From Patescibacteria group bacterium (GTDB lineage: Bacteria; Patescibacteriota; WWE3; 0-14-0-20-40-13), in NCBI GenBank assembly GCA_018896215.1, contig JAHINB010000006.1, forward strand, positions 2,941 to 66,940: a stretch of DNA of 64,000 nucleotides, written 5' to 3'. Each line of letters begins with the position of its first letter. Positions within the stretch are counted from its first letter, which is position 1. A program made the position numbers and the translations under genes. This document shows positions 1 to 64,000 of the stretch, one piece after another. The notes beneath the pieces were generated by a model, which was not told the DNA's origin, made no database searches, and saw nothing but the letters and a program-made list of their open reading frames with translations.

Positions 1-794
1 CCCGACATCCTTAACTCGTAATTATTTGCCATCACCAGCATATAGGTTTTAGGTGTGGTAAGTCCCAAAAGATCAGGGAGAATGGAAAACAACTTGTCCA
101 GCGTTGGTACCTTAACGCTTACCTCATGTACGCTTGACTTTACTTGAGAAATACCCTCGCGAATTTTAATCCCCCGTATTTCTTCTGGGTATCTGTTTTC
201 ATCAATTAATGAAAGTTCGCTGTCTATATCGGCAACCCTTGCCAAATTGGCGCTTAGTTGAGGAGAAATCTCGGGCATAAGCTTTAACAAATTAAAGATT
301 CTAGTTTTATTGTCAACCTCTTCGCCCGACCCGCCGTCTTTAAACCCAAGTTGCGAAGCAAATGGTTCCAAAGTAGAAAGTAAATCCGAAACAACACCTA
401 TTGTTGTTTTTCCCGAATTTATCGCATGCAAGCCATCATTATAATAAGGTCTAACAAAGGGAATTTGAGAAGCTACTTTTAGTCTTCTTTTGTAGGTGTC
501 TTCAAAACTATCCAAATCCCTAGATGTTTTGACTAAGTTTTGCTGAACCAAAGTAAAATCTTTCTCTGTGAAGGCGTCTTTGATGGCTCTGGCATCTGTT
601 CTTAGTATTTCGGATTGTTTTTTTAACTCTATCCCAGGAAGTACCACAAAAACAGCGCCAGCTATAGTTGACATAACCAATAGAAAAGCGATTACAATAA
701 AAAATATCGCTACGCCACGACCGGGTTTGGGAAAGCTAAATTTTGGAATAGCAAAACCTCCCCCATAAGATTTATAAATTGCTTTTGTAGTCAT
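1..794 (-). CDS. Membrane-anchored hypothetical protein. This is the N-terminal 264 aa; the gene continues past the left window edge. Possibly a DUF4012-like polysaccharide-locus protein.
   Basis: Own translation of the reverse strand gives an uninterrupted frame from ATG (792-794) to position 1: MTTKAIYKSYGGGFAIPKF...VAIFFIVIAFLLVMSTIAGAVFVVLPG... One N-terminal TM helix. Missing from the supplied ORF track, presumably because no stop lies in the window. The start abuts the stop (795-797) of the upstream gene. Confidence 0.5.
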   Translation of the reverse strand, partial: MTTKAIYKSYGGGFAIPKFSFPKPGRGVAIFFIVIAFLLVMSTIAGAVFVVLPGIELKKQSEILRTDARAIKDAFTEKDFTLVQQNLVKTSRDLDSFEDTYKRRLKVASQIPFVRPYYNDGLHAINSGKTTIGVVSDLLSTLEPFASQLGFKDGGSGEEVDNKTRIFNLLKLMPEISPQLSANLARVADIDSELSLIDENRYPEEIRGIKIREGISQVKSSVHEVSVKVPTLDKLFSILPDLLGLTTPKTYMLVMANNYELRMS

Positions 795-1421
795 CTAACA
801 AGCGCCCTCTGCCCTAAGGACGGCTAACGGTGTCTTAAGAATGATAATAATATCAAATTTAATCGATTTAATACCTGCATATTCTGCCTCCATTCTAATT
901 CGTTTGTCAAATGGAATTTTGCTTCGCCCGCTTACCTGCCAATATCCCGTAATTCCCGGTTTTACCGACAATACTTTATCTAAATAAGGAGTCTCCTGGG
1001 GATTTTCCGCCTCATATTTTTTAAGTTCGTCGGGTCTTAAGGCTCTGGGACCCACAAAACTCATTAATCCGCTTAAAACATTAAAGAGCTGGGGGAGCTC
1101 GTCAATAGAATACTTTCTAATAAACTTTCCAATTTTTGTTACTCTAAAATCATCTTTAACTTTATTTGTTCCGCTTCTCATTTTTTCGTAAAGCTCTCTA
1201 TTAGAATATAGTATAGCGTCGGCATTTTTTACCATTGACCTAAACTTATAGAATGTAAATTCCTGCCTTTTTAGTCCAACTCTTTTGTGGGAATACAAAG
1301 GAGACCCACCGTCTTGAAGAAAAATGGCAATAGCCACAACAATAAAAACAGGAGATAAAATAACAAGAGCTACAAGAGAAATTGCTAAATCCATTGCTCG
1401 CTTAGTTTGCTCGTAAAACAT
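795..1421 (-). CDS. Monotopic phosphoglycosyl transferase (bacterial sugar transferase family, PglC / WbaP C-terminal domain type); the initiating enzyme on polyprenol phosphate.
   Basis: Hallmark motifs KRAMDLAISLVALVILSPVF (single TM), RVGLKRQEFTFYKFRSM, DELPQLFNVLSGLMSFVGPRALRPDE. The ORF-track N-terminal extension (1422-1520) overlaps the 78-bp repeat and the upstream gene; the likely true start is ATG at 1421 (MFYEQTKRAMD). Confidence 0.8.
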   Translation of the reverse strand: MFYEQTKRAMDLAISLVALVILSPVFIVVAIAIFLQDGGSPLYSHKRVGLKRQEFTFYKFRSMVKNADAILYSNRELYEKMRSGTNKVKDDFRVTKIGKFIRKYSIDELPQLFNVLSGLMSFVGPRALRPDELKKYEAENPQETPYLDKVLSVKPGITGYWQVSGRSKIPFDKRIRMEAEYAGIKSIKFDIIIILKTPLAVLRAEGAC

Positions 1422-1430
1422 CGGTTGAGT

Positions 1431-1510
1431 ATATACCCATCTTATGCTAGTTTGCAACCCGTAGGGTTGGAAAAATAGCTTAGATGGGTATATACCCGTA
1501 GGGTGTACCA
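1431..1510 (-). repeat. About 78-bp intergenic repeat, copy 1 (copy 2 at 40045-40123). On the minus strand it contains a sigma70-like TTGCAA-N18-TATACT placed 6 nt before the ATG at 1421.
   Basis: tatacccatcttatgctagtttgcaacccgtagggttgg...cttagatgggtatatacccgtagggtg is about 85% identical to 40045-40123. Internal direct repeat acccgtagggt. Confidence 0.6.
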
Positions 1511-2625
1511 CCCATGACACTTAGATAGCCATCCAATGTTTTTTGAGCCATATCTCGCCAATTGTATTGCAAAAGCAACCTTTGTGATTTTACAACAAGA
1601 CTTTCCCGCAACTTCTCGTCCAAAGTAATTCTTTTAATCGCCTCTTCTATTTCTATGATACTTTTGGGATTAAAGTACAAAACAGAATCCTGGTAAACCT
1701 CTCGGTGACACTCTATATCAGATAAAGCGCAAGGAATTTTTGACGCAATTGCCTCCAACGGTGTTAGATTAAAACCTTCTTCTAGTGACGCTGTGATATA
1801 GGAATTAGCATTTTGATATATTTGAGAGAGCGTATCGTCATTTATATACGAGTACCCCTCTATGAAAGAGGGAAAAATTACTCTATCTTGCAACGATAGA
1901 CTATACGCCAACTCCTTGATTCTGGCAAGATAAATATCCCGTTGCCCTACAATTACCAAACTTCCAGTGAATTCTCCCCAATCTACAATTTTCTTAAAAG
2001 CTATTATTAAATCACGAAGATTTTTATGCTCGTAAGCATTTCCAACATACAAAATATAGGGCTTGGTAATTCCAATTCTATCTAAAGCAACAAGGTCTGG
2101 TTCGGAAGATTGATAAAAAATTGGATCTACTCCTTCATAAGTTATAACAGCCTTTTTGTCTAGATTAAGATACCACAAAACTTTCTTTATTCGATCAAAT
2201 GAGGCGCGAGTTGGAATAAATATTTTACGCGCCTTAATTGCTGATATTACTACCACCAATTTGTAAACAAGCTGTTTAACATTGGCATCACCAGAAGAAT
2301 GCATTATTAAATCGTGAATTGTAATAACATGTTTTTTAAAATATAAAATGGGAACATTAAAATGCGGTACATGAAGTAAATCTAACTTTTCTTGATAGAG
2401 CACAATTGGAAAGAAAATCTGCTCTACAAGTGAATAGCAAGCAAAATCCGCCAACACTTTTTTAAAGTTCGGATTTTGTGGGGTGTACAATTCGTAATTT
2501 TGTGATCTTAAAAAAATCGCGTACTCGTTTTTAGTATCTAATTTTTCCAGCTCACTGATTAAATTCTTTATGTACCTACCAAGTCCAGACGATCCATAAA
2601 GCCTAGCATCAATTCCAATTTTCAT
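1480..2625 (-). CDS. Glycosyltransferase family 1 (GT4-type, retaining).
   Basis: Classic N-terminus MKIGIDARLYGSSGLGRYIKNL. C-terminal domain GNAYEHKNLRDLIIAF...EGFNLTPLEAIASKIP. Strong SD (AGGAGGA) 9 nt upstream of ATG 2625. Confidence 0.8.
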   Translation of the reverse strand: MKIGIDARLYGSSGLGRYIKNLISELEKLDTKNEYAIFLRSQNYELYTPQNPNFKKVLADFACYSLVEQIFFPIVLYQEKLDLLHVPHFNVPILYFKKHVITIHDLIMHSSGDANVKQLVYKLVVVISAIKARKIFIPTRASFDRIKKVLWYLNLDKKAVITYEGVDPIFYQSSEPDLVALDRIGITKPYILYVGNAYEHKNLRDLIIAFKKIVDWGEFTGSLVIVGQRDIYLARIKELAYSLSLQDRVIFPSFIEGYSYINDDTLSQIYQNANSYITASLEEGFNLTPLEAIASKIPCALSDIECHREVYQDSVLYFNPKSIIEIEEAIKRITLDEKLRESLVVKSQRLLLQYNWRDMAQKTLDGYLSVMGGTPYGYIPI

Positions 2626-2640
2626 CCTTAATTTCCTCCT

Positions 2641-3564
2641 TTAAACTTTCATTTTAACTTTTGAAAGCAATTTTTTAAGATCTATTCCAACAAAAACCAA
2701 ACCTCGTATAATTTTTGGGTATTTGTTTTTGTAATGCTTGTCGTAAAACATCTTCATTGTATCAAAAAAGGCGTTGAACGCTACCTCTTTTTCTTTTTGC
2801 GTTACTGGAACTTGAGTTTTTAAATTGCCTTTAATTCCCGAGGACATTCCCTTGTAATGATAAGCCTTAACAAAAGGGCAAAAGTATGTTTTCCACCCTA
2901 CCTCTTTTACGCGATAGCACAAGTCTAGATCCTCCGCATACATAAAATAATCTTCGTCTAGTAGTCCTACCTCTTTAAGAGCTGTCGATCTTACTAACAT
3001 AAACGATCCCGAAACGGCATCTACTTCATGAGTTTTATTGAAGTTTTTATACGATTGATGATACTGACTGAACATGGGTAGTCTAGGAAACAGTTTTTCC
3101 AAACCCAGATAATATGTTAAAGATGCCCATGGTGTTGGAAAACCACGATGAGATGCTGGGTCTATTTTGGAACTTGCCACAAGCTCAACAAAACAAGTCG
3201 CGATACCGGCTTTTGGAGTGCTATCCATAAAAGTAATCATTTCCTCTAAAGTATTTTTGGCAACAAAGGCGTCGGGGTTTAAAAGAAGAATGTAGCGACT
3301 GGAACATTTTTTTATTCCCAAATTATTACCTTTGGAAAATCCCAAATTCTCGTGGCTTTGGATTAATTTAACGAGAGAGTAATTATTTAAAACTATTTTT
3401 GAGGTACCGTCCCGGGAAGCGTTATCTACAACTACAATCTCTCCTTGATATTTCCCTTTACGGGAATCGAAGGAAATCTCGTGAGAATTGATGAGACTAT
3501 CAACACACCCTTGGATAAAGTTTTGGGAATCAAAAGTTAAAATTACAACCGATAGATCAAGCAT
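2641..3564 (-). CDS. Glycosyltransferase family 2 (soluble).
   Basis: LSVVILTFDSQNFIQGCVDSL...VVVDNASRDGT... and a DxD-type segment FMYAEDLDLCYR. Confidence 0.75.
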   Translation of the reverse strand: MLDLSVVILTFDSQNFIQGCVDSLINSHEISFDSRKGKYQGEIVVVDNASRDGTSKIVLNNYSLVKLIQSHENLGFSKGNNLGIKKCSSRYILLLNPDAFVAKNTLEEMITFMDSTPKAGIATCFVELVASSKIDPASHRGFPTPWASLTYYLGLEKLFPRLPMFSQYHQSYKNFNKTHEVDAVSGSFMLVRSTALKEVGLLDEDYFMYAEDLDLCYRVKEVGWKTYFCPFVKAYHYKGMSSGIKGNLKTQVPVTQKEKEVAFNAFFDTMKMFYDKHYKNKYPKIIRGLVFVGIDLKKLLSKVKMKV

Positions 3565-3567
3565 AAG

Positions 3568-6552
3568 TTATTCGTTAAACCATTTAGAACCAAACATTTC
3601 TTTCTCAAAATAAAAAGGGTCGTATTCCGCTGGCGTTATTTGATACGGTTGTTGCGTAAATATAGGAGGAACGGTAAGCCAGTCTTTTCCAAACAAAACG
3701 AAATCTCCTTCCTTTCTATATACCATAATTCGTGAACTGGGGTATTTGACAAGCAGCTTCTTGTAACTAGATTCGGAAGATATCGCCATAAACGCTTTGC
3801 CTTTTGGGCTTTTTATCATATCGGAAAGTTCGTTTCCCGAAACAGGTCGAGAAAATCGCAGGATGTAAAAATACGCGGGACCAGGAGACATGTTATAAAA
3901 ATACACCGCTGACTTTCGCGGTAAAAATGCCGAATCGTCATTTAACTCCGAAACTGTCGCTCCAAGGGTCGCAATATCGCGATTTACATCATCAAGAAAC
4001 CACATAGACTTCCAACGAATTAGCAAAAAAACAGATGCTATAGTTATTACAAATACTAAAGCAATGAAACTAATATTTTTCCACAATCTCGTAAAAGAGA
4101 CGCTAGTGATTCTATCTAAAGCCCAACAGATAAACCATCCAACCAAAATAGCCAACGGTGGGTAAATTGGAACCAAGTACCATTGAATTTTAGATTTAGA
4201 AATAGAGAGAATTAAAAAAGTCACAAACCCCCATAAAATTAAGAAAACAAGTGGGCGTTTTTGCTCCTTTGAGAATCTATTTGAGACCACAGTGTAAATT
4301 GAGAACACAAGCGAGGGGATTAATACCACCGCCCAATGCCTAAACCAAACTTTTAAAACCACAAGATACCACCAAAAATCTTGGGTGTGTCCTTCAATCC
4401 CTTGAGATCGTTCCAAGATATGATAAAGAAAGTAAGAGTCGATAAACTCCCTCCCAAATCGAATGATCTCAATAGCGTGCCAAGGAACAGCTATTATTAA
4501 AAACCAAAGAATGATTGTTAAGAAATGTTTTAGTCTGTACAGTTTGTTTTTTAGGAAAATAAAATCAACGAGAACAAATAGAGATAATACGGCAATAGGA
4601 ATAGCAACAACCGCACCTTTTGTCATAGCAACTAATCCTAAAAATATTCCCACCCACTTCCAACTTGTTTGCGTCTTTTGAGATTTCCAAAAAGAATACA
4701 TTGCGAGAAGTATCCAAACCGCAGTTAAAATATCTAAAGTTCCGTTTCGGGACTGAAAAATCCAATGTGTTGTGGTTGCCAAAACTACAGCTGAAATAAT
4801 TCCAATTTTTTCGGAAAACATTTTTTTGCCAAAAAGATAGACCGCTAATACTCCAGCAACGCCTGCTATTGCCGAAACAAATCGCGCCGAAAATTCATTA
4901 ATCCCAAAAATAAAATAAGTAAAAGCAGTCAGCCACATATATAAAGGTGGCTTCTCGAACCAATAACCATTACCATCGCGAAGCGCGTTTTCCCGCCAAA
5001 CGAGCGCAAAAGCATCCCCCTTTAAATGCAAAATGTTCTCAGAGATTAATGCGTAAATAGATTCATCCCAGTCAGAAAGCGCTGGACGACCCAGTTTATA
5101 AAAAATAAACGATCCTGCAAGCACTACCAAAAAAGTCACAATTCCAATATCTTTTGTGGATAATTTAATTTTCTGCAAATTGTGCCAAGAAAGAAACACC
5201 GCAATAAAAACAAAAAAGTAAAAGAACTCGAGATTATAAGAATAAAAGACCCCCGAAGTAAAAATAGAAACAAGACCAGCAAAAACACCCAAGATAATAA
5301 TTGAATTTCTCTCTTTATTTTGAAGCGATTTTCTTAACCTATAAGCTAATGCCAAAAAAAGAGTCCCAATTAAGAAATAAAACGGGACTGTCCCTACTAG
5401 TCCTGTCGCCGAAAGCGGTTCAAACCAAACACTGTGCGCTGGAATTTTGGCATCTTTTACGGGATCTAACTCAAAATAATCTTTAGCAATAGGAGTTTCC
5501 CTAAAGCGCTTGTCAAACGACCCATACCCCCCGCCAATTACTGGATTGTCTTCCAGAATTTGCCATGAGCCTAAAATTAACGCGGAGTGGGCATTAATAG
5601 AACTGTCCCAAACACGATAAGAAAAATTAAGTGACGAAAATCTTTCTACTAACCTTTTTGGGATTTTTACAAAACCCAGATTAACTAGACAAAAACCAGA
5701 ACTAACGATTATCAAGATGGTAACAATTCCTAAAAATAAAGCCTTTAAACGATGACCAAACGCCAATCCTAAAATGTAAGCTGATAACCCAACACCAAAG
5801 CCTATAAATGCGCTTCTTGATAAGGTTGCGACAAACGAGACTACAACCAAAATAGTCGCCGGAACTAGCAAAGGCAGATATTTTTTTGCAGTCGTCACAA
5901 GATACGAAAAGCTCAAAAAAACTATTGTGGCGGCAAAAGCGCCGTAGTGATTAACATCCCAAAACAGGGAGCCTATCCTTACTGGAGAATTTGGAAGCGG
6001 CCAAACTCCAGGAAGAATACGACCTTGGAACTTATAAAAGTAGTATTGAATTGGAGTAAATCCAGCTAAAACAACACCGGTTACAAAATAGATAAAAAGG
6101 CAATTATAAAGAAACTTTTCCCCGGATAAGAAAAACGCCTTCCTTAAGACTATGTAGAGTAATACTATTTCAGTAAAGAAAATGTTGATGTTTAAGCTTG
6201 CGGGAATATCCAAAGACCAAGCGGTTGAAACAAGGCGAATTAACCACACAATTAATAACAAAAAGAGAAACTTGTCTTCCGTGATTCTTGTCTCTAACCT
6301 AAGCGACTTAAGTGACCTAAGCGACTTAATAACTACAAGGTTTTTAAGAGTAAAAGAAAGGAGATACCACGCAATAATCCCGAGCAACGCCCATCTTGCT
6401 GGAGTTGCTCGCTCCAATCCCCAATTAAAGTAGATTCTATTATCCAGCGGTAAAAGGGGAATAAGATAATAAATAGATTTTACAAAATCCTTTTTAGCAA
6501 GAAAAAAATACAAGATTGTCAGAACAATCCCAGCAAAAAGAAGCGGTTCCAT
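3568..6552 (-). CDS. Large polytopic fusion protein: N-terminal O-antigen ligase/polymerase-like (Wzy_C) domain plus C-terminal ArnT/PMT_2-like GT-C glycosyltransferase domain.
   Basis: N-part: ATLSRSAFIGFGVGLSAYILGLAFG (Wzy_C-like SR motif), many TMs. C-part: EKPPLYMWLTAFTYFIFGINEFSARFVSAIAGVAGVLAVYLFGKKMF...TTTHWIFQSRNGTLDILTAVWILLAMY (PMT_2-like). Confidence 0.55.
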   Translation of the reverse strand: MEPLLFAGIVLTILYFFLAKKDFVKSIYYLIPLLPLDNRIYFNWGLERATPARWALLGIIAWYLLSFTLKNLVVIKSLRSLKSLRLETRITEDKFLFLLLIVWLIRLVSTAWSLDIPASLNINIFFTEIVLLYIVLRKAFFLSGEKFLYNCLFIYFVTGVVLAGFTPIQYYFYKFQGRILPGVWPLPNSPVRIGSLFWDVNHYGAFAATIVFLSFSYLVTTAKKYLPLLVPATILVVVSFVATLSRSAFIGFGVGLSAYILGLAFGHRLKALFLGIVTILIIVSSGFCLVNLGFVKIPKRLVERFSSLNFSYRVWDSSINAHSALILGSWQILEDNPVIGGGYGSFDKRFRETPIAKDYFELDPVKDAKIPAHSVWFEPLSATGLVGTVPFYFLIGTLFLALAYRLRKSLQNKERNSIIILGVFAGLVSIFTSGVFYSYNLEFFYFFVFIAVFLSWHNLQKIKLSTKDIGIVTFLVVLAGSFIFYKLGRPALSDWDESIYALISENILHLKGDAFALVWRENALRDGNGYWFEKPPLYMWLTAFTYFIFGINEFSARFVSAIAGVAGVLAVYLFGKKMFSEKIGIISAVVLATTTHWIFQSRNGTLDILTAVWILLAMYSFWKSQKTQTSWKWVGIFLGLVAMTKGAVVAIPIAVLSLFVLVDFIFLKNKLYRLKHFLTIILWFLIIAVPWHAIEIIRFGREFIDSYFLYHILERSQGIEGHTQDFWWYLVVLKVWFRHWAVVLIPSLVFSIYTVVSNRFSKEQKRPLVFLILWGFVTFLILSISKSKIQWYLVPIYPPLAILVGWFICWALDRITSVSFTRLWKNISFIALVFVITIASVFLLIRWKSMWFLDDVNRDIATLGATVSELNDDSAFLPRKSAVYFYNMSPGPAYFYILRFSRPVSGNELSDMIKSPKGKAFMAISSESSYKKLLVKYPSSRIMVYRKEGDFVLFGKDWLTVPPIFTQQPYQITPAEYDPFYFEKEMFGSKWFNE

Positions 6553-6554
6553 AG

Positions 6555-7691
6555 CTATTCAGTAGAAGACCCTAAAACCCTCTGATAAACTTCCAAGGTT
6601 TGTTTGGCACAATTCTCCCATGTATAAGTCTTTTTAACAAATTCTGGAAAACTTTTAGCTACCGTCGGTCTTTGCGCTTCTATCAATGCCTTATAGATTG
6701 AATTGACTGATGCAGGATCGCAATACACAGCATTGTCGCCAAGGTACTCCCCTGCTCTATCCCCTGACGCAACAAGAGAAGATACACCACACACCGTTGC
6801 CTCCAAAAAGACCAGACCCGTGGTCTCAAACCAAGAAGGAGAAGCAAAAATTGAGGCGGTTTGGTATAAATTGCACAATTTTTCTTGCTCAACAAACCCC
6901 AAATATTCAAAAAGTTCTTGGTCATGGATGGTTCTATAAAATTCTTTAAGATAAGTTGGGTGGTGTAAGTTACCCTTTCCAATAAAAATCATCTTGTAAC
7001 CAGAAAGCTCCCCCGAATTTACCGCTCTAATAAAAGCCATAGCCAAGTTAATTTGGTTTTTTCTAGGTTCAATTCTCCCGACCGATAGAATTACTTTTTC
7101 TTTTTTAACATTTAGAGTATCTCCAAACTTTTCTGGGTTAATTCCGTTGACAACTTTTTTCCATTTAAAATCTCCGGTCTTATAATCTAATTTCAAATCT
7201 TTTGCCTCTAGATCTGTCTGCACCAACACATAATCGCTCATGGCAACATCTCGGCGCTGCTCGTTTCTAATCCCAAAAAACAACTGGTAAAAAGCGGGAT
7301 AGAGTTTTTTAGGATATAAAATCCCCTTGATTAAATTTTTTATCGTATCACGAGCAGGCTGGTTGGTTAAAACGGCATTTCCCAAAACAGACAATCCCCA
7401 GCGATTAAGTTGTTCGTATTTTAAAAATTCCGCAAGGCTATGATGAATTGGAGAAAGCACCACTTTTTTCCCCTGTCTTTTAGCATTTTTTATTTGAAGA
7501 TACGGTTCGCAAACCCAATCTAGATTAAAAACATGAACAAGGTCATATTGAGAAAGATCCAAAGAAAGCTCGCAGTTAATATCAACAGAAACACCAAGCG
7601 CTTCAAGCGCCTTTTTAGTCTCCAACATCTGCACCGTATCCCCACCGTATTTGTCAAACAAATCCAATCGTGATTGAAAAAGTACTTTCAT
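6555..7691 (-). CDS. Glycosyltransferase family 1 (GT4).
   Basis: ASIFASPSWFETTGLVFLEATVCGVSSLVASGD (GT4 EX7E region). The ORF-track start is GTG at 7709, inside the hairpin; ATG at 7691 (MKVLFQSRLD) is more likely. Confidence 0.75.
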   Translation of the reverse strand: MKVLFQSRLDLFDKYGGDTVQMLETKKALEALGVSVDINCELSLDLSQYDLVHVFNLDWVCEPYLQIKNAKRQGKKVVLSPIHHSLAEFLKYEQLNRWGLSVLGNAVLTNQPARDTIKNLIKGILYPKKLYPAFYQLFFGIRNEQRRDVAMSDYVLVQTDLEAKDLKLDYKTGDFKWKKVVNGINPEKFGDTLNVKKEKVILSVGRIEPRKNQINLAMAFIRAVNSGELSGYKMIFIGKGNLHHPTYLKEFYRTIHDQELFEYLGFVEQEKLCNLYQTASIFASPSWFETTGLVFLEATVCGVSSLVASGDRAGEYLGDNAVYCDPASVNSIYKALIEAQRPTVAKSFPEFVKKTYTWENCAKQTLEVYQRVLGSSTE

Positions 7692-7699
7692 GCTATTTA

Positions 7700-7728
7700 A
7701 GGGTGACACCCTATTAGGGTGTCACCCT
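7700..7728. repeat. Perfect palindromic hairpin: 13-bp stem agggtgacaccct, 3-nt loop. It fills the spacer between two minus-strand genes.
   Basis: agggtgacaccct att agggtgtcaccct. Overlaps the stop codon (7722-7724) of gene 7722-9986 and ends 8 nt before the ATG at 7691. Same sequence family as the hairpin at 16153-16182. Confidence 0.7.
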
Positions 7729-9986
7729 AAAACTGAATACAACTTCTTGTAGGAATCTAAAAATTTCTCCATAGAATAAATTTTAGCAACTAAATCGTAA
7801 GCTTCTTTTATCTTTTTTTCGTTATATTTAAAATTTAAAATCTTTTGAGCTAAATCATCGGAATCACCTCGTTCAAAGTAGTTTATGGTGTCTTTTCCAA
7901 CATCCTTAAAAACCGGAAGATTGGAAGCCAAAACAGGAACCTCGGCATTCATTGCTTCAATTATTGATATACCAAAACCTTCGGCAAGACTTGGCGAAAC
8001 AAAAAGGTCAAAACTTGTCAATATTTGATATTTTTGGTCGTTCTTAAAGCTTCCTAAAAACCTAACCTTGGAGGAAATATTAAGCTTTCGGCAAAGACCC
8101 TCCAAGGATTCTCGTAAATTGCCATCCCCAGCTAAAACAAGATAAGCATTATTATTTTTTTGCAGAATCTTGGAAAATGCTCTAATTAAAACCTCGTGTC
8201 CCTTTTCTACAGTTAGTCTCCCTATGTTACCTATAACAAAAGCTTCTCTGGGAATTTTCCAATGTATTCTTAGAGCTGTTGGGGATTTCGGGTATACCTT
8301 GATACCAATCCCATTGGGAACAATTTCTATCTTGCTTGGGTTTATCCCCTCCTTTTCTACTCTTTCAATCTTAATTGATTTCGTTAGCGCAATAACTTTT
8401 GTGGCTAAAAAGTTTCCGGCAATTTTATTCGCTACGAGATTTAATTTAAAAAGGATGGGCTTTTTCCATTTCGGAAGTTGCCAATAAGTTATCGGGGTAT
8501 GAACATGATAAATCCTTGCTGGTGTTCCTGCTAAAAAACCCGCGAGCATGGCGTTAAAACCCGCTTTTAGCTCGTGGGCATGAAGAGCAATGGGATTAAG
8601 TGGCTTAACTAGCTTAAGTAGCTTAAATACATACAAAGGATCGAAATCCAGACAAGGATATAACTCCACAAAATTAGCACCACTTGCTTGATATTCTTTG
8701 ACCATGGAACCACCTTTGCAAACAACCGTAAAATTAAAATCTTTTGCAAGACCTTTTACAATATCTCCCACCTGGCGTTCTACACCTCCTAATTGTTCTC
8801 CCGAATTAAGTGCAATTACAACATTTGGCTTTTTTTTTGGTCTCACCCCTTTTTGGATCCCTTTTTGAATTATTTCGAGTTGATTCTTTACTTTATTGTC
8901 CCAAGAATTATTTTTGGCTAGTAATATTCGTGCCTCCCTTTTTTCCTTATTGTCTTCCTTCAAGGATTTTACAATTAGTTTTACGAATTCATTGTGATCT
9001 TTTGCAATGTAGCATTGATCTTTATAATTAAAATAGCTTTTAAGAGCAGTTACGATTGTGGGAAGACCGCAAGATAGAGCCTCAAAAAATTTAACGGGAA
9101 AAGATGTATAATTTTTCGGATCGTAGGGGATAAAGTAGGCATCAAAATTTTGGTAGTAAGCTGGGAGATCAACAAATCTTTTCTGACCTAACAAATAAAT
9201 ATTTTTATATTTTAAAAGGGCCGTGGAATCAAATTGAGAATTTTGGGAAACTTTTTGCGGACCAATTAAAACAAAAGAGACTGCGGGAAGTTCTTGGGCG
9301 CATTTTGCAACAAGCAAGATATCTATTTTAAAATCATCCAGCGCTCCCGCAAAACCTACTATTGGGTGTGGTATATTCCGCAAATCCTCTGGGGTACTAT
9401 TTTGAGGCTTAGAGAATAATTCAAAATCTCCCGCGTTTGGCGTGTAATAACTGTTTTGATTAATTTTTTTTGCTTTCTCGTAAAGGGAAACTGCCGAGGT
9501 AAAACAAAGGTTCGCTTTTTCTAGTAACCACTGTTCCCTTTGGTGCAACCAATCTTTTACTTTTGCGTACTCTGGAAATTCTGTATATTCATCAACCATG
9601 TCGTAAATTAATTTTGTCGGTTTAATTTGTTTAATTAGCAATTCTAAATCGGGATAGCCGACATGATAAACCCAAAGTACTATATTTTTGCCAGCCAGTA
9701 TTTTGATTTTCCAGGCTGTGTATTTAGTAAATAGCCAATCTAGCACGGGAAATGTTTTAGAAATGTCTTTCTGGGGCGATGGTCTAAATAAAGTCAGAAC
9801 TCTTACTCCATAGAAATCTACACTACAGTCTTTTTTTGTAAAAGTATTGCGTAAAGCTTTTAACCTTAGCGGAGGATCTACAAATACCACTTTATGACCA
9901 AGTTTGGCAAGTCTTGTTGCCACATGCCATTTGTTGGTTTTTAATTCCTGCGAAAACGACTGATTGGATAAAATAACTATATTCAT
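7722..9986 (-). CDS. Two-domain glycosyltransferase: N-terminal GT-B-like domain fused to a C-terminal GT4 domain. The fusion looks recent (see findings).
   Basis: The C-domain begins like an independent GT4 (KPNVVIALNSGEQLGGVERQV...GRLTVEKGHEVLIRAF...SLAEGFGISIIEAMNAEVPVLASN). The linker GVRPKKKPN is encoded by a remnant of an intergenic palindrome plus an A9 tract. Confidence 0.7.
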   Translation of the reverse strand: MNIVILSNQSFSQELKTNKWHVATRLAKLGHKVVFVDPPLRLKALRNTFTKKDCSVDFYGVRVLTLFRPSPQKDISKTFPVLDWLFTKYTAWKIKILAGKNIVLWVYHVGYPDLELLIKQIKPTKLIYDMVDEYTEFPEYAKVKDWLHQREQWLLEKANLCFTSAVSLYEKAKKINQNSYYTPNAGDFELFSKPQNSTPEDLRNIPHPIVGFAGALDDFKIDILLVAKCAQELPAVSFVLIGPQKVSQNSQFDSTALLKYKNIYLLGQKRFVDLPAYYQNFDAYFIPYDPKNYTSFPVKFFEALSCGLPTIVTALKSYFNYKDQCYIAKDHNEFVKLIVKSLKEDNKEKREARILLAKNNSWDNKVKNQLEIIQKGIQKGVRPKKKPNVVIALNSGEQLGGVERQVGDIVKGLAKDFNFTVVCKGGSMVKEYQASGANFVELYPCLDFDPLYVFKLLKLVKPLNPIALHAHELKAGFNAMLAGFLAGTPARIYHVHTPITYWQLPKWKKPILFKLNLVANKIAGNFLATKVIALTKSIKIERVEKEGINPSKIEIVPNGIGIKVYPKSPTALRIHWKIPREAFVIGNIGRLTVEKGHEVLIRAFSKILQKNNNAYLVLAGDGNLRESLEGLCRKLNISSKVRFLGSFKNDQKYQILTSFDLFVSPSLAEGFGISIIEAMNAEVPVLASNLPVFKDVGKDTINYFERGDSDDLAQKILNFKYNEKKIKEAYDLVAKIYSMEKFLDSYKKLYSVLG

Positions 9987-10012
9987 TTTTGTATCATAAA
10001 AAACAAACTCGT

Positions 10013-11644
10013 TTATTTTTCAAATCCCAAAACGGCAACTGTAGGCTCAACAGAACTTCGGGCAGGAAAAAGCTTTATAACTCGCATAGTATCTATTGCC
10101 CAAGCATCACCACTAGGATATCTGCAGTTTGCTGGAAAATTAGTCTTTAAACGAGCATCTAAATCGTAATCTCCTGTTACCACTAAACTTATTCCTTTGC
10201 TTTTAAAATAAGCAATTTGATCGGTATGCCCAATTTCTCGGTCCATCTCCCTAAAAACCTCGTCGATTTTTACTGCGTTATACCCCGCTCCATTTACATA
10301 ATCATCTAGATTTACGCTATAAGCACCACTAATACCAACAATTGAGCCCGGAGTAACATTCTGTAAAATCCAATTTTCGGCTCGCCTTCTGGTATCACCT
10401 GTTGCAAAAACATAATTCATTACAACCCCACGATAAAACAAACCTCCAAATGTTAAGATAAAAAATAAACCAAGTAGCATACCTCTTACCGTGGGTTGTT
10501 GAATTCTGTGAAATATGTAATTTACAGCGTGCTTAAATCCAACCGCAGATAAAATGGCAAAGAAGGGGTAAACTGGATTTAGGTAGTGTTGATAGAACAA
10601 TTTTAAAGTCCCCATATACCAAAAATACGCTAATGGGAAAAACAATAGAAAAAAACTAATGTTTGTATAATTTCTAAGCACGGCAAATATCCCAAGCAGC
10701 ACTAATAACGCCCCTATAACCCCAAAGGATAGTCCGACACCTGTCTTATATCTAGATTCTCCAAGATTAAAATTTAATAGGGATTCTGATATTGGACCTC
10801 TTTGTCTCTTAAATTGCCACAACGCTCCGACCGGAGAATCACTTTTTACAAAAGTTTTAAAATCTAACAAGGCATAAGGAGTACCAATAAAAAATCCCGC
10901 CACAGACATTACTGCTGCAATTATAAGATTCTTTGAAAAAATAACCTCCCGATACGATTTCTTAAATTTGATAACATTTGTCACATGCGCAGAAAAAATG
11001 AGCAAAACGGCAAAAGCACCATTATATTTTGTTGATGTCGCAAATCCTGCAAAAAGACCTGCTAAAGCATAATTTATTAATTTAGTATTTCTTAAAATTC
11101 TTTGCGAAAAGAAAAAAACTAAAACAACCCAAAAGGTAAGCGCGGACTCCAATGTGGCATAATGGGCATCCTCTATATTTTGCAAACTTAAAGCAAAGAA
11201 CAACAGAGATATAACAGCAACATTACGCCCCAAAAATTCCCTTACGCCCTTATAAAAAATTACCAGGGACAAGGATGACATTAAAAATGACACGAAACGA
11301 ATCGCCAGGTAAAATGATGCAGGTCTTTCTAAGAATATAGAACTGGAGTTGTTAACCGAAATGCCAAAAAGGTTTCCGTAAATATCTGTAATTTTTGCCC
11401 AAGCCGAAACTGCAAAAAGAGAAATATACATTTGCATATGAGGCCAATCAAAATGCTTAAGGTTAGAAACTATTCTTAGACCCAGGCCTCCGCTAACGAG
11501 GGCGGTCTCATCGGGATGGTAAATTTTTGGCAGATTCCACCAAATACCAACAAATCTAAGAGCAATCCCTAGAAAAATGATTGATACTACGAACCACTTA
11601 GAGTTGAATATTTTTGTAAAGGTAGTAGTAGTCATATGATCCAA
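10013..11644 (-). CDS. Polytopic membrane protein, GT-C-like (ArnT/PMT_2 superfamily) with a C-terminal extracytoplasmic domain.
   Basis: About 11 predicted TM helices. YHPDETALVSGG motif after TM1 (PMT_2-like acidic loop); paralogous to 17736-19301. The start is probably internal (MTTTT...) given the 47-bp overlap with the next gene. Confidence 0.45.
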   Translation of the reverse strand: MDHMTTTTFTKIFNSKWFVVSIIFLGIALRFVGIWWNLPKIYHPDETALVSGGLGLRIVSNLKHFDWPHMQMYISLFAVSAWAKITDIYGNLFGISVNNSSSIFLERPASFYLAIRFVSFLMSSLSLVIFYKGVREFLGRNVAVISLLFFALSLQNIEDAHYATLESALTFWVVLVFFFSQRILRNTKLINYALAGLFAGFATSTKYNGAFAVLLIFSAHVTNVIKFKKSYREVIFSKNLIIAAVMSVAGFFIGTPYALLDFKTFVKSDSPVGALWQFKRQRGPISESLLNFNLGESRYKTGVGLSFGVIGALLVLLGIFAVLRNYTNISFFLLFFPLAYFWYMGTLKLFYQHYLNPVYPFFAILSAVGFKHAVNYIFHRIQQPTVRGMLLGLFFILTFGGLFYRGVVMNYVFATGDTRRRAENWILQNVTPGSIVGISGAYSVNLDDYVNGAGYNAVKIDEVFREMDREIGHTDQIAYFKSKGISLVVTGDYDLDARLKTNFPANCRYPSGDAWAIDTMRVIKLFPARSSVEPTVAVLGFEK

Positions 11645-13109
11645 TATAAAACACTCTATCTAAACTCATGCTCTTAAGAATTAAAGGCGATCTAGCATCA
11701 TCCCTTTGCACTACAACGTAATCGACTTCTGAAAAGTCGGTAACGGAATCTATTGAAACAACAATACCCAAAAATGTTGGTCTTACACTAGCATCATTAT
11801 AAGTGGCAAGTGTAATATTTTCCACCCCCGGCTTTTTATTTAAATAATTAGTAACCCGCATGTATCCAGTTGCCCAATCCTGAAGCCCAACGGCATTTAC
11901 TGCCATATGAGACCCACCAACAAGCGGGTTAAAGTAGGCAAAAAAATCTGGGAACAGAGGAAGTATTTGAACAGCAGATACAACAACCAGCACTACAGCA
12001 ACAAAAAACTGCTTTCGCGGAACTACCTTGGATAATGCGTAGCCTGCAAAAATTGCCAGTGGCGGAAAAAGGGGAATGAGGTACCTGTCTATCTTTTTTG
12101 TGGAAACTGTCATAAAAACAAAATAAACCAAAGTATAAATAGAAACCCCAAGTATCGTCATGGTTTTTGATGACTTTAGTCCTTTAAGCACAACTTTGTA
12201 ATTTGAAAATATTAGGTATAAAGCAACAGTTAAAAGAATTATTAAAACTGGGCTGGCTCTAAAAATAAATTGTGTGGGGTAAAACAGTATTCCTGGATTT
12301 AAAGATTCTTGCCCAAAGAAAATTTGGGGCTGCCCACCCTGACCTGTCTTAATAACCCCGTCGTAGATTATTTTTGTTATAACACGAATTGGATCTACCC
12401 AACAGGCTGGAAACAAAATTAAAAACGCTGTAAGTCCTGCTACTGCATAAATTACTAAGGACAGTATATTGCCGAATAACAGAGAGATTATTACAATGGT
12501 TGGAAATAATGTAAGGGAGGAGACCTTTGTCAATACTGCCAACCCAAATAATATCCCAGAAAAAATGGCGTCTTTAGTGCGTTTGGATTTTTGATACTTT
12601 ATAAAAAACAAAACGGAGTTAATTCCCAAAAGAGAAAGCATACCGTCTAGATGTAAAACCCTGGTGTTACCTATAAAAAATGGCTCCAGTAATAAAATTA
12701 AAACCGAATAAAAAGCTATCTTTTGATTAAACAATTTCTCAATCAATTTGTAGAGCAAAATTATAAAGGCGAAGTTAAAAAGTACTAAAGGAAGGGTCTC
12801 GGAAAATAATATCCAACGAAAATTGCTAACATTAAAATAAACAGGTCTTATCCCGTACTTTAATTTATAAAATACACTATATATCTCCTGCCCAAAACCA
12901 GAAAGCCACATGAGGGTAACTCCGGGGTGATATGTCCTATAAGTCTCTAAAAAATTATAGTTTTTAAGATATGCCCAAAATTGCACAGCCCTGTAGTTCC
13001 ATGCGGGAGCATCCACATTCACAATATCGTTTCCCAACATTGGCAGACGAGAAATAAAGTAGACGAGAGATAAAAATATCAGATTAAGATGTTTCTTTAG
13101 ATTTATCAT
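11598..13109 (-). CDS. Polytopic membrane protein, GT-C-like; member of the HPGVT-MW paralog family.
   Basis: WNYRAVQFWAYLKNYNFLETYRTYHPGVTLMWLSG motif shared with 27951-29450, 37092-38699 and 34046-35563. Many TMs plus a C-terminal soluble domain. Confidence 0.45.
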   Translation of the reverse strand: MINLKKHLNLIFLSLVYFISRLPMLGNDIVNVDAPAWNYRAVQFWAYLKNYNFLETYRTYHPGVTLMWLSGFGQEIYSVFYKLKYGIRPVYFNVSNFRWILFSETLPLVLFNFAFIILLYKLIEKLFNQKIAFYSVLILLLEPFFIGNTRVLHLDGMLSLLGINSVLFFIKYQKSKRTKDAIFSGILFGLAVLTKVSSLTLFPTIVIISLLFGNILSLVIYAVAGLTAFLILFPACWVDPIRVITKIIYDGVIKTGQGGQPQIFFGQESLNPGILFYPTQFIFRASPVLIILLTVALYLIFSNYKVVLKGLKSSKTMTILGVSIYTLVYFVFMTVSTKKIDRYLIPLFPPLAIFAGYALSKVVPRKQFFVAVVLVVVSAVQILPLFPDFFAYFNPLVGGSHMAVNAVGLQDWATGYMRVTNYLNKKPGVENITLATYNDASVRPTFLGIVVSIDSVTDFSEVDYVVVQRDDARSPLILKSMSLDRVFYIGSYDYYYLYKNIQL

Positions 13110-13983
13110 TACTCACTAGAAGCAAAAATCCACCAATAAGACTAACCGAGACTCGTGTGGCATGGTACAGCAGCGAAGATGTTGCCGACAGAACAGGGGA
13201 GATTCCCCAAAATAGTAAGAATTTACCATAGAAAAAATCTTGAATACCAATACCATTAAAAGACAAGGGCAAGAAACTTAAAAATCCAATTATAGGAAAT
13301 ACAAAAAAAGCCTGTGGGAGTGTAATTGATATACCAACTGACCTGGTGGCAAAAAAATGCGCCAAGTTTGCCACAATTTGAACGAGCAACGAAAAAAACA
13401 GAGACTTGACAATGCTATCTTTGTGAAAGCGATAGAGATGAATTGCATCGTTAAAAGGCTTTAATTTTGGAATTAGTCTGGAAAATAAATCAAGCGAAAC
13501 AAAACCAAGTATACAAAGAATCCAAAAAGCGATAAAAATCAAAATCCCCCAAAATCCCAAAAGTACAACCAAACTTATAGTCGAAAGTAAAGCTAAGATA
13601 ACTAAACCGGAAAGCCTGTTAGCAAAGGTTGCTCCAGTAGCTTTTGGCATATCATTAGTGTTTTTCCCAAGAACATAGGCTTTATAAACATCGCCCCCGA
13701 TACTCGTGGGCATAAAATTATTAAAGAAAGCCCCAATAAAATACAGCTTAATCAACTTAAAAACACCACGACCGTTAAACGAGGAAGAAAAAAAGATTAA
13801 AGACCGCCACCTAAAACCACTAATTATGTAATTAAGACAGATCATTAAAAATGACAAAAGCAGATACCACAAGTTGGCGGTTCTTATGGTAGCAAGTACC
13901 GAATTAAAATCCAACTTTTGATAGAGGATAGAAAGAACAAGAAGTGATATTACCAATCGTAAAATGAGGGATTTATTGCTCAT
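13084..13983 (-). CDS. Flippase-like membrane protein (lysylphosphatidylglycerol-synthase TM region / UPF0104-like).
   Basis: 299 aa, about 8 TMs, the RW motif (ISGFRWRSLIF), and adjacency to a GtrB/ArnC-type GT2. Confidence 0.45.
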   Translation of the reverse strand: MSNKSLILRLVISLLVLSILYQKLDFNSVLATIRTANLWYLLLSFLMICLNYIISGFRWRSLIFFSSSFNGRGVFKLIKLYFIGAFFNNFMPTSIGGDVYKAYVLGKNTNDMPKATGATFANRLSGLVILALLSTISLVVLLGFWGILIFIAFWILCILGFVSLDLFSRLIPKLKPFNDAIHLYRFHKDSIVKSLFFSLLVQIVANLAHFFATRSVGISITLPQAFFVFPIIGFLSFLPLSFNGIGIQDFFYGKFLLFWGISPVLSATSSLLYHATRVSVSLIGGFLLLVSNDKSKETS

Positions 13984-13991
13984 GTGAGATG

Positions 13992-14990
13992 TTAAGCTAC
14001 CTCTTCTCTAACAATATAAGTTCTTTTGCCTTGAGATTCAAAATAAATTCTAAGCATAAGTTCTCCCAAAAGACCGAGAGAGATAAACTGAAATCCCAAA
14101 ATAATAAGAAGGACCGACAAAAACAAAAGCGGTCTTGTGCCAATATTTTGACCCAATACAATTTTATCAAAGGCTAAAATACTACCTAAAAATCCGCCTA
14201 GTATCATGGAGATAATCCCCGTACCGCCAAAAATCCTAATCGGCATCATAGTAAAAGGTTTGGTAGAAAAAGAAAGCAAAAATTTTAAAGCGATGATATC
14301 TAAAAACACCTTAAATGTCCGAGATAAACCAACCTTACCATAGGCAGACTCCCCATAAATACGAGGATTAAAAGCCACATCAACTTCGCAAATCTTTGCT
14401 CCAAACATAGAGCAGTAAGCAGGCAAAAACCTATGCATATCTCCATAAAGATGCATATTTTGAACAAGTACTCTCCTAAAACCCTTTACTCCTGAACCCG
14501 TATCTTTAACCTGCAACCCAGACATCTTGTTAATAACTCTGTTCGCCAAAATCGATGGGATTCTTTTAAAGAACGATTTTCCTGCATCTTCTTTGTAGCG
14601 TTCTTCCCTATTTGTGTTTACCATATCATAGCCCTCCTCAAGCTTGCCTATGACTTTTTCTATCTCTTCTGCCGGGGTTTCGTTGTCCGAAGAAAAAGTT
14701 ATAACAAAATCGCCTTTTGACGCGTCAAACCCCGCTTGGTAGGCTGCCGTTTGCCCATAATTTCTCATGTGTCGAACGCCTTTAAAGCCTTTATTTTGTG
14801 AGAAACAAACTTGTTTATTTTCTCTACAAACTTGTGTTATTTCTTCCCAAGTAGCATCCTTTGACCCATCGTCAACAAAAATCACCTCCCAAGACTTACC
14901 AATTTTTGTGAGAACTTCTTTGAGACCATCTGCCGATGGTCTGATATTTTTTTCCTCGTTATAGCAAGGAACTACAATTGAAATGTTCAT
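13992..14990 (-). CDS. Family-2 glycosyltransferase of polyprenol-phosphate sugar synthase type (ArnC/GtrB/DPM1-like) with a C-terminal double TM.
   Basis: MNISIVVPCYNEEKNI, VIFVDDGSKD, and a C-terminal TM hairpin FTMMPIRIFGGTGIISMILGGFLGSILAF...LLFLSVLLIILGFQFISLGLLGE. Confidence 0.75.
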   Translation of the reverse strand: MNISIVVPCYNEEKNIRPSADGLKEVLTKIGKSWEVIFVDDGSKDATWEEITQVCRENKQVCFSQNKGFKGVRHMRNYGQTAAYQAGFDASKGDFVITFSSDNETPAEEIEKVIGKLEEGYDMVNTNREERYKEDAGKSFFKRIPSILANRVINKMSGLQVKDTGSGVKGFRRVLVQNMHLYGDMHRFLPAYCSMFGAKICEVDVAFNPRIYGESAYGKVGLSRTFKVFLDIIALKFLLSFSTKPFTMMPIRIFGGTGIISMILGGFLGSILAFDKIVLGQNIGTRPLLFLSVLLIILGFQFISLGLLGELMLRIYFESQGKRTYIVREEVA

Positions 14991-16144
14991 GTAATGTTAT
15001 TATACAACTTGAGATATCTTTGTGCTATTTCTGACCAATCAAACTCTTGAGAATATTTCTTTTGGTACTCTTGAATCTTACAATAGAGATCTTTATCTTT
15101 TATTAGCTTGATAATTTTATTAGCCATATCTACAAAGTTCCCAGGTTTAAACAGCAACCCAGTTTGAAGATCCTTAACATAGTCCCAAGTACCTGGGCTA
15201 TTAGCTGCAACAATTGGTAACTTTGCCGATATTGCCTCTAGGATTACATTGGGACAACCCTCTATTAACGAACTAAAAACAAACAGGTCGGCTTTGTTAT
15301 ATAAATCCAAAACTTCCTGCGGAGGATATTGCAAAAAGTCACCACGATCTTTTGGAAGTTTCCCAAGCAGAGTTACATTGTTTGTAATCCCGAGTTGAGA
15401 AATGATTGGAGTAAGCCCCCCTTCGTTCCCGCCAACAATGTCAAGATGGGCTTGCGGGAACTCCTTGACAACTACAGCTAAAGCTTTAAGCATTGTAGGA
15501 TAATCCTTCTTTGGTACATTCCTTCCAACAGTTAGCAATCTTATCTCCCCTATCTTCTTCGTTACCCCAATTTCCCCTATCTTAAATTTCTCTAAATCGA
15601 CACCGTTTGAGATTCCCACAATCTTTTCTTTTAGCTTACCGTTGGTAAACTCCATAATGGTTTTTTTGACAGTAGGACTTATGGCAACAATTTTTGTGGC
15701 AAGATTAAGAGCTTGAGTAACTCGTGATTTATAAAATGGGTTGGAGATTCTTCCGTATGAGATAGATTTGTCAAACTGAATATCTTCGCCAGTTGGTCGT
15801 AAAATAACCGGGACATTAAATATTTTTCCAAAAATTCCTGCGACAAATCCAGGCTCATACAAAACAACTGCTTGAACAAGATTAAAGCGGTATTTCAAAT
15901 GATAATAGGAAAGATTGAGTAAGAGGATTGCTTCTAATAGTCTTTTGTGCTGTAAAAAAGGGTTGATAAATCGCAGGCGTAATATTGAATAATTGGGCTT
16001 AAAATTAACTAGCATCTTTTGATCAAAAGGGACAAGAACAAAAACGGTTTGAGATTCGGATAGATGGGTTCCTAATCCATGAATAAATCTCTCCCCCCCA
16101 CCCGTATTCGGAAAAAAAGTTGTCGAAAATATACAAATATTCAT
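14987..16144 (-). CDS. Glycosyltransferase family 1 (GT4).
   Basis: LLTVGRNVPKKDYPTMLKA...SSLIEGCPNVILEAISAKLPIVAAN. The track start is TTG at 16150; ATG at 16144 is more likely. A G7 homopolymer lies in the 5' region (16091-16097). Confidence 0.75.
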   Translation of the reverse strand: MNICIFSTTFFPNTGGGERFIHGLGTHLSESQTVFVLVPFDQKMLVNFKPNYSILRLRFINPFLQHKRLLEAILLLNLSYYHLKYRFNLVQAVVLYEPGFVAGIFGKIFNVPVILRPTGEDIQFDKSISYGRISNPFYKSRVTQALNLATKIVAISPTVKKTIMEFTNGKLKEKIVGISNGVDLEKFKIGEIGVTKKIGEIRLLTVGRNVPKKDYPTMLKALAVVVKEFPQAHLDIVGGNEGGLTPIISQLGITNNVTLLGKLPKDRGDFLQYPPQEVLDLYNKADLFVFSSLIEGCPNVILEAISAKLPIVAANSPGTWDYVKDLQTGLLFKPGNFVDMANKIIKLIKDKDLYCKIQEYQKKYSQEFDWSEIAQRYLKLYNNIT

Positions 16145-16152
16145 ATGCAAAT

Positions 16153-16187
16153 GGGGTGAGACCCAAAATCGGGTCTCACCCCTTTTT
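16153..16187. repeat. Perfect palindromic hairpin (12-bp stem ggggtgagaccc, 6-nt loop) followed by TTTTT on the plus strand. Sits in the spacer between two minus-strand genes.
   Basis: ggggtgagaccc aaaatc gggtctcacccc ttttt. Overlaps the stop codon 16176-16178 of the flippase gene and ends 8 nt before the ATG at 16144. Terminator-like on the plus strand, yet both flanking genes are on the minus strand. Confidence 0.7.
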
Positions 16188-17726
16188 AAATATTAATTGC
16201 TTTAATTCGGTCAGTTTCTTAACTTTTAACAAATAACAAGATAATAAATAAACTAAAAGTCCATATGCGGAGAAAAACCCAAGTGACACAACACCCCCGA
16301 TAAACGATAAAGACAGGTACAAATAGCTGGAGTGGACAAAGAATTTGTAAAAGGAAAATATAGCAAAACCGGCTATTGCCCCAGAAGACAAAACCTTGCC
16401 CCATTCAACGATATATTCTTTAGTTATGGCAAGCCGTATTTTCTTTTTAAGCTTTACAAACATAAAAGCAAACAGCAGAAAAGAGGTAAAAGATGTAGAA
16501 ACAGCAACTCCTGGATAACCCAATGCTTTTATAAACAAAATGTTGGTTACGACATTAATTACAGCTCTAATGTTTCCCACCCAAAATGGCGTCCAAGTAT
16601 CTTCTATTACTAAAAATGCACGAGTTAGGATCCGCCCCAGCATAAGAGGCAAAAGACCAAAAAGATAAAGACCTGTAAGCAGTGCGGTTTTGTAGGTTAA
16701 ATCTGGGGTAAAGTTCTTGCGCTCATACAGCAATTTAACTAAAGGCTCTCTTAAAACGAACATGGCAACCAAAATTGGAATAAATATCATTCCCACAGCA
16801 ATTAGCGAATTTAATAAACTTTCTTTGAGTGAATCGTCTCCTTCCAAATTCTCCTTTAATGACCAATGGGTAAGAATTACAGTTAAAAAACCTCCGGTAA
16901 GCAAAATCGCCGGAATTGCAGAAATTTTGTTAGCGTAATTGATAATTGTTACACCCCCAACTAAAACTGGCGCAATAAAAGAGGCGTCAACAAAATCATT
17001 TATTCGAGTAGTAGCATTGCTCAAAAACGACGGAAGCGAGATTGTTACCATGCGTTTTACTGCAGGATGGAAAACTAGCTTAAATCCAAAATAAATTCCC
17101 TTGTACTTTAAAATGGTAAATAAAATTACTAGATGAGCAAGTTCCGCAAAGGAATTTCCAATGGAAAGACTCTCTACCCCTAAGTTTGATTTGGTAAACC
17201 AAACAAACGCAATAAACACAACACTTCGAAAAATTGGCGTTAAAATTGGAATAATATACTTTTGATAGGTGTTATAAACGGTAGAAAGACACTCCACAAG
17301 ACCACTTGCGATAATAAGAAACGACAATTCAAAAAGCATTCTAAACAAAAGTTCCCGATCCAAAATTCCAGGAATTGTTACATGGGCAGTTACAAGATAA
17401 GAGGTAATGTTAAAAAGAGACCAAATAACAAGCAGAAATATGCAAAAGTATAAATAAAACGAGCCCAAAATTTCCTTCTCGTCTTGTTTTTCCTTATGCA
17501 CAAAACGCAAAAAAACCGAGGTAAAAACTGACTTTAAAACCCCGGTGATGGCTGCATTTACCACCATTACCGCAGCTAAAGCATAAAAAAATGCGTCGGT
17601 GCTCTCGGTGGCACCATATTGTGCCGCAATAATTGCTGAAATTAAAAAAGTAAAAAACTGGGCAAAAAGATTAGCTCCCGTAGCAGAAACGCTGTCCGAA
17701 AGTAAGGATTTTCGAGCTTTTAGCAT
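16176..17726 (-). CDS. MOP-superfamily flippase (MurJ/Wzx-like polysaccharide biosynthesis protein).
   Basis: 516 aa with about 14 TMs. N-terminus LKARKSLLSDSVSATGANLFAQFFTFLISAIIAAQYG resembles the MurJ/Wzx N-terminal helix. Confidence 0.6.
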   Translation of the reverse strand: MLKARKSLLSDSVSATGANLFAQFFTFLISAIIAAQYGATESTDAFFYALAAVMVVNAAITGVLKSVFTSVFLRFVHKEKQDEKEILGSFYLYFCIFLLVIWSLFNITSYLVTAHVTIPGILDRELLFRMLFELSFLIIASGLVECLSTVYNTYQKYIIPILTPIFRSVVFIAFVWFTKSNLGVESLSIGNSFAELAHLVILFTILKYKGIYFGFKLVFHPAVKRMVTISLPSFLSNATTRINDFVDASFIAPVLVGGVTIINYANKISAIPAILLTGGFLTVILTHWSLKENLEGDDSLKESLLNSLIAVGMIFIPILVAMFVLREPLVKLLYERKNFTPDLTYKTALLTGLYLFGLLPLMLGRILTRAFLVIEDTWTPFWVGNIRAVINVVTNILFIKALGYPGVAVSTSFTSFLLFAFMFVKLKKKIRLAITKEYIVEWGKVLSSGAIAGFAIFSFYKFFVHSSYLYLSLSFIGGVVSLGFFSAYGLLVYLLSCYLLKVKKLTELKQLIFKKG

Positions 17727-17735
17727 ATTTACATC

Positions 17736-19301
17736 TTACCTTTCCATCAAATATATGCAAATATCCGGTCCCGTAAAGTTGATTAGACCATCTTCGTTAG
17801 TTCTGATACATTTAATTTGCTTAGTAAACGACTCGATACTCTTGTAATAATCAATCCATTTTTGTGAAGCAGTCGGAAATAGCGCTCTAAAATCAGAAGA
17901 ATTGTAATAATCAATAAATTTGCTACTAGTTACCACATACAGGGGTTTTGGGATAATATCTAAATTGGGGGTGGATTCGTTCTCATAAGCCTCATTCACA
18001 TTATATTTTGCATGGGGTACCTCAAATACTTGGTATTTTTCATCGTCAAAAGGACTTCGAGCAACAAGTATAGGGTCGGATAAGATTGTGGAACTTTGGG
18101 GTATATTTTCTTCGACCCAAGTAACAATTGTTGGTCTCGTGTCTCCTTTAGCAAAAGATAGGGACACAGTTACCGATTTATAGATTGGAAAAAGCAGAAA
18201 TAGAAAACCAATTACTAGAGCTGTTTTTTTAGATTTTAGGCTGGAGAAAAAGTACCCAACCAGTATAGCAATCATTGGTATTTCAAACATTAACCATCGC
18301 ATTTCTTTAGAAATAGAAGCTGATACAAAACAAAAATAACAAATAACAAAGCCTGATAAATATTTTGCAAAGGCATTTTTGTGGAACCATGGATAAAATA
18401 CTGCAATAAAGACCACTAACAGTGCTAAAGGACCCAAATCAAAAAATAAGCTGTTTCCAAGGAAACGACCCATGGAGGAGCTGTCATTATTGACAAGAAG
18501 ATAAAAGAACCTAGGGCTAACCGAACCTAATATCCCCCCGCCATTTCGAGCAAATTGATTTTTTATGTCTAGAGCAAATTCAGGAAAATTTAAAATTACA
18601 TGGGGGTTGGTGATTATAAAAACAACGATTGCGCAGACAGTATATTTTAGTAACTTTGTTAGACGTGATTTTAGACTACCTTTGAGAAATATTAAAATCC
18701 CCAGACCCAGAAATACTGCAAGTATTGCAGGATAATATTTTGTCCCAATCCCAAGACCTACCATAATTGAAGATGCGAGAAGTTTCCTTCTCGAAAGAAA
18801 GTAGATAGAGGCTACTCCAAAAAATGTCGCAATAATATCTGGAGAAAAATAGTGCGAATTGATAACATGGGTTGGAAAAAAAGCTAGAACAAGAGCGGAA
18901 AGTAAACCAACCTTCTCTCCAAATGAATCTCTACCTAATCTGTAAACAAAATATACTGTAGCCGTAGCAAACAACACGGTGATAAATCTTGCCAAAAGAA
19001 AAATTGGAGACAACGATACAAGATTAAAAACACTAAAATTACGACCCACGAAAGATACTAACTTAATTGTACTGGTCAGAATAAAAAAATTAACCCCTCC
19101 GTAATAAAAGATGTGAGGATTAAAAAAAGCATTGTCTCCCCTCCCCTGCAAAGATTCCACGAAATTAACTGACATAGAGTTCGCGGGGTAGATAATTTTT
19201 CCCTCGTCGGGATGAAGTTCTAAAGGCAAACCAAAATTAATTCCCACAACGCGAACCAAAAAAGCCAAAACTATAATAGGTACAAGAAGATTTATTTTCA
19301 T
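17736..19301 (-). CDS. Polytopic membrane protein, GT-C-like (ArnT/PMT_2 superfamily).
   Basis: LHPDEGKIIYPANSM motif after TM1; paralogous to 10013-11644. A conserved GIGTKY follows the TM bundle (PMT_2-like K). Confidence 0.45.
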   Translation of the reverse strand: MKINLLVPIIVLAFLVRVVGINFGLPLELHPDEGKIIYPANSMSVNFVESLQGRGDNAFFNPHIFYYGGVNFFILTSTIKLVSFVGRNFSVFNLVSLSPIFLLARFITVLFATATVYFVYRLGRDSFGEKVGLLSALVLAFFPTHVINSHYFSPDIIATFFGVASIYFLSRRKLLASSIMVGLGIGTKYYPAILAVFLGLGILIFLKGSLKSRLTKLLKYTVCAIVVFIITNPHVILNFPEFALDIKNQFARNGGGILGSVSPRFFYLLVNNDSSSMGRFLGNSLFFDLGPLALLVVFIAVFYPWFHKNAFAKYLSGFVICYFCFVSASISKEMRWLMFEIPMIAILVGYFFSSLKSKKTALVIGFLFLLFPIYKSVTVSLSFAKGDTRPTIVTWVEENIPQSSTILSDPILVARSPFDDEKYQVFEVPHAKYNVNEAYENESTPNLDIIPKPLYVVTSSKFIDYYNSSDFRALFPTASQKWIDYYKSIESFTKQIKCIRTNEDGLINFTGPDICIYLMER

Positions 19302-20698
19302 GGGTAAAATCCAAATTTAATTAGCGCCAACCTTGCAAAATACACTAGCATGGAATCCTTTAGAGACCAGAGCCAAGATGTAGAAAAGGGACCAGCATCG
19401 TATGTTGCATGCCAGTACCTAAAATCAAAAAGCAAACTTATTACTTGAACTAAAATGGATACAATGAGTAGAAAATAGAAACGCCTTAAAACATTTGTTT
19501 TCTTGAAATTAAAGCTTAGATAGATACCAAGAAATATAGTCAAAAACGGTAATGCTTCTGACACCATTCTATAACCAAATGACCATCCACCATACCAATG
19601 AATCCACTTTCCCATAACGAGAAAAAACACCAACAAGGCTATTGATAAGGCTTTATATTCTAATCCAGTTTTATAACAAGATTTATGTGAGATTTCTTCC
19701 GATAAATTTCCCCGACCCTGTGTCGGGGGCGTTACATAATCCAACGCACTTGTGCGTGGGATTCTATTTTTCCTCCACACATAGTAAATTCCCGTTAAGG
19801 CAAAGATGAAAACCGGGGACAAGATCAGCAAACCCTTACTTGGAGAAATCAGAAGACCTAAAAATCCCTCGGGAAACCTACCTTGCCAATTGGTAAACTG
19901 CTGGACACTATATGGGTGGTTTAAAACCCCACCTAAGTAAGTCACATCGTACCAAAATTGAAAAAGCAATGGAGGCAAACTCCATAACAAAAACACAAAA
20001 GCCTTTTTGCGATCTTTAATTAAAACATAAACAAATGCCCAAACAGCAAAGATAATATTAGTCGGTCGGCTAAAAACAGCCAAAGAAAATAAAATTGATG
20101 AATAAGATTTATTAAATAAAAGCAAATAGAAACCGGCCGATAAAAGAAATTGATTTATTCCATGTTGCCATAAACTTTGAGAAGTTGTACCCCAACAAAT
20201 GCTTCCAAAGGCGTAGGCTACTACCGAAAGAATACTGACTTTGCGGTTTCTCGTAATCTTAACTAAAGATAAATAAACAAATACTACCGATAAAGCAACA
20301 AAAAACGCCGAGGCGCACCTTGCGGTAATTGGAATTAAGTCGGAGCTATAATGAATTCCCAAAATTGATACTGGAAGGTAAAAGGGTACCGCTAATATTG
20401 GAACAATTACTGGAAAAGCCGAGATATACTCGCCGTTTTGAGAATTGAACAAATAATATGGCTTCCCAAGCTTATTTTCGGGATTGGGCCATTGTTTTTT
20501 AAAATAGTTATAATATTCGGTAAGCACGAATCCTCGACCGTCAAGTAATGACAGAGGAAGATATGTAGCGGGGATTGCATCTTCGCTTTGAATTAATAAA
20601 TCGTTTTTGGAAGTAATATTTAACCCCAACCAAAAAACGAAATAGGCAAAAAAGCTTAGTATAAATAGTATTAGCGGGATTCTTAGTGAAGTACTCAT
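19298..20698 (-). CDS. Polytopic membrane protein of unknown family (possible GT-C).
   Basis: 466 aa with more than 10 TMs; sits in the glycosylation array directly upstream of a DPM1-like GT2. Confidence 0.35.
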   Translation of the reverse strand: MSTSLRIPLILFILSFFAYFVFWLGLNITSKNDLLIQSEDAIPATYLPLSLLDGRGFVLTEYYNYFKKQWPNPENKLGKPYYLFNSQNGEYISAFPVIVPILAVPFYLPVSILGIHYSSDLIPITARCASAFFVALSVVFVYLSLVKITRNRKVSILSVVAYAFGSICWGTTSQSLWQHGINQFLLSAGFYLLLFNKSYSSILFSLAVFSRPTNIIFAVWAFVYVLIKDRKKAFVFLLWSLPPLLFQFWYDVTYLGGVLNHPYSVQQFTNWQGRFPEGFLGLLISPSKGLLILSPVFIFALTGIYYVWRKNRIPRTSALDYVTPPTQGRGNLSEEISHKSCYKTGLEYKALSIALLVFFLVMGKWIHWYGGWSFGYRMVSEALPFLTIFLGIYLSFNFKKTNVLRRFYFLLIVSILVQVISLLFDFRYWHATYDAGPFSTSWLWSLKDSMLVYFARLALIKFGFYP

Positions 20699-21385
20699 TT
20701 AATTTGTAAATCTAAATTTAATCAATGTCCAAAGTGCCGAAAATCCGTCTTGCCAGGTGATGTGTTTACCCTCACTGTGTGTTCTACCAAAATATGAAAT
20801 GGGAACTTCTTTAATTTTGTAGCCCATTTTTAGAATTTTGGCGGTAATTTCGGGTTCAAAATTAAACCTCTTGGATTTTATATCGACCTCTTTTATAACC
20901 TCAATCGGAATCAACTTATAACAAGTCTCCATATCGGTCAAAGATTGCCCATATAGAATATTTGTAACAAGGGTTAAAACTTTGTTTCCAATATAATGCA
21001 AATTTGACATATCTTTATACTGACCCATAAATCTAGAACCATAGACAACCTTAAATTTACCGTTCTTTAACTCGTTAAGAAGAATTTTGTAGTCTTGAGG
21101 GTTATATTCCAAATCAGCGTCTTGAACAATAACATAGTCACCGGAAGCATGTTCGAAACCAGTTTTTAAAGCACCACCCTTCCCTTTATTTTTACCGTGA
21201 CTTAATACTATAAAACCTTTTTTACTGGCGTACTGTTTTAATATATCAGCGCTTTTATCCTTGGAACAATCGTTGATAAGTATTACTTCTTTATCAACAA
21301 AGTTAACTGCTTGTATTTTTGAAATTAACCTCTTTAATGTTTTTTCCTCGTTATAAACCGGAACCACAATCGAAAGTTTCATCAT
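20699..21385 (-). CDS. Family-2 glycosyltransferase, DPM1-like soluble polyprenol-phosphate mannose/glucose synthase type.
   Basis: MMKLSIVVPVYNEEKTLKRL, VILINDCSKDKS, VIVQDADLEYNPQDY. 228 aa with no TM. Confidence 0.75.
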   Translation of the reverse strand: MMKLSIVVPVYNEEKTLKRLISKIQAVNFVDKEVILINDCSKDKSADILKQYASKKGFIVLSHGKNKGKGGALKTGFEHASGDYVIVQDADLEYNPQDYKILLNELKNGKFKVVYGSRFMGQYKDMSNLHYIGNKVLTLVTNILYGQSLTDMETCYKLIPIEVIKEVDIKSKRFNFEPEITAKILKMGYKIKEVPISYFGRTHSEGKHITWQDGFSALWTLIKFRFTN

Positions 21386-22906
21386 TTAATATTTTAACCG
21401 AAAAATCTTTGAGTACCTAATATAACCACCATCATTTATTGTAAATTTCTTTACAAGCTCAACATCGTTTTCTCTATCCTCCCTTTCCAAAAAAATCAGG
21501 CGCCTGTACTCATCGAATTCGTTCGTAACTAGAGCGTACTTAACACTTTGTGATCTTAAAAAATCAACGCTTTCTTCCCCATCAGTGTCGTCAAAATATA
21601 ATGTGTCATGACCAGCTAAATACCATGAGGTAATACCGGTTTCGTCGCTGTAGGCTATTTTCCCATCTAAATCTTTAGAGAAGAGCACGGCTTGATATAC
21701 AGTCCGATAAACATCTTTAAAACGAATTGTATAGGCAACCGCGGAAACAAGTATTGAAAGCGCTAAAAAACCCAGGAAAAGTTTGGCTTTATCCGCAATA
21801 AAAAATAGCATTGTAGCAACTGACAATACTAAAAATACCAGCAAAAACCATTTGCCCAAAACCAAAAAATGATAACGGTATTCCATTCTAAACAAAATAA
21901 ACACTATAGTATTTATAAATAGTGTTATAAGGTAGAATTTAGATTTAAACCAAGGTTTAGACAATGTCTCCAATACTGGAGGAACTGTAAAGATAGCAAA
22001 AACTGGAATTAGGTAAACAAACAAACGGGGCATTGCCGCAATCCAAAAAAAGAATAGGGCAATACTCATAATCAAATAGAAAAATATGGGACGATGCTCA
22101 ACAAGAAGTTTTTTAATTGATGTGATTAGCAACAAAGGAGAAATGAGCAAATTTCCAAAACAAAACAAAAAAGCCGAGACGACGATGAGTACTGATTTAA
22201 AGTTGTAGCTAAAACCAGCAGGCTCCAAAAAATAAGCCGATTTTATTGGATTAGCAAAAATTAATATATTGCGAACAATTACGGGACTTGCAACCAGGGT
22301 AAACCCCAGCACCAAAAGCCCGAAGTTCCTAAATTTTTTGGCAATTAGAGCGTCCAAACCAAAAGCAAATATCAGCAAAGCTCCTTCATACCTAGTTAAA
22401 AAGCATAGCCCCGCAACTAATCCTAGAACTAAATACTTTTTCTTAAGAAGATAAAGATATAAGAATAACAGCAGAAAAAAAGCGAACTGCCCTTCGGCAA
22501 GAACCCGTGATGTTCCATAAAAGAAAATTGGGGAAAGTGCAGTGAGTAGTAGAGTAAAAAAGGCAATTCTAAAATTATTAAAAAGCCTTAAAGATATTTT
22601 AAATGTTAAAAGTAACGATCCCAAACAAAAAACTGTGGCTACAAATCTTCCCCACCAGATTGGATCAAAAAACTTAATTTCGTTAGAAACAAACTTGTTT
22701 ACTCCTAAGGATAAAAACCAAGGAAAAAGAGGAAGGCGTTTTTCATTTAGCGGGTAGCTAAAAGAGGACAGAGAAAGCCCCGCTTTTAAAAAACGGTAAG
22801 AATCACCAACCTCCGTGGGATTTAAAAAATACAGAGCAACTTTAATAACGAAATAAAAAAACAAAAAACTCCCCACCAAAATTAGTTGCTTTTTAGATAA
22901 TTTCAT
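21386..22906 (-). CDS. Polytopic membrane protein, GT-C-like (PMT_2-like).
   Basis: VGDSYRF...FGTSRVLAEGQFAFFLLLFLYLYL...GLCFLTRYEGALL pattern, plus a C-terminal soluble domain. Confidence 0.45.
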   Translation of the reverse strand: MKLSKKQLILVGSFLFFYFVIKVALYFLNPTEVGDSYRFLKAGLSLSSFSYPLNEKRLPLFPWFLSLGVNKFVSNEIKFFDPIWWGRFVATVFCLGSLLLTFKISLRLFNNFRIAFFTLLLTALSPIFFYGTSRVLAEGQFAFFLLLFLYLYLLKKKYLVLGLVAGLCFLTRYEGALLIFAFGLDALIAKKFRNFGLLVLGFTLVASPVIVRNILIFANPIKSAYFLEPAGFSYNFKSVLIVVSAFLFCFGNLLISPLLLITSIKKLLVEHRPIFFYLIMSIALFFFWIAAMPRLFVYLIPVFAIFTVPPVLETLSKPWFKSKFYLITLFINTIVFILFRMEYRYHFLVLGKWFLLVFLVLSVATMLFFIADKAKLFLGFLALSILVSAVAYTIRFKDVYRTVYQAVLFSKDLDGKIAYSDETGITSWYLAGHDTLYFDDTDGEESVDFLRSQSVKYALVTNEFDEYRRLIFLEREDRENDVELVKKFTINDGGYIRYSKIFRLKY

Positions 22907-24587
22907 AAACTAGTACTCTGGGCAATTTGTTTTCGTCATTGCCGGAGTAAGAAAATACTAAACTCCAATTTTTGGGGGTTGTAACAATTTTTACCCTTCC
23001 AGAGTTAAAGTTAAAATACCCATCATAAATCTCTGGAAATGAATACACCGTTGATGAACCCAAAATAATATATCTAATTTTGTTTTCCTTTATAAAATTT
23101 ACAAACTCCGCAAAGGAATTTAGGTAGGGGTGAATTATTTTTACCCCCGAAATACTGGTATACCACTCATATGACAACCGTTCTTCGTTGCCTTTAATGT
23201 AAATTGTATCTTTAGTAAAATTAATTTGCGCAAAATTTATCAACGCCGATTGCTCCGACGGCATTTCTATTAACCCAGCCTCTACTTTGGGCAATGGAAC
23301 AACTTTCCCCGTTTGATATGCCAGTATTAGTGGGGTAAACGAGATTAAAAGCATAAGTAACTTAAGTACCTTAGATGACTTAAGTATAGAAACTAGAAAG
23401 AAAGTCGGGTAGCAAATAAACAAAAACCCAACCGGAATAAGATGGCGGTAATGAGGACTAACCCGATAATTGTAGGAAAAAAAGACAAAAAACGCACCAA
23501 AAAGAACCATCGAAAACAATGCTCGCTTTTTTTGCGGGTCAAATAACATCCCGAGCAACATTAATCCTAAAAGGATAATAGGATAACGCAGTTGTTGTAC
23601 CTCAAACAAGGCAATTAAAGAAACATTAGATAAAATCCTTACAGAATTTTGGGCTAGCTGAGAAACTTCATTACCAAGCTGATGTGTTTTAAAATAATTC
23701 AAAGCTGTGGGGGGATTTTCCCTAAAACCAACTGCCCTTCTCTCCTGCCTATTATCAATCCATAATAGCGAGGTGTTATTGTTATAGAAAGGATTCCTAT
23801 AGACAATGATATTACGCAAAAAAAGTGGGGAGGAAACTAAGAAAAATGTAACTAACGATAACCAAAAGTTTCTATTTGATAAAACTTTAAATTTAAAGAT
23901 TAACCCTACCGAAAAAATATAAGATAATAAAACTAAAATCCCGGCGGGCTTGGCAAAAAAAGCCAGCGACGCTACCCCCATACCCCAAATTAATTTTTTT
24001 GACGCATTTTCTTCTAGTCCTCTCCAGAGAAAAAACCACGATACGGCACAAAGACCAACAAAAAGACTATCTGGAACAACCACCGCAAATTCTTCGATTA
24101 AGAATTTATTGCAGGAAAAAACAACCGCTACAGCCATAGCTGGAACGATTCCAAACGACTTTAGAACCACGCCAAAAATAGTAATTAGTAGAGTAAAAGA
24201 CAAAATATAGTTTATAAACTTGGCATCCCTAAAAAAACTTGGATTTGCCTTGGCAAAGGGAGAGAGTAAAACAGCATATAAAGGGTTTTTCCGATTCTCG
24301 CTAAAGTTGTTAGTAACAAGATTATAGGGAAATTTTAATACCCCACCAGTATCTTTGATTTGGATAGCATAGGATAAATAATCGGATTGATCGTCAAAGG
24401 GGTACGAATTGCGAGAAAGGTAGTATCCTTGGTAATAAAACCAGCCTAATACTATTGGTATAAGAAAAAGATATTTTAAATGGGATAAATTAATTTTCGA
24501 CAAGATGCTCATAGATTTTTTGAATTTCTTGCGCCTTTGCCTTCCAGCTATAATATTTTTCGATATAGTTACTATCAACTTTGACAT
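22893..24587 (-). CDS. Polytopic membrane protein, ArnT/PMT_2-like GT-C glycosyltransferase.
   Basis: FDDQSDYLSYAIQIKDTGG...NPLYAVLLSPFAK...FAKPAGILVL. The start is possibly internal (MSILSK at 24512) because the track ORF overlaps the next gene by 98 bp. Confidence 0.5.
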   Translation of the reverse strand: MSKLIVTISKNIIAGRQRRKKFKKSMSILSKINLSHLKYLFLIPIVLGWFYYQGYYLSRNSYPFDDQSDYLSYAIQIKDTGGVLKFPYNLVTNNFSENRKNPLYAVLLSPFAKANPSFFRDAKFINYILSFTLLITIFGVVLKSFGIVPAMAVAVVFSCNKFLIEEFAVVVPDSLFVGLCAVSWFFLWRGLEENASKKLIWGMGVASLAFFAKPAGILVLLSYIFSVGLIFKFKVLSNRNFWLSLVTFFLVSSPLFLRNIIVYRNPFYNNNTSLLWIDNRQERRAVGFRENPPTALNYFKTHQLGNEVSQLAQNSVRILSNVSLIALFEVQQLRYPIILLGLMLLGMLFDPQKKRALFSMVLFGAFFVFFSYNYRVSPHYRHLIPVGFLFICYPTFFLVSILKSSKVLKLLMLLISFTPLILAYQTGKVVPLPKVEAGLIEMPSEQSALINFAQINFTKDTIYIKGNEERLSYEWYTSISGVKIIHPYLNSFAEFVNFIKENKIRYIILGSSTVYSFPEIYDGYFNFNSGRVKIVTTPKNWSLVFSYSGNDENKLPRVLVYEII

Positions 24588-25632
24588 TAGATTGCACTAT
24601 TTTTAAAATATTGCTTGCAATTTTTCGTGGCGTGGGGTTATCTATAAAAAACAGGCCGCTGATTGGAGATTTAATACTAAACCCCGACGCCAGTACCGGA
24701 ATTCCCGATGCCAACGCCTCTAAAACTACTTTGGGAAGACCCTCATAGAGCGACGGGATGACGAAAATGGCAGATTCCGCGTAGTATTTTGGCAAATGAG
24801 CATTTTCTATGTATCCTTCAAAAATAACTCTCTCTAAAACCCCTGTGTCTTTTGCGATTTCTTTTATCTTGTTAACGAAACTTTCGAAGCCTCTTCCAAT
24901 AATCTTCAGATTGTACAAATCGGGAAGATACTGCAAAGAAGCAACCAAGGATTCTACATTTTTTCTGGAATTTAAAGCTCCTACATAAAGTATTTGCTTT
25001 TTATCGCCTTTCTGAATCTTGTTATCAAACACCTCTGTTGCCACGCCACTTTCTACCAAAAAACATTTTTCCCGAGGAACATGATAATATTTAATCGCTT
25101 CATCGATATTTTGTTTGCTTACAAAAATACACGCTCTTGCCACTTTGACCGCTAGTTTATCGGAGATTAAAGACAAAAGTATTGCAATGTTTTTAACGAA
25201 AAAACCGTCTTTGTTTACAGATTCCCCATTGGTAATTGCAATTCTTCCCGCAGTAGTGTTATGAAAATGAGCCACAAGAGGAGTTTTATCCAACCAACCA
25301 AAAAGGAATTTGTAAAGATAGATATACAAACCAAAATGCCCATGGACATGATAAATGTCAACTTTGTTAAATACTCTCCAAAACAAAAAATATAAGGACA
25401 TTAAAGGCGCTGTGGTAAGCAGCATAACGCCTTCTACAGGCTCGCGAGGAAAAGAGATTATGCTAACACCGGAGATTTTTTCGGGACCGCCGGATTTATT
25501 CCAACGACCGCAAAAAACGGTCAGAGAATTACCCAAAAGCTTTTGATGTTTTGTTAGATAGTATGGTGCTGGTGCCAACCCATCCCAAGGCTTTGGCCAA
25601 TCATAGATAATTCTTGCTATTCTAAAACTCAT
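24490..25632 (-). CDS. Glycosyltransferase family 1 (GT4).
   Basis: ILYVGALNSRKNVESLV...VIPSLYEGLPKVVLEALASGIPVLASG. Confidence 0.7.
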   Translation of the reverse strand: MSFRIARIIYDWPKPWDGLAPAPYYLTKHQKLLGNSLTVFCGRWNKSGGPEKISGVSIISFPREPVEGVMLLTTAPLMSLYFLFWRVFNKVDIYHVHGHFGLYIYLYKFLFGWLDKTPLVAHFHNTTAGRIAITNGESVNKDGFFVKNIAILLSLISDKLAVKVARACIFVSKQNIDEAIKYYHVPREKCFLVESGVATEVFDNKIQKGDKKQILYVGALNSRKNVESLVASLQYLPDLYNLKIIGRGFESFVNKIKEIAKDTGVLERVIFEGYIENAHLPKYYAESAIFVIPSLYEGLPKVVLEALASGIPVLASGFSIKSPISGLFFIDNPTPRKIASNILKIVQSNVKVDSNYIEKYYSWKAKAQEIQKIYEHLVEN

Positions 25633-25636
25633 TGCA

Positions 25637-26818
25637 CTATTTTACCACCAATGTAAGATATTTTTTTACCATGGTTTGTTGACTATATTTTTCTTTGGAG
25701 GCAATAAGAGCGTTTTCTGACAGAGTTTCTTGCAATTTTGGATTCTCTGCAAGTTGTCTAATAGCATTAGAAAGCCCTTCTTGAGATGCTGGAGTAACCA
25801 AAATACCATTCTCACCACTAACAATTGCCGAAGGAATTCCACCAACACGGGACGCGATGATTGGAAGACCAGAAGCCATTGCTTCGGCTAAAACCATGGG
25901 AAATCCCTCTTGTCTAAGGGTCGGGAGAACAAAAACATCTGCTTGCTGATAATATTTAACAGTTTCTTCGTTTGTGACTTCTCCCACAAAATCCACGGGG
26001 AGCGCCAGTGTTTTAGCGAGAGATTTAAAATACTCCAAGTCGCTTCCCCCACCAACGATGGTGAGTCTAAGTGACCCAAGCTCCTTAAGTGACTCAAGAC
26101 TCTCAAAAAGCACCTCTAACCCTTTCTCTTTTACTACTCTTCCCACTGTTAACAACCTCATTTCCTTTTTGTCATTTGATCTTAATTTGACATTTGTCAT
26201 TCGACATTTGAACTTTTCGATATCTACTCCATTATCAATCACTACCAGCTTATCTTGGAACTTTGGAAACTCTTTTTCTACCCTACCCTTAACAACTCCG
26301 CTTACACAGACAATTTTATCCCCCAATTTAAAAAGTCGATAGTCCTCCAAATATCCCCCAACTAACATGGGAAGATCTTTTATAATAAGCCGAATCAAAT
26401 TTCTTAGAGAATGAACTTGTTTTAGGCGAGTTTGAAACTCCCCAAAAGAAGTGCCGTGATTAATTGCAATTTTCTTGACATTGACATTACGAGCATTCTT
26501 AAAAACAGCAAGTCCAGCACTACTTTGGCTAATTAGGACATCTATTTTTTCTTTGGATGATAAATCTTTATAAGCCTTAACGCTTTCCTTGAACCACTGC
26601 AAAGAATATTTCCCAGGTTGAGAATTAGTAAATACATAATTAGGAACATGATTAGGGATTATCCCAAATTTGGGATAATCCCTATTTAAACTTGTGGTGA
26701 CAACAAAAACTTTGTGACCAGCTTTTACTAACCCTTCGCATAAAACTTTGTTTTGGGTTTCTAGACCTCCAGATTTGTTGTGATATGTTGTGGAGCGGAT
26801 AAATACACAAAAGGTCAT
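25637..26818 (-). CDS. Glycosyltransferase family 1 (GT4); contains an in-frame heptanucleotide-repeat tract.
   Basis: LLTVGRVVKEKGLEVLFESL...LPTLRQEGFPMVLAEAMASGLPIIASRVGGIP. The inter-domain loop KCRMTNVKLRSNDKK is encoded by (TTTGWCA)n at 26168-26215. Confidence 0.75.
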   Translation of the reverse strand: MTFCVFIRSTTYHNKSGGLETQNKVLCEGLVKAGHKVFVVTTSLNRDYPKFGIIPNHVPNYVFTNSQPGKYSLQWFKESVKAYKDLSSKEKIDVLISQSSAGLAVFKNARNVNVKKIAINHGTSFGEFQTRLKQVHSLRNLIRLIIKDLPMLVGGYLEDYRLFKLGDKIVCVSGVVKGRVEKEFPKFQDKLVVIDNGVDIEKFKCRMTNVKLRSNDKKEMRLLTVGRVVKEKGLEVLFESLESLKELGSLRLTIVGGGSDLEYFKSLAKTLALPVDFVGEVTNEETVKYYQQADVFVLPTLRQEGFPMVLAEAMASGLPIIASRVGGIPSAIVSGENGILVTPASQEGLSNAIRQLAENPKLQETLSENALIASKEKYSQQTMVKKYLTLVVK

Positions 26819-27954
26819 GTTCTAAAAAAACCTTTGATGGTTTTTACCACCTCACTAGCCTCCTCATCAGTTAAATATGGATGTAGTGGGATTGTTAAAA
26901 CCTCGCGACAGGCTTTCTCGGCGTTAGGAAAATCCCCTTCTTTGTAGCCTAAATACGAGTAACATTTTTGCAGGTGAAGCGGGATTGGGTAGTGAATAGC
27001 TGTTTTAATTTCTTTTTCCGCTAAAAACTTTGCGAGCTCGTCTCGTTTTGATGTTGCTAGAACAAAAAGATGGTATACCGGTTCAGAACCTTCTAATACT
27101 TTAGGAAATTTAAGATCGCCGACTCCTGTTAGATTTTCTAAATAATATTTGGCTATTTGTTGTCTTCGCTCTGTCCATTTTTTTAGGAACTTGAGTTTAA
27201 CTTGTAATATTGCTGCCTGCATTTCATCAAGCCGCGAGTTGACGCCTAAAATATCGTGTTGATATTTGGCTGATTGACCACCCTCGCGAAGCATGCGAAG
27301 CTTTTTATCAAGATTGGCATCGTTTGTAACTACAGCCCCACCATCACCATAGGCTCCAAGATTTTTTGTGGGATAAAAACTGTAGCAACCCAATTCTCCA
27401 AATGTTCCTACAGTTTTGCCCCGATATTTTGCCCCATGAGCTTGAGCACAGTCTTCCACTAGAACCGCCCCTGTTTCCTTACAGTAGTTGACGATGGGGT
27501 CCATATCGCAGGGATTTCCGTATAAATGTACTGGTACAACTGCTTTTATTTCGTGAGAAACAAACCTGTTTATTTTTGAACTTTGTCCGCCGATTGGCGG
27601 ATTGAACTTTAAATTTACATCTATATTGTAAGTCTCATCAATATCACTAAAAACTGGAACCAATCCCGCCATATTAATCGCCAATGAAGTGTAAGTTGCC
27701 GTAAACGGGGTGGTTAAAACTTGCGAGCCTGCAGGTAAATCCAATGATTTAAGGGCGAGCGCAATCGCGTCGGTTCCGTTGCCACAAGAAACAGCAAATT
27801 GTGACGAGGAGTATTTGGCAAACTCTTTTTCAAAAGATGTAACTTCTGATCCTAGCACAAACCAACCTCTGTCTAAAACCCTCTTTATCGAGGCGTTGAC
27901 TTCTGAACCAATCTCTAGCAATTCTTTTTTAAAATCAACAAACCAATTGATCAT
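26815..27954 (-). CDS. DegT/DnrJ/EryC1/StrS-family PLP-dependent sugar aminotransferase (ArnB/PglE-like).
   Basis: WFVLGSEVTSFEKEFAKY...CGNGTDAIALALKSL...HLYGNPCDMD...SFYPTKNLGAYGDGGAVVTND. Confidence 0.8.
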   Translation of the reverse strand: MINWFVDFKKELLEIGSEVNASIKRVLDRGWFVLGSEVTSFEKEFAKYSSSQFAVSCGNGTDAIALALKSLDLPAGSQVLTTPFTATYTSLAINMAGLVPVFSDIDETYNIDVNLKFNPPIGGQSSKINRFVSHEIKAVVPVHLYGNPCDMDPIVNYCKETGAVLVEDCAQAHGAKYRGKTVGTFGELGCYSFYPTKNLGAYGDGGAVVTNDANLDKKLRMLREGGQSAKYQHDILGVNSRLDEMQAAILQVKLKFLKKWTERRQQIAKYYLENLTGVGDLKFPKVLEGSEPVYHLFVLATSKRDELAKFLAEKEIKTAIHYPIPLHLQKCYSYLGYKEGDFPNAEKACREVLTIPLHPYLTDEEASEVVKTIKGFFRT

Positions 27955-29450
27955 ATCCTCTCATACAAGAAATAATAATCGTAACCTGACACTTTGAAAG
28001 TCTTTGATAAGTGATACTTACTGCTAGGCAAAAACTCATTTCCCAAATTTATTGGCAGCAAAACATAGTCTGTATCCACATCTTTTCCGTATATCGTCTG
28101 ATAAGATTTTAGCATAATGGCATTACCTTTAAAAATCGGAGTGAATGCGTTGCTGTCGTACATGGCAACTGTTGTTGCTGGAGTCGAAATCTTATTGAGA
28201 TAATTCGCGACTTCTTTGTACCCCGTAGCATCTTGGTTTAAATTAATCACATCTTGGGCTCGCGATATACCCCCAATAAGCGGGTTAAAATAAACAAAAA
28301 AGTTAGGGTAGATTTTAACAATTGTAAATAGCTGAAAAGCAAATATTACAACTATCAAACCAACTCTCTTTATCCTAGAAAGAACAAGTCCTGCTATAAC
28401 TGCAAAGACTGGAACAATCGGCAAAACATATCTAAATATTTGCTTATCAGGAATGGTAATAATTAGATAGTAAAAACAAGCAAAAAGCCCTACAAATCTC
28501 ACAAACTTTCTCGATTCCAGCTCCAGCTTCTTTCTTTCTACAACAACAAAATATAAAGATAACAGTAGTATTACGGGGGTTAATCTAAAGAGTAAATATA
28601 TAGGATAAGTAAATACTTTTTGGATAAACGGAAAACTAGACAGTGCCAAAAACACATTTCGCCTAGAATCTTCCAATAAAGCCGTATCAAGTACCCCCTC
28701 TTTTAATACCTTAAACAAAGTATCTAGAGGATTAAACCACATGGCGGGAAATAAAAGATAAAACACTGCAAATGCCACAATTCCAACCAAAAATAAGGAC
28801 TTTACTCCTTGTACAAGTTGCATTTTCTTTCTAAATGTTCTGTAGAGTATGTAAACGACAAAAAACACAAAAACCGCCCCTGTGTTGATGCGAGTGAGTA
28901 ACCCAAGTCCTAAAAACACCCCACTTGCCACAAAATCTAGTTTGACAAAATCTTTGAGCCCTAGATAAAAATAGCTTAAAGAAATAAAACCGAAAAGTGT
29001 GACGAGAGTATCCATATGAATAGATCTGGCATTTCCCAAGAAAAACGGCTCCAAAAGCAAGACGGCAACGGATAAAAAAGCCGATCTTTCCCCAAGTATT
29101 CGGGATAAAACCTTATACAAAACAATTAAGGCTCCTATTTCTGCCAAAACAACCGAGAGTGTCGTTAAAAAGATATATTGAGGAAAAATATCAAAAGAAA
29201 AAATATCCACCCCTCCATTAATCTTGTAAAAAATCCCCGAAGTTACCCCCACAAGCCACATAATAGTTACCCCTGGGTGGTACATGGTATAAGAACCTTC
29301 AAAATTAAAACTTTTTACAGCATAGTAAAAATGCACGGCGCGCTGTATCCAAAGATCTGTGGTGGGCTGAATATAGTAAATCCCAAGATATGGGATTAGT
29401 AGGCAGATTGAGAATAAAAGAATAAGCGGGAGGTAATATCTTGATGGCAT
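27951..29450 (-). CDS. Polytopic membrane protein, GT-C-like; HPGVT-MW paralog family.
   Basis: WIQRAVHFYYAVKSFNFEGSYTMYHPGVTIMWLVG. Confidence 0.45.
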   Translation of the reverse strand: MPSRYYLPLILLFSICLLIPYLGIYYIQPTTDLWIQRAVHFYYAVKSFNFEGSYTMYHPGVTIMWLVGVTSGIFYKINGGVDIFSFDIFPQYIFLTTLSVVLAEIGALIVLYKVLSRILGERSAFLSVAVLLLEPFFLGNARSIHMDTLVTLFGFISLSYFYLGLKDFVKLDFVASGVFLGLGLLTRINTGAVFVFFVVYILYRTFRKKMQLVQGVKSLFLVGIVAFAVFYLLFPAMWFNPLDTLFKVLKEGVLDTALLEDSRRNVFLALSSFPFIQKVFTYPIYLLFRLTPVILLLSLYFVVVERKKLELESRKFVRFVGLFACFYYLIITIPDKQIFRYVLPIVPVFAVIAGLVLSRIKRVGLIVVIFAFQLFTIVKIYPNFFVYFNPLIGGISRAQDVINLNQDATGYKEVANYLNKISTPATTVAMYDSNAFTPIFKGNAIMLKSYQTIYGKDVDTDYVLLPINLGNEFLPSSKYHLSKTFKVSGYDYYFLYERI

Positions 29451-29451
29451 T

Positions 29452-30489
29452 TTACCAATAATGCTTTTTATGCTTCTTGTAATAGGAAATTGTTCTTCTT
29501 AGACCCTCTTCTATGGATACTTTAGGACGCCAGCCTAGATCTTCTTTTATTTTAGTGTAATCTCCAACATAATCTCCAATATCTATTTTTTTACGACCTT
29601 CGGGAAATGGTATTAAATGATAACTACTGCCTTTAACCATTTTTACAATGTTTTTAGTAAAATCTAACAGAGTAATAGGTTTTATGCCCCCTATATTGTA
29701 GTATTTGCCATTAGAAGTGTCACTTTGCCCGGCCAACAACATAGCATCGTTGGCATCGGTCACATAAGTCATATCTCTAACCTGCAACCCATCGCCATAA
29801 ACGCTAATTTCTTTGCCATCTAGCGCCAATCGGATAAAAAACGGAATAAAACCTTGCCGTCCATGCCTCATGAGTTGTCTGGGTCCAAAAGTGTTGGTTA
29901 ATCTAATGGAAGTGGTTTTTAAACCATACACCGAAGCGTAGACCATGTGGTACCATTCGCCGGCAAATTTGCTAATGCCGTTGGTATCGGAGGGCCTGAC
30001 CAAATGCCTTTCGTTAACTGGAATATGCTCTATTTTTCCATAAATTTGCCTAGTTCCGGAGTGGATAACTTTAGCTGTGGGATTGACTCTTCTTAAGGCT
30101 TCTAAAAAATAAATGTTAGAGGTGGCGTTAAGTTCTAAATCCCACAAGGGATCTACCATTCCATCCTCGTGACTTACCTGACCTGCAATATTAAAAACAA
30201 CCTCCTGCCCTTCCAAAACCTTCTCCATTTTGGCAGAATCTCGCATGTCAGCAATTACAACTTTGACATCTTTTTTTATGGGGTCTATATTAAACTGATT
30301 GCCCCCAAGTTCTGGGATAAGCGCATCGACAACGGTAACTTCGGAGCCGAGCTCTACCAGTTTAATGGCTAAATTGCTTCCAATAAAGCCTAGACCACCC
30401 GTAACCAAAACTTTTTTTCCCGGATAAAAGCTAAAGTCGTACATGATCGTAAATTTCTTCCAACCTCTTGCCTTGCTTATGATTGTCAA
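29452..30489 (-). CDS. NAD-dependent epimerase/dehydratase (extended SDR; a nucleotide-sugar epimerase or decarboxylase).
   Basis: KVLVTGGLGFIGSNLAIKLVELGSEVTVVD Rossmann motif; YGDGLQVRDMTYVTD. The start is possibly internal (MYDFS at about 30447). Confidence 0.75.
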   Translation of the reverse strand: MTIISKARGWKKFTIMYDFSFYPGKKVLVTGGLGFIGSNLAIKLVELGSEVTVVDALIPELGGNQFNIDPIKKDVKVVIADMRDSAKMEKVLEGQEVVFNIAGQVSHEDGMVDPLWDLELNATSNIYFLEALRRVNPTAKVIHSGTRQIYGKIEHIPVNERHLVRPSDTNGISKFAGEWYHMVYASVYGLKTTSIRLTNTFGPRQLMRHGRQGFIPFFIRLALDGKEISVYGDGLQVRDMTYVTDANDAMLLAGQSDTSNGKYYNIGGIKPITLLDFTKNIVKMVKGSSYHLIPFPEGRKKIDIGDYVGDYTKIKEDLGWRPKVSIEEGLRRTISYYKKHKKHYW

Positions 30490-31597
30490 ACTCTTCTTCT
30501 ACATGCTTTCGAGCTGATTTGGCAAGCATTTCCCACAAATTAGGCGATTTAAGAAAAGAGACTATTTTATCGGCTAAGTCGTTAGCATCCCTTTGATTCA
30601 CCATGTGACCGGTTTTTTCGTGATAGATAAGTTCAGTTCCCGATTCTGTTGTAGCAAAAGCATGGGTGCCAACTGCCATAGCCTCTATTATTGTAGTATT
30701 GATTCCACCCTCCTCATCTCCCAAAACTTTTACGCTGGGTGACAAAAACAGATCGGCCTTTTGCATCTCTGCCATGTAGTCGTTGTAACCCAAAAGACCT
30801 AAAAATTTGACGGAGTCTGTGATTCCTAATGAGTTGACGAGGGCTGTTATTTTTTCTTTTTCGGAACCATCGCCAATTATTCTAAGTGTGGCATTTGGGT
30901 ATTGAGTCAAAACCTTGGCAAAGGCGCTAACGGCGTATTCCATGCCCTTTTTGGGAACAAATCTATTGGCAATTAGAATAACTGGAGCGGTGGTGGGCTT
31001 TTTAATAACTAGGTGATATTTGTCCAAATTCATTCCTAGATGCAGTGGGATAACTTTATCCGCAGGAGCTCCCAACTGGTTGACTAAAGTATCCTTCATC
31101 AGCTGACAAGTTACGGTAAAAGCGCTTCCCACCTCCCACAATCTTTTATAGGCAAGCTCCCAATAGAATCTATCGGTGGGGAGCTTAAATTTGCGCATTT
31201 TATCGGCTAATCCTTGGTAGCTGGTATCAAACCCATAAAAAGATGTCACCAGCGGAATACCGAATCTTGAGGATAACGGCGCCGAGTAAACGCCATTAGA
31301 GCCAAAATGAGCGTGAATTAAAGCCGGCTTGTTACGGCTGATAACCTGCGCCATGGCCTCTTCTACGGCTAAGTGACGAGGAATAAAGGCCCTCACTACC
31401 GAACCTAAAGCTTTTTTAGCGCCTTTCGCGGGGTCTATTTTGTAAATGGGTTTAAAGGGAAAAAGGTCTAAATTCTTCTCTACCTCACATATAATAAACG
31501 GGTCGTAGCGAGTCAAGTTTCTAATATACTCCCAAACCCAAATTTCAGTTTTTTCTAAATACACGGGCTTAATGTGGGCTATCTTCGGATTTTCCAT
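30431..31597 (-). CDS. Glycosyltransferase family 1 (GT4).
   Basis: LIANRFVPKKGMEYAVSAF...SPSVKVLGDEEGGINTTIIEAMAVGTHAFATTESG. Confidence 0.7.
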   Translation of the reverse strand: MENPKIAHIKPVYLEKTEIWVWEYIRNLTRYDPFIICEVEKNLDLFPFKPIYKIDPAKGAKKALGSVVRAFIPRHLAVEEAMAQVISRNKPALIHAHFGSNGVYSAPLSSRFGIPLVTSFYGFDTSYQGLADKMRKFKLPTDRFYWELAYKRLWEVGSAFTVTCQLMKDTLVNQLGAPADKVIPLHLGMNLDKYHLVIKKPTTAPVILIANRFVPKKGMEYAVSAFAKVLTQYPNATLRIIGDGSEKEKITALVNSLGITDSVKFLGLLGYNDYMAEMQKADLFLSPSVKVLGDEEGGINTTIIEAMAVGTHAFATTESGTELIYHEKTGHMVNQRDANDLADKIVSFLKSPNLWEMLAKSARKHVEEEFDNHKQGKRLEEIYDHVRL

Positions 31598-31602
31598 ATT
31601 AG

Positions 31603-33105
31603 TTAGTATAATACCATACTGCTACGGATGTATGTAGTTATCAAGGGGAATTTATTACCTACAAGAACAGTGTTTATGAGCTTTAGATTTTCTAAATCTT
31701 CGCTTGTTACCATATTATCATACCAACGGTAATTTGTGTTTACGAGGACAAAATCCGCTTGTGAAAAATCAGCCGTGGATTTGTAGCCTTCTGGTAAATC
31801 TGGAATGATATGAACAGGACTTATGGCAAGATAAACCTTCTTGACAAGACTACTTTGAGATTTGGGTAAGCGCTTAACTGCTTCTAAAACCCCTTCTCCC
31901 CAACCGCCAATTTCAAAAAGGCGTTGGTTGTAGATTTTGTTACTTGAGACCAATCCGTTGTAGTAGTCCAAGTAGTAAGGGAAAAACCTAATTAAGGGCA
32001 AAGAGCAAAAACCAAAAATCAAAACTAAGATCGAAGACTTTAAGATTTTATTCTTTGCTAAATCAAGCAGAAAATTAACCCCCAAAGCACAAATTATAGA
32101 AAATCCTATTAAATACAAATTTACATAGCGCAAACCATCTTGCTTTAAGGGAAAAACGCTTGCTAAAAAGGGGAGTAAAAACAAGGCGATTAACATCAAT
32201 TTTTCTTTCTTTGGGCGACAAAAAACCCCTATCACAAAAGTCGCCAAGAGCAAAAGCGGGGTTCTAACACCAAAATAAACAAAATAGTAAAACCAAGGCG
32301 TATTCCCCAACTGCCCCATAAAGTATTCTCTGGTATGCACCTCTAAACCACGGTCTGCGCTGGCTAATAAATTAATAATTGTGCTATGCCAAAGGTATGG
32401 CCATATTCCAATTAATATTAAGAGAGAAAACACTGGCATTAAAACCATTTTTAGGGAGTCTCCTTTTTTGGGTTTGGGAGTCTCCCTAAAAAGGAGACTC
32501 CCTATAAAAAGTGGTAGTAACAACACCCCATTGTATCTAGTACCAATTAATAGCGTAAAACTGGCAACAACTGCTAAATAGTTTTTAAGTGATTTGGTAT
32601 TGGCATACTTTATAGAGAACAAAACAAACAGCGATCCAAAAAGCAACAACGGAACTTCCAAAGAAATTATTCGAGCGTAGGATTGAAACACTGGATTGAC
32701 AAATAAAAATGCCGATGAGAGAAGCGCAATCTGGCGCGATTTTGTTAATTCCCAAGCGATGAGAAAAATAATCGCGACAGTAATCGCAGACATCACAACA
32801 CTAAAAAATCGGGCAAAAACAAAATCGCGCCCCGCGGGATAATAACCACTCTTATCTTGCAAAAGTGAGATGTTCTTGGTTAAGAAACGAGCCACACCGT
32901 AAATATATTTAGCCACAGGCGGATGTTCGTGATTTAGTTCCCACGAACTGGGGCTAAAATCGCCATTTTTCATAAACCCTAAATATGATTCGCCAACCGA
33001 AGCAACTGTAACTTCATCCCAATGTTCCCCGACAGAATTTAGATTGACGGATAAAATTCCTAAACTAACAACAAAAACCAACACAGAAAGTATTGAGGAT
33101 TTCAC
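31603..33105 (-). CDS. ArnT/PMT_2-like GT-C membrane glycosyltransferase.
   Basis: HWDEVTVASVGESY...HPPVAKYIYGVARF...FARFFSVVMSAITVAIIFLIAWELT...GTRYNGVLLLP. Typical ArnT order: DE loop, PP(L/V) motif, lipid-A-transferase-like helices. Confidence 0.55.
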   Translation of the reverse strand: MKSSILSVLVFVVSLGILSVNLNSVGEHWDEVTVASVGESYLGFMKNGDFSPSSWELNHEHPPVAKYIYGVARFLTKNISLLQDKSGYYPAGRDFVFARFFSVVMSAITVAIIFLIAWELTKSRQIALLSSAFLFVNPVFQSYARIISLEVPLLLFGSLFVLFSIKYANTKSLKNYLAVVASFTLLIGTRYNGVLLLPLFIGSLLFRETPKPKKGDSLKMVLMPVFSLLILIGIWPYLWHSTIINLLASADRGLEVHTREYFMGQLGNTPWFYYFVYFGVRTPLLLLATFVIGVFCRPKKEKLMLIALFLLPFLASVFPLKQDGLRYVNLYLIGFSIICALGVNFLLDLAKNKILKSSILVLIFGFCSLPLIRFFPYYLDYYNGLVSSNKIYNQRLFEIGGWGEGVLEAVKRLPKSQSSLVKKVYLAISPVHIIPDLPEGYKSTADFSQADFVLVNTNYRWYDNMVTSEDLENLKLINTVLVGNKFPLITTYIRSSMVLY

Positions 33106-33962
33106 TTCTTTGTTCTAACAATCAGATCCGCCAACATTCCAATAGCCAAAATTTGGAGTCCTGCAAGAAAGAACAGCATCGAGGAGGTGGTAATGTTTAA
33201 ATAAGGCTCGACAAATAAATCGTAAACAAATTTAACAAACCCCAGACCCATTAAACCTAAAGCTGGCCACAGAAAAAATCTTAAAGGGTTAAAATACATC
33301 ACGGTTCGCAAAATTAAAAACAAAAAATCCGCTCCGTCTTTAGCCTTAACTTTAGAGACTCCTTTTCTAAAATCATATTCAATAGGAATATATTTTACGC
33401 TAAGTCCATTGGACATATAGGACAGAGTTGAAGTAGTGGTAAATGAAAATCTATCCGAAATAAGATTAAAAAATGGCGTGATATCGGTTTTTCTAAAAGC
33501 GCGCAATCCCGAGTTGATATCCTCAATCTTTCTACCTACGACCAAATTTGCAACTTGATCTAAAATAAATTTTGGAGCCGATTTAATAAAGGGTGTTTTT
33601 TTGTATCTACCAATTCTCTTTCCTACCACCATGTCATAACTTGTAAGACCAGCCAAAAGTTCTGGGATTCTTTCTATGGGATAAGTTCCATCGGCATCAC
33701 AAATGGCAATTTGATCGTATTTTGCAAGTTTTATGCCGTCTTTTAACGATGCCCCGTAACCCTTATTAACTGTGTGATTTAAAACTCTAAATTCATCGTA
33801 GGAAATGGCTTGTAAAACACCCAGCGAGCTATCTTTTGACCCATCATTGACCGCAATTACTTCGAACTTTTCACCCATTGATTTACAAACAGCATAAACT
33901 CTGTCAATCGTGTCTTTAACCGCCTTTTCCTCATTGTAAACCGGAACCACAATAGAATACAT
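33102..33962 (-). CDS. Family-2 glycosyltransferase of polyprenol-phosphate sugar synthase type (ArnC/GtrB-like) with a C-terminal TM hairpin.
   Basis: MYSIVVPVYNEEKAV, VIAVNDGSKD, ICDADGTYP, and a C-terminal TM pair. The track start is TTG at 33980; ATG at 33962 matches the other GT2 N-termini. Confidence 0.75.
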   Translation of the reverse strand: MYSIVVPVYNEEKAVKDTIDRVYAVCKSMGEKFEVIAVNDGSKDSSLGVLQAISYDEFRVLNHTVNKGYGASLKDGIKLAKYDQIAICDADGTYPIERIPELLAGLTSYDMVVGKRIGRYKKTPFIKSAPKFILDQVANLVVGRKIEDINSGLRAFRKTDITPFFNLISDRFSFTTTSTLSYMSNGLSVKYIPIEYDFRKGVSKVKAKDGADFLFLILRTVMYFNPLRFFLWPALGLMGLGFVKFVYDLFVEPYLNITTSSMLFFLAGLQILAIGMLADLIVRTKK

Positions 33963-34045
33963 ATTATTTAATACTACCAAATTCTACCCCAACATGCCTG
34001 TAAGTAAAGGGTGACAAATAAGAAACCTTTTGATAGATTAAAATA

Positions 34046-35563
34046 GTGAAATTTCATCAAAGGCTTAGATGCTGGTTGACCTCTAATTGGATTCTTATCC
34101 TTGTTATTATTTTTACCATATTTGCCCGTTTTTATAAACTAGGCTGGGACGAGTCCAATGATGATGCCTCATTTTGGTTTGGATGGAGCAAAAAACTTAT
34201 TGATAATTGGAAAAACGGGGTTTTTTCCACAATGCCAGATTATCAATACCCCGGAGTAACTTTAATGGCAAGCACAGGATTATTTTTAAATATTGCAGGA
34301 TTTGTAGTGCAAGCGCTTAGAGGGTATAAGTTTCCCATCTATGATGCCAACTATTTTCCAATTTATAATTTCTTCGCCAAGGTTCCCATAGAAATTGCTT
34401 ATCTCGCCTTTTCTGGTTACTTTTTTATTGGGCTCAAAAAGGTATTCAACAGAAGGATTGCCTTACTTGCATTATTTCTCCTTGTTGCCGAACCTTTTAA
34501 TTTAGGGATAACTAGATTTGTTCATGCCGAAGGGTATTTAAGTGCTTTTGTTGGAACATTGTTTATTTCGTATCTGCTATTTCTTAAAACCAAAAGATGC
34601 AGGTATCTATTTTTATTTTCCTTGTTTTCTGCACTTGCTCTGGTAACAAAATACATCTCGGCATATCCATTATTTGTTATTTATATGCACCTTCTTGCTA
34701 TTTCAATTCGCAACAAAAAAATACTTCTGTTTATTTATTCTTTGGTAGGTATTGGTGCTTTTACTCTCGCTTTTTTCCCTGCTCTTGTATTAAACCCAAT
34801 AAACACATTCTTAAAAATGAAAGAAGAGGTAGTAATGACCGCACTCGTGGGAAGAAACAACTTTGCCCCTTGGTACTTTTATATTGCTTCTATGTTTTTA
34901 AGATTTAGCATAATCTTTAGCTTTTGCTATGTATGGGGAATAAGATTGGGCGTGAGAAAGATTAAGCAGGGCTCAAGTTTATTCACACTTTTGACACTAC
35001 CCACTGTAACAATTATTTCTTTTGTAATATTTCTCTCATTTTTTAATCAAAAAATCGATCGCTATTTAATTACAATTTTTCCAATTATGGCAACCCTTAT
35101 AGCTTATATCTTAAACGACTTTCTGGAGTCAATAAAAAGAACACCTATTAAAAGATCCGTAATTTTGATGGGGGGGTTTTACTATTTATTTCTATTTATT
35201 TCTATTTCTCCAACTTACTCAGCTTACTACAACAAACTATACGGTGGGTTCGTATTTGCCAGAAAATATCTAGGTGCGGAGATGGTTGGTGAGGGTTTAT
35301 ATAAAGTGGCAGAAGATTTAAATACCAAAAATAATCCCGAGGATTTATCGGTATTAGTTCGTCCAACTTTTACCAGTTTTAAACCGTTTTTTAAAGGAAA
35401 AACTTTTGGTCCAAGTGATTATATCCCGGATTCCATTTCCTTAGATTATATTGTTGTAAAGAATAGTGATAGAATCCCTGACAAGTACATAAATTTATGT
35501 AGTTTTAATAAGACCTATTACTTATATTTCTCACCAGTTTATGATCTCTACCAATGCCAGTAA
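34046..35563 (+). CDS. Polytopic membrane protein, GT-C-like; divergent member of the HPGVT family (YPGVTLM).
   Basis: FWFGWSKKLIDNWKNGVFSTMPDYQYPGVTLMASTG. Contains a G7 tract at 35171-35177 and a 10-bp tandem tatttatttc x2. Confidence 0.45.
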   Translation: MKFHQRLRCWLTSNWILILVIIFTIFARFYKLGWDESNDDASFWFGWSKKLIDNWKNGVFSTMPDYQYPGVTLMASTGLFLNIAGFVVQALRGYKFPIYDANYFPIYNFFAKVPIEIAYLAFSGYFFIGLKKVFNRRIALLALFLLVAEPFNLGITRFVHAEGYLSAFVGTLFISYLLFLKTKRCRYLFLFSLFSALALVTKYISAYPLFVIYMHLLAISIRNKKILLFIYSLVGIGAFTLAFFPALVLNPINTFLKMKEEVVMTALVGRNNFAPWYFYIASMFLRFSIIFSFCYVWGIRLGVRKIKQGSSLFTLLTLPTVTIISFVIFLSFFNQKIDRYLITIFPIMATLIAYILNDFLESIKRTPIKRSVILMGGFYYLFLFISISPTYSAYYNKLYGGFVFARKYLGAEMVGEGLYKVAEDLNTKNNPEDLSVLVRPTFTSFKPFFKGKTFGPSDYIPDSISLDYIVVKNSDRIPDKYINLCSFNKTYYLYFSPVYDLYQCQ

Positions 35564-37095
35564 ACATTAAACCTTGGCACATTACAATTTTGCTATTTGT
35601 GATCTTGATTCCAGTTGCTTTATCTATCAACTTTATGCAAAACGATGAGTGGGTTCACTATTTAACAGTCAGCAATTTTCTTAGCAAGAACTTTACGCTG
35701 TATCCAATCATCGGATCGACCTTTTACACGCAGGGCCTGATGGCAACAATTTTTTCCAGAATATTTACTGTTAAATCATTACCCGTTTTGACCTTAATAG
35801 TATCCGTTGGAAACTTTTATATATTTTCTAGAATTATCTCACTTTATACAGCAAAAAGATCGGTGATAATACTATTATCACTTCTATTTTTTCTTAATCC
35901 TCTACACATTTACTCTACATTTGGTTTTATGACCGAAAACTATTTGGTTTTCTTTTGCCTACTTTCCTTATATTTCTTCTTAAAATTTAACCATAAAGAA
36001 AGAAAAAAAGATTTTCACCTAGCATTACTTTTTACTGTCTTAGCCTTTTTTGTCAAGCAAAATGCGATTTTGTTGGCTCTAAGTTTTGGGATATATCTTA
36101 TGGTCATTAAGAAATGGAAATATGCTCTGTCTTGCGTTTTTACCATTCTAATTCTGTTGGTTTTTTACCAATTTGTTTTTCCACAGACACAAACAATGCA
36201 AGAGATAAAAGGGATCCATTTAGACAATTTCTCCCATGCAACTAGCACTTACTCCATTATCTTTACCTCCCTAATTTACTTAATGGCATTTGTCGGGCCA
36301 CTCGCTTTAATACTAATATTAAGAAGCGTTAAATCGTTAAAACAGGGGGTTGTTTTAATCACAATATCGGTTGTTATAACCGTACTGCTTACTCATTTAC
36401 TTAATCTTAGCTTTACCGCGCGAGGCGAATTCCCTTATTTTCAAAACATTGCTGAAAGATCGGGATTTTACGCTAACAGTATTAACGGGTTAAAATACTC
36501 CTTTGCTGGAAATTTTGTTTTTTACCAAATATTAGACATCTTTAGCAAATTATCGGTGGGGTTTCTCGTAACTTATCTAATTTTTAATCCCAAAGGACTG
36601 ATTAACCCCTTGCTAATATTTATACTTATTAATGCTTTATCCTTAAACCTTAACCAAAGTTACCGAACAATTTACGATAGATACCTTTTACTAAGTTTTC
36701 CCATGTTGATTTGTTTTTTTGCATATAGTATTAAGTTACCTTTAAAACAATTTGAGAAGATACTAATTGGAGGATTTGTACTGTTTTTGCTTTTCCTTAA
36801 TTACCAATTTGTTGCCGATTTCATTCTTAATAACCGTTATGTCTGGGCAAGATCTAAAGAGTTGACAGAGAGCGGTGTTGCCCCAAATAAAATTAACCCT
36901 TCCCATGCTTGGAGAATGCTTTACCCAAACCCCAAAGATCCAAAAACTGATGAGCATGATTACACATACATTTTTAGTTATAATAAAGACGATGAGGATT
37001 TGCAAAATATGGGATATAAAACCAGTGAAACAAAAAAAATTTCTTATCCACTGTCATTTTTTATTGACCCCTACATTTACCTTTACGAAAGATGA
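35554..37095 (+). CDS. Polytopic membrane protein, PMT_2/ArnT-like GT-C.
   Basis: NDEWVHYLTVSNF... and many TMs. Start overlaps the previous stop. Confidence 0.45.
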   Translation: MPVNIKPWHITILLFVILIPVALSINFMQNDEWVHYLTVSNFLSKNFTLYPIIGSTFYTQGLMATIFSRIFTVKSLPVLTLIVSVGNFYIFSRIISLYTAKRSVIILLSLLFFLNPLHIYSTFGFMTENYLVFFCLLSLYFFLKFNHKERKKDFHLALLFTVLAFFVKQNAILLALSFGIYLMVIKKWKYALSCVFTILILLVFYQFVFPQTQTMQEIKGIHLDNFSHATSTYSIIFTSLIYLMAFVGPLALILILRSVKSLKQGVVLITISVVITVLLTHLLNLSFTARGEFPYFQNIAERSGFYANSINGLKYSFAGNFVFYQILDIFSKLSVGFLVTYLIFNPKGLINPLLIFILINALSLNLNQSYRTIYDRYLLLSFPMLICFFAYSIKLPLKQFEKILIGGFVLFLLFLNYQFVADFILNNRYVWARSKELTESGVAPNKINPSHAWRMLYPNPKDPKTDEHDYTYIFSYNKDDEDLQNMGYKTSETKKISYPLSFFIDPYIYLYER

Positions 37096-38699
37096 AGAAT
37101 GTTAGAAATATAATCTTTTGGTCAGTGCTTACAATTTTAGCCCTAATTCCACGCATGTATTTTTTGGGAAGGGATTTTTATTCTATTGATTCCAATCGCT
37201 GGTTTAGAAGAGCCGTAAACTTTCAACATGCCTTCTTAAACGGAGATTTTGCAGGAACTTATCAAAAACAACATCCTGGGGTAACAACCATGTGGCTTGG
37301 AGGAACTGCCTACAGAGCCTTAACTGTAATCTATCCAAAACTAACAGGACATATTTTGGATGAAAATATTCCAAACGACTTTGTAACCATTAATTTTGTC
37401 GTTAAGCTTTCGCAAGTTTTAGCAACACTAACTCTTGTTTTTATAGCCTACAGATTAATAAAAAAGTGCTTTGACAGAAAAATTGCCTTGCTGTATTTAT
37501 TGTTAGTTTTGATAGATCCTTTTTTTCTTTTTTATACGCGACAATTTCATGTGGATGTACTTTTTTCTTCTTTCTCATTGATAGGAGTTCTCTATACATA
37601 TTTGTTTATAAATTCTAAATCCGAAATCCTAAATTCTAAATTTAGATACCTCCTTCTTTCGGCAGTGTTTTTTGGTTTGGCGTTTCTATCTAAATCTCCA
37701 GCAATTGTAATCGCCTTTGGATGTGGATTGGCTATTCTAATTAAAGGAATGTTCGTAGATAAAAAGGTAGGGCAAACTCTAAAATCCTGTGTGATATTTT
37801 CCTTGATACTTTTGGCAACCTACCTTATCGTCTTTCCTGCCAACTGGGTAAATCCAGTAGAGGTAACAAGGCAAATCATTCACGATTCCTTAGAGAACAC
37901 AGATAAAATAAGCTCGGTGTATATTATTAATCACGCCGATTCTAATTTTGGCGATAAATTCTATCTGTTAGTATTTCTCTTTAGATTTTCTCCATTTCTC
38001 GTCGCGGGAATCCTATTTTTAACCGTAAGATATTTCTCATCGTTTGTTATCAGAACAATACAAAAAGGGACGATCCCGACTATGTCGGGTTCGTCCCTAA
38101 TGAAGTTCCTACCTTTTTCCGGATATCTTATTTTACTTGCCTTGCTTTTTGAAGACAACAAACTCTACGAGCGCTACCTTCTCCCTTTTGTATTACCGTT
38201 AACATTGCTCGTTGCTTATAAAATTGCTCCCCGTATAAAAACCTCTCTTATTAAACCTGCTACCATTTTCTCCCTTGTAGTATTTTCTTTTTACCAAATC
38301 TTTGTTATTGCCCCAAACTTTATTGTCTATCCTACTCTTTTTGCTACACGAAACATACAAATGAAACTCTTTATAGAACTTGGAGGTTGCGAATCGATGC
38401 TTTACAATGTGGCATCGGATATTAATAACATTGAAGGGAATGATGACGACACCTACTCTATTGGCATTGGAGGAACTTACAAAGGTTGTTTAAAACCCTA
38501 CACAATCGGGGTTGTGGATGACATGGCAGAGTATGTAAGACGCAAAACGCCACTTAACGAATACCCAAAATATTTAGTTTTATTTAAAACTGACAATAGA
38601 TGGCTAGAAAGCCCCTACATTATGAGCGCTTACAATCTAATTAACACCTATTACATCTCCACTACACCAATTTACTACTTGTACCAAAAGAAAATCTAA
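37092..38699 (+). CDS. Polytopic membrane protein, GT-C-like; HPGVT-MW paralog family.
   Basis: WFRRAVNFQHAFLNGDFAGTYQKQHPGVTTMWLGG. Confidence 0.45.
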   Translation: MKNVRNIIFWSVLTILALIPRMYFLGRDFYSIDSNRWFRRAVNFQHAFLNGDFAGTYQKQHPGVTTMWLGGTAYRALTVIYPKLTGHILDENIPNDFVTINFVVKLSQVLATLTLVFIAYRLIKKCFDRKIALLYLLLVLIDPFFLFYTRQFHVDVLFSSFSLIGVLYTYLFINSKSEILNSKFRYLLLSAVFFGLAFLSKSPAIVIAFGCGLAILIKGMFVDKKVGQTLKSCVIFSLILLATYLIVFPANWVNPVEVTRQIIHDSLENTDKISSVYIINHADSNFGDKFYLLVFLFRFSPFLVAGILFLTVRYFSSFVIRTIQKGTIPTMSGSSLMKFLPFSGYLILLALLFEDNKLYERYLLPFVLPLTLLVAYKIAPRIKTSLIKPATIFSLVVFSFYQIFVIAPNFIVYPTLFATRNIQMKLFIELGGCESMLYNVASDINNIEGNDDDTYSIGIGGTYKGCLKPYTIGVVDDMAEYVRRKTPLNEYPKYLVLFKTDNRWLESPYIMSAYNLINTYYISTTPIYYLYQKKI

Positions 38700-38703
38700 A
38701 ACC

Positions 38704-38729
38704 TAAAAAGCAAAATGTCCCCAAAATCT
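38704..38729. repeat. 26-bp direct repeat, copy 1 (taaaaagcaaaatgtccccaaaatct); right boundary of the putative 1.4-kb insertion.
   Basis: Exact 26/26 match to 40142-40167. Overlaps the stop codon of the ATPase gene. Confidence 0.8.
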
Positions 38730-39981
38730 AGGTTAATAACCATTTCCAAACAGGCGTAAGACTAATTTCCTTGTCTCCAATTGTCTCCAACCCCTCTTGA
38801 TCGTAAGTTAATATCTGTAGATTATTACACGAAAGCTCCTTTCCAGCGGTAATTAAAGCTGAAATTTCCCTATCTTTTGTTTTTTTATCCGAAATATCGT
38901 AACAAACTTGAATTAGTTGTCTTTTGTTTAAATAAAAATCTACTTCCTTGTTATTATCAGTTTTATAAGAAAAAACTTCAAAATTTGGTCTAGCTCCACG
39001 CCTTAGTAGCTCCAAAAAAACCATGTTTTCTAAAAACTTTCCGTAATCGTAAGAAAATTGAAAAGCCTGGGCATCTGCCACACCAGTATCAATTAAATAT
39101 GCTTTTTTTGGTGATCTTATTTGCTCCTTAACTTTGTGAGAATACCTGTTTAATACACAAATTAAAAAAGCAGAAACAGAAAAATCAACATATTTTTTAG
39201 TAGTATGCAAACTAGAAATCCCCAAAGAAAATTGTAATTTTCTGTAGCTAAATTCCGAAGAAAAATTAGAAAATAGATAAAAAATCAAATCTCTAACTTC
39301 TTGTGGATTACGAACTTTGTACCTAGAAACGATATCGTTTAAGATAACAGAATCAATAAGAGAAGACAGATATACTTTGGGACTCAAATTCTGCATTACG
39401 AGTTCAGGAAAACCACCAGATTTTAGATAATCGTCAAAGTTATCTTTCAATAAAGGACTTAAACCCCCGCGGTCTATCTCTTTAGCCAAAAGAAATTCTT
39501 TAAAACTAAACGGCATAATTTTTATCTCGACAAATCTACCTGTTAAGTGAGTGGACAACTCTTGACTTAATAGGTTAGCGTTAGATCCCGTCAGAAATAT
39601 ATTGTATCCCCGTCTTTGTAGACCATTCACAAATAACTCCCAGTCGAGCAGGTTTTGTATTTCATCTAAAAATACAATCTTTGTATTTGGATAGACGCTA
39701 AACAAAGCTTCTTCTAACTTACTATGATTTTTACATCCCTTTATAATAGCGTTATCAAAATTGGCGTAGGCAAAAGATTTACCTTTAAGAAGCAACAAAC
39801 AAAAAGTCGATTTCCCCGATCTTCTTGGTCCGGTCACAACTTTAATTAAAGTTTTTTCGACAAGGTTTTTAGCATCGGCGGTTTTTTCTCTTTCTATAAT
39901 ACTTGTATTCAGAATAGAATTAATATCGTTTTTTTGCTTAAAAAGCTCGTTTTTGATCATTTTAATAGTCATAATGCACAA
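38728..39981 (-). CDS. AAA+ ATPase of the COG1373 / DUF4143 family (predicted ATPase often found in mobile or variable regions).
   Basis: Walker A VVTGPRRSGKSTF, Walker B IVFLDEIQ, about 417 aa; architecture typical of DUF4143 ATPases. Flanked by 26-bp direct repeats. Confidence 0.7.
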   Translation of the reverse strand: MCIMTIKMIKNELFKQKNDINSILNTSIIEREKTADAKNLVEKTLIKVVTGPRRSGKSTFCLLLLKGKSFAYANFDNAIIKGCKNHSKLEEALFSVYPNTKIVFLDEIQNLLDWELFVNGLQRRGYNIFLTGSNANLLSQELSTHLTGRFVEIKIMPFSFKEFLLAKEIDRGGLSPLLKDNFDDYLKSGGFPELVMQNLSPKVYLSSLIDSVILNDIVSRYKVRNPQEVRDLIFYLFSNFSSEFSYRKLQFSLGISSLHTTKKYVDFSVSAFLICVLNRYSHKVKEQIRSPKKAYLIDTGVADAQAFQFSYDYGKFLENMVFLELLRRGARPNFEVFSYKTDNNKEVDFYLNKRQLIQVCYDISDKKTKDREISALITAGKELSCNNLQILTYDQEGLETIGDKEISLTPVWKWLLT

Positions 39982-40044
39982 AAAACAGTTTTTTGTTCAA
40001 TAAATTACACTTTTTATGTTAAACCAACTAGTTTTGGTTGTCAA

Positions 40045-40123
40045 ATCTATACCCATCTTATGCTAGTTTTAAACCCGTAGGGTTGTTAAAGTGGCTTAGA
40101 TAGGTATATACTCGTAGCTCACC
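40045..40123 (-). repeat. About 78-bp intergenic repeat, copy 2. Promoter-like TTTAAA-N18-TAGATT on the minus strand, facing the ATPase gene.
   Basis: About 85% identical to 1431-1510; ends right after the stop (40125-40127) of the upstream gene. Confidence 0.6.
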
Positions 40124-40124
40124 T

Positions 40125-41825
40125 TTAGCGAGCGGAGAGTGTAAAAAGCAAAATGTCCCCAAAATCTTTCTCCAAAGTAAGGTTTTCCCTAAAAAACTTC
40201 TCGGGGTCGGCGGACTTAACAAAGTTTGGGTCAGATTTAATCTCCTTTTGTAGATCAGTTTTGCTAAAAACAATATAAGAAACTCCATAGCTTCTTGCAT
40301 GTTCCAAACCCTCTTGCGTTGGAAGCCATTTGGTAAATTCCATTGAATCAAAACCATATTCGTCATTTTCATAATTCCTTGGGTTTATTAAGCCTTTTTG
40401 ATGCCTTGTAATCCAAAAGATATCATCGGAATTTTGTCTTGGGTAAGTAACGATTATTTCGGTACCCGTGTATTGACCAATTCTTCCTGTTTCTCCAACA
40501 AAATTAAAACTCACTTTTTTTGTATCTTGAGCAAGGTAGGTATAAACCTCTGGTGTTTTAGAAACATCTGTTATCGTTATTGGTATGTAAAACTCAAATA
40601 GCGTAAAAACAATGTATCCTATGATTATTAATCTTACTAAAAGAAGTTTTGTTTTAAAGTTTTTATATCTAGTTACAATTTCGCTAAGAAAAACACCATT
40701 TACAATGAGAACGCACATTAATATCACTATCCCCAATCTTTGTGTAACCCTGAACATAGGAAACAATTTGTACAAAATAAATCCCAAAGTATAAATTTTA
40801 TGCCCCGCAAAATCAAAATAAGGGGGAAAAGTAAATAAAAACACCAGAAATCCCGTTAGTCCAAAAATTAATGCTGTTTTAATTTTGTCATTTGTCATTT
40901 GACATTTGGATCTCTTTACAAAATAAGCTATTGAAAAAATAAAAACTAAAATGTTCCCCCATCCCAAAAACATCTCGGGACTTTCATTATTAAAATAATC
41001 ATCCGCCAAAAAATACCCCCAATCGCTCTTCATCCAATTTAAAACCGATTTCGTAACCCCTCCAAATACTGGATTTTGAATTGGAGGCAAAACTAAATAC
41101 CACGGTCTGCCACTAAAATTCTGGAAATCTTCCAAAGTTCTACTCACACCCCCATCAAAAGATGGTGTAATCCTATATGAAGATTTAAAATAGGTAAGAA
41201 GTGTTGGGATACAAATTAATAGAACCACTCCAAAAATCACTAAATATTTAACGAGCTCTAATTTGAACCAACCAAAGGTGAACTTTTTAAAAGTTAGTTT
41301 GATAGTAATATTAGCTAACAAAAAACTGCCCGCAAAAAGCAACAAAAAATAACCTAAATAATTACTCACAAATATTGCAAAAGCGATAAACACCCCTGTG
41401 ATAATTTGTTGTTTTAAAGTCTGGGATTTGAGAAGTAAAATAATACCAGCTGGAATCATCCAAACTTGCATTAACGCAGGATGCACCCCTAAATGAAGAT
41501 AAGTGTAGGGAGAAAAAGTAAATAGGATTGACAAAAGAAGGCTTACAAATATATTAACCTTTAGATATTTAAAAAGCAAAAAGCAAAAAATCAGAAGCAA
41601 TAAAACGCTAATTATAGAAAACAGATTAGAGAATAATATTGGATTAAATATCTGTGACCCCTCATTATAAATTAAAGAAAATATTGGCTGATTACTTTCC
41701 AAAAGATGTGTGGGGTTGTTATTAAAAGGGGCACCAATTAGTTTTTTATTAGAGAGCGCAATAAACCCACCCACCTGGTCACCTAACCCACCAATGATAT
41801 TACTTTTTAGAAATTCTATGATCAT
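40125..41825 (-). CDS. Polytopic membrane protein of unknown family; its 3' end is remodelled by the insertion and it contains a heptanucleotide-repeat tract.
   Basis: 566 aa with more than 12 TMs. In-frame (TTTGWCA)3.5 at 40884-40912 encodes KCQMTNDKIK. The last 5 codons (TLSAR) lie inside the putative inserted segment. Confidence 0.35.
   Translation of the reverse strand: MIIEFLKSNIIGGLGDQVGGFIALSNKKLIGAPFNNNPTHLLESNQPIFSLIYNEGSQIFNPILFSNLFSIISVLLLLIFCFLLFKYLKVNIFVSLLLSILFTFSPYTYLHLGVHPALMQVWMIPAGIILLLKSQTLKQQIITGVFIAFAIFVSNYLGYFLLLFAGSFLLANITIKLTFKKFTFGWFKLELVKYLVIFGVVLLICIPTLLTYFKSSYRITPSFDGGVSRTLEDFQNFSGRPWYLVLPPIQNPVFGGVTKSVLNWMKSDWGYFLADDYFNNESPEMFLGWGNILVFIFSIAYFVKRSKCQMTNDKIKTALIFGLTGFLVFLFTFPPYFDFAGHKIYTLGFILYKLFPMFRVTQRLGIVILMCVLIVNGVFLSEIVTRYKNFKTKLLLVRLIIIGYIVFTLFEFYIPITITDVSKTPEVYTYLAQDTKKVSFNFVGETGRIGQYTGTEIIVTYPRQNSDDIFWITRHQKGLINPRNYENDEYGFDSMEFTKWLPTQEGLEHARSYGVSYIVFSKTDLQKEIKSDPNFVKSADPEKFFRENLTLEKDFGDILLFTLSAR
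40142..40167. repeat. 26-bp direct repeat, copy 2; left boundary of the putative insertion. Lies inside the 3' coding end (KDFGDILLF) of gene 40125-41825.
   Basis: Exact match to 38704-38729. Confidence 0.8.
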
Positions 41826-42762
41826 TAATTATTTTTTGAACTACAGCGTATGGTCTATTCTTTACCTCTTCTAATATTCTTCTTAGATATTCTGCGACAA
41901 TGCTTACACACACAAGCTGGACACTGCCAACAAATAAAACCAAAATAGCAACCGGAGAGAAAAGCCTTGCTCCAGTGGGGGCAAAAATTGCAACTCCCAA
42001 ATATAACAAAACCGTAATTAGTGTCACAAAAATTCCTACTATCGCAGAATAAAAAATCCAATCAAAAGGAGCGTAAGAAAAAGTAAATACCTCCTTGCGT
42101 ACCCAATATAATTTTCTTGAAACGCCACTTGTCGCAACACCAGTACCCCAGAACCTTTCTGGTCTAACATAAGAGACACCTATTTGTCTAAAACCCGCCC
42201 AAGCCCTAAGACCTCGTACAAATCTATCCTTTTCTGGAAGAGAGTTAATAATATCAACAACCTTACGATCCATTAGTGAAAACTCTCCCACATCAACCGG
42301 CATTTTGACATAGCTTATTCTACTAAAAAATACATGGAAATTATGTTGCACTAACTCCCAAAACTTTCCCATACTTTTTTCTCTTTTGCTTCTATGTCCA
42401 TACACCACATCGTAACCTTCTTGCCATTTTTTAACAAAGTCAACAATAAGCTCTGGGGGATCCTGCAAATCACCATCCATTATTACTACTGCATCACCAA
42501 GAGCTTGCTCCATCCCTGTAGAAAACGCGCTTTGATTGCCAAAATTCCGGGAATGCGTAATTACAGTCACTCTTTTATCTTTTCCGGCAAGGCTTTCTAG
42601 AATCTCCTGTGATTTGTCAGGACTGGCATCATTTACATAGATTATTTCGTAGTCAGAAGTTACTTCTTGCATTACTTTGACCACTCTTTTGTAGAGTTCT
42701 TCTATATTCCCCTCGTCTTTGTACGATACAGGAACTATGGATATTTTTTTCTTGGTAAGCAT
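41800..42762 (-). CDS. Family-2 glycosyltransferase, GtrB/ArnC-like polyprenol-phosphate sugar synthase with a C-terminal TM hairpin.
   Basis: ISIVPVSYKDEGNIEEL, IYVNDASPDKS, VIMDGDLQDPPE, and C-terminal TMs (IFYSAIVGIFVTLITVLLYLGVAIF...). Confidence 0.75.
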   Translation of the reverse strand: MLTKKKISIVPVSYKDEGNIEELYKRVVKVMQEVTSDYEIIYVNDASPDKSQEILESLAGKDKRVTVITHSRNFGNQSAFSTGMEQALGDAVVIMDGDLQDPPELIVDFVKKWQEGYDVVYGHRSKREKSMGKFWELVQHNFHVFFSRISYVKMPVDVGEFSLMDRKVVDIINSLPEKDRFVRGLRAWAGFRQIGVSYVRPERFWGTGVATSGVSRKLYWVRKEVFTFSYAPFDWIFYSAIVGIFVTLITVLLYLGVAIFAPTGARLFSPVAILVLFVGSVQLVCVSIVAEYLRRILEEVKNRPYAVVQKIINDHRISKK

Positions 42763-45700
42763 ACTTTGTTAAAAACTAAGTACTCCTTTAGCTTTATTAC
42801 CCCACGGATTATCACATAAGTTAGAGAAGAAAAGAAAGTAGTAAGACAAATCCCAATAAGTAGGTCTATTTTCCTTTGCACTACATACTCAACAGTCAGC
42901 GTATAACTTGATGCATCACCAACATCCTCGGGTTCTATTTTCCACAAATTAGCATAACCATTGATTTTAAAATGACGAGTTGATGAGATTTCATTTCTAC
43001 CTTTAAAATATAGCTTCCAATTCTTATCAAACGATTCGTTAAAAACCAGGTTGTAGGAGTCTCCTGACTCATCAACTTGAACCCGATATTTTGTAGGGTT
43101 GATTTTTGTATAAGTGATATTAGGGGGTCTGGTTTTCTGTTGCTTCTCGTCACTGACTTTCTTTAAAACCACCGAGGGGCTTCCTGCCTTCGCAAACGAG
43201 ATATTCATAAAATCAACTTTTGACTTTAACTTATCGTTTATTAGAAACTCTTGTTTTAGAAATAGTAGGGAATTAGTATCTTTTTTTAACTCCATTTCGT
43301 TGTAATATGCTCCAGCCCCACTAAACTTTTCGGAAAATATTTTATACCCGCCATCTTGTTGCACACCAACAACAGCAAACCCTAAGATATCTTTAGAAAA
43401 ATTATAATCCAAAGATATACTGTAGCTACCACTGAGCTCTTTTGAGTCTACAAACTTATAATAAATATCACCCCCCTCTTCCAAAAAAAGAGTTTTGGCG
43501 AGATCGGCATAGTTATTCTCACCAATTAAATTGGATTTGTGCCATGGTTCGGTTCCCGCCAATATATTTTTCCCCCTTGGAATATCAAGAAAAAAAGAAT
43601 ATTCTTTACTATCCTCAAGTGATGTATTTCCAATGTTATACCACCCCTTAACAATATCTAAGGATGGCGTTAATTTAAATCCGGTGAGTCCGATTTTATC
43701 TCCTTTAATAAAAACATTGTAACTTCCTTTTTCTGGTACAGTGACCAAATAATGTCCCCGAGACAAATAATCCCGCTTACCGACTCCGTAAATTTGATTT
43801 GGAGAAAAAGATTCTTTTACAGAGGAAAAGTCTATGTCTTCCAAAAACAATCCTGTTGAACTTAATGCTCCTGTAAAACTTAGAAGCTCTGAAATGTCTT
43901 CTATCTCTCCATTTACATAGTAAATATTACCTATGGGATAAAATTTTTGAGAATCTTCCGTTCCATCTACTTGGTAAATCTCGAGGGCGGGTCTATTCAG
44001 AAGTTCCTTGTATAGCTCATTTTTTAGATTAACATTAGGATCGTCATTGACAATTGTCTCCAGATATTCCGGCGTAAATTTTCCAAATTCTGCCACTTTT
44101 ATAACATTTAACTTTTTTATCCAATCATCAAGTTGGCTCGGCGATAAAGTTAGTTCTCCAGAATATCTCCAATCTAAATCGTTTTCGCGAAGAATATACT
44201 TAACGCCCAAAAAGTTAAAATAATTTGAGTTTACATTACTATCACTATAAAAATTTCCAACTACTTTTTCGGAAGTGGATCCTGTATTTATTGGTCTTCC
44301 AAGAATTGTATTACCATTGCTTACAAAATTGACAGCGACATCATCAGCACTGGAAAAACCCTTAGGCCAATTCCAAGCCGACCCATAATAAGTTTTTGGA
44401 ACAGTAAGAATTCGTTCGTCTTTTAAATTCTTTTTTTGGAATTTGTAAAAGTCATCCCAATATTGAGGTACAGATACTCTAAAAGTTCGCATACTTCCAT
44501 TCCATTTATCCCAAACATGCTCACCTAAAATTGCTGGCTTACCAAAAATAAATACCAAAAATAAAAATAAAATGAAGATATTTGTTCTAAAATAGGGCTT
44601 AATCCAGTCTCTAATCCCCAACAACAATCTGTAAAAAAGAAGGGAGAATGCCAAAACATATAACTCACCAAACTTGGTAAAAGGCTCTCTAAAAACCTTA
44701 AAAGCAGAGATGTGATCGTATAAAAACCTGTACAAAATACCAAAGGGGGGTCTTGAACCACCAACCAAAAATAAACTAATCAAAAGAAACACCAACGCAA
44801 ACAATGCTGGTCTATCTTTTTTTAGCGCCAATACAACCCCATACCCCATCGTAAGAGCGACAACTAGGTAAGTAGCAATAACTACAAGAGGAGAATCGTA
44901 ATACTGGCTAAAGGGATAATAATTATAGAGATAGTGCCCCTCATACCAACCCCACTGACCAATAAATCTAAGATTTTGAAACAAGCTACCTTGATTTGTA
45001 AAGTCAGACCAATTACCATTAGAAAGTATCCCAACGCTGGAAAAATAGTATTGAACTTGCGCTACAATCCACCATAAATTACACAAGATCAAAACCATTG
45101 AATATAAAAACAGATTTAAGAGCTTAATTTTGCTCAGTCTATGAAGATTAAATATTAAATAGATGAGTTGGGGGATAAAAATCGTCATGGATAAAGCAGG
45201 ATTAGAATTTAATGAGGAAAAAATAACACTAGATAAAGCAATTATCGAAAGAGTCAAATAGTCTACTCTTTCACTTTTCAAAAGACGAACAAAGAGATAC
45301 AGGGAAAGGGGAAGATATGCCCCATCTAAAAGATAAAGATAAGAGAATGGATTTAGAGCTCCAAAAGGATTAAAAACAAGCAAAAGACACGCTGGAATAC
45401 AAGCAAAAAGCAAAAATCTTTTAAAAAGTGCTTTTGAAAGCAAAAAAAACCCAAAATATTTTAAAAAATACAGAGTAAAAATTAACAAACGCTCCGAAAT
45501 GTCTTGGGATAAAAAACACGTAAGCTTTGAATATAAGGGAATTCCAAACAAATTTGCTACATCGTAACCTGGTCCACCAAACGGAAGAGACTCCTTCCAA
45601 GAATAATTATTTGTGGTTTCTTTACAAAGTTGTAGGTACTGATAATTATCTCCACCCGCAAGTAGATGTCCATCACCAAATAACAATTGGATGTGAATAA

Positions 45701-45779
45701 TCTCTATAACCGCAATTAAAAAAAACAAAAGGACTCCTGGGGTTTTTATTGACTTAGTCAACGATAATTTTACTCCCAC
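42735..45779 (-). CDS. Giant membrane protein (1014 aa): N-terminal polytopic GT-C-like domain, large extracytoplasmic domain, C-terminal TM anchor. Tandem paralog of 46128-49799.
   Basis: Blocks shared with its paralog: LLAGGDNYQYLQL, FIGQWGWYEGHYLYNYYPF, FKVFREPFTKFGELYVL, LGEHVWDKWNGS, DDVAVNFV, ENDLDWRYSGELTLSPSQ, NGYANLWKIEPED. Confidence 0.5.
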   Translation of the reverse strand: MGVKLSLTKSIKTPGVLLFFLIAVIEIIHIQLLFGDGHLLAGGDNYQYLQLCKETTNNYSWKESLPFGGPGYDVANLFGIPLYSKLTCFLSQDISERLLIFTLYFLKYFGFFLLSKALFKRFLLFACIPACLLLVFNPFGALNPFSYLYLLDGAYLPLSLYLFVRLLKSERVDYLTLSIIALSSVIFSSLNSNPALSMTIFIPQLIYLIFNLHRLSKIKLLNLFLYSMVLILCNLWWIVAQVQYYFSSVGILSNGNWSDFTNQGSLFQNLRFIGQWGWYEGHYLYNYYPFSQYYDSPLVVIATYLVVALTMGYGVVLALKKDRPALFALVFLLISLFLVGGSRPPFGILYRFLYDHISAFKVFREPFTKFGELYVLAFSLLFYRLLLGIRDWIKPYFRTNIFILFLFLVFIFGKPAILGEHVWDKWNGSMRTFRVSVPQYWDDFYKFQKKNLKDERILTVPKTYYGSAWNWPKGFSSADDVAVNFVSNGNTILGRPINTGSTSEKVVGNFYSDSNVNSNYFNFLGVKYILRENDLDWRYSGELTLSPSQLDDWIKKLNVIKVAEFGKFTPEYLETIVNDDPNVNLKNELYKELLNRPALEIYQVDGTEDSQKFYPIGNIYYVNGEIEDISELLSFTGALSSTGLFLEDIDFSSVKESFSPNQIYGVGKRDYLSRGHYLVTVPEKGSYNVFIKGDKIGLTGFKLTPSLDIVKGWYNIGNTSLEDSKEYSFFLDIPRGKNILAGTEPWHKSNLIGENNYADLAKTLFLEEGGDIYYKFVDSKELSGSYSISLDYNFSKDILGFAVVGVQQDGGYKIFSEKFSGAGAYYNEMELKKDTNSLLFLKQEFLINDKLKSKVDFMNISFAKAGSPSVVLKKVSDEKQQKTRPPNITYTKINPTKYRVQVDESGDSYNLVFNESFDKNWKLYFKGRNEISSTRHFKINGYANLWKIEPEDVGDASSYTLTVEYVVQRKIDLLIGICLTTFFSSLTYVIIRGVIKLKEYLVFNKVCLPRKKYP

Positions 45780-46131
45780 TTTTTTTTAGTTTCTTAAAAA
45801 ATGCAACTACCAGATAAAAATATGCCCAAATAGAAATTTTCTCGGCGACAGTTTCAAGACTAAGAAACTTAAGCGGCAGCACCAAAGACAGTAATACTAT
45901 TGAAAGCATCAGGTACCAATCATGTTTTCGTGTATACACCAATTCGCACAGTAACCACAAAACCATTAAGGGAAAAAATACAAACGAATAAACAAACTCT
46001 AGCAATACCATATCCATCAAAACACCCAGCATGAACAGGAAAAGCAACATAACCTTGTTTTTTACCAGGAATTTCTTAAGGAGCTTCAGCAATCTTGCAA
46101 CTTTTAATTTTAATTTAAGAATTATCTTCAT
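45754..46131 (-). CDS. Small 4-TM membrane protein (125 aa), possibly a GtrA-like flippase subunit.
   Basis: Basic N-terminus KLKLKVARLLKLLKK followed by four hydrophobic helices. Its start and stop overlap the two giant genes, suggesting translational coupling. Confidence 0.35.
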   Translation of the reverse strand: MKIILKLKLKVARLLKLLKKFLVKNKVMLLFLFMLGVLMDMVLLEFVYSFVFFPLMVLWLLCELVYTRKHDWYLMLSIVLLSLVLPLKFLSLETVAEKISIWAYFYLVVAFFKKLKKSGSKIIVD

Positions 46132-49100
46132 GACAAACTATGAACTCTAATAGCAGTGATAAATTTAAACATTCGTGCCGTTATAAAATATATCGTGGCT
46201 ACCAAAAATGTGCTCAAACTCAAAATAACACAAATCCTAAAAATCCTTTGTGGGTAAAACTCGATGACTAATGTATAACTTTCTTTATTATCTGCATCCT
46301 CGGGACTTACATGCCACAGATTTGCATATCCATTAACAATATCATGACTAGAATTAGAAATAAGTTTTGTCCCATCCAGATACATTCTCCAACCACGATT
46401 GTAACTCTCACTAAAAATTAAATCGTAAGGATCGGTTACTCCTGAAACACTAACCTTGTACTTAGTCGAATTTATCTTAGAAAACACTATGTTAGGAACA
46501 GTTGGGGTCGTATCTAGCGACTTATTCCCCCCTTTCTTAACTACAATGATGGGTTCTAACACCTCCTCTACACTAATATTCTTTACCCTTACATGGGAAG
46601 CCTTCCGAGCATACGGGTAGGCATAAATGTAAAATAGCGCCGACTTAGCATCGTTACTTGCCCTAAAAATCTTTTTGTAACTACGCCAACAATTGGACTC
46701 TCCAGATCTATCCAAACAGCTCTGATCTAATTCAGCCTTGACTAAAACTTTAGTCAAAAGCAACTGACTATTAGAGATTGGGGTTTGAACTGGGGAATTT
46801 GATTCAATAATAGCTATGCCCAAGCCTCCCGAATCAGTCGAATACTCAAAAGATACCGAATATTTCTTACCACTCTCAAAATTTTCCAATGGTTTGTAAT
46901 GTATCATGTCGTCCCACAAAACTAGGCTAGATTCTATTTCCCTAGGACGAGCGATATCTGAACCAAGCACATAATAACCCGGAAAAATGTTTTGCATAAC
47001 AAAATCTGCACTTGAACTATCTAAAGTAGCGAAGTTCGGAACCAACCACCCGCCAGAACCAATTAAATTCTTACCTTTAGGGAGCGATAAATTTACAATA
47101 TAATTTTTGCCTTTTTGAAATGTGGTAATACCATCGTAATACCAACCTTTTATCTCATCCTTTTGGTTTTTGACCTCCGTGTATTCCAAATCAGCAATTT
47201 TGACTTTTGGCAAAATTAGTTTTGCCAAAACACTATCACCAACATAAACACTGTACCTCCCATCTTCCGGAACTTTAAAAGTGTAACAGTAATCGCCACA
47301 ATCGGGGGTCGAGACCTCGTAAATCCAAGCAACAAAGTTTTTATATAGAACTCTAGGATCTTTGCTGTTACCAAAAGTATATTCAGAAAGAGGAATGGTT
47401 GCGTTGGATCTCTCAACATACATTAACACCTTACCCACCATTCCCCAAAAATCCCCCTCACTTTCATCGTCATTCATTATTTTTTCCTTTGGAACATTTT
47501 TAAGCACCTCCATTGATTGATCTACCAGATTCGCATAATCCCTAACAAGTTGTTCCTCTAATTGTGGGGGTACTCTATACTTAGCTATCTCCGCAGCTCT
47601 TTTTGCAGCAAGCCAAAGTAACAAGTCCGCCTTATCAAGGGGGTTTTTGGGGATAGCTTTTTCTATATCTTCCTTTACCTGCACAAATTTGTACTTAAAA
47701 TCTGTGGGATTCGTGTTAACCACAACCGGCCAAGCCCAACCCTCTTTCCATGTTAAATTTTCCAAGGAAAACCGCGAAAACTTTCTAGTACCAAAAATTA
47801 CTCTATCTGCGGATTCTCTCAAAGGTGATTCATCAACCTTCTCTGTATCTTTTATAAAAACCCCAATACCCTTTGCATAATTAGATGTACTCAAAACATA
47901 GGGTAACTCTTGAATAGTTGACCACGAATATACGAGATCTTTCGGAATGTAAAACTTCGGCAATTTATTATCTTCTGGAACCTTATACAGAACTAAAGCG
48001 GGTCTCCCTGTAAGTTCGGCATAGAGCTCTTCTCTTAAAGAAGTATTTGCTTCTCCGTTAGGTATTTTTAAAAGATACTTTGGGTCAAATTCGCCAAACT
48101 CTTGGATCTTTTCAACACCTAACTTATTAATTGCTAAATCATTTTGACTGGGTGGCAGAGTCAACTCCCCCGAATACCTCCAGTCTAAATCATTCTCTTG
48201 CAATATATAATCAACAGATAACAATGCGAGATAATTCTTAGGCAAGTCCGCAACCCGAAATATATTATCTATAACTTCACCCGCTTCGGAACCTGAAGCA
48301 ATGGGGTTTCTCAAAACACTGTTTCCCCCATCCACAAAGTTTACCGCTATGTCATCGGCTGATGAAAATCCATAAATCCAATTCCAAGCTCCACCATAAT
48401 AGGATTTTGGGGTAGTTAGTATTCGAGCATCTTTTAAATTATCGTGAGTAAATTTTTCAAATTCTTTCCAGTATGTTGGTATATTTATCCTTGAAGTTCT
48501 AACGCTCCCATTCCACTTAGACCACACATGCTCGCCCAAAAGAACTGGTTTTGCGTTCATAAGAACTAACAACAAAACGAACATAAATAATCCAAATTTC
48601 CACTTTCCCTGAAAACGCTTTTCAATATTTGTGAGTGCTACATAAAATAAAACCGAGAAGGATAGCACATACAATTCACCGAATTTTGTAAAAGGTTCTC
48701 TAAAAATCTTGAATCCGGGAAAGTAATTAAACAACAAGGTGTAAACGAAACCAAAAGGCGAACGAGACCCCCCTACCAAAAACAGGGAGAGCAAAAATAG
48801 AGCAATAAAAAAGATTTGGGGTTTTCTTGAACTCACTTTTTGTCCAAAAGACAAAGCGATCGTAAAAATAACCAATGCATAGCTAAAAAAGAAAATGGTT
48901 GGCTTGTCATACCAATCATGAAATGGGTAATAATCGTATAGAAAGTGTTTGCCGTACCAACCCCACTGCCCAATGAATCTAAAATTCTGATACAAGTGCC
49001 CCACCGATGAAGCAGAAAACCACCCGCTCTTAAAAACCCTATTTGCATTTTCCATATAATAATAAAGCATAGGTGTTACCCACCACAAATTTACCAAAAT

Positions 49101-49799
49101 AAAGGCGATGTAATAACTTAATACATTTAAAACCCTCGCTCTATGCATATTCTTTATTGATAAAACTAGATACAAAGCCTGGGGAATAAATATGGTCACA
49201 GACAAAGCAGGATTTGAATTTATGGGAGTGAAAATCACCGATAACACCAGTAACTTAAATATGTAAGAAAAACTAAAACTTTTACTTTCTACCAACTTAA
49301 TAAAATAATATAAAGAAAGTGGAAGATATGCCCCATACATTAAAGGAAAAAATGAAAATGGATTCAAAGATCCAAATGCGTTAAATGAAAAAAGCACCGT
49401 TGCAGGAAGAAGCGCAAATACGGAAAATTTCCGGGAGAATAATCTCGTTAATTTGTAGAAACCCACGAACCCAAAAAAATACAAACAGAAAATCAACAGC
49501 CTTTGAAGAACAGCCGTTGATAGAAAGCTAAACAGTGTTGAATAGAGGGGAAATCCCAATAAGTTTGGGGTTGCGTTGTTTATACCCCCTAAAGGAATAG
49601 CGGTATCCCAAATGTATAAGTTAAATGCCCTCTTTCCCAATTGTAAGTATGTGTAATTATCTCCACTAGCCAACAGTTCGACATCACCAAACAGAATGTA
49701 TACATAAACTGCTTCCAAGATTGCAATACAAAGAAAAAATAGCACTTCGGGTCTAAAAGCAAGTTGTTTAATTTTTGGAATACCCATTTTTATCACCAT
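46128..49799 (-). CDS. Giant membrane protein (1223 aa); tandem paralog of 42735-45779 with an additional insertion of about 200 aa in the extracytoplasmic domain.
   Basis: Conserved blocks: LLASGDNYTYLQL, FIGQWGWYGKHFLYDYYPF, FKIFREPFTKFGELYVL, LGEHVWSKWNGS, DDIAVNFV, ENDLDWRYSGELTLPPSQ, NGYANLWHVSPED. C-terminal TM ICVILSLSTFLVATIYFI. Confidence 0.5.
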   Translation of the reverse strand: MVIKMGIPKIKQLAFRPEVLFFLCIAILEAVYVYILFGDVELLASGDNYTYLQLGKRAFNLYIWDTAIPLGGINNATPNLLGFPLYSTLFSFLSTAVLQRLLIFCLYFFGFVGFYKLTRLFSRKFSVFALLPATVLFSFNAFGSLNPFSFFPLMYGAYLPLSLYYFIKLVESKSFSFSYIFKLLVLSVIFTPINSNPALSVTIFIPQALYLVLSIKNMHRARVLNVLSYYIAFILVNLWWVTPMLYYYMENANRVFKSGWFSASSVGHLYQNFRFIGQWGWYGKHFLYDYYPFHDWYDKPTIFFFSYALVIFTIALSFGQKVSSRKPQIFFIALFLLSLFLVGGSRSPFGFVYTLLFNYFPGFKIFREPFTKFGELYVLSFSVLFYVALTNIEKRFQGKWKFGLFMFVLLLVLMNAKPVLLGEHVWSKWNGSVRTSRINIPTYWKEFEKFTHDNLKDARILTTPKSYYGGAWNWIYGFSSADDIAVNFVDGGNSVLRNPIASGSEAGEVIDNIFRVADLPKNYLALLSVDYILQENDLDWRYSGELTLPPSQNDLAINKLGVEKIQEFGEFDPKYLLKIPNGEANTSLREELYAELTGRPALVLYKVPEDNKLPKFYIPKDLVYSWSTIQELPYVLSTSNYAKGIGVFIKDTEKVDESPLRESADRVIFGTRKFSRFSLENLTWKEGWAWPVVVNTNPTDFKYKFVQVKEDIEKAIPKNPLDKADLLLWLAAKRAAEIAKYRVPPQLEEQLVRDYANLVDQSMEVLKNVPKEKIMNDDESEGDFWGMVGKVLMYVERSNATIPLSEYTFGNSKDPRVLYKNFVAWIYEVSTPDCGDYCYTFKVPEDGRYSVYVGDSVLAKLILPKVKIADLEYTEVKNQKDEIKGWYYDGITTFQKGKNYIVNLSLPKGKNLIGSGGWLVPNFATLDSSSADFVMQNIFPGYYVLGSDIARPREIESSLVLWDDMIHYKPLENFESGKKYSVSFEYSTDSGGLGIAIIESNSPVQTPISNSQLLLTKVLVKAELDQSCLDRSGESNCWRSYKKIFRASNDAKSALFYIYAYPYARKASHVRVKNISVEEVLEPIIVVKKGGNKSLDTTPTVPNIVFSKINSTKYKVSVSGVTDPYDLIFSESYNRGWRMYLDGTKLISNSSHDIVNGYANLWHVSPEDADNKESYTLVIEFYPQRIFRICVILSLSTFLVATIYFITARMFKFITAIRVHSLS

Positions 49800-49830
49800 A
49801 TGTATGGGTAACTCCCCTGACTAAAAATAA

Positions 49831-52125
49831 TTAATCACTATAAAAAACCCGAAATTGTAGACCGGGAATATTCTTCTCTTCCGTAGCTACACCAAAATCA
49901 CCAGGTATCATAGTACTTTTGGCTTCTATTGTGGCCGTCTTGGTGTCTGGATTCCAAGAAAGTGTGCTGATATTTGAAAAAACCTTCTGAATATTGTCCA
50001 CATTTTCTGGCAATCCCTCAACCCTAATTCTGTAAGTACCCTTAAAAAATACCCTAAATCTGGTGCTATGACAATACAAGCCTGCTGTTCTGGCCCCAAT
50101 TCCAATGTCGCTGGGAGGCTCAACTTTCTTGCCATCGGATACATACTTCGTATCGGGGTAGGAGTAGCAAGGAGGAAACATATAACCATCCTTTAAGGTA
50201 GCCATATTAAAGGTTAGCGACTTCGGAAAAAAGTAATGAGACATGTCTTTAAACCCCACACTGTAATTTAAACTAATATTGGAAACCCGTTCTTTAAGTT
50301 TAACAACCGCATACTGAGTTTCCAAAAGAGAATCTATTTCCGGATTCCATGTAATTCCAAGCACCTTCCAAGCAAAATACTTTGTTATGTGCATATAAAA
50401 TGCACCAAAAGTTGGAAATCGGTAAAAAATTTTCTCCATATACTTATCAATAAACGCCCTCTGGTTGTGGGTTCCTAAATCAACATTTTTCGTCGTATAA
50501 ACCAAACCAATGTTCCAATAAGGCCAAAGAACATAACGCACATCCTTGTTCTTTTCCTCCGTGATTTTTTCCAAAGAGTCACTTCCTATAGTTTTTGGTG
50601 TGTAACCAGTAAACCACATCATCTTTTGAATCATTTCCTCTTTCGCAATGCCCAAATCAGAGGCTAGCTTCTCTGTATCAATATAGGTTAACGGAAAATT
50701 TCCCTTTTCTGGAAAATCCGTTCTTATCATGTCGACAGTAATTAACACTCTTAGAGAGGTAGTAATCAGGAAAATTCCAAGGAAACCAAAGAGAACCTTC
50801 TTTAGAGACCATCTTTTCAGAGGATCTAGAATCAGAACAGCTTTTTCTAATACCATGGATAAGAGCATTATTCCCAAAAATCCTATCGGGACCCCCCATC
50901 TGGACCAGTGAACAACTCGCATGGAAACCCCTAAATAGTAAAACACCAGCGATAGCGCTAGAACAAGTCCTGTGTAAGGATACAGATCCCCTTCAAAAAT
51001 ACTTCTTATGTTAACTTTTTGTAGCATTTTATTAAAAATCTTTCTTAAATCGTTTTTCTTAACGAGAATAAAAAGTAAAAGAACTAGTACGACAGCCACA
51101 AGGGCTGATAGTCCCAAATATTCAGCAAAAAAATCATATATATAAACCTTCCAACTCCCAAAGGATTGACTCGGATAATCAAAATCAAACTGCGTACTGT
51201 GAACAGTTGCTTTCTTTACCCCATACCAAAATCTAATGTAATCAAAAGGCTTAGGCATAAAAATCACCCAAAGAAGAATCCCGCCAAAAAAAATCCCAGC
51301 GGTGTAAAGGACAGATTTGTATAGATAATTTATGCTAAAAGAGGTGTGTTTCTGTCGCGACCATAAAAATGAATTTACTGTTGTGATGGAAAAAATTGGA
51401 AGAAACAAGAATAAAGACTTTAAATTGGTAAAAGAGCCCAAAAACAAAAATGCGAGATTAATCACAAAAGTTTTGGCAACCGATGCCTTGCTTTTTTGTA
51501 ACCAGAAAGAGATGATAAGATAATTCAAAAAAACTATTACCATCATCGAGTCAGAATTTATCCTAATAAATCTCTCCAAAATTCCTGGGGATGCGAAATA
51601 CAGAACACTAAAAAAGACTGAGCGCAATTTAATTTTGCTATCGTTCTTTTGCAAGACAATAAGTCCTAAGATATAGGCCAAAATATAGAGGATGAATCCA
51701 AACCAATGACCCCAAAAGTATGTGGCCAACGAGGGATCGCCTTGGGGAAAATTTACCCCTGAGCTAGTAACTAGATTTATAAAAGAAAAAAACCCCGCAA
51801 GCAAATATTCGGTTAAAGCGACATGAATATAATTGTGAAGTTCTTGACCAGCCATTATAGTAAAAGCATTAAAATAAAACTGATATTCGTCGGAGTGAGC
51901 CATAGTTCTGGATACTATAGGGATGGTGATGATAAGACCAAAGACAAAAACTAAAATCAAAGGAATAATAAGTAGGTTTGCTAATAAACTCCTTTTAACA
52001 AACAAGTATATCTCCCTAACGGTAGCGTTTTTTCTTAAGTATTTCCAAAACTCTATTATTTTTTTTCTAGCAACATTTATTATTGTTAATATTTTCATAG
52101 GTTTATTTTGTAACTTTAGGAACAC
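49831..52125 (-). CDS. Polytopic membrane protein, GT-C-like (ArnT/PMT_2-like) with a C-terminal soluble domain of about 350 aa.
   Basis: AHSDEYQFYFNAFTIMAG acidic loop after TM1 and about 12 TMs. Confidence 0.45.
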   Translation of the reverse strand: MFLKLQNKPMKILTIINVARKKIIEFWKYLRKNATVREIYLFVKRSLLANLLIIPLILVFVFGLIITIPIVSRTMAHSDEYQFYFNAFTIMAGQELHNYIHVALTEYLLAGFFSFINLVTSSGVNFPQGDPSLATYFWGHWFGFILYILAYILGLIVLQKNDSKIKLRSVFFSVLYFASPGILERFIRINSDSMMVIVFLNYLIISFWLQKSKASVAKTFVINLAFLFLGSFTNLKSLFLFLPIFSITTVNSFLWSRQKHTSFSINYLYKSVLYTAGIFFGGILLWVIFMPKPFDYIRFWYGVKKATVHSTQFDFDYPSQSFGSWKVYIYDFFAEYLGLSALVAVVLVLLLFILVKKNDLRKIFNKMLQKVNIRSIFEGDLYPYTGLVLALSLVFYYLGVSMRVVHWSRWGVPIGFLGIMLLSMVLEKAVLILDPLKRWSLKKVLFGFLGIFLITTSLRVLITVDMIRTDFPEKGNFPLTYIDTEKLASDLGIAKEEMIQKMMWFTGYTPKTIGSDSLEKITEEKNKDVRYVLWPYWNIGLVYTTKNVDLGTHNQRAFIDKYMEKIFYRFPTFGAFYMHITKYFAWKVLGITWNPEIDSLLETQYAVVKLKERVSNISLNYSVGFKDMSHYFFPKSLTFNMATLKDGYMFPPCYSYPDTKYVSDGKKVEPPSDIGIGARTAGLYCHSTRFRVFFKGTYRIRVEGLPENVDNIQKVFSNISTLSWNPDTKTATIEAKSTMIPGDFGVATEEKNIPGLQFRVFYSD

Positions 52126-53146
52126 CTAATTCTAAAAAAGCAAGTATTTTGTGGGGTAAAAAGTACATATTTTTCATAACTTCTATATCACCAACGGTAC
52201 GAATCTGCTGAATCTGCTTTCTCTTACTAAATGTGCTTTTTATATTTTTAATATTCCATACATACGCCCTAAAGTATGAATTGTAGGCAGAAGAAGCCTG
52301 TCCAGTTAGAACCAAAGCCACAGCCTCAACTATATTAATACAAAAATAGTATAGCAAAATCCACCAAACATTCCAAACAGAATAATTTTTTAGGATATTT
52401 CGAATAATATTCCTTTCGGCCAAAAATCTTCTCTTAGAGTTGGTAACATATTTTTCTTTGGGATTTGGATACCCACCAATACCAACGCTACCACCACTAA
52501 AATGGTAGATAACAGAATCAAAAACTGGAATCACAGACATCCCCATTAAGTGAGCTTTCCATGAGAGATCTACATCTTCGGCAAACAAAAAAGTGACTTC
52601 GTCCATCATTCCAATTTTAATGTAGTTCTCTCGTTTCATAAAAACACTAGTCCCATCAGCATAAAAGATTTTTTTTAACCTTTTTTTACCATCCCTGCTA
52701 TAAGTTCTTGCAGGATATCCAAAAATGTCAGCTGCGATCCCGCAGCTAATAAATTCTTTGCCATCGTAGGTCATTTGTCTTGCGGTATATATTTGTTCGT
52801 CATCTTTTTCCGCAGCTTTAACGAGCAGTTCCACACATTTCGGATCAGTCCAAGTATCGGGACCTAAAAGAAATATATATTTTCCGGTCGCATTTAAAAC
52901 TCCAAGATTGTTTCCAGCCGCACAACCCGCATTTGTGGGAGACACCACTACCTGACCTCTTTTAATTCTTTTTTGGGCGTCAACAACTGTATTATCTGGA
53001 GATAAACTATCCACAAAAATTACCTCAATATTTGGGTAGGATTGATTATTAACAGAATCAAAATATTTTTGATTAAATCTTTCGTTTTTATAGGCTGTGG
53101 TGACAATAGAAACCAGTGGCTCTTTAAATTTTCTATCTTTTGGCAT
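52103..53146 (-). CDS. Glycosyltransferase family 2 (rhamnosyl/glucosyl-transferase-like) with a single C-terminal TM.
   Basis: PLVSIVTTAYKNERF, IEVIFVDSLSPDNT, and a DXD-like FAEDVDLSWK. Confidence 0.7.
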   Translation of the reverse strand: MPKDRKFKEPLVSIVTTAYKNERFNQKYFDSVNNQSYPNIEVIFVDSLSPDNTVVDAQKRIKRGQVVVSPTNAGCAAGNNLGVLNATGKYIFLLGPDTWTDPKCVELLVKAAEKDDEQIYTARQMTYDGKEFISCGIAADIFGYPARTYSRDGKKRLKKIFYADGTSVFMKRENYIKIGMMDEVTFLFAEDVDLSWKAHLMGMSVIPVFDSVIYHFSGGSVGIGGYPNPKEKYVTNSKRRFLAERNIIRNILKNYSVWNVWWILLYYFCINIVEAVALVLTGQASSAYNSYFRAYVWNIKNIKSTFSKRKQIQQIRTVGDIEVMKNMYFLPHKILAFLELGVPKVTK

Positions 53147-54044
53147 TTCTAAATTTTAACATTTTGTTTAAGTACGACTCTAAAGCTATTTCCCAATTTC
53201 TCATAACTTTAAGACCCAATTTATGAATTTTCTGATTAATAGCGACCTCAAAAGGCGGTCGTGGTGCATAATAATTCTTGGCAAAAAAATCGGAGGTGAC
53301 CTCCGTCAGCTTAACATGACTAAAATCAAAAAATTCAATTATCTTTTCTGCTACATCGTAACGAGAACAATTTCCTTCGCTAACCATATGATAAAGTCCC
53401 GAATCGGCTACGCGCAACATTTTTACAATACCCTTAGAAAAATCCTCGGTGTATGTAGGACAACCAAACATATCAGTAAGAGCGTATAACTCGGTCTTCC
53501 CTTGATCAACTTGATCCAAAATCTTTTTAACAAACTTTTTATCTCTGTCAAAACCACCCATCATCCAACCCGCTCTAAAAATGTGATAATTCCCTTTTAA
53601 TATTCTCTGTACCGAAAGATCACCTTGGTGCTTGGCCTTTCCATAAACATTTACTGGGTTGGGTTTATCTTCTTCGGTATAAGGGATTTTTTTTGTCCCA
53701 TCAAAAACTCCAGCGGTACTGATATGAACCATTGGGATACCGTATTTTTTGCAGACTAAAGCTACATTTTCGGCTCCTTGGGCATTAGTTTCGTAAGCTT
53801 CGTTGGAATGGGATTCACAATATTCAACATCTGTAAGTGCTGCAAAATTAAAAATATAATCGGGTTTTATTTTTTTAGCCAGCAAAGATATGGAATTTTT
53901 ATCTCTTACATCCAACCTTTGCGTCCAAGGGTCTAGGGGTTTAAGATCCGTGGAAACAATATCAAACAAATTTTTAAAGGTACTATAAAAGGTTGTGCCT
54001 AACATACCAGAAGCACCAGTTATTAGGATACGATTTTTTTTCAT
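53133..54044 (-). CDS. RmlD-like SDR (dTDP-4-dehydrorhamnose reductase family).
   Basis: ILITGASGMLG, LDVRD, PDYIFNFAALTDVEYCE, VHISTAGVFDG...NVYGKAKHQGD, IFRAGWMMG; length 303 aa. This order and spacing of motifs is typical of RmlD. Confidence 0.65.
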   Translation of the reverse strand: MKKNRILITGASGMLGTTFYSTFKNLFDIVSTDLKPLDPWTQRLDVRDKNSISLLAKKIKPDYIFNFAALTDVEYCESHSNEAYETNAQGAENVALVCKKYGIPMVHISTAGVFDGTKKIPYTEEDKPNPVNVYGKAKHQGDLSVQRILKGNYHIFRAGWMMGGFDRDKKFVKKILDQVDQGKTELYALTDMFGCPTYTEDFSKGIVKMLRVADSGLYHMVSEGNCSRYDVAEKIIEFFDFSHVKLTEVTSDFFAKNYYAPRPPFEVAINQKIHKLGLKVMRNWEIALESYLNKMLKFRNAKR

Positions 54045-54075
54045 AAAACAAGAAATACCACTAAAGCTACGGGGG

Positions 54076-54939
54076 CTAGTCTAACATAATATTTCGAAAC
54101 AGAAAATCCCCAACTGTTATAGGTCCATAACCTTTATCGGTAAAATTTCTAAAATAAACCAACTGAAAATTAAATTTATCGCTATACAACAAAGAGTTGA
54201 TTTGGCTAAAGGTGTAATTATTGTTATCTTCTAAACTTATCTCTATATGTAAATACTTTGTTTTGATAAGAGTCTTTTGAGCCCCTCTTAAAACATGAGC
54301 CTCGTAACCTTCGGTGTCAATTTTTAAAAGGTCAATGACCCTAATTTTTTCTTGAAGACACCAGTTATCCAAAGTTGTGGATCGCACTTTAACAGTTTTA
54401 CCACTATCCTTTGCATCCCTATCAATAACATGACTAACGGCGGACTCTTGATCCTTAAAACTCATAGAAACCATTCCATCCTTATCTGAAATAGCAACAC
54501 CATATACTTTGTCAAGGTTAGAAGTGAGGTTTGCTTTAAGATTTGTAAAAATCTGCGGGACAGGCTCTATAGCATAAATTTGCGCTTTTGGATAAAGTTC
54601 TCGTAGCATCATAGAAAAAAACCCTACATTAGCACCAATATCAACAATTGTATTTGCCGTCTTTGAACCCGCATCGCGCAACATTCTTTGTTGCCTCACT
54701 AACATACTTTGATACCCTGCAATTCCATAAGGGGAATCGTAAAAAATCCTTTTTCCAAAAAGATTGGTGTAATTCTCCCCAAAGACAAATTTTTTTATTC
54801 CTGATGAAAGCAAAAATAACTCCCAGTATTTTTTAAAAAGAAATTCTATTTTCTTAGAAAATTCCCAATGACAAACTGCAAACATCCCCAAATCAAGTTC
54901 AATTGAGGATTTAACAAACCAAAACATTCCTTTTATCAT
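54076..54939 (-). CDS. FkbM-family SAM-dependent methyltransferase.
   Basis: DIGANVGFFSMMLRELYPKAQIYAIEPVPQIFTNLKANL and KIDTEGYEAHVL (FkbM domain signatures). Confidence 0.7.
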   Translation of the reverse strand: MIKGMFWFVKSSIELDLGMFAVCHWEFSKKIEFLFKKYWELFLLSSGIKKFVFGENYTNLFGKRIFYDSPYGIAGYQSMLVRQQRMLRDAGSKTANTIVDIGANVGFFSMMLRELYPKAQIYAIEPVPQIFTNLKANLTSNLDKVYGVAISDKDGMVSMSFKDQESAVSHVIDRDAKDSGKTVKVRSTTLDNWCLQEKIRVIDLLKIDTEGYEAHVLRGAQKTLIKTKYLHIEISLEDNNNYTFSQINSLLYSDKFNFQLVYFRNFTDKGYGPITVGDFLFRNIMLD

Positions 54940-55033
54940 TTCAAATAAGGCTTACGCTCAAAAAATATTCCTTTTAATTTTTCGTATTTTATGCCAATAT
55001 CTTCCAAGAACAATTTAGACTACAATTTTAATT

Positions 55034-57349
55034 ATGACAAGCAACAAAAAGGCATTGGTTGGGATTCTGTTCTTTATTCTTTTAATCTTTGTCCGAAATA
55101 TCGCTCTTTGGTCCCAAGAGCAAACATTCATCTTTGCTGATACTGCCATCTACGCTTTACAGCTTTCCGCATTTTCCCAAAATATCACAAGTATCTTTTC
55201 GCAACACTCGAGCTTTTTAGGATGGAACCCTAATTATCTCTCTACTGGTATTCCAACCTTGTCTGTAGTCGACTTTGGTTACCTGTATCCACCAGACTTT
55301 GTCATAGCTTTAATTTCTAAAATTTTCGGAAATAGTTTACTGGTTTTTCCTTTTACCACCTTGCTTGCTTATTTACATCTGGCATTTGGAGCATTTTTTG
55401 TTTACAAAATATTAAAAGATTATTTTAAACTCGAAAATTATTCTAGTCTTTTTGGGGGACTTCTTTGGGTTATTACGGGTTACAATCTGGAATATTTAGC
55501 TGCAACCTCTGTTCTTTACGCTGGAAGTTATCTTCCTGTCTGTTTTTATCTAAATCTTAAAAGGAAAGAGAAAGATGAATTTAGATACTTTTTTTTGTTC
55601 TACCTACTTTTAGCCTTTAGCTTTTTAGCCGGATACCCCATGCCTTCAGTTCTTATAGTCTTGACAGTAACCACATACAATATATTAACAGGTGACAAGA
55701 TTAAGTACACACTCATTTCCGTAATCAAGGATAACCTAAGAGGGCTGTTTTTAATAACTTTTCCATTGATCTCGCCACTCTACTTTTCGGCTATTGCCAA
55801 TTTCCCCCAAAGTGTTCGAGGTACTGTTTTAACTTTGGAGGGTTTTATAAGCAACCCCATAAAAATATTTAATCTCGCGGAAGGGATTTTGCCAGTTAAT
55901 ACGCTTTTTAATACAGCAAGCTCCACAAACATTGTTCACCTCTCTTTGAGCACCGTTGTTTTAATAATTCTTTTACAAGCAAAAAACAAAGGGGAAGTTT
56001 TTAGAGATAAAAGACTTTTGTCCTTACTGGCACTTGCTATTTTTGGAGCAATTTTGTCCGCGGGAGGAACAACTTATTTTCCGACTTTAATTTATCTAAC
56101 AACTCCAATCATTAGTTTTTTTAGAAGGCTTGCTGTATTTTCTTTAATCCCAGGATTTGCGGTTTGTTTAATTGCCCCCTTTTATATTAAAAACGCCCTT
56201 GGTCAGAGAGGAATATCCCAGCCTTTGGGATTTGGGATTAAAATCTTTGCCATCCTGGCTCTTGTAACACAAGCCTATAAAATTGCCTTTATAGGAAAAG
56301 TGGAGATTCTAAATTATCCGGCGCTGGTTCAAAACCTAAGCATTATTTTTGTGATTGGAATGCTCTCTGTACTCTCTTTTATTGTTTATCATAAGAATAA
56401 AAGAATTGGTTTTGCCATTCTTGGTTTTGCCTTAATAGTTGAATCTGGAACTCTTGTTGCCAGTAAAGTTTACCTAAATTCTAAAACAAACCCCGAGGCG
56501 GTTTTCCAACCGAACGAGCTTACAAATTATTTAAAAGAGAATACTAAACCAGGAGAGCGCGTTGATATGTTATTTACACAGCATAGCTATAGTACAGACT
56601 ACCTAGGATTGGAACAAACGGCGGGATACATGTCATTAGCAAGCGAGTATGGTGTTAGAATAAATGAGCTTTTGCCTTTGCCCCAAAGCCAGTACGACTC
56701 CAAAAGCTTAAGGGACATTTTAGGAGTTAAATATATTGTAAGAAAAGGAGATTGGGAAGACACCAATCTAAAAAAAGTTGCCGAAATTAAGCAAAACCCT
56801 CTAAAACCTAACTTTTACTCATTTGATTATAATTCGCTTTCTTGGTGGCCAGATCCTGTGGACACTTATTATAGTGTTTATCAGAACCCCACGGCACTTC
56901 CAAGATTGTACTTAGCATCAAATATTATTCCAACAGCAAGACAATCAAAATATCTTTTGCCCTATTTCGAAAAGCTAGAAGATCCAAAAACCGTTTTTCT
57001 TGAAGCAGATAAATTACAACCAGGAAAAATTTCACCCGAGGGGGAAGTTGTCATAAAGGATTATCAAAGAAACTACATCAAAGCCGAGGTGACAGCAGAG
57101 AAACAAACATTCCTCGCCAATTCCACAGGTTTTTATCCTGGCTGGAAGGCAAGGATTAACGGAACAAAGGTTGCCCCAATTCGCACTAATTGGTTCATGA
57201 TGGGAGTATACCTGCCGGCGGGAGAAAACACAGTTGAGTTTATTTATACCCCTTACGAGGCAAACATTGGTCTGTTGTACATAATATTAGCAACAACATA
57301 TTGGTTTTTTTCCAGAATTCTTAGACATAAATATGAACAAACTTTATGA
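55034..57349 (+). CDS. Large polytopic membrane protein (771 aa); possibly YfhO-like GT-C.
   Basis: About 14 TMs in the N-terminal 480 aa, then a soluble C-terminal domain. Sits in the methyltransferase/GT sub-cluster. Confidence 0.35.
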   Translation: MTSNKKALVGILFFILLIFVRNIALWSQEQTFIFADTAIYALQLSAFSQNITSIFSQHSSFLGWNPNYLSTGIPTLSVVDFGYLYPPDFVIALISKIFGNSLLVFPFTTLLAYLHLAFGAFFVYKILKDYFKLENYSSLFGGLLWVITGYNLEYLAATSVLYAGSYLPVCFYLNLKRKEKDEFRYFFLFYLLLAFSFLAGYPMPSVLIVLTVTTYNILTGDKIKYTLISVIKDNLRGLFLITFPLISPLYFSAIANFPQSVRGTVLTLEGFISNPIKIFNLAEGILPVNTLFNTASSTNIVHLSLSTVVLIILLQAKNKGEVFRDKRLLSLLALAIFGAILSAGGTTYFPTLIYLTTPIISFFRRLAVFSLIPGFAVCLIAPFYIKNALGQRGISQPLGFGIKIFAILALVTQAYKIAFIGKVEILNYPALVQNLSIIFVIGMLSVLSFIVYHKNKRIGFAILGFALIVESGTLVASKVYLNSKTNPEAVFQPNELTNYLKENTKPGERVDMLFTQHSYSTDYLGLEQTAGYMSLASEYGVRINELLPLPQSQYDSKSLRDILGVKYIVRKGDWEDTNLKKVAEIKQNPLKPNFYSFDYNSLSWWPDPVDTYYSVYQNPTALPRLYLASNIIPTARQSKYLLPYFEKLEDPKTVFLEADKLQPGKISPEGEVVIKDYQRNYIKAEVTAEKQTFLANSTGFYPGWKARINGTKVAPIRTNWFMMGVYLPAGENTVEFIYTPYEANIGLLYIILATTYWFFSRILRHKYEQTL

Positions 57350-58070
57350 ATCAAAATACCATAGATTAGAAACTAATTACTGGTTGTTTATAGCACGAAG
57401 AGATGCGGTTATAAATTTAATTAAAAAGGTTGATATAGGTAAAACTGATAAAATTTTAGATATTGGTTGCTCCGGTGGTCCTCTCATAAATTTACTAAAA
57501 GAAAATGGGTTTATGAATATTTATGGAATCGACATTAGTGTGGACGCAATCAATTTATGTAAAAAAAGAGGCATAAATAATGTAACGGTTATGGATGGCA
57601 CAAAAACACTATATAAAGATGGGGAATTTGACACAATAATAGCTTCTGATATTTTAGAACATTTAAAGGACGAGGATTCTGCTTTATCTGAATGGTATAG
57701 ATTACTAAAACCTAATGGTAAATTAATACTATCTGTTCCTGCATTGAATTCTTTGTGGAGCGGTCATGATGAAATTAACGGACATTATAGAAGATATAAT
57801 AAATCATCGCTAATAAAGAGATTAGAAAAAGCACAATTTAAATTGCACAAAATCTCTTATTGGAACTTTACCCTCTTTTTTCCTATTTATGTACTAAGTA
57901 TGTTTCAACACCTTTTACCCAAAAATAAAAGCGCCTTAAAAGATCGCTTGTATGAGTTATGTCCCCTAATCAATGGAACATTAGTTGCTTTATTAAAAAC
58001 AGAGAATTTTTTCTTAAAATATATTAATTATCCGGTTGGAATTAGTATTTTTACGGTATGGAGAAAATAA
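57333..58070 (+). CDS. Class I SAM-dependent methyltransferase.
   Basis: ILDIGCSGGPLINLLKENGF (motif I); LLKPNGKLILSVP. Confidence 0.7.
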   Translation: MNKLYESKYHRLETNYWLFIARRDAVINLIKKVDIGKTDKILDIGCSGGPLINLLKENGFMNIYGIDISVDAINLCKKRGINNVTVMDGTKTLYKDGEFDTIIASDILEHLKDEDSALSEWYRLLKPNGKLILSVPALNSLWSGHDEINGHYRRYNKSSLIKRLEKAQFKLHKISYWNFTLFFPIYVLSMFQHLLPKNKSALKDRLYELCPLINGTLVALLKTENFFLKYINYPVGISIFTVWRK

Positions 58071-58091
58071 AACCAGAAGATCCGTCGCCGT

Positions 58092-58586
58092 ATGATTGAT
58101 ACTTCGATGTTTTTAGAAAAATATCTGCAAAATTACCGCTTTAAAATGGCGGCGCCTTATCTAATTGGAGATGTTTTGGATTTTGGCGGCAACAACGGAG
58201 AGTTAAAAAGGCTGGTTAAAGGCAAATATCTTGTTGTTAACTACGATCATTCCGTAATGAAAAATGCCCATTGTGACACCATTGTAAGTTTAGCGGTTAT
58301 TGAGCATATATCAGTTAAAGAAGTATTTAAGATTTTTAAAAAATTTAAAGATATTTTAAATATGAATGGTAGAATTTTTATAACAACCCCAACAAAAATG
58401 GCAAAGCCTGTTCTGGAATTTATGACTTTCTTTGGAATTTTTGATAAAGAAAATATGGGTGAGCATAAACACTATTGGAATGAAAAAGATATCCGCTATC
58501 TGGCAAAAAAAGCAGGCTTTGCGGTAAAAAAATATAAAAAATTCCAATTTGGATTTAATCAATTGGCTGTTTTTGAGCACAAGTAG
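58092..58586 (+). CDS. Small class I SAM-dependent methyltransferase-like protein.
   Basis: VLDFGGNNGEL, IVSLAVIEHI, NGRIFITTP. Confidence 0.5.
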   Translation: MIDTSMFLEKYLQNYRFKMAAPYLIGDVLDFGGNNGELKRLVKGKYLVVNYDHSVMKNAHCDTIVSLAVIEHISVKEVFKIFKKFKDILNMNGRIFITTPTKMAKPVLEFMTFFGIFDKENMGEHKHYWNEKDIRYLAKKAGFAVKKYKKFQFGFNQLAVFEHK

Positions 58587-58587
58587 T

Positions 58588-59748
58588 ATGGAAGAAAAAG
58601 AAATTAAAAATACCATATTTATAGTTACCACCCACATTTTATTTCGCGATATCTATAAACCCAACGAACCTGTGGAGGGTCCGTATACCTCTGTAATTAA
58701 TGCCCTTAGAGATAAAGCAAAACTTGTTGAAGTTCTAGGATTTCCTTTAATTGGCTACAAACACCCCATTATTTACGGTAAAGAATCCAGCACAAAAATC
58801 CTTAAGCTACCAAATTTCTTGGGTGTTATCCCTCCAATCAAATATCTGGTAGACATTGTTTTGACTATCGTACTTTTAACACAAACGCTTATCAAAAATC
58901 GCAAGGAAAGTATTATAGTAGTTGGAATTGATCCGCTTTCTTCAATCCCCGCTTTGATACTAAAGCCCATCTTTAGATTTAAGTTTATCTTCTATTGCGT
59001 TGATTTTAATGAGAATCGTTTTAAGAACGGTTTAATGCAAGGCATTTATCAGTATTTTGATCGGCTCTCCAGTATTAAAGCCGATCAAGTCTGGGTTGTT
59101 TGTGATTCGTTAAAGGAATACAAAAAGAAACACTTTGGGGCAGATTCGATTTACATTCCCAATTCCCCACTCCACGATCCAGCACTTAGCAAAGAAGGGA
59201 AAAATAAAAGAACTGGTAATAAATTGGCGTGGACTGGAACTCTTTTAACCGAAAGGCAATTTGGAATCTTTTTTGATGTGGTGGAAAATATCTTAAAAGT
59301 TAGACCCGATTTGGAGGTCTATTTGGTTCCCATAAAAGACCACGAAAAGTTTGAAACAATTATTAAAGAAAGAAAATTAAATAATGTCAAGGTGATTCGA
59401 CTTACAAGTCGCCGAGCCTGGCAAGAATTTGTGGCCACTTGCGATGTGGGACTGGCAGTTTATGACGATAAATTTGGGTCAACAAAATATATTGAGCCAC
59501 TTAAGATCTGGGATTTTATGCTTTGCGGAGTTCCTTTTATAATTTCCTGTGAGCCTTCTATTGCCAAACCTGTAGTGGATTCTAAAGTCTGTTACCTACT
59601 AGGACCCGCCAATAGTTTTCCCAATGAGATGGGATTAAAGAAGTTTTTGGAAAAGGGAAATCTTGATACTTTATTTGAAAAATGTCTTACCTTGTCTCGT
59701 GACTTCGCCATAGACAAGCGGATTATCTCATCTCTTAAATCCCTATAA
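58588..59748 (+). CDS. Putative glycosyltransferase (GT-B-like C-terminal domain).
   Basis: LAWTGTLLTERQFGIFFDVVENILKVRPDLEVYLVP...CGVPFIISCEP. The track ORF starts at 58549 inside the previous gene; MEEKEIK at 58588 is the likely start. Confidence 0.4.
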   Translation: MEEKEIKNTIFIVTTHILFRDIYKPNEPVEGPYTSVINALRDKAKLVEVLGFPLIGYKHPIIYGKESSTKILKLPNFLGVIPPIKYLVDIVLTIVLLTQTLIKNRKESIIVVGIDPLSSIPALILKPIFRFKFIFYCVDFNENRFKNGLMQGIYQYFDRLSSIKADQVWVVCDSLKEYKKKHFGADSIYIPNSPLHDPALSKEGKNKRTGNKLAWTGTLLTERQFGIFFDVVENILKVRPDLEVYLVPIKDHEKFETIIKERKLNNVKVIRLTSRRAWQEFVATCDVGLAVYDDKFGSTKYIEPLKIWDFMLCGVPFIISCEPSIAKPVVDSKVCYLLGPANSFPNEMGLKKFLEKGNLDTLFEKCLTLSRDFAIDKRIISSLKSL

Positions 59749-59758
59749 AAAAACAACT

Positions 59759-59808
59759 GACCGAATGCTCTGGAAGAGTGAACTACCTCTATCACAAAAC
59801 ATCCGGTC
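59759..59808. repeat. 50-bp imperfect-palindromic cassette-end repeat, copy A; immediately 3' of the stop of gene 59814-60359.
   Basis: gaccgaatgctctggaagagtgaactacctctatcacaaaacatccggtc. Termini are inverted (gaccgaatg / catccggtc). 46/50 identical to 60660-60709. Confidence 0.7.
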
Positions 59809-59813
59809 ACAGC

Positions 59814-60359
59814 CTAAAGCGGTATACTTTCGTGTCTCCTCCTCGCCATCTCCTCGTACTTCACCACCGCCATTTTGTTGAGCACGACTTCGTGCTCAAT
59901 CAGATTGGCGGGGAGATTCGACACCGAATGCCAATTCCCAGGGACATTGGGTGTTTCGGTTGTCTCGCAGATCAAGACTACCGAAATTTCCTTCCCTCGG
60001 GGGGTGTCGGTGAGGATTACACCAGCCAAATGGGGCTCTGTCGCGTATTCAACACCACCCAGCTCCCCATTTTTCACCCGAGCGATAGCATCAGGAAAGA
60101 ACCCGGGTTTGTCGGTCCACCTCACCATCGACCCCGGGTGATGCACCTTGTCGTGGTAGATCTTGTCTTCCCGAGGTGTCAGGAAGACCTCTACCACGGC
60201 CTCCGTTCGGCGAAGTATCACCTGATAAACCGCCGTGAGAGCCGTAATCCGGTTAACAGAGTTGTAGAACCTCTCCGTCCAAGGCTGGGCAACTTTCCCC
60301 AGCAAGCCAATCAGCGTTTCTTCTTCACCAGCAGTCAAACCACCGGTAATCGTAGCCAT
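59814..60359 (-). CDS. Nudix-fold protein with a degenerate Nudix box; encoded in GC-rich (about 55%) foreign DNA. Paralog of 61286-61807.
   Basis: About 35-40% aa identity to 61286-61807 across the full length (VILRR...VEVFL, HSPG vs HHPG, RV.K.ELG). GC content far above the host. Own promoter plus SD upstream. The antisense ORF 59778-60377 is a GC-rich artefact. Confidence 0.5.
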   Translation of the reverse strand: MATITGGLTAGEEETLIGLLGKVAQPWTERFYNSVNRITALTAVYQVILRRTEAVVEVFLTPREDKIYHDKVHHPGSMVRWTDKPGFFPDAIARVKNGELGGVEYATEPHLAGVILTDTPRGKEISVVLICETTETPNVPGNWHSVSNLPANLIEHEVVLNKMAVVKYEEMARRRHESIPL

Positions 60360-60408
60360 GAAAAACTCCTTTCCTGAGTGAGTTTGCTACATTCTAGAAC
60401 TGCGGTAA

Positions 60409-60438
60409 TTATATCATAAACTATAGGTATAAGTCAAA
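60409..60438 (-). promoter_or_regulatory. Near-consensus sigma70 promoter TTGACT-N18-TATAAT driving the cassette gene 59814-60359, followed by SD AGGAG 7 nt before the ATG.
   Basis: Read directly on the reverse strand of 60409-60438, and SD at about 60366-60372. Confidence 0.5.
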
Positions 60439-60440
60439 AT

Positions 60441-60567
60441 TGGGGTGTTATTTTTTTATTCTTTTTTGTAAGAATCCAAGACTTTGGCTATAAGAATGTA
60501 GTGGTGGGGAACAAGATTTTCGGGAAGATTACTAGTATTATAAAACTTGCCAACTTTGGGCTCTTGA
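60441..60567 (-). pseudogene. Truncated 3' fragment (last 35 codons or so plus 3' flank) of a paralog of the Nudix-fold gene 61286-61807.
   Basis: The reverse translation DQEPKVGKFYNTSNLPENLVPHHYILIAKVLDSYKKRI matches VEKEPKTGKFYDVRNLPENLLPHHYIVIAKVLDYYKKQ*. The downstream ggggt(g)ttatt flank is also conserved. Confidence 0.55.
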
Positions 60568-60659
60568 TCTATTTAAAATCACTAAACGAAACCTTAAATA
60601 AAATCCCTATTATAAAATCATTTTCTGCATTCCATGTATTTTTGTGCAGAAAATAAAGC

Positions 60660-60709
60660 GACCGAATGTTTTGGAAGAGTGAAATACCTCTAGCACAAAA
60701 CATCCGGTC
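60660..60709. repeat. 50-bp imperfect-palindromic cassette-end repeat, copy B; immediately 3' of the stop of gene 60719-61192.
   Basis: gaccgaatgttttggaagagtgaaatacctctagcacaaaacatccggtc. Confidence 0.7.
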
Positions 60710-60718
60710 GTAGCGCTT

Positions 60719-61192
60719 TTACATCTCCACACTTCGTCCCCTCACCACCGACTTCAAGCATTGCTCTATGATGGTGATATGGTGCGAAATCATTGGTGCT
60801 GGAAGAGCGGTTATCGGAAAGAGATGCGCATTCTCGGTTTCCGTGAGGGGGATTGTACTCAAATCCAACACCATAGGGATGTGGACTAGGTGACCCCGCA
60901 CTTCGTGCGGATTGTTTAGAACCAGACCAGAAAATGTGACGGGAATCCCAGAAATGTCCCATCTCAATTCCTTTACAGAAATGCGTCGTACGCACTCTTC
61001 AAATGTCTCATTTTTGAGAAGGAAACCTCCGGGCAGATGCCACATACCCGCATAGGACTGATCCTTCCCAGAGATCTCTCTCTTGATCAGCCAAATCCTC
61101 TCCCCGCTCACTACGAGGAGATCAACGACTGGCCATGGGACGACTTCCATGACCTCTAACCACCTGTCGTACGGAATAGTTTTTCCTGGCAT
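60719..61192 (-). CDS. Nudix hydrolase (canonical-looking Nudix box); GC about 50%.
   Basis: GMWHLPGGFLLKNETFEECVRRISVKELRW fits GX5EX7REUXEEXGU with minor deviations. Extended -10 (TGtTATAAT) and SD GGAGGT upstream. Confidence 0.6.
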   Translation of the reverse strand: MPGKTIPYDRWLEVMEVVPWPVVDLLVVSGERIWLIKREISGKDQSYAGMWHLPGGFLLKNETFEECVRRISVKELRWDISGIPVTFSGLVLNNPHEVRGHLVHIPMVLDLSTIPLTETENAHLFPITALPAPMISHHITIIEQCLKSVVRGRSVEM

Positions 61193-61285
61193 TCTTAACC
61201 TCCGTGGTAGTTTGTCCTGTGTATTGAAGTATCGATATTATAACATAGCAACAAAGAAAAAGCTATAGGATAGATAGATAGGGGT

Positions 61286-61807
61286 TTATTGCTTTTTGTA
61301 GTAATCTAACACCTTGGCAATAACAATATAGTGGTGCGGGAGGAGATTTTCTGGTAGATTTCGTACATCGTAAAATTTGCCAGTTTTAGGTTCTTTTTCA
61401 ACTTCACAAAGGAAAACCAACGAGTTTTCTGGTCCGCGACTGGTATGGAAATAATATGATCCGACAAATTCTGGCGGAAAGACAAAATTGACCCCCAATT
61501 CGTTTTTTTGCACCCTTTCAAAAGCATCTTGATAAGACCCTGGTCTATCGGAGGCTCTTAGAATTGTCCCGGGAGAATGGAGCATATTAGGGTAGTATGC
61601 ATCGGTCGGAGGGCGCTTAGCCAAAAAAACCTCAACTTTGCCCTGTTTTCTTCTTAAAATTACAGTTTCTATGGCAACTAGCACAAACTTAGCAGCCACA
61701 GCATTGTAGACGGGAGTTGGCATCTTGGGACCAACTTTATCTAACAAACTTACAAGCTTTTTTTCTTCGGTTTCGCTCAAGTTATCTGCGATGCTAAACA
61801 ATTCCAT
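61286..61807 (-). CDS. Nudix-fold protein (degenerate box); low-GC paralog of 59814-60359.
   Basis: LVAIETVILRRKQGKVEVFLAKR...HSPGTILRASDRPGSYQDAFERVQKNELGV. Confidence 0.5.
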   Translation of the reverse strand: MELFSIADNLSETEEKKLVSLLDKVGPKMPTPVYNAVAAKFVLVAIETVILRRKQGKVEVFLAKRPPTDAYYPNMLHSPGTILRASDRPGSYQDAFERVQKNELGVNFVFPPEFVGSYYFHTSRGPENSLVFLCEVEKEPKTGKFYDVRNLPENLLPHHYIVIAKVLDYYKKQ

Positions 61808-61825
61808 AGGCAGTATTAAAATTCT

Positions 61826-63151
61826 TTAGAACCTCTTTAGAAACTCGTTAATCTTACCAGCCATATAGTCAATGTGACGATTGTCTAGTTTAGGATAAAC
61901 TCCCAAAAAGAAGGTGTTGTAAAGAATTCTATCAGAATTTTCTAGGTTGCCTACAATTCTCATATTTATGCCACGATAAGCCGGTTGCTTAGTAAGGTTG
62001 CCACCAAACAGCGTTCGGGTTTGGATTTTGTTTTCTTCCAAAAACCTTGTGATCTCTAGTCGATCAAATTTGGCATCGTCTTTAATTGTAAGTGGATAGG
62101 CAAACCAAGAAGGTTTCGCGCCTGTTGTGGCTTTTGGCAAGACAAAAAATCTTTCCCATCTACCTTCTTTGGCATGATAAGCAAATCTTGCAAAATTTTT
62201 CCTTCTTATTCTTGTAAATTCGTTAAGTCTTTTAAGTTGAATTACCCCCATAGCAGCCTGTGGCTCAATAGGCTTTAAATTATAACCAATCTGACTAAAA
62301 ATATACTTGTGGTCGTAGGGCTTCCCGCCAATCTTGTAATTAAACCTAGCATTACAGGCACCATATCTTCCTTTTTCGTCTCCCCTGCACCAGCAAGCCC
62401 TGCCCCAATCGCGCAACGATCTGGTAATGCGCTCAAAAATACGGTCGTTGTAGTTGACCGCCCCACCTTCCCCCATGGTTAAATGATGCGGAGGATAAAA
62501 AGATTGGGTAGAAAGAATACCAAAACTACCAGTCTTTTTTCCTTTATAAATTGACCCCAGAGCATCGCAGTTATCCTCAATTAAAAACAAACCCTTCTCT
62601 TTACAAAAATTGACCAGCAAATCCATATCGTGAGGGTTTCCTAAAGTATGAGCCAAAAAAACCGCTTTGGTTTTACTAGATGTTGCATGTTGTAAATCCT
62701 CTATCTTTATAGAATATGTTCCCAGGTTAACATCCATAAAAACTGGTACTAACCCCAATTGAATTATTGGATTAACGGTTGTAGGAAAACCACAGGCAAG
62801 AGTAATAACTTCATCTCCAGGATGAAGCCTCTCTGGAAACATGGGAGACATTAAAGAAGCTACAGATAGTAAATTAGAACTGGAGCCAGAGTTTGTAATA
62901 ATACTGCCTGTTGCTCCAATATACTTTGCCAGCCCCCTTTCAAAATCTTCGGCAAATTGACCCAAACCAAACCAACCATCTAACCAAGTAGAAATAACAT
63001 TGTTAACCTCTTTATCATCAAAAACCGATCCGGCGTATTGGATAAACGACTTTCCGGGAATAAACTCGCTATCTTCTTGCTTTTTTATTTTAAAAATTTC
63101 TTGAACTATCTTTTTTATTTGTAATCTTAATTCTTTTTCTTTTTTATCCAT
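61826..63151 (-). CDS. DegT/DnrJ/EryC1-family PLP enzyme, RfbH/DdhC-like (CDP-6-deoxy-D-xylo-4-hexulose-3-dehydrase type).
   Basis: 441 aa. N-terminus IPGKSFIQYAGSVFDDKEVNNVISTWLDGWFGLGQFAEDFERGLAKYIG and GDEVITLACGFPTT, typical of RfbH-type E1 dehydrases. Confidence 0.65.
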   Translation of the reverse strand: MDKKEKELRLQIKKIVQEIFKIKKQEDSEFIPGKSFIQYAGSVFDDKEVNNVISTWLDGWFGLGQFAEDFERGLAKYIGATGSIITNSGSSSNLLSVASLMSPMFPERLHPGDEVITLACGFPTTVNPIIQLGLVPVFMDVNLGTYSIKIEDLQHATSSKTKAVFLAHTLGNPHDMDLLVNFCKEKGLFLIEDNCDALGSIYKGKKTGSFGILSTQSFYPPHHLTMGEGGAVNYNDRIFERITRSLRDWGRACWCRGDEKGRYGACNARFNYKIGGKPYDHKYIFSQIGYNLKPIEPQAAMGVIQLKRLNEFTRIRRKNFARFAYHAKEGRWERFFVLPKATTGAKPSWFAYPLTIKDDAKFDRLEITRFLEENKIQTRTLFGGNLTKQPAYRGINMRIVGNLENSDRILYNTFFLGVYPKLDNRHIDYMAGKINEFLKRF

Positions 63152-64000
63152 TTTTAAACCAATTGATAGTTTTTAATAATCCATTCTCTAAAGAATTTTC
63201 GGGTTGCCACCCCAAAATCTCTTTGGCTCTTGCGATACTGGATAGCATCATATCTGCCTCCCCAACTCTATCTGGAAACACTCCAAGATTTATGGTTGAT
63301 TTGCTTTTACACAGCTCTACAATTTTCCTCGCTAAATACTCTAATTTGTAAGATTTACCCCCACCTAAATTAAATTCCAAACCCAAAGCCTTTTTTGACA
63401 GCGCAATTTTTACCAGCCCACTCACGGCATCTTCCACAAAAATATAATCTCTTTCTTTTTGACCAGAATTTAGATCGATATTTTCTCCCCGTAAGGCTTT
63501 GTTTATTATGGTCGGTATTAATCTAGTATTTTGCTGAAAACTCCCATAGGCAGTTGACATCCGAACGATTGAATAATCTAAATTGCATACGGTTTTGTAA
63601 TATTTACAAAAACTTTCACCTGCCACTTTAGAAATTGCATAAGGAGAAGGTGGTAAAAGCGGTTGATTTTCTTTGTAGGGTGTTTTGGAATTGCCATAAA
63701 CCTCTTGGGTGCTCATAAATACAATCTTAGAAACCTTTGCTTGCACACACGCCTCTAGCACATTAAGAGCGCCCTTGATATTAATGTCCACACAGTTTTG
63801 AGCGACTTTAAAATCACGCGAGAGGTCTACTAACGCCCCAAGATGAAAAACTACCTCGGGATTAAATTCCAAAAAAGCCCCTTTAATTTGCTCAAAATCC
63901 CTTAAATCAACAGTTTCGTCTAGACCGCAAACAGTAGCTCCAAGGGATTCCAAATTATGCACCAGATTTTGACCAACAAACCCACTTGCCCCAGTAACGA
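63144..64000 (-). CDS. NAD-dependent epimerase/dehydratase (extended SDR). The 5' end lies beyond the window.
   Basis: The reading frame continues to the right edge (…VTGASGFVGQNLVHNLESLGATVCGLD…), so the track ORF 63144-63962 is an internal start. Downstream YGNSKTPYKENQP and YAISKVAGE (the YxxxK catalytic motif). Confidence 0.65.
   Translation of the reverse strand, partial: VTGASGFVGQNLVHNLESLGATVCGLDETVDLRDFEQIKGAFLEFNPEVVFHLGALVDLSRDFKVAQNCVDINIKGALNVLEACVQAKVSKIVFMSTQEVYGNSKTPYKENQPLLPPSPYAISKVAGESFCKYYKTVCNLDYSIVRMSTAYGSFQQNTRLIPTIINKALRGENIDLNSGQKERDYIFVEDAVSGLVKIALSKKALGLEFNLGGGKSYKLEYLARKIVELCKSKSTINLGVFPDRVGEADMMLSSIARAKEILGWQPENSLENGLLKTINWFKNG

Follow-up and report, generated by a model that had tools for sequence, protein, structure and literature searches.

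Nudix-fold genes in a recombining insert between two surface-glycan operons of a Parcubacteria genome

Gene content and composition of the insert

The window, a 64,000-nucleotide stretch of a Candidatus Parcubacteria contig, carries an insert at the convergent junction between a glycosyltransferase (GT) operon and a DegT-epimerase operon. Its only genes, g1, g2 and g3, are all of the Nudix type. The initial annotation had placed the island between two glycan gene clusters, and this is what is found: YfhO, methyltransferases and the GT are coded on one flank, DegT and the epimerase on the other, and the 10 kb on either side of the insert are occupied by glycan genes. The features of the locus are the following:

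59749..61825, no strand: whole insert, 2,077 bp, from the stop of the GT gene (59748, plus strand) to the stop of DegT (61826, minus strand)
59759..59808, minus strand: hairpin B, approximately 20-bp stem 3' of g1, then a T7 run (59753-59747)
59814..60359, minus strand: g1, 181-aa Nudix-fold protein of a CPR family; motif HHPG...D83...R94-x4-E99-LG
60408..60437, minus strand: promoter-like site of g1, TTGACT-18-TATAAT, with TG at -15/-14 (TGaTATAAT)
60456..60574, minus strand: g3-type remnant ('B' allele), last 39 codons and stop
60581..60625, plus strand: probable donor GT gene remnant (3' end) with its downstream A-run, contains repeat D3
60660..60709, minus strand: hairpin A, terminator-like paralogue of hairpin B, 3' of g2, then a T-rich tail
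60719..61192, minus strand: g2, 157-aa Nudix-fold protein, divergent member of the g1/g3 family; box GGFLLKNE-x7-RISVKELRW
61198..61245, minus strand: expression signals of g2, extended -10 TGTTATAAT (61245-61237) and Shine-Dalgarno (SD) motif GGAGGT (61203-61198)
60575..61494, minus strand: recombinant tract distinguishing g2+ from g2- strains, composed of the diverged 3' third of g3 and 830 nt present only in g2+ strains
61286..61807, minus strand: g3, 173-aa paralogue of g1 with host-like composition (40.8% GC)

The mean GC content of the window is 36.4% (sd 3.2% in 500-bp windows). Genes g1 (54.2% GC, 64% GC3) and g2 (49.6% GC, 56% GC3) form a GC-rich island in these AT-rich surroundings, as first described, while g3 is host-like. 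The sliding-window GC and codon-usage analysis proposed at that time identifies g1 and g2 as strong outliers: the GC peak of 55% lies about 5.8 sd above the mean, and the codon-usage z values computed against 43 host ORFs are -5.7 for g1, -5.0 for g2 and -0.7 for g3.

Expression signals and hairpins

Most host genes lack an SD motif, in agreement with the initial reading. A 5-mer SD precedes only 4 of the 46 ORFs of the window, two of which are g1 (AGGAG, 60370-60366) and g2, whose strong SDs had been correctly recognized. Both genes also display the sigma70-type motifs attributed to them, TGTTATAAT in the case of g2 and an 11/12 match at 60437-60408 in the case of g1, but 11/12 matches are not above chance in this AT-rich window (5 observed versus 4.5 in shuffled sequences). 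The g1 site is thus termed promoter-like, a call that rests on its position and on promoter-like motifs found upstream of homologous cassettes elsewhere. The proposal that each gene has its own promoter and SD holds for g1 and g2 and fails for g3, which has neither. Since g3 starts 18 nt past the DegT stop and lacks such signals, it is probably co-transcribed with DegT.

Hairpins A (-28 kcal/mol, z -5.7) and B (-29.4 kcal/mol, z -5.4) are 85% identical over 65 nt, and the differences between them preserve G-U pairs solely on the minus-strand RNA. Hairpin B looks like an intrinsic terminator for g1. The window contains these two copies, while scans for a 16-nt sub-pattern in viral contigs and a 20-nt sub-pattern in genome representatives gave only partial matches and did not recover the hairpin. 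Genes g1 and g2 are self-contained cassettes: in each, a GC-rich ORF is preceded by an AT-rich promoter-like region and a strong SD and followed by a 20-bp hairpin terminator.

Acquisition and strain-level recombination

The GT and DegT homologues of 11 related metagenome loci are immediate neighbours, from overlapping to about 120 nt apart, and no Nudix-family member was found in the fetched flanks of these loci. These insert-free loci, combined with the outlier composition, codon usage and SD usage of g1 and g2, show that the 2.08-kb insert was laterally acquired at the junction of two surface-glycan operons. Relatives run their DegT/epimerase operon without a Nudix gene at this position, and g1, g2 and g3 are therefore accessory, outside the core pathway. 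The g1 clade is uniformly GC-rich, within the ORF only, in four AT-rich genomes, a pattern maintained across members that share only 44-62% protein identity. Two lineages carry cassettes of this clade at the same GT junction.

Contigs from 4 samples carry g2 and contigs from 3 lack it; elsewhere these contigs are 99.9-100% identical. The 3' third of g3 (61494-61405) is about 83% identical between g2+ and g2- strains (alignment A2), and all 48 strain mismatches in the L008 alignment, whose end coincides with that of g3, fall within its final <=393 nt. The truncated fourth copy reported earlier is real: the remnant at 60456-60574 matches the 3' end that intact g3 has in strains without g2 at 100% identity (alignment A2, columns 1277 onward), against 73% for the window's own g3, and is the displaced original 3' end of the gene. 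Repeat D3 relates 60601-60617 to 59737-59753 (CTTAAATAAAATCCCTAT compared with the GT end CTTAAATCCCTATAA). Two modules of the type [g3 3' end]-[promoter]-[g2 or g1]-[hairpin] can be delineated, with paralogous flanks (73% over 120 nt and 85% over 65 nt); no DNA similarity was found between the cores of the g1 and g2 modules.

The site probably exists in the population in two forms, DegT-g3B-g1-hairpin and DegT-g3A-g2-hairpin, which the window strain would have stacked in a recombination event. One end of this event would be anchored by homology inside g3 and the other would be an illegitimate join, leaving behind the g3B 3' end as the truncated copy. A g2-bearing donor allele without g1 was not seen directly, which counts against this scheme. 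The insert is undergoing continued reshuffling between near-identical strains. Its absence from the 11 loci, the variable presence of g2 and the foreign traits of g1 and g2 bear out the initial view of a horizontally acquired, rapidly rearranging mini-island.

A Nudix-fold protein family with a reduced motif

The three proteins belong to a single uncharacterised Nudix-fold family of about 900 clusters, in which every named member comes from a CPR lineage. The family HMM scores g3 at 7.7e-71 and g2 at 3.6e-17, and hhalign assigns g2 to the family with 98.9% probability (E 1.3e-17). The mutual paralogy of g1 and g3 proposed initially is confirmed (38% identity, E 3e-35). That the genes code three Nudix-fold proteins is supported by AF2 models of g1 (pLDDT 96.6) and g2 (pLDDT 90.9), whose Foldseek matches are all Nudix (AraR, NrtR, GDPMH and MutT at the top for g1), and for g3 by family membership. 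Pfam NUDIX is matched by g2 (35.4 bits, gathering cutoff 21.1), while g1 and g3 have no Pfam match, the hexose-dehydratase family included; PF00293 is matched by 27 of 103 family members. The models show a Nudix domain with short helical extensions in proteins of 157-181 aa, and no wHTH or other output domain is found in g1, g2 or g3.

The REUXEE core is reduced to R-x4-E in all three proteins. The g2 box, G-x5-E-x7-R-I-S-V-K-E-L-R-W, had been taken for canonical, but of the three REUXEE glutamates it keeps one, and the final Gly is missing. The invariant Arg, Asp and His of the family are common to g1, g2 and g3, and Arg, Asp, His and Glu are strictly conserved across the about 900 clusters. 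The pairing of a catalytic Nudix protein with degenerate partners is not supported, as the three proteins are members of one family and do not differ in their reduced motif or invariant residues.

Family members are found fused to cupin or PMI-type cupin domains, to a canonical NUDIX domain or to a second family copy, the latter giving proteins with two family domains (P0155, P0048, P0082 and P0047). Adjacent paralogue pairs occur in the window island and at locus L040; no member fused to a regulator was found. The best PDB profile matches are 2fml, AraR (5bs6) and NrtR (3gz8), with E-values of 8e-5 to 6e-4, and the AraR box aligns to that of the family with a single gap. The proposed check of fold and substrate clade confirms the fold, while fold searches single out no substrate clade: the scores of MutT, NUDT18 and NUDX1 are close to that of GDPMH.

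Comparison with known systems

The gene for GDP-mannose mannosyl hydrolase (GDPMH; Gmm/WcaH/NudD) is a Nudix gene found within colanic-acid and O-antigen clusters. Like g1, g2 and g3, the enzyme (1RYA) is a small stand-alone Nudix-fold protein coded among nucleotide-sugar genes, and it is among the top Foldseek matches of both models. Its box and that of g2 keep G-x5-E, the Arg and the last Glu (RLTMAE and RISVKE, respectively) and lack the Glu after Arg and the first Glu of EE; GDPMH D22, R37, R65 and E70 align with the conserved D, R, R and E of g2. In GDPMH the loss of Nudix residues accompanies attack at carbon (PMC5389931). Sequence similarity to the family is however marginal (NCBIfam model 21 bits versus a cutoff of 146; family profile versus 1RYA, E about 1), the catalytic His124/Gln123 and Tyr103 have no clear counterparts in the family, and in g1 and g3 the PGG is replaced by PG[ST] and the box is longer by 4 residues. 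The island neighbours are also of the DegT/SDR type (amino or deoxy sugar), in contrast to the gmd-fcl-manC-manB set of GDPMH.

The NrtR/AraR domains (3GZ5/3GZ8, 5BS6, 2FML) share with the family a degenerate box and the RG and C-terminal 'LP..(i)..H' motifs. The ligand of AraR is a sugar, L-arabinose. Unlike g1, g2 and g3, which have no DNA-binding domain, these proteins are transcription factors with a C-terminal winged-helix.

EvaA-type NDP-hexose 2,3-dehydratases have two Nudix-like domains, one active and one remnant (PMC8987622). They resemble the family in fold and in their place in NDP-sugar pathways, their two-domain build parallels its tandem fusions and adjacent paralogue pairs, and they act beside 4,6-dehydratases and DegT-type aminotransferases. 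EvaA is, however, a single two-domain protein, g1 and g3 lack the Pfam match noted above, and its role contrasts with the accessory one of g1, g2 and g3, given that relatives run the same DegT/epimerase operon without a Nudix gene.

Moron-like or flank-homology cassettes are, like those of the island, self-contained promoter-ORF-terminator units of foreign composition that are exchanged by recombination at a surface-glycan locus, with strain-level variation. The island differs from them in that no phage or mobile-element context was found, in its cargo, which is always the same protein family, and in the ORF-confined GC enrichment across so divergent a clade.

Gene neighbourhoods and putative function

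NDP-sugar or GT loci account for about 6 of the 12 family contexts sampled, some with translational overlap within rml operons. P0155 lies inside an rml-type operon (RmlB-NUDIX-RmlC-RmlD-P0155-NUDIX) and P0169 overlaps an RmlD-like gene of another; RmlC, YfhO and a GT386 homologue accompany P0009 and P0010 in a glycan locus, and P0002 and P0006 adjoin GT genes. About half of the sample is non-glycan (L009, L010, L011, L013 and L038): L009 is beside succinyl-CoA ligase and two small NUDIX genes, L010 is near RNase Y/YmdB, and L011 and L038 are unrelated settings.

The recurrence in rml-type and glycan operons, together with the tandem and cupin/PMI fusions, suggests that the proteins form dimers and act on nucleotide-sugars. 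Tandem fusions and adjacent paralogue pairs support the dimer, and the sugar link is further supported by the glutamate losses similar to those of GDPMH and by the AraR/NrtR profile matches. Against it stand the low score with the NCBIfam GDPMH model, the non-catalytic sensor nature of the nearest solved relatives by profile, AraR and NrtR, the lack of a substrate clade singled out by fold, the non-glycan half of the contexts and the relatives that do without such a gene at this locus. An acquired, recombining insert coding dimeric Nudix-fold proteins that act on nucleotide-sugars is the best explanation of the whole, and we give it an even chance of being correct.

It is possible, with clearly lower probability, that these are generic house-cleaning or nucleotide-salvage Nudix proteins sitting in a permissive gap, with no tie to glycosylation. 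The heterogeneous contexts (L009, L010, L011 and L038) fit this view, the convergent junction would be a neutral insertion site, and own promoters and terminators free g1 and g2 from the neighbouring operons. It accounts poorly for the NDP-sugar/GT contexts, with their overlaps within rml operons, for the two lineages with g1-clade cassettes at this GT junction and for the PMI-type cupin fusions, and the glutamates for ordinary pyrophosphohydrolase activity are absent.

Non-catalytic sensors or adaptors, AraR/NrtR-like without DNA-binding domain, that bind a sugar or nucleotide derivative and regulate partner enzymes by protein-protein contact are rather unlikely. The best PDB profiles (E about 1e-4), the top Foldseek matches of g1 and the R-x4-E core with its single-gap alignment to AraR all agree with such a role, but the 157-181 aa leave no output domain, the strict conservation of Arg, Asp, His and Glu also fits catalysis, and GDPMH is active despite the same reduced box (PMC5389931).

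A module of defence or counter-defence that targets NAD, ADP-ribose or nucleotide signals, along the lines suggested by the initial annotation, is very improbable. The island is variable, foreign-looking and has self-contained promoters, ADP-ribose is bound by NrtR-type domains (3gz8), and g2 has a PHROG MutT/NUDIX match and a weak, generic PADLOC match (candidate family PDC-S07, E 5.6e-5). Neither database is matched by g1 or g3, however, the island has no effector, sensor, toxin or nuclease and is flanked by glycan genes, searches of IMG/VR, INPHARED phages and PLSDB plasmids found no relatives, and the genes that recur next to family members code sugar-nucleotide enzymes. The initial observation is partly confirmed and its interpretation partly supported.

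An integron-like or recombinase-driven cassette array using the 65-nt hairpin as recombination site is hardly credible, in spite of the conserved imperfect hairpin 3' of two unrelated ORFs and the cassettes present or absent among strains, given that integrase and transposase genes are absent from the 10 kb on the DegT side and the 17 kb on the GT side, and that promoters accompany the individual cassettes. The hairpin arms are unlike attC R''/R' cores, the hairpin has two copies in the window and none recovered by the sub-pattern scans of viral contigs and genome representatives, and its G-U pairs favour a coding-strand RNA terminator. What separates the strains is homologous recombination inside g3 and not an event at the hairpin.

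In the preferred reading, a role in nucleotide-sugar metabolism, g1, g2 and g3 would form homo- or heterodimers that bind a nucleotide-sugar or related sugar ligand and probably hydrolyse it at a reduced single-metal Nudix site. The precursor pool for the neighbouring glycosylation genes would thereby be trimmed or redirected, a role comparable to that of Gmm in its clusters. The island resembles an accessory for sugar-precursor handling and not an immune system.

Organization of the locus

The islet at window positions 59749-61825 contains three Nudix-type genes, g1, g2 and g3, and no other gene; glycan genes occupy the flanking 10 kb. Its genes and borders are the following:

stop at 59748, plus strand: GT-like gene (386 aa), downstream of two methyltransferase genes and a gene for a YfhO-type protein
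59814-60359, minus strand: g1 (181 aa)
60719-61192, minus strand: g2 (157 aa)
61286-61807, minus strand: g3 (173 aa), starting 18 nt past the DegT stop
stop at 61826, minus strand: DegT aminotransferase gene, downstream of genes for an SDR epimerase, a DUF4012 protein and a GT2

With the GT, YfhO and methyltransferase genes on one side and the DegT and epimerase genes on the other, the islet is, as the initial annotation put it, wedged between two glycosylation operons. Several lineages of the candidate phyla radiation (CPR) have the genes for YfhO, the methyltransferases and the 386-aa GT (55034-59748) in synteny, as seen by comparison with the related loci L024, L026 and L040. The 386-aa GT-like protein belongs to an unannotated conserved family with no Pfam hit and 44-77% identity among relatives. 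The window lies on a contig of Candidatus Parcubacteria, a CPR group. Its g1 protein has a fully identical counterpart in "hypothetical protein L6255_03700" of Candidatus Parcubacteria bacterium, and contig JAKLRK010000018.1 of assembly GCA_022012835.1 carries the same locus as the window.

An islet inserted between GT and DegT genes

A metagenome scan with the GT carboxyl terminus recovered 13 related loci. In 11 of them (L023-L033) the homologues of GT and DegT run convergently side by side, their spacing ranging from an overlap to a gap of about 120 nt, with nothing in between. The GT proteins of these empty loci are 77-49% identical to that of the window, the closest empty relatives reaching only about 76-77%, and no family member was found in their fetched flanks. 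In locus L012 a gene of the g1 clade, P0002 (62% identical, 52.8% GC), lies directly after the GT gene in opposite orientation; the site is empty in L023, a close relative of L012 (84% nucleotide identity in GT). Searches of genome contigs with the GT protein and of metagenome contigs with the g1-clade alignment gave no matches. The whole islet is an insertion. The absence of the genes from relatives, together with the atypical GC content and codon usage of g1 and g2, bears out the proposal that they were horizontally acquired.

No integrase or transposase is found among the genes called over 17 kb on the GT side and 10 kb on the DegT side, and the islet ends carry no terminal repeats. Integron cassettes are promoterless and associated with an attC site bearing R''/R' cores and with the intI integrase. 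An attC role for the 65-nt hairpin found after g1 and g2 was rejected: there is no integrase, g1 and g2 each have a promoter-like site, the window has only two copies of the hairpin and its G-U pairs fit an RNA terminator. A phage or plasmid origin finds no supporting relatives, either of g1, g2 and g3 in IMG/VR or of g1 among INPHARED phages and PLSDB plasmids, and PHROGs returns a generic MutT match for g2 only.

Strain-level rearrangement

The g1 protein is found at 100% identity on contigs of seven samples. Four of them have the arrangement DegT-g3-g2-remnant-g1, the remnant being a truncated gene copy at 60456-60574, and three have DegT-g3-g1 without g2 and without the remnant. The g2-containing and g2-less forms are 99.9-100% identical outside the end of g3. 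Aligned with each other they are identical to about g3 codon 113, then about 83% identical over 90 nt, and identity picks up again at 60574. The window form has 830 nt extra, comprising the 3' end of its own g3, then g2 with its promoter, the hairpin and about 70 nt. Because identity resumes at 60574, the remnant coincides precisely with the 3' terminus of the complete g3 found in strains that lack g2. The truncated fourth copy of the initial annotation is thus real, and its description of the locus as rapidly rearranging agrees with the presence or absence of g2 among strains that are otherwise 99.9-100% identical.

The islet is built of modules with the order g3 3' end, promoter, g2 or g1, and hairpin, whose flanks are alike (73% over 120 nt and 85% over 65 nt) and whose cores are unrelated. 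Past the hairpin that follows g2, the stretch of approximately 70 nt is similar to the GT 3' end (repeat D3). On the simplest reading two allelic islets, one with g2 and the other with g1, would exist at the same GT/DegT junction, and a single recombination, homologous within g3 at one end and illegitimate at the other, may have stacked both alleles. A full tandem ancestor that later suffered two different deletions explains the data equally well. Whichever the route, the acquired islet is genuine, clearly bounded and recently rearranged, and its three Nudix-like genes belong to one family.

Composition of the genes

The compositional anomaly claimed for the whole island holds for g1 and g2 and fails for g3. 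Gene g1 has 54.2% GC (GC3 63.7%) and g2 49.6% (GC3 56.3%) in a window of 36.4% GC with a standard deviation of 3.2% across 500-bp windows, which places g1 at about +5.8 standard deviations. In a leave-one-out likelihood test against 43 other window ORFs, g1 and g2 have the two lowest codon-usage scores of the window (z -5.7 and -5.0), while g3 is host-like (40.8% GC, GC3 38%, codon z -0.7).

High GC confined to the ORF marks the entire g1 clade. Its members share just 44-62% protein identity, and in every case the flanks have 36-43% GC, with AT-rich sequence upstream. Family members outside the clade have a host-like GC content.

GC content of g1-clade genes (gene, GC, GC3)
g1, 54%, 64%
P0002, 53%, 62%
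P0003, 55%, 63%
P0009, 57%, 66%

The conventional explanation is repeated recent transfer out of an unsampled GC-rich pool. Against it stands the fact that all four clade members with known flanks reside in AT-rich genomes. The idea that the g1 composition stems from a gene on the opposite strand was rejected. The antisense ORF in question covers all of g1 (59778-60377, plus strand, 199 aa) but is not conserved in P0003 or P0009. Since g1 has no TTA, CTA or TCA codons, no synonymous shuffle closes this frame, which is a by-product of GC-rich codon usage.

Expression signals

Each gene had been credited with its own promoter and Shine-Dalgarno (SD) sequence; g1 and g2 have promoter-like sites and SDs, and g3 has neither. 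A promoter-like site TTGACT-18-(TGa)TATAAT, an 11/12 match, precedes g1, the promoter-like sequence TGTTATAAT precedes g2, and the SDs are AGGAG (g1) and GGAGGT (g2). Matches to sigma-70 at 11/12 positions are as common in shuffled sequence (4.5 expected) as in the window (5 observed), and the g1 promoter call is therefore only positional. It is helped by promoter-like motifs found also upstream of homologous cassettes in other genomes. The upstream region is conserved between P0003 and P0009, g1-clade genes of different genomes (L013:330-441 and L040:4890-5000); it combines a 5' leader of roughly 100 nt with a promoter-like motif, CTTTACAAACTATGGG.TT.GTG.TA.AAT. In these two sequences the leader has a conserved nested hairpin, CCGGATT..GGCC-AAAA.A-GCC..GTCCGG, with no Rfam match.

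By an approximate count, which takes the first ATG as start codon and requires the motif within 20 nt of it, a 5-mer SD precedes 4 of the 46 window ORFs of at least 150 aa, namely 1480-2625, 13084-13983, g1 and g2. As was noted for the host genes, the genome of the window thus seems to initiate translation mostly without SD.

Hairpins of about 20 bp followed by a T-rich tail lie after g1 (-29.4 kcal/mol, z -5.4) and g2 (-28 kcal/mol, z -5.7). The two copies differ by A-to-G changes that preserve G-U pairs solely in the minus-strand RNA, a pattern that fits putative intrinsic terminators. The window has no further copies. Searches with sub-patterns of the hairpin (16 nt against viral contigs, 20 nt against genome representatives) gave partial matches without the remaining hairpin, and an Rfam scan of the islet and three homologous loci gave no match.

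A Nudix family with a reduced box

All three genes code for proteins of the Nudix fold, as first proposed. The AF2 model of g1 (pLDDT 96.6) has only Nudix proteins among its top 50 Foldseek PDB matches (AraR, NrtR, GDP-mannose mannosyl hydrolase and MutT), the g2 model (pLDDT 90.9) likewise matches only Nudix structures, and g3 is a paralogue of g1 (38% identity, E 3e-35). Gene product g2 matches PF00293 with 35.4 bits (gathering score 21.1); g1 and g3 have no Pfam match at E up to 1 and no NCBIfam match. A profile built from g1, g3 and the small number of sequences close to them retrieves 899 clusters (representatives at 50% identity) at E<=1e-3. PF00293 is matched unaided by 27 of 103 aligned family members. 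Named members of the family come from Saccharibacteria, Kerfeldbacteria, Moraniibacteria and Parcubacteria and are nearly always labelled "hypothetical". By profile comparison (hhalign 98.9%, E 1.3e-17; family HMM 3.6e-17), g2 is classed as a divergent member of the g1/g3 family. A search of the PDB with profile A1 gave no match, and no paper was found in the literature on this family or on Nudix genes in CPR glycan loci.

The canonical Nudix box is GX5EX7REUXEEXGU, with three metal-binding or catalytic glutamates. Proteins g1, g2 and g3 retain the family invariants R, D, H-x-P-G, R-x4-E, R-G and L-P. The box reads G-x5-E-x7-R-I-S-V-K-E-L-R-W in g2, G-x6-D-x10-R-V-K-N-G-E-L-G in g1 and R-V-Q-K-N-E-L-G in g3, g1 and g3 both having the form G-x6-D-x10-R-x4-E-L-G. 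None of the three has the box of a canonical Nudix pyrophosphohydrolase, the REUXEE core being cut down to Arg and the last Glu. The initial division into one canonical and two degenerate boxes does not hold, nor does the pairing of a catalytic Nudix with degenerate partners find support among members of one family that share the same reduced R-x4-E core.

The family domain is joined to a canonical NUDIX domain in P0153 (528 aa), to an amino-terminal cupin in P0193 and P0119 (about 308 aa) and to a carboxyl-terminal PMI-type cupin (PF01050) in P0260 (339 aa). Two family domains are fused in P0155, P0048, P0082 and P0047. Such tandem fusions and the occurrence of adjacent paralogue pairs suggest that the family proteins may act as dimers.

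Relation to known systems

GDP-mannose mannosyl hydrolase (GDPMH; PDB 1RYA) hydrolyses GDP-sugars at C1 to yield GDP and the sugar. The two glutamates that are missing from the box of the E. coli enzyme are missing from that of g2 as well (RISVKE in g2, RLTMAE in GDPMH). In the alignment with 1RYA the reduced box R-hydrophobic-x-x-x-E-L-G and residues Asp22, Arg37, Arg65 and Glu70 have counterparts in g2 and its homologue P0006. Loss of these glutamates goes in GDPMH with hydrolysis at the sugar carbon (PMC5389931, section 22). As to the catalytic residues of GDPMH (His124/Gln123, Tyr103 and Arg52), Arg52 aligns with Phe57 of g2 in the MAFFT sequence alignment, in which the region of His124 is not alignable. 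The score of g2 against NCBIfam NF011963 of GDPMH (21.4 bits) is far under the cutoff of 146, and g1 and g3 have no match.

The NrtR and AraR regulators combine a Nudix-like domain with a carboxyl-terminal winged-helix DNA-binding domain. The latter is absent from the 157-181 aa proteins of the islet, whose models have one Nudix domain with amino-terminal helices and one carboxyl-terminal helix, and none of the three has a helix-turn-helix Pfam match. NDP-hexose 2,3-dehydratases of the EvaA type have two Nudix-like domains per chain. Proteins g1, g2 and g3 are single-domain and have no hexose-dehydratase Pfam match; tandem fusions are found elsewhere in the family. The dimers suggested by these fusions and by the adjacent pairs recall the two-domain build of EvaA, in which one domain is active and the other a remnant, with one active site in all (PMC8987622).

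Putative function

A hint of a defence module in the initial annotation is not supported. PADLOC-DB v2 yields nothing specific, only g2 matching weakly (20.8 bits) the candidate PDC-S07, and PHROGs only a generic MutT match. No partner genes are present, no close relatives were found in IMG/VR for the three genes or among phages and plasmids for g1, and the flanks are glycan genes.

Several contexts link the family to sugars. P0155 lies in the order RmlB-NUDIX-RmlC-RmlD-P0155-NUDIX, near ManC and PGM genes. An RmlA-NUDIX-RmlB-RmlC cluster contains P0169, which overlaps an RmlD-like gene at the end of the latter. P0009 and P0010 are an adjacent paralogue pair, the nearest outgroup to g1, with neighbours coding RmlC, an SDR, a homologue of the 386-aa GT, YfhO and WbqC, while P0002 and P0006 come after GT genes. 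The cupin and PMI-type cupin fusions and the GDPMH-like residues of g2 count toward the same link, and the sugar-binding domain of AraR is the best solved relative of the family by profile. Against it, about half of the sampled family contexts have no glycan connection, fold searches do not resolve substrate clades, the GDPMH family model scores far under its cutoff, and relatives run the same operons without g1, g2 or g3. The most likely role of the three proteins, inferred from context and residues, is accessory nucleotide-sugar handling for the adjacent glycosylation machinery.

The P0155 locus (L036:1-6632), from another genome, is an rml-type operon interleaved with five Nudix-type domains, followed by a Fic gene; the domains are those of a 176-aa family protein, of a NUDIX gene lying between the RmlB and RmlC genes, of P0155 (two, after RmlD) and of one more NUDIX gene. 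The family also clusters with other Nudix genes in a Saccharibacteria locus (L009:6001-7364), where the genes directly after P0181 are small NUDIX genes of 126 and 135 aa, both PF00293, without glycan context. YafQ/ParE-like genes and a CdiA carboxyl-terminal domain lie close to a family member at L011:7006-7553 and 12578-12924, and the gene upstream of another (L013:2-283) has an end that presumably resembles an AbiEii-type nucleotidyltransferase. These toxin-antitoxin-type genes are probably coincidental content of variable regions.

A much wider scenario would make the GT/DegT junction a hotspot of cassette exchange at which CPR bacteria swap self-expressed Nudix genes with reduced boxes, of a class not yet described. 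The proteins would be homo- or heterodimeric glycosyl hydrolases, or "editors", of nucleotide sugars, their exchange would change the surface glycan from one nearly identical strain to another, and the GC richness of the g1 clade would be kept by a selective or mechanistic constraint and not stem from a recent GC-rich donor. This whole is rather improbable.

CPR bacteria (Patescibacteria) are tiny episymbionts whose surface glycans are likely central to host attachment and phage recognition; to our knowledge, almost nothing is known about the variation of these glycans. The locus displays strain-level gain or loss of one gene in a glycan cluster among genomes that are otherwise 99.9% identical. 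That the g1 clade has kept a high GC content in its ORFs alone poses a small evolutionary puzzle in itself. With about 900 clusters (50% identity), mostly "hypothetical", the family is a fairly large Nudix subfamily that lacks annotation; it recurs in rml-type operons and in tandem and cupin fusions. If its proteins are nucleotide-sugar hydrolases with a reduced site like that of GDPMH, a mechanism known from one enterobacterial enzyme would reach a whole radiation, a common CPR "hypothetical" would gain a function, and the diversification of glycans in uncultured bacteria would become more tractable.
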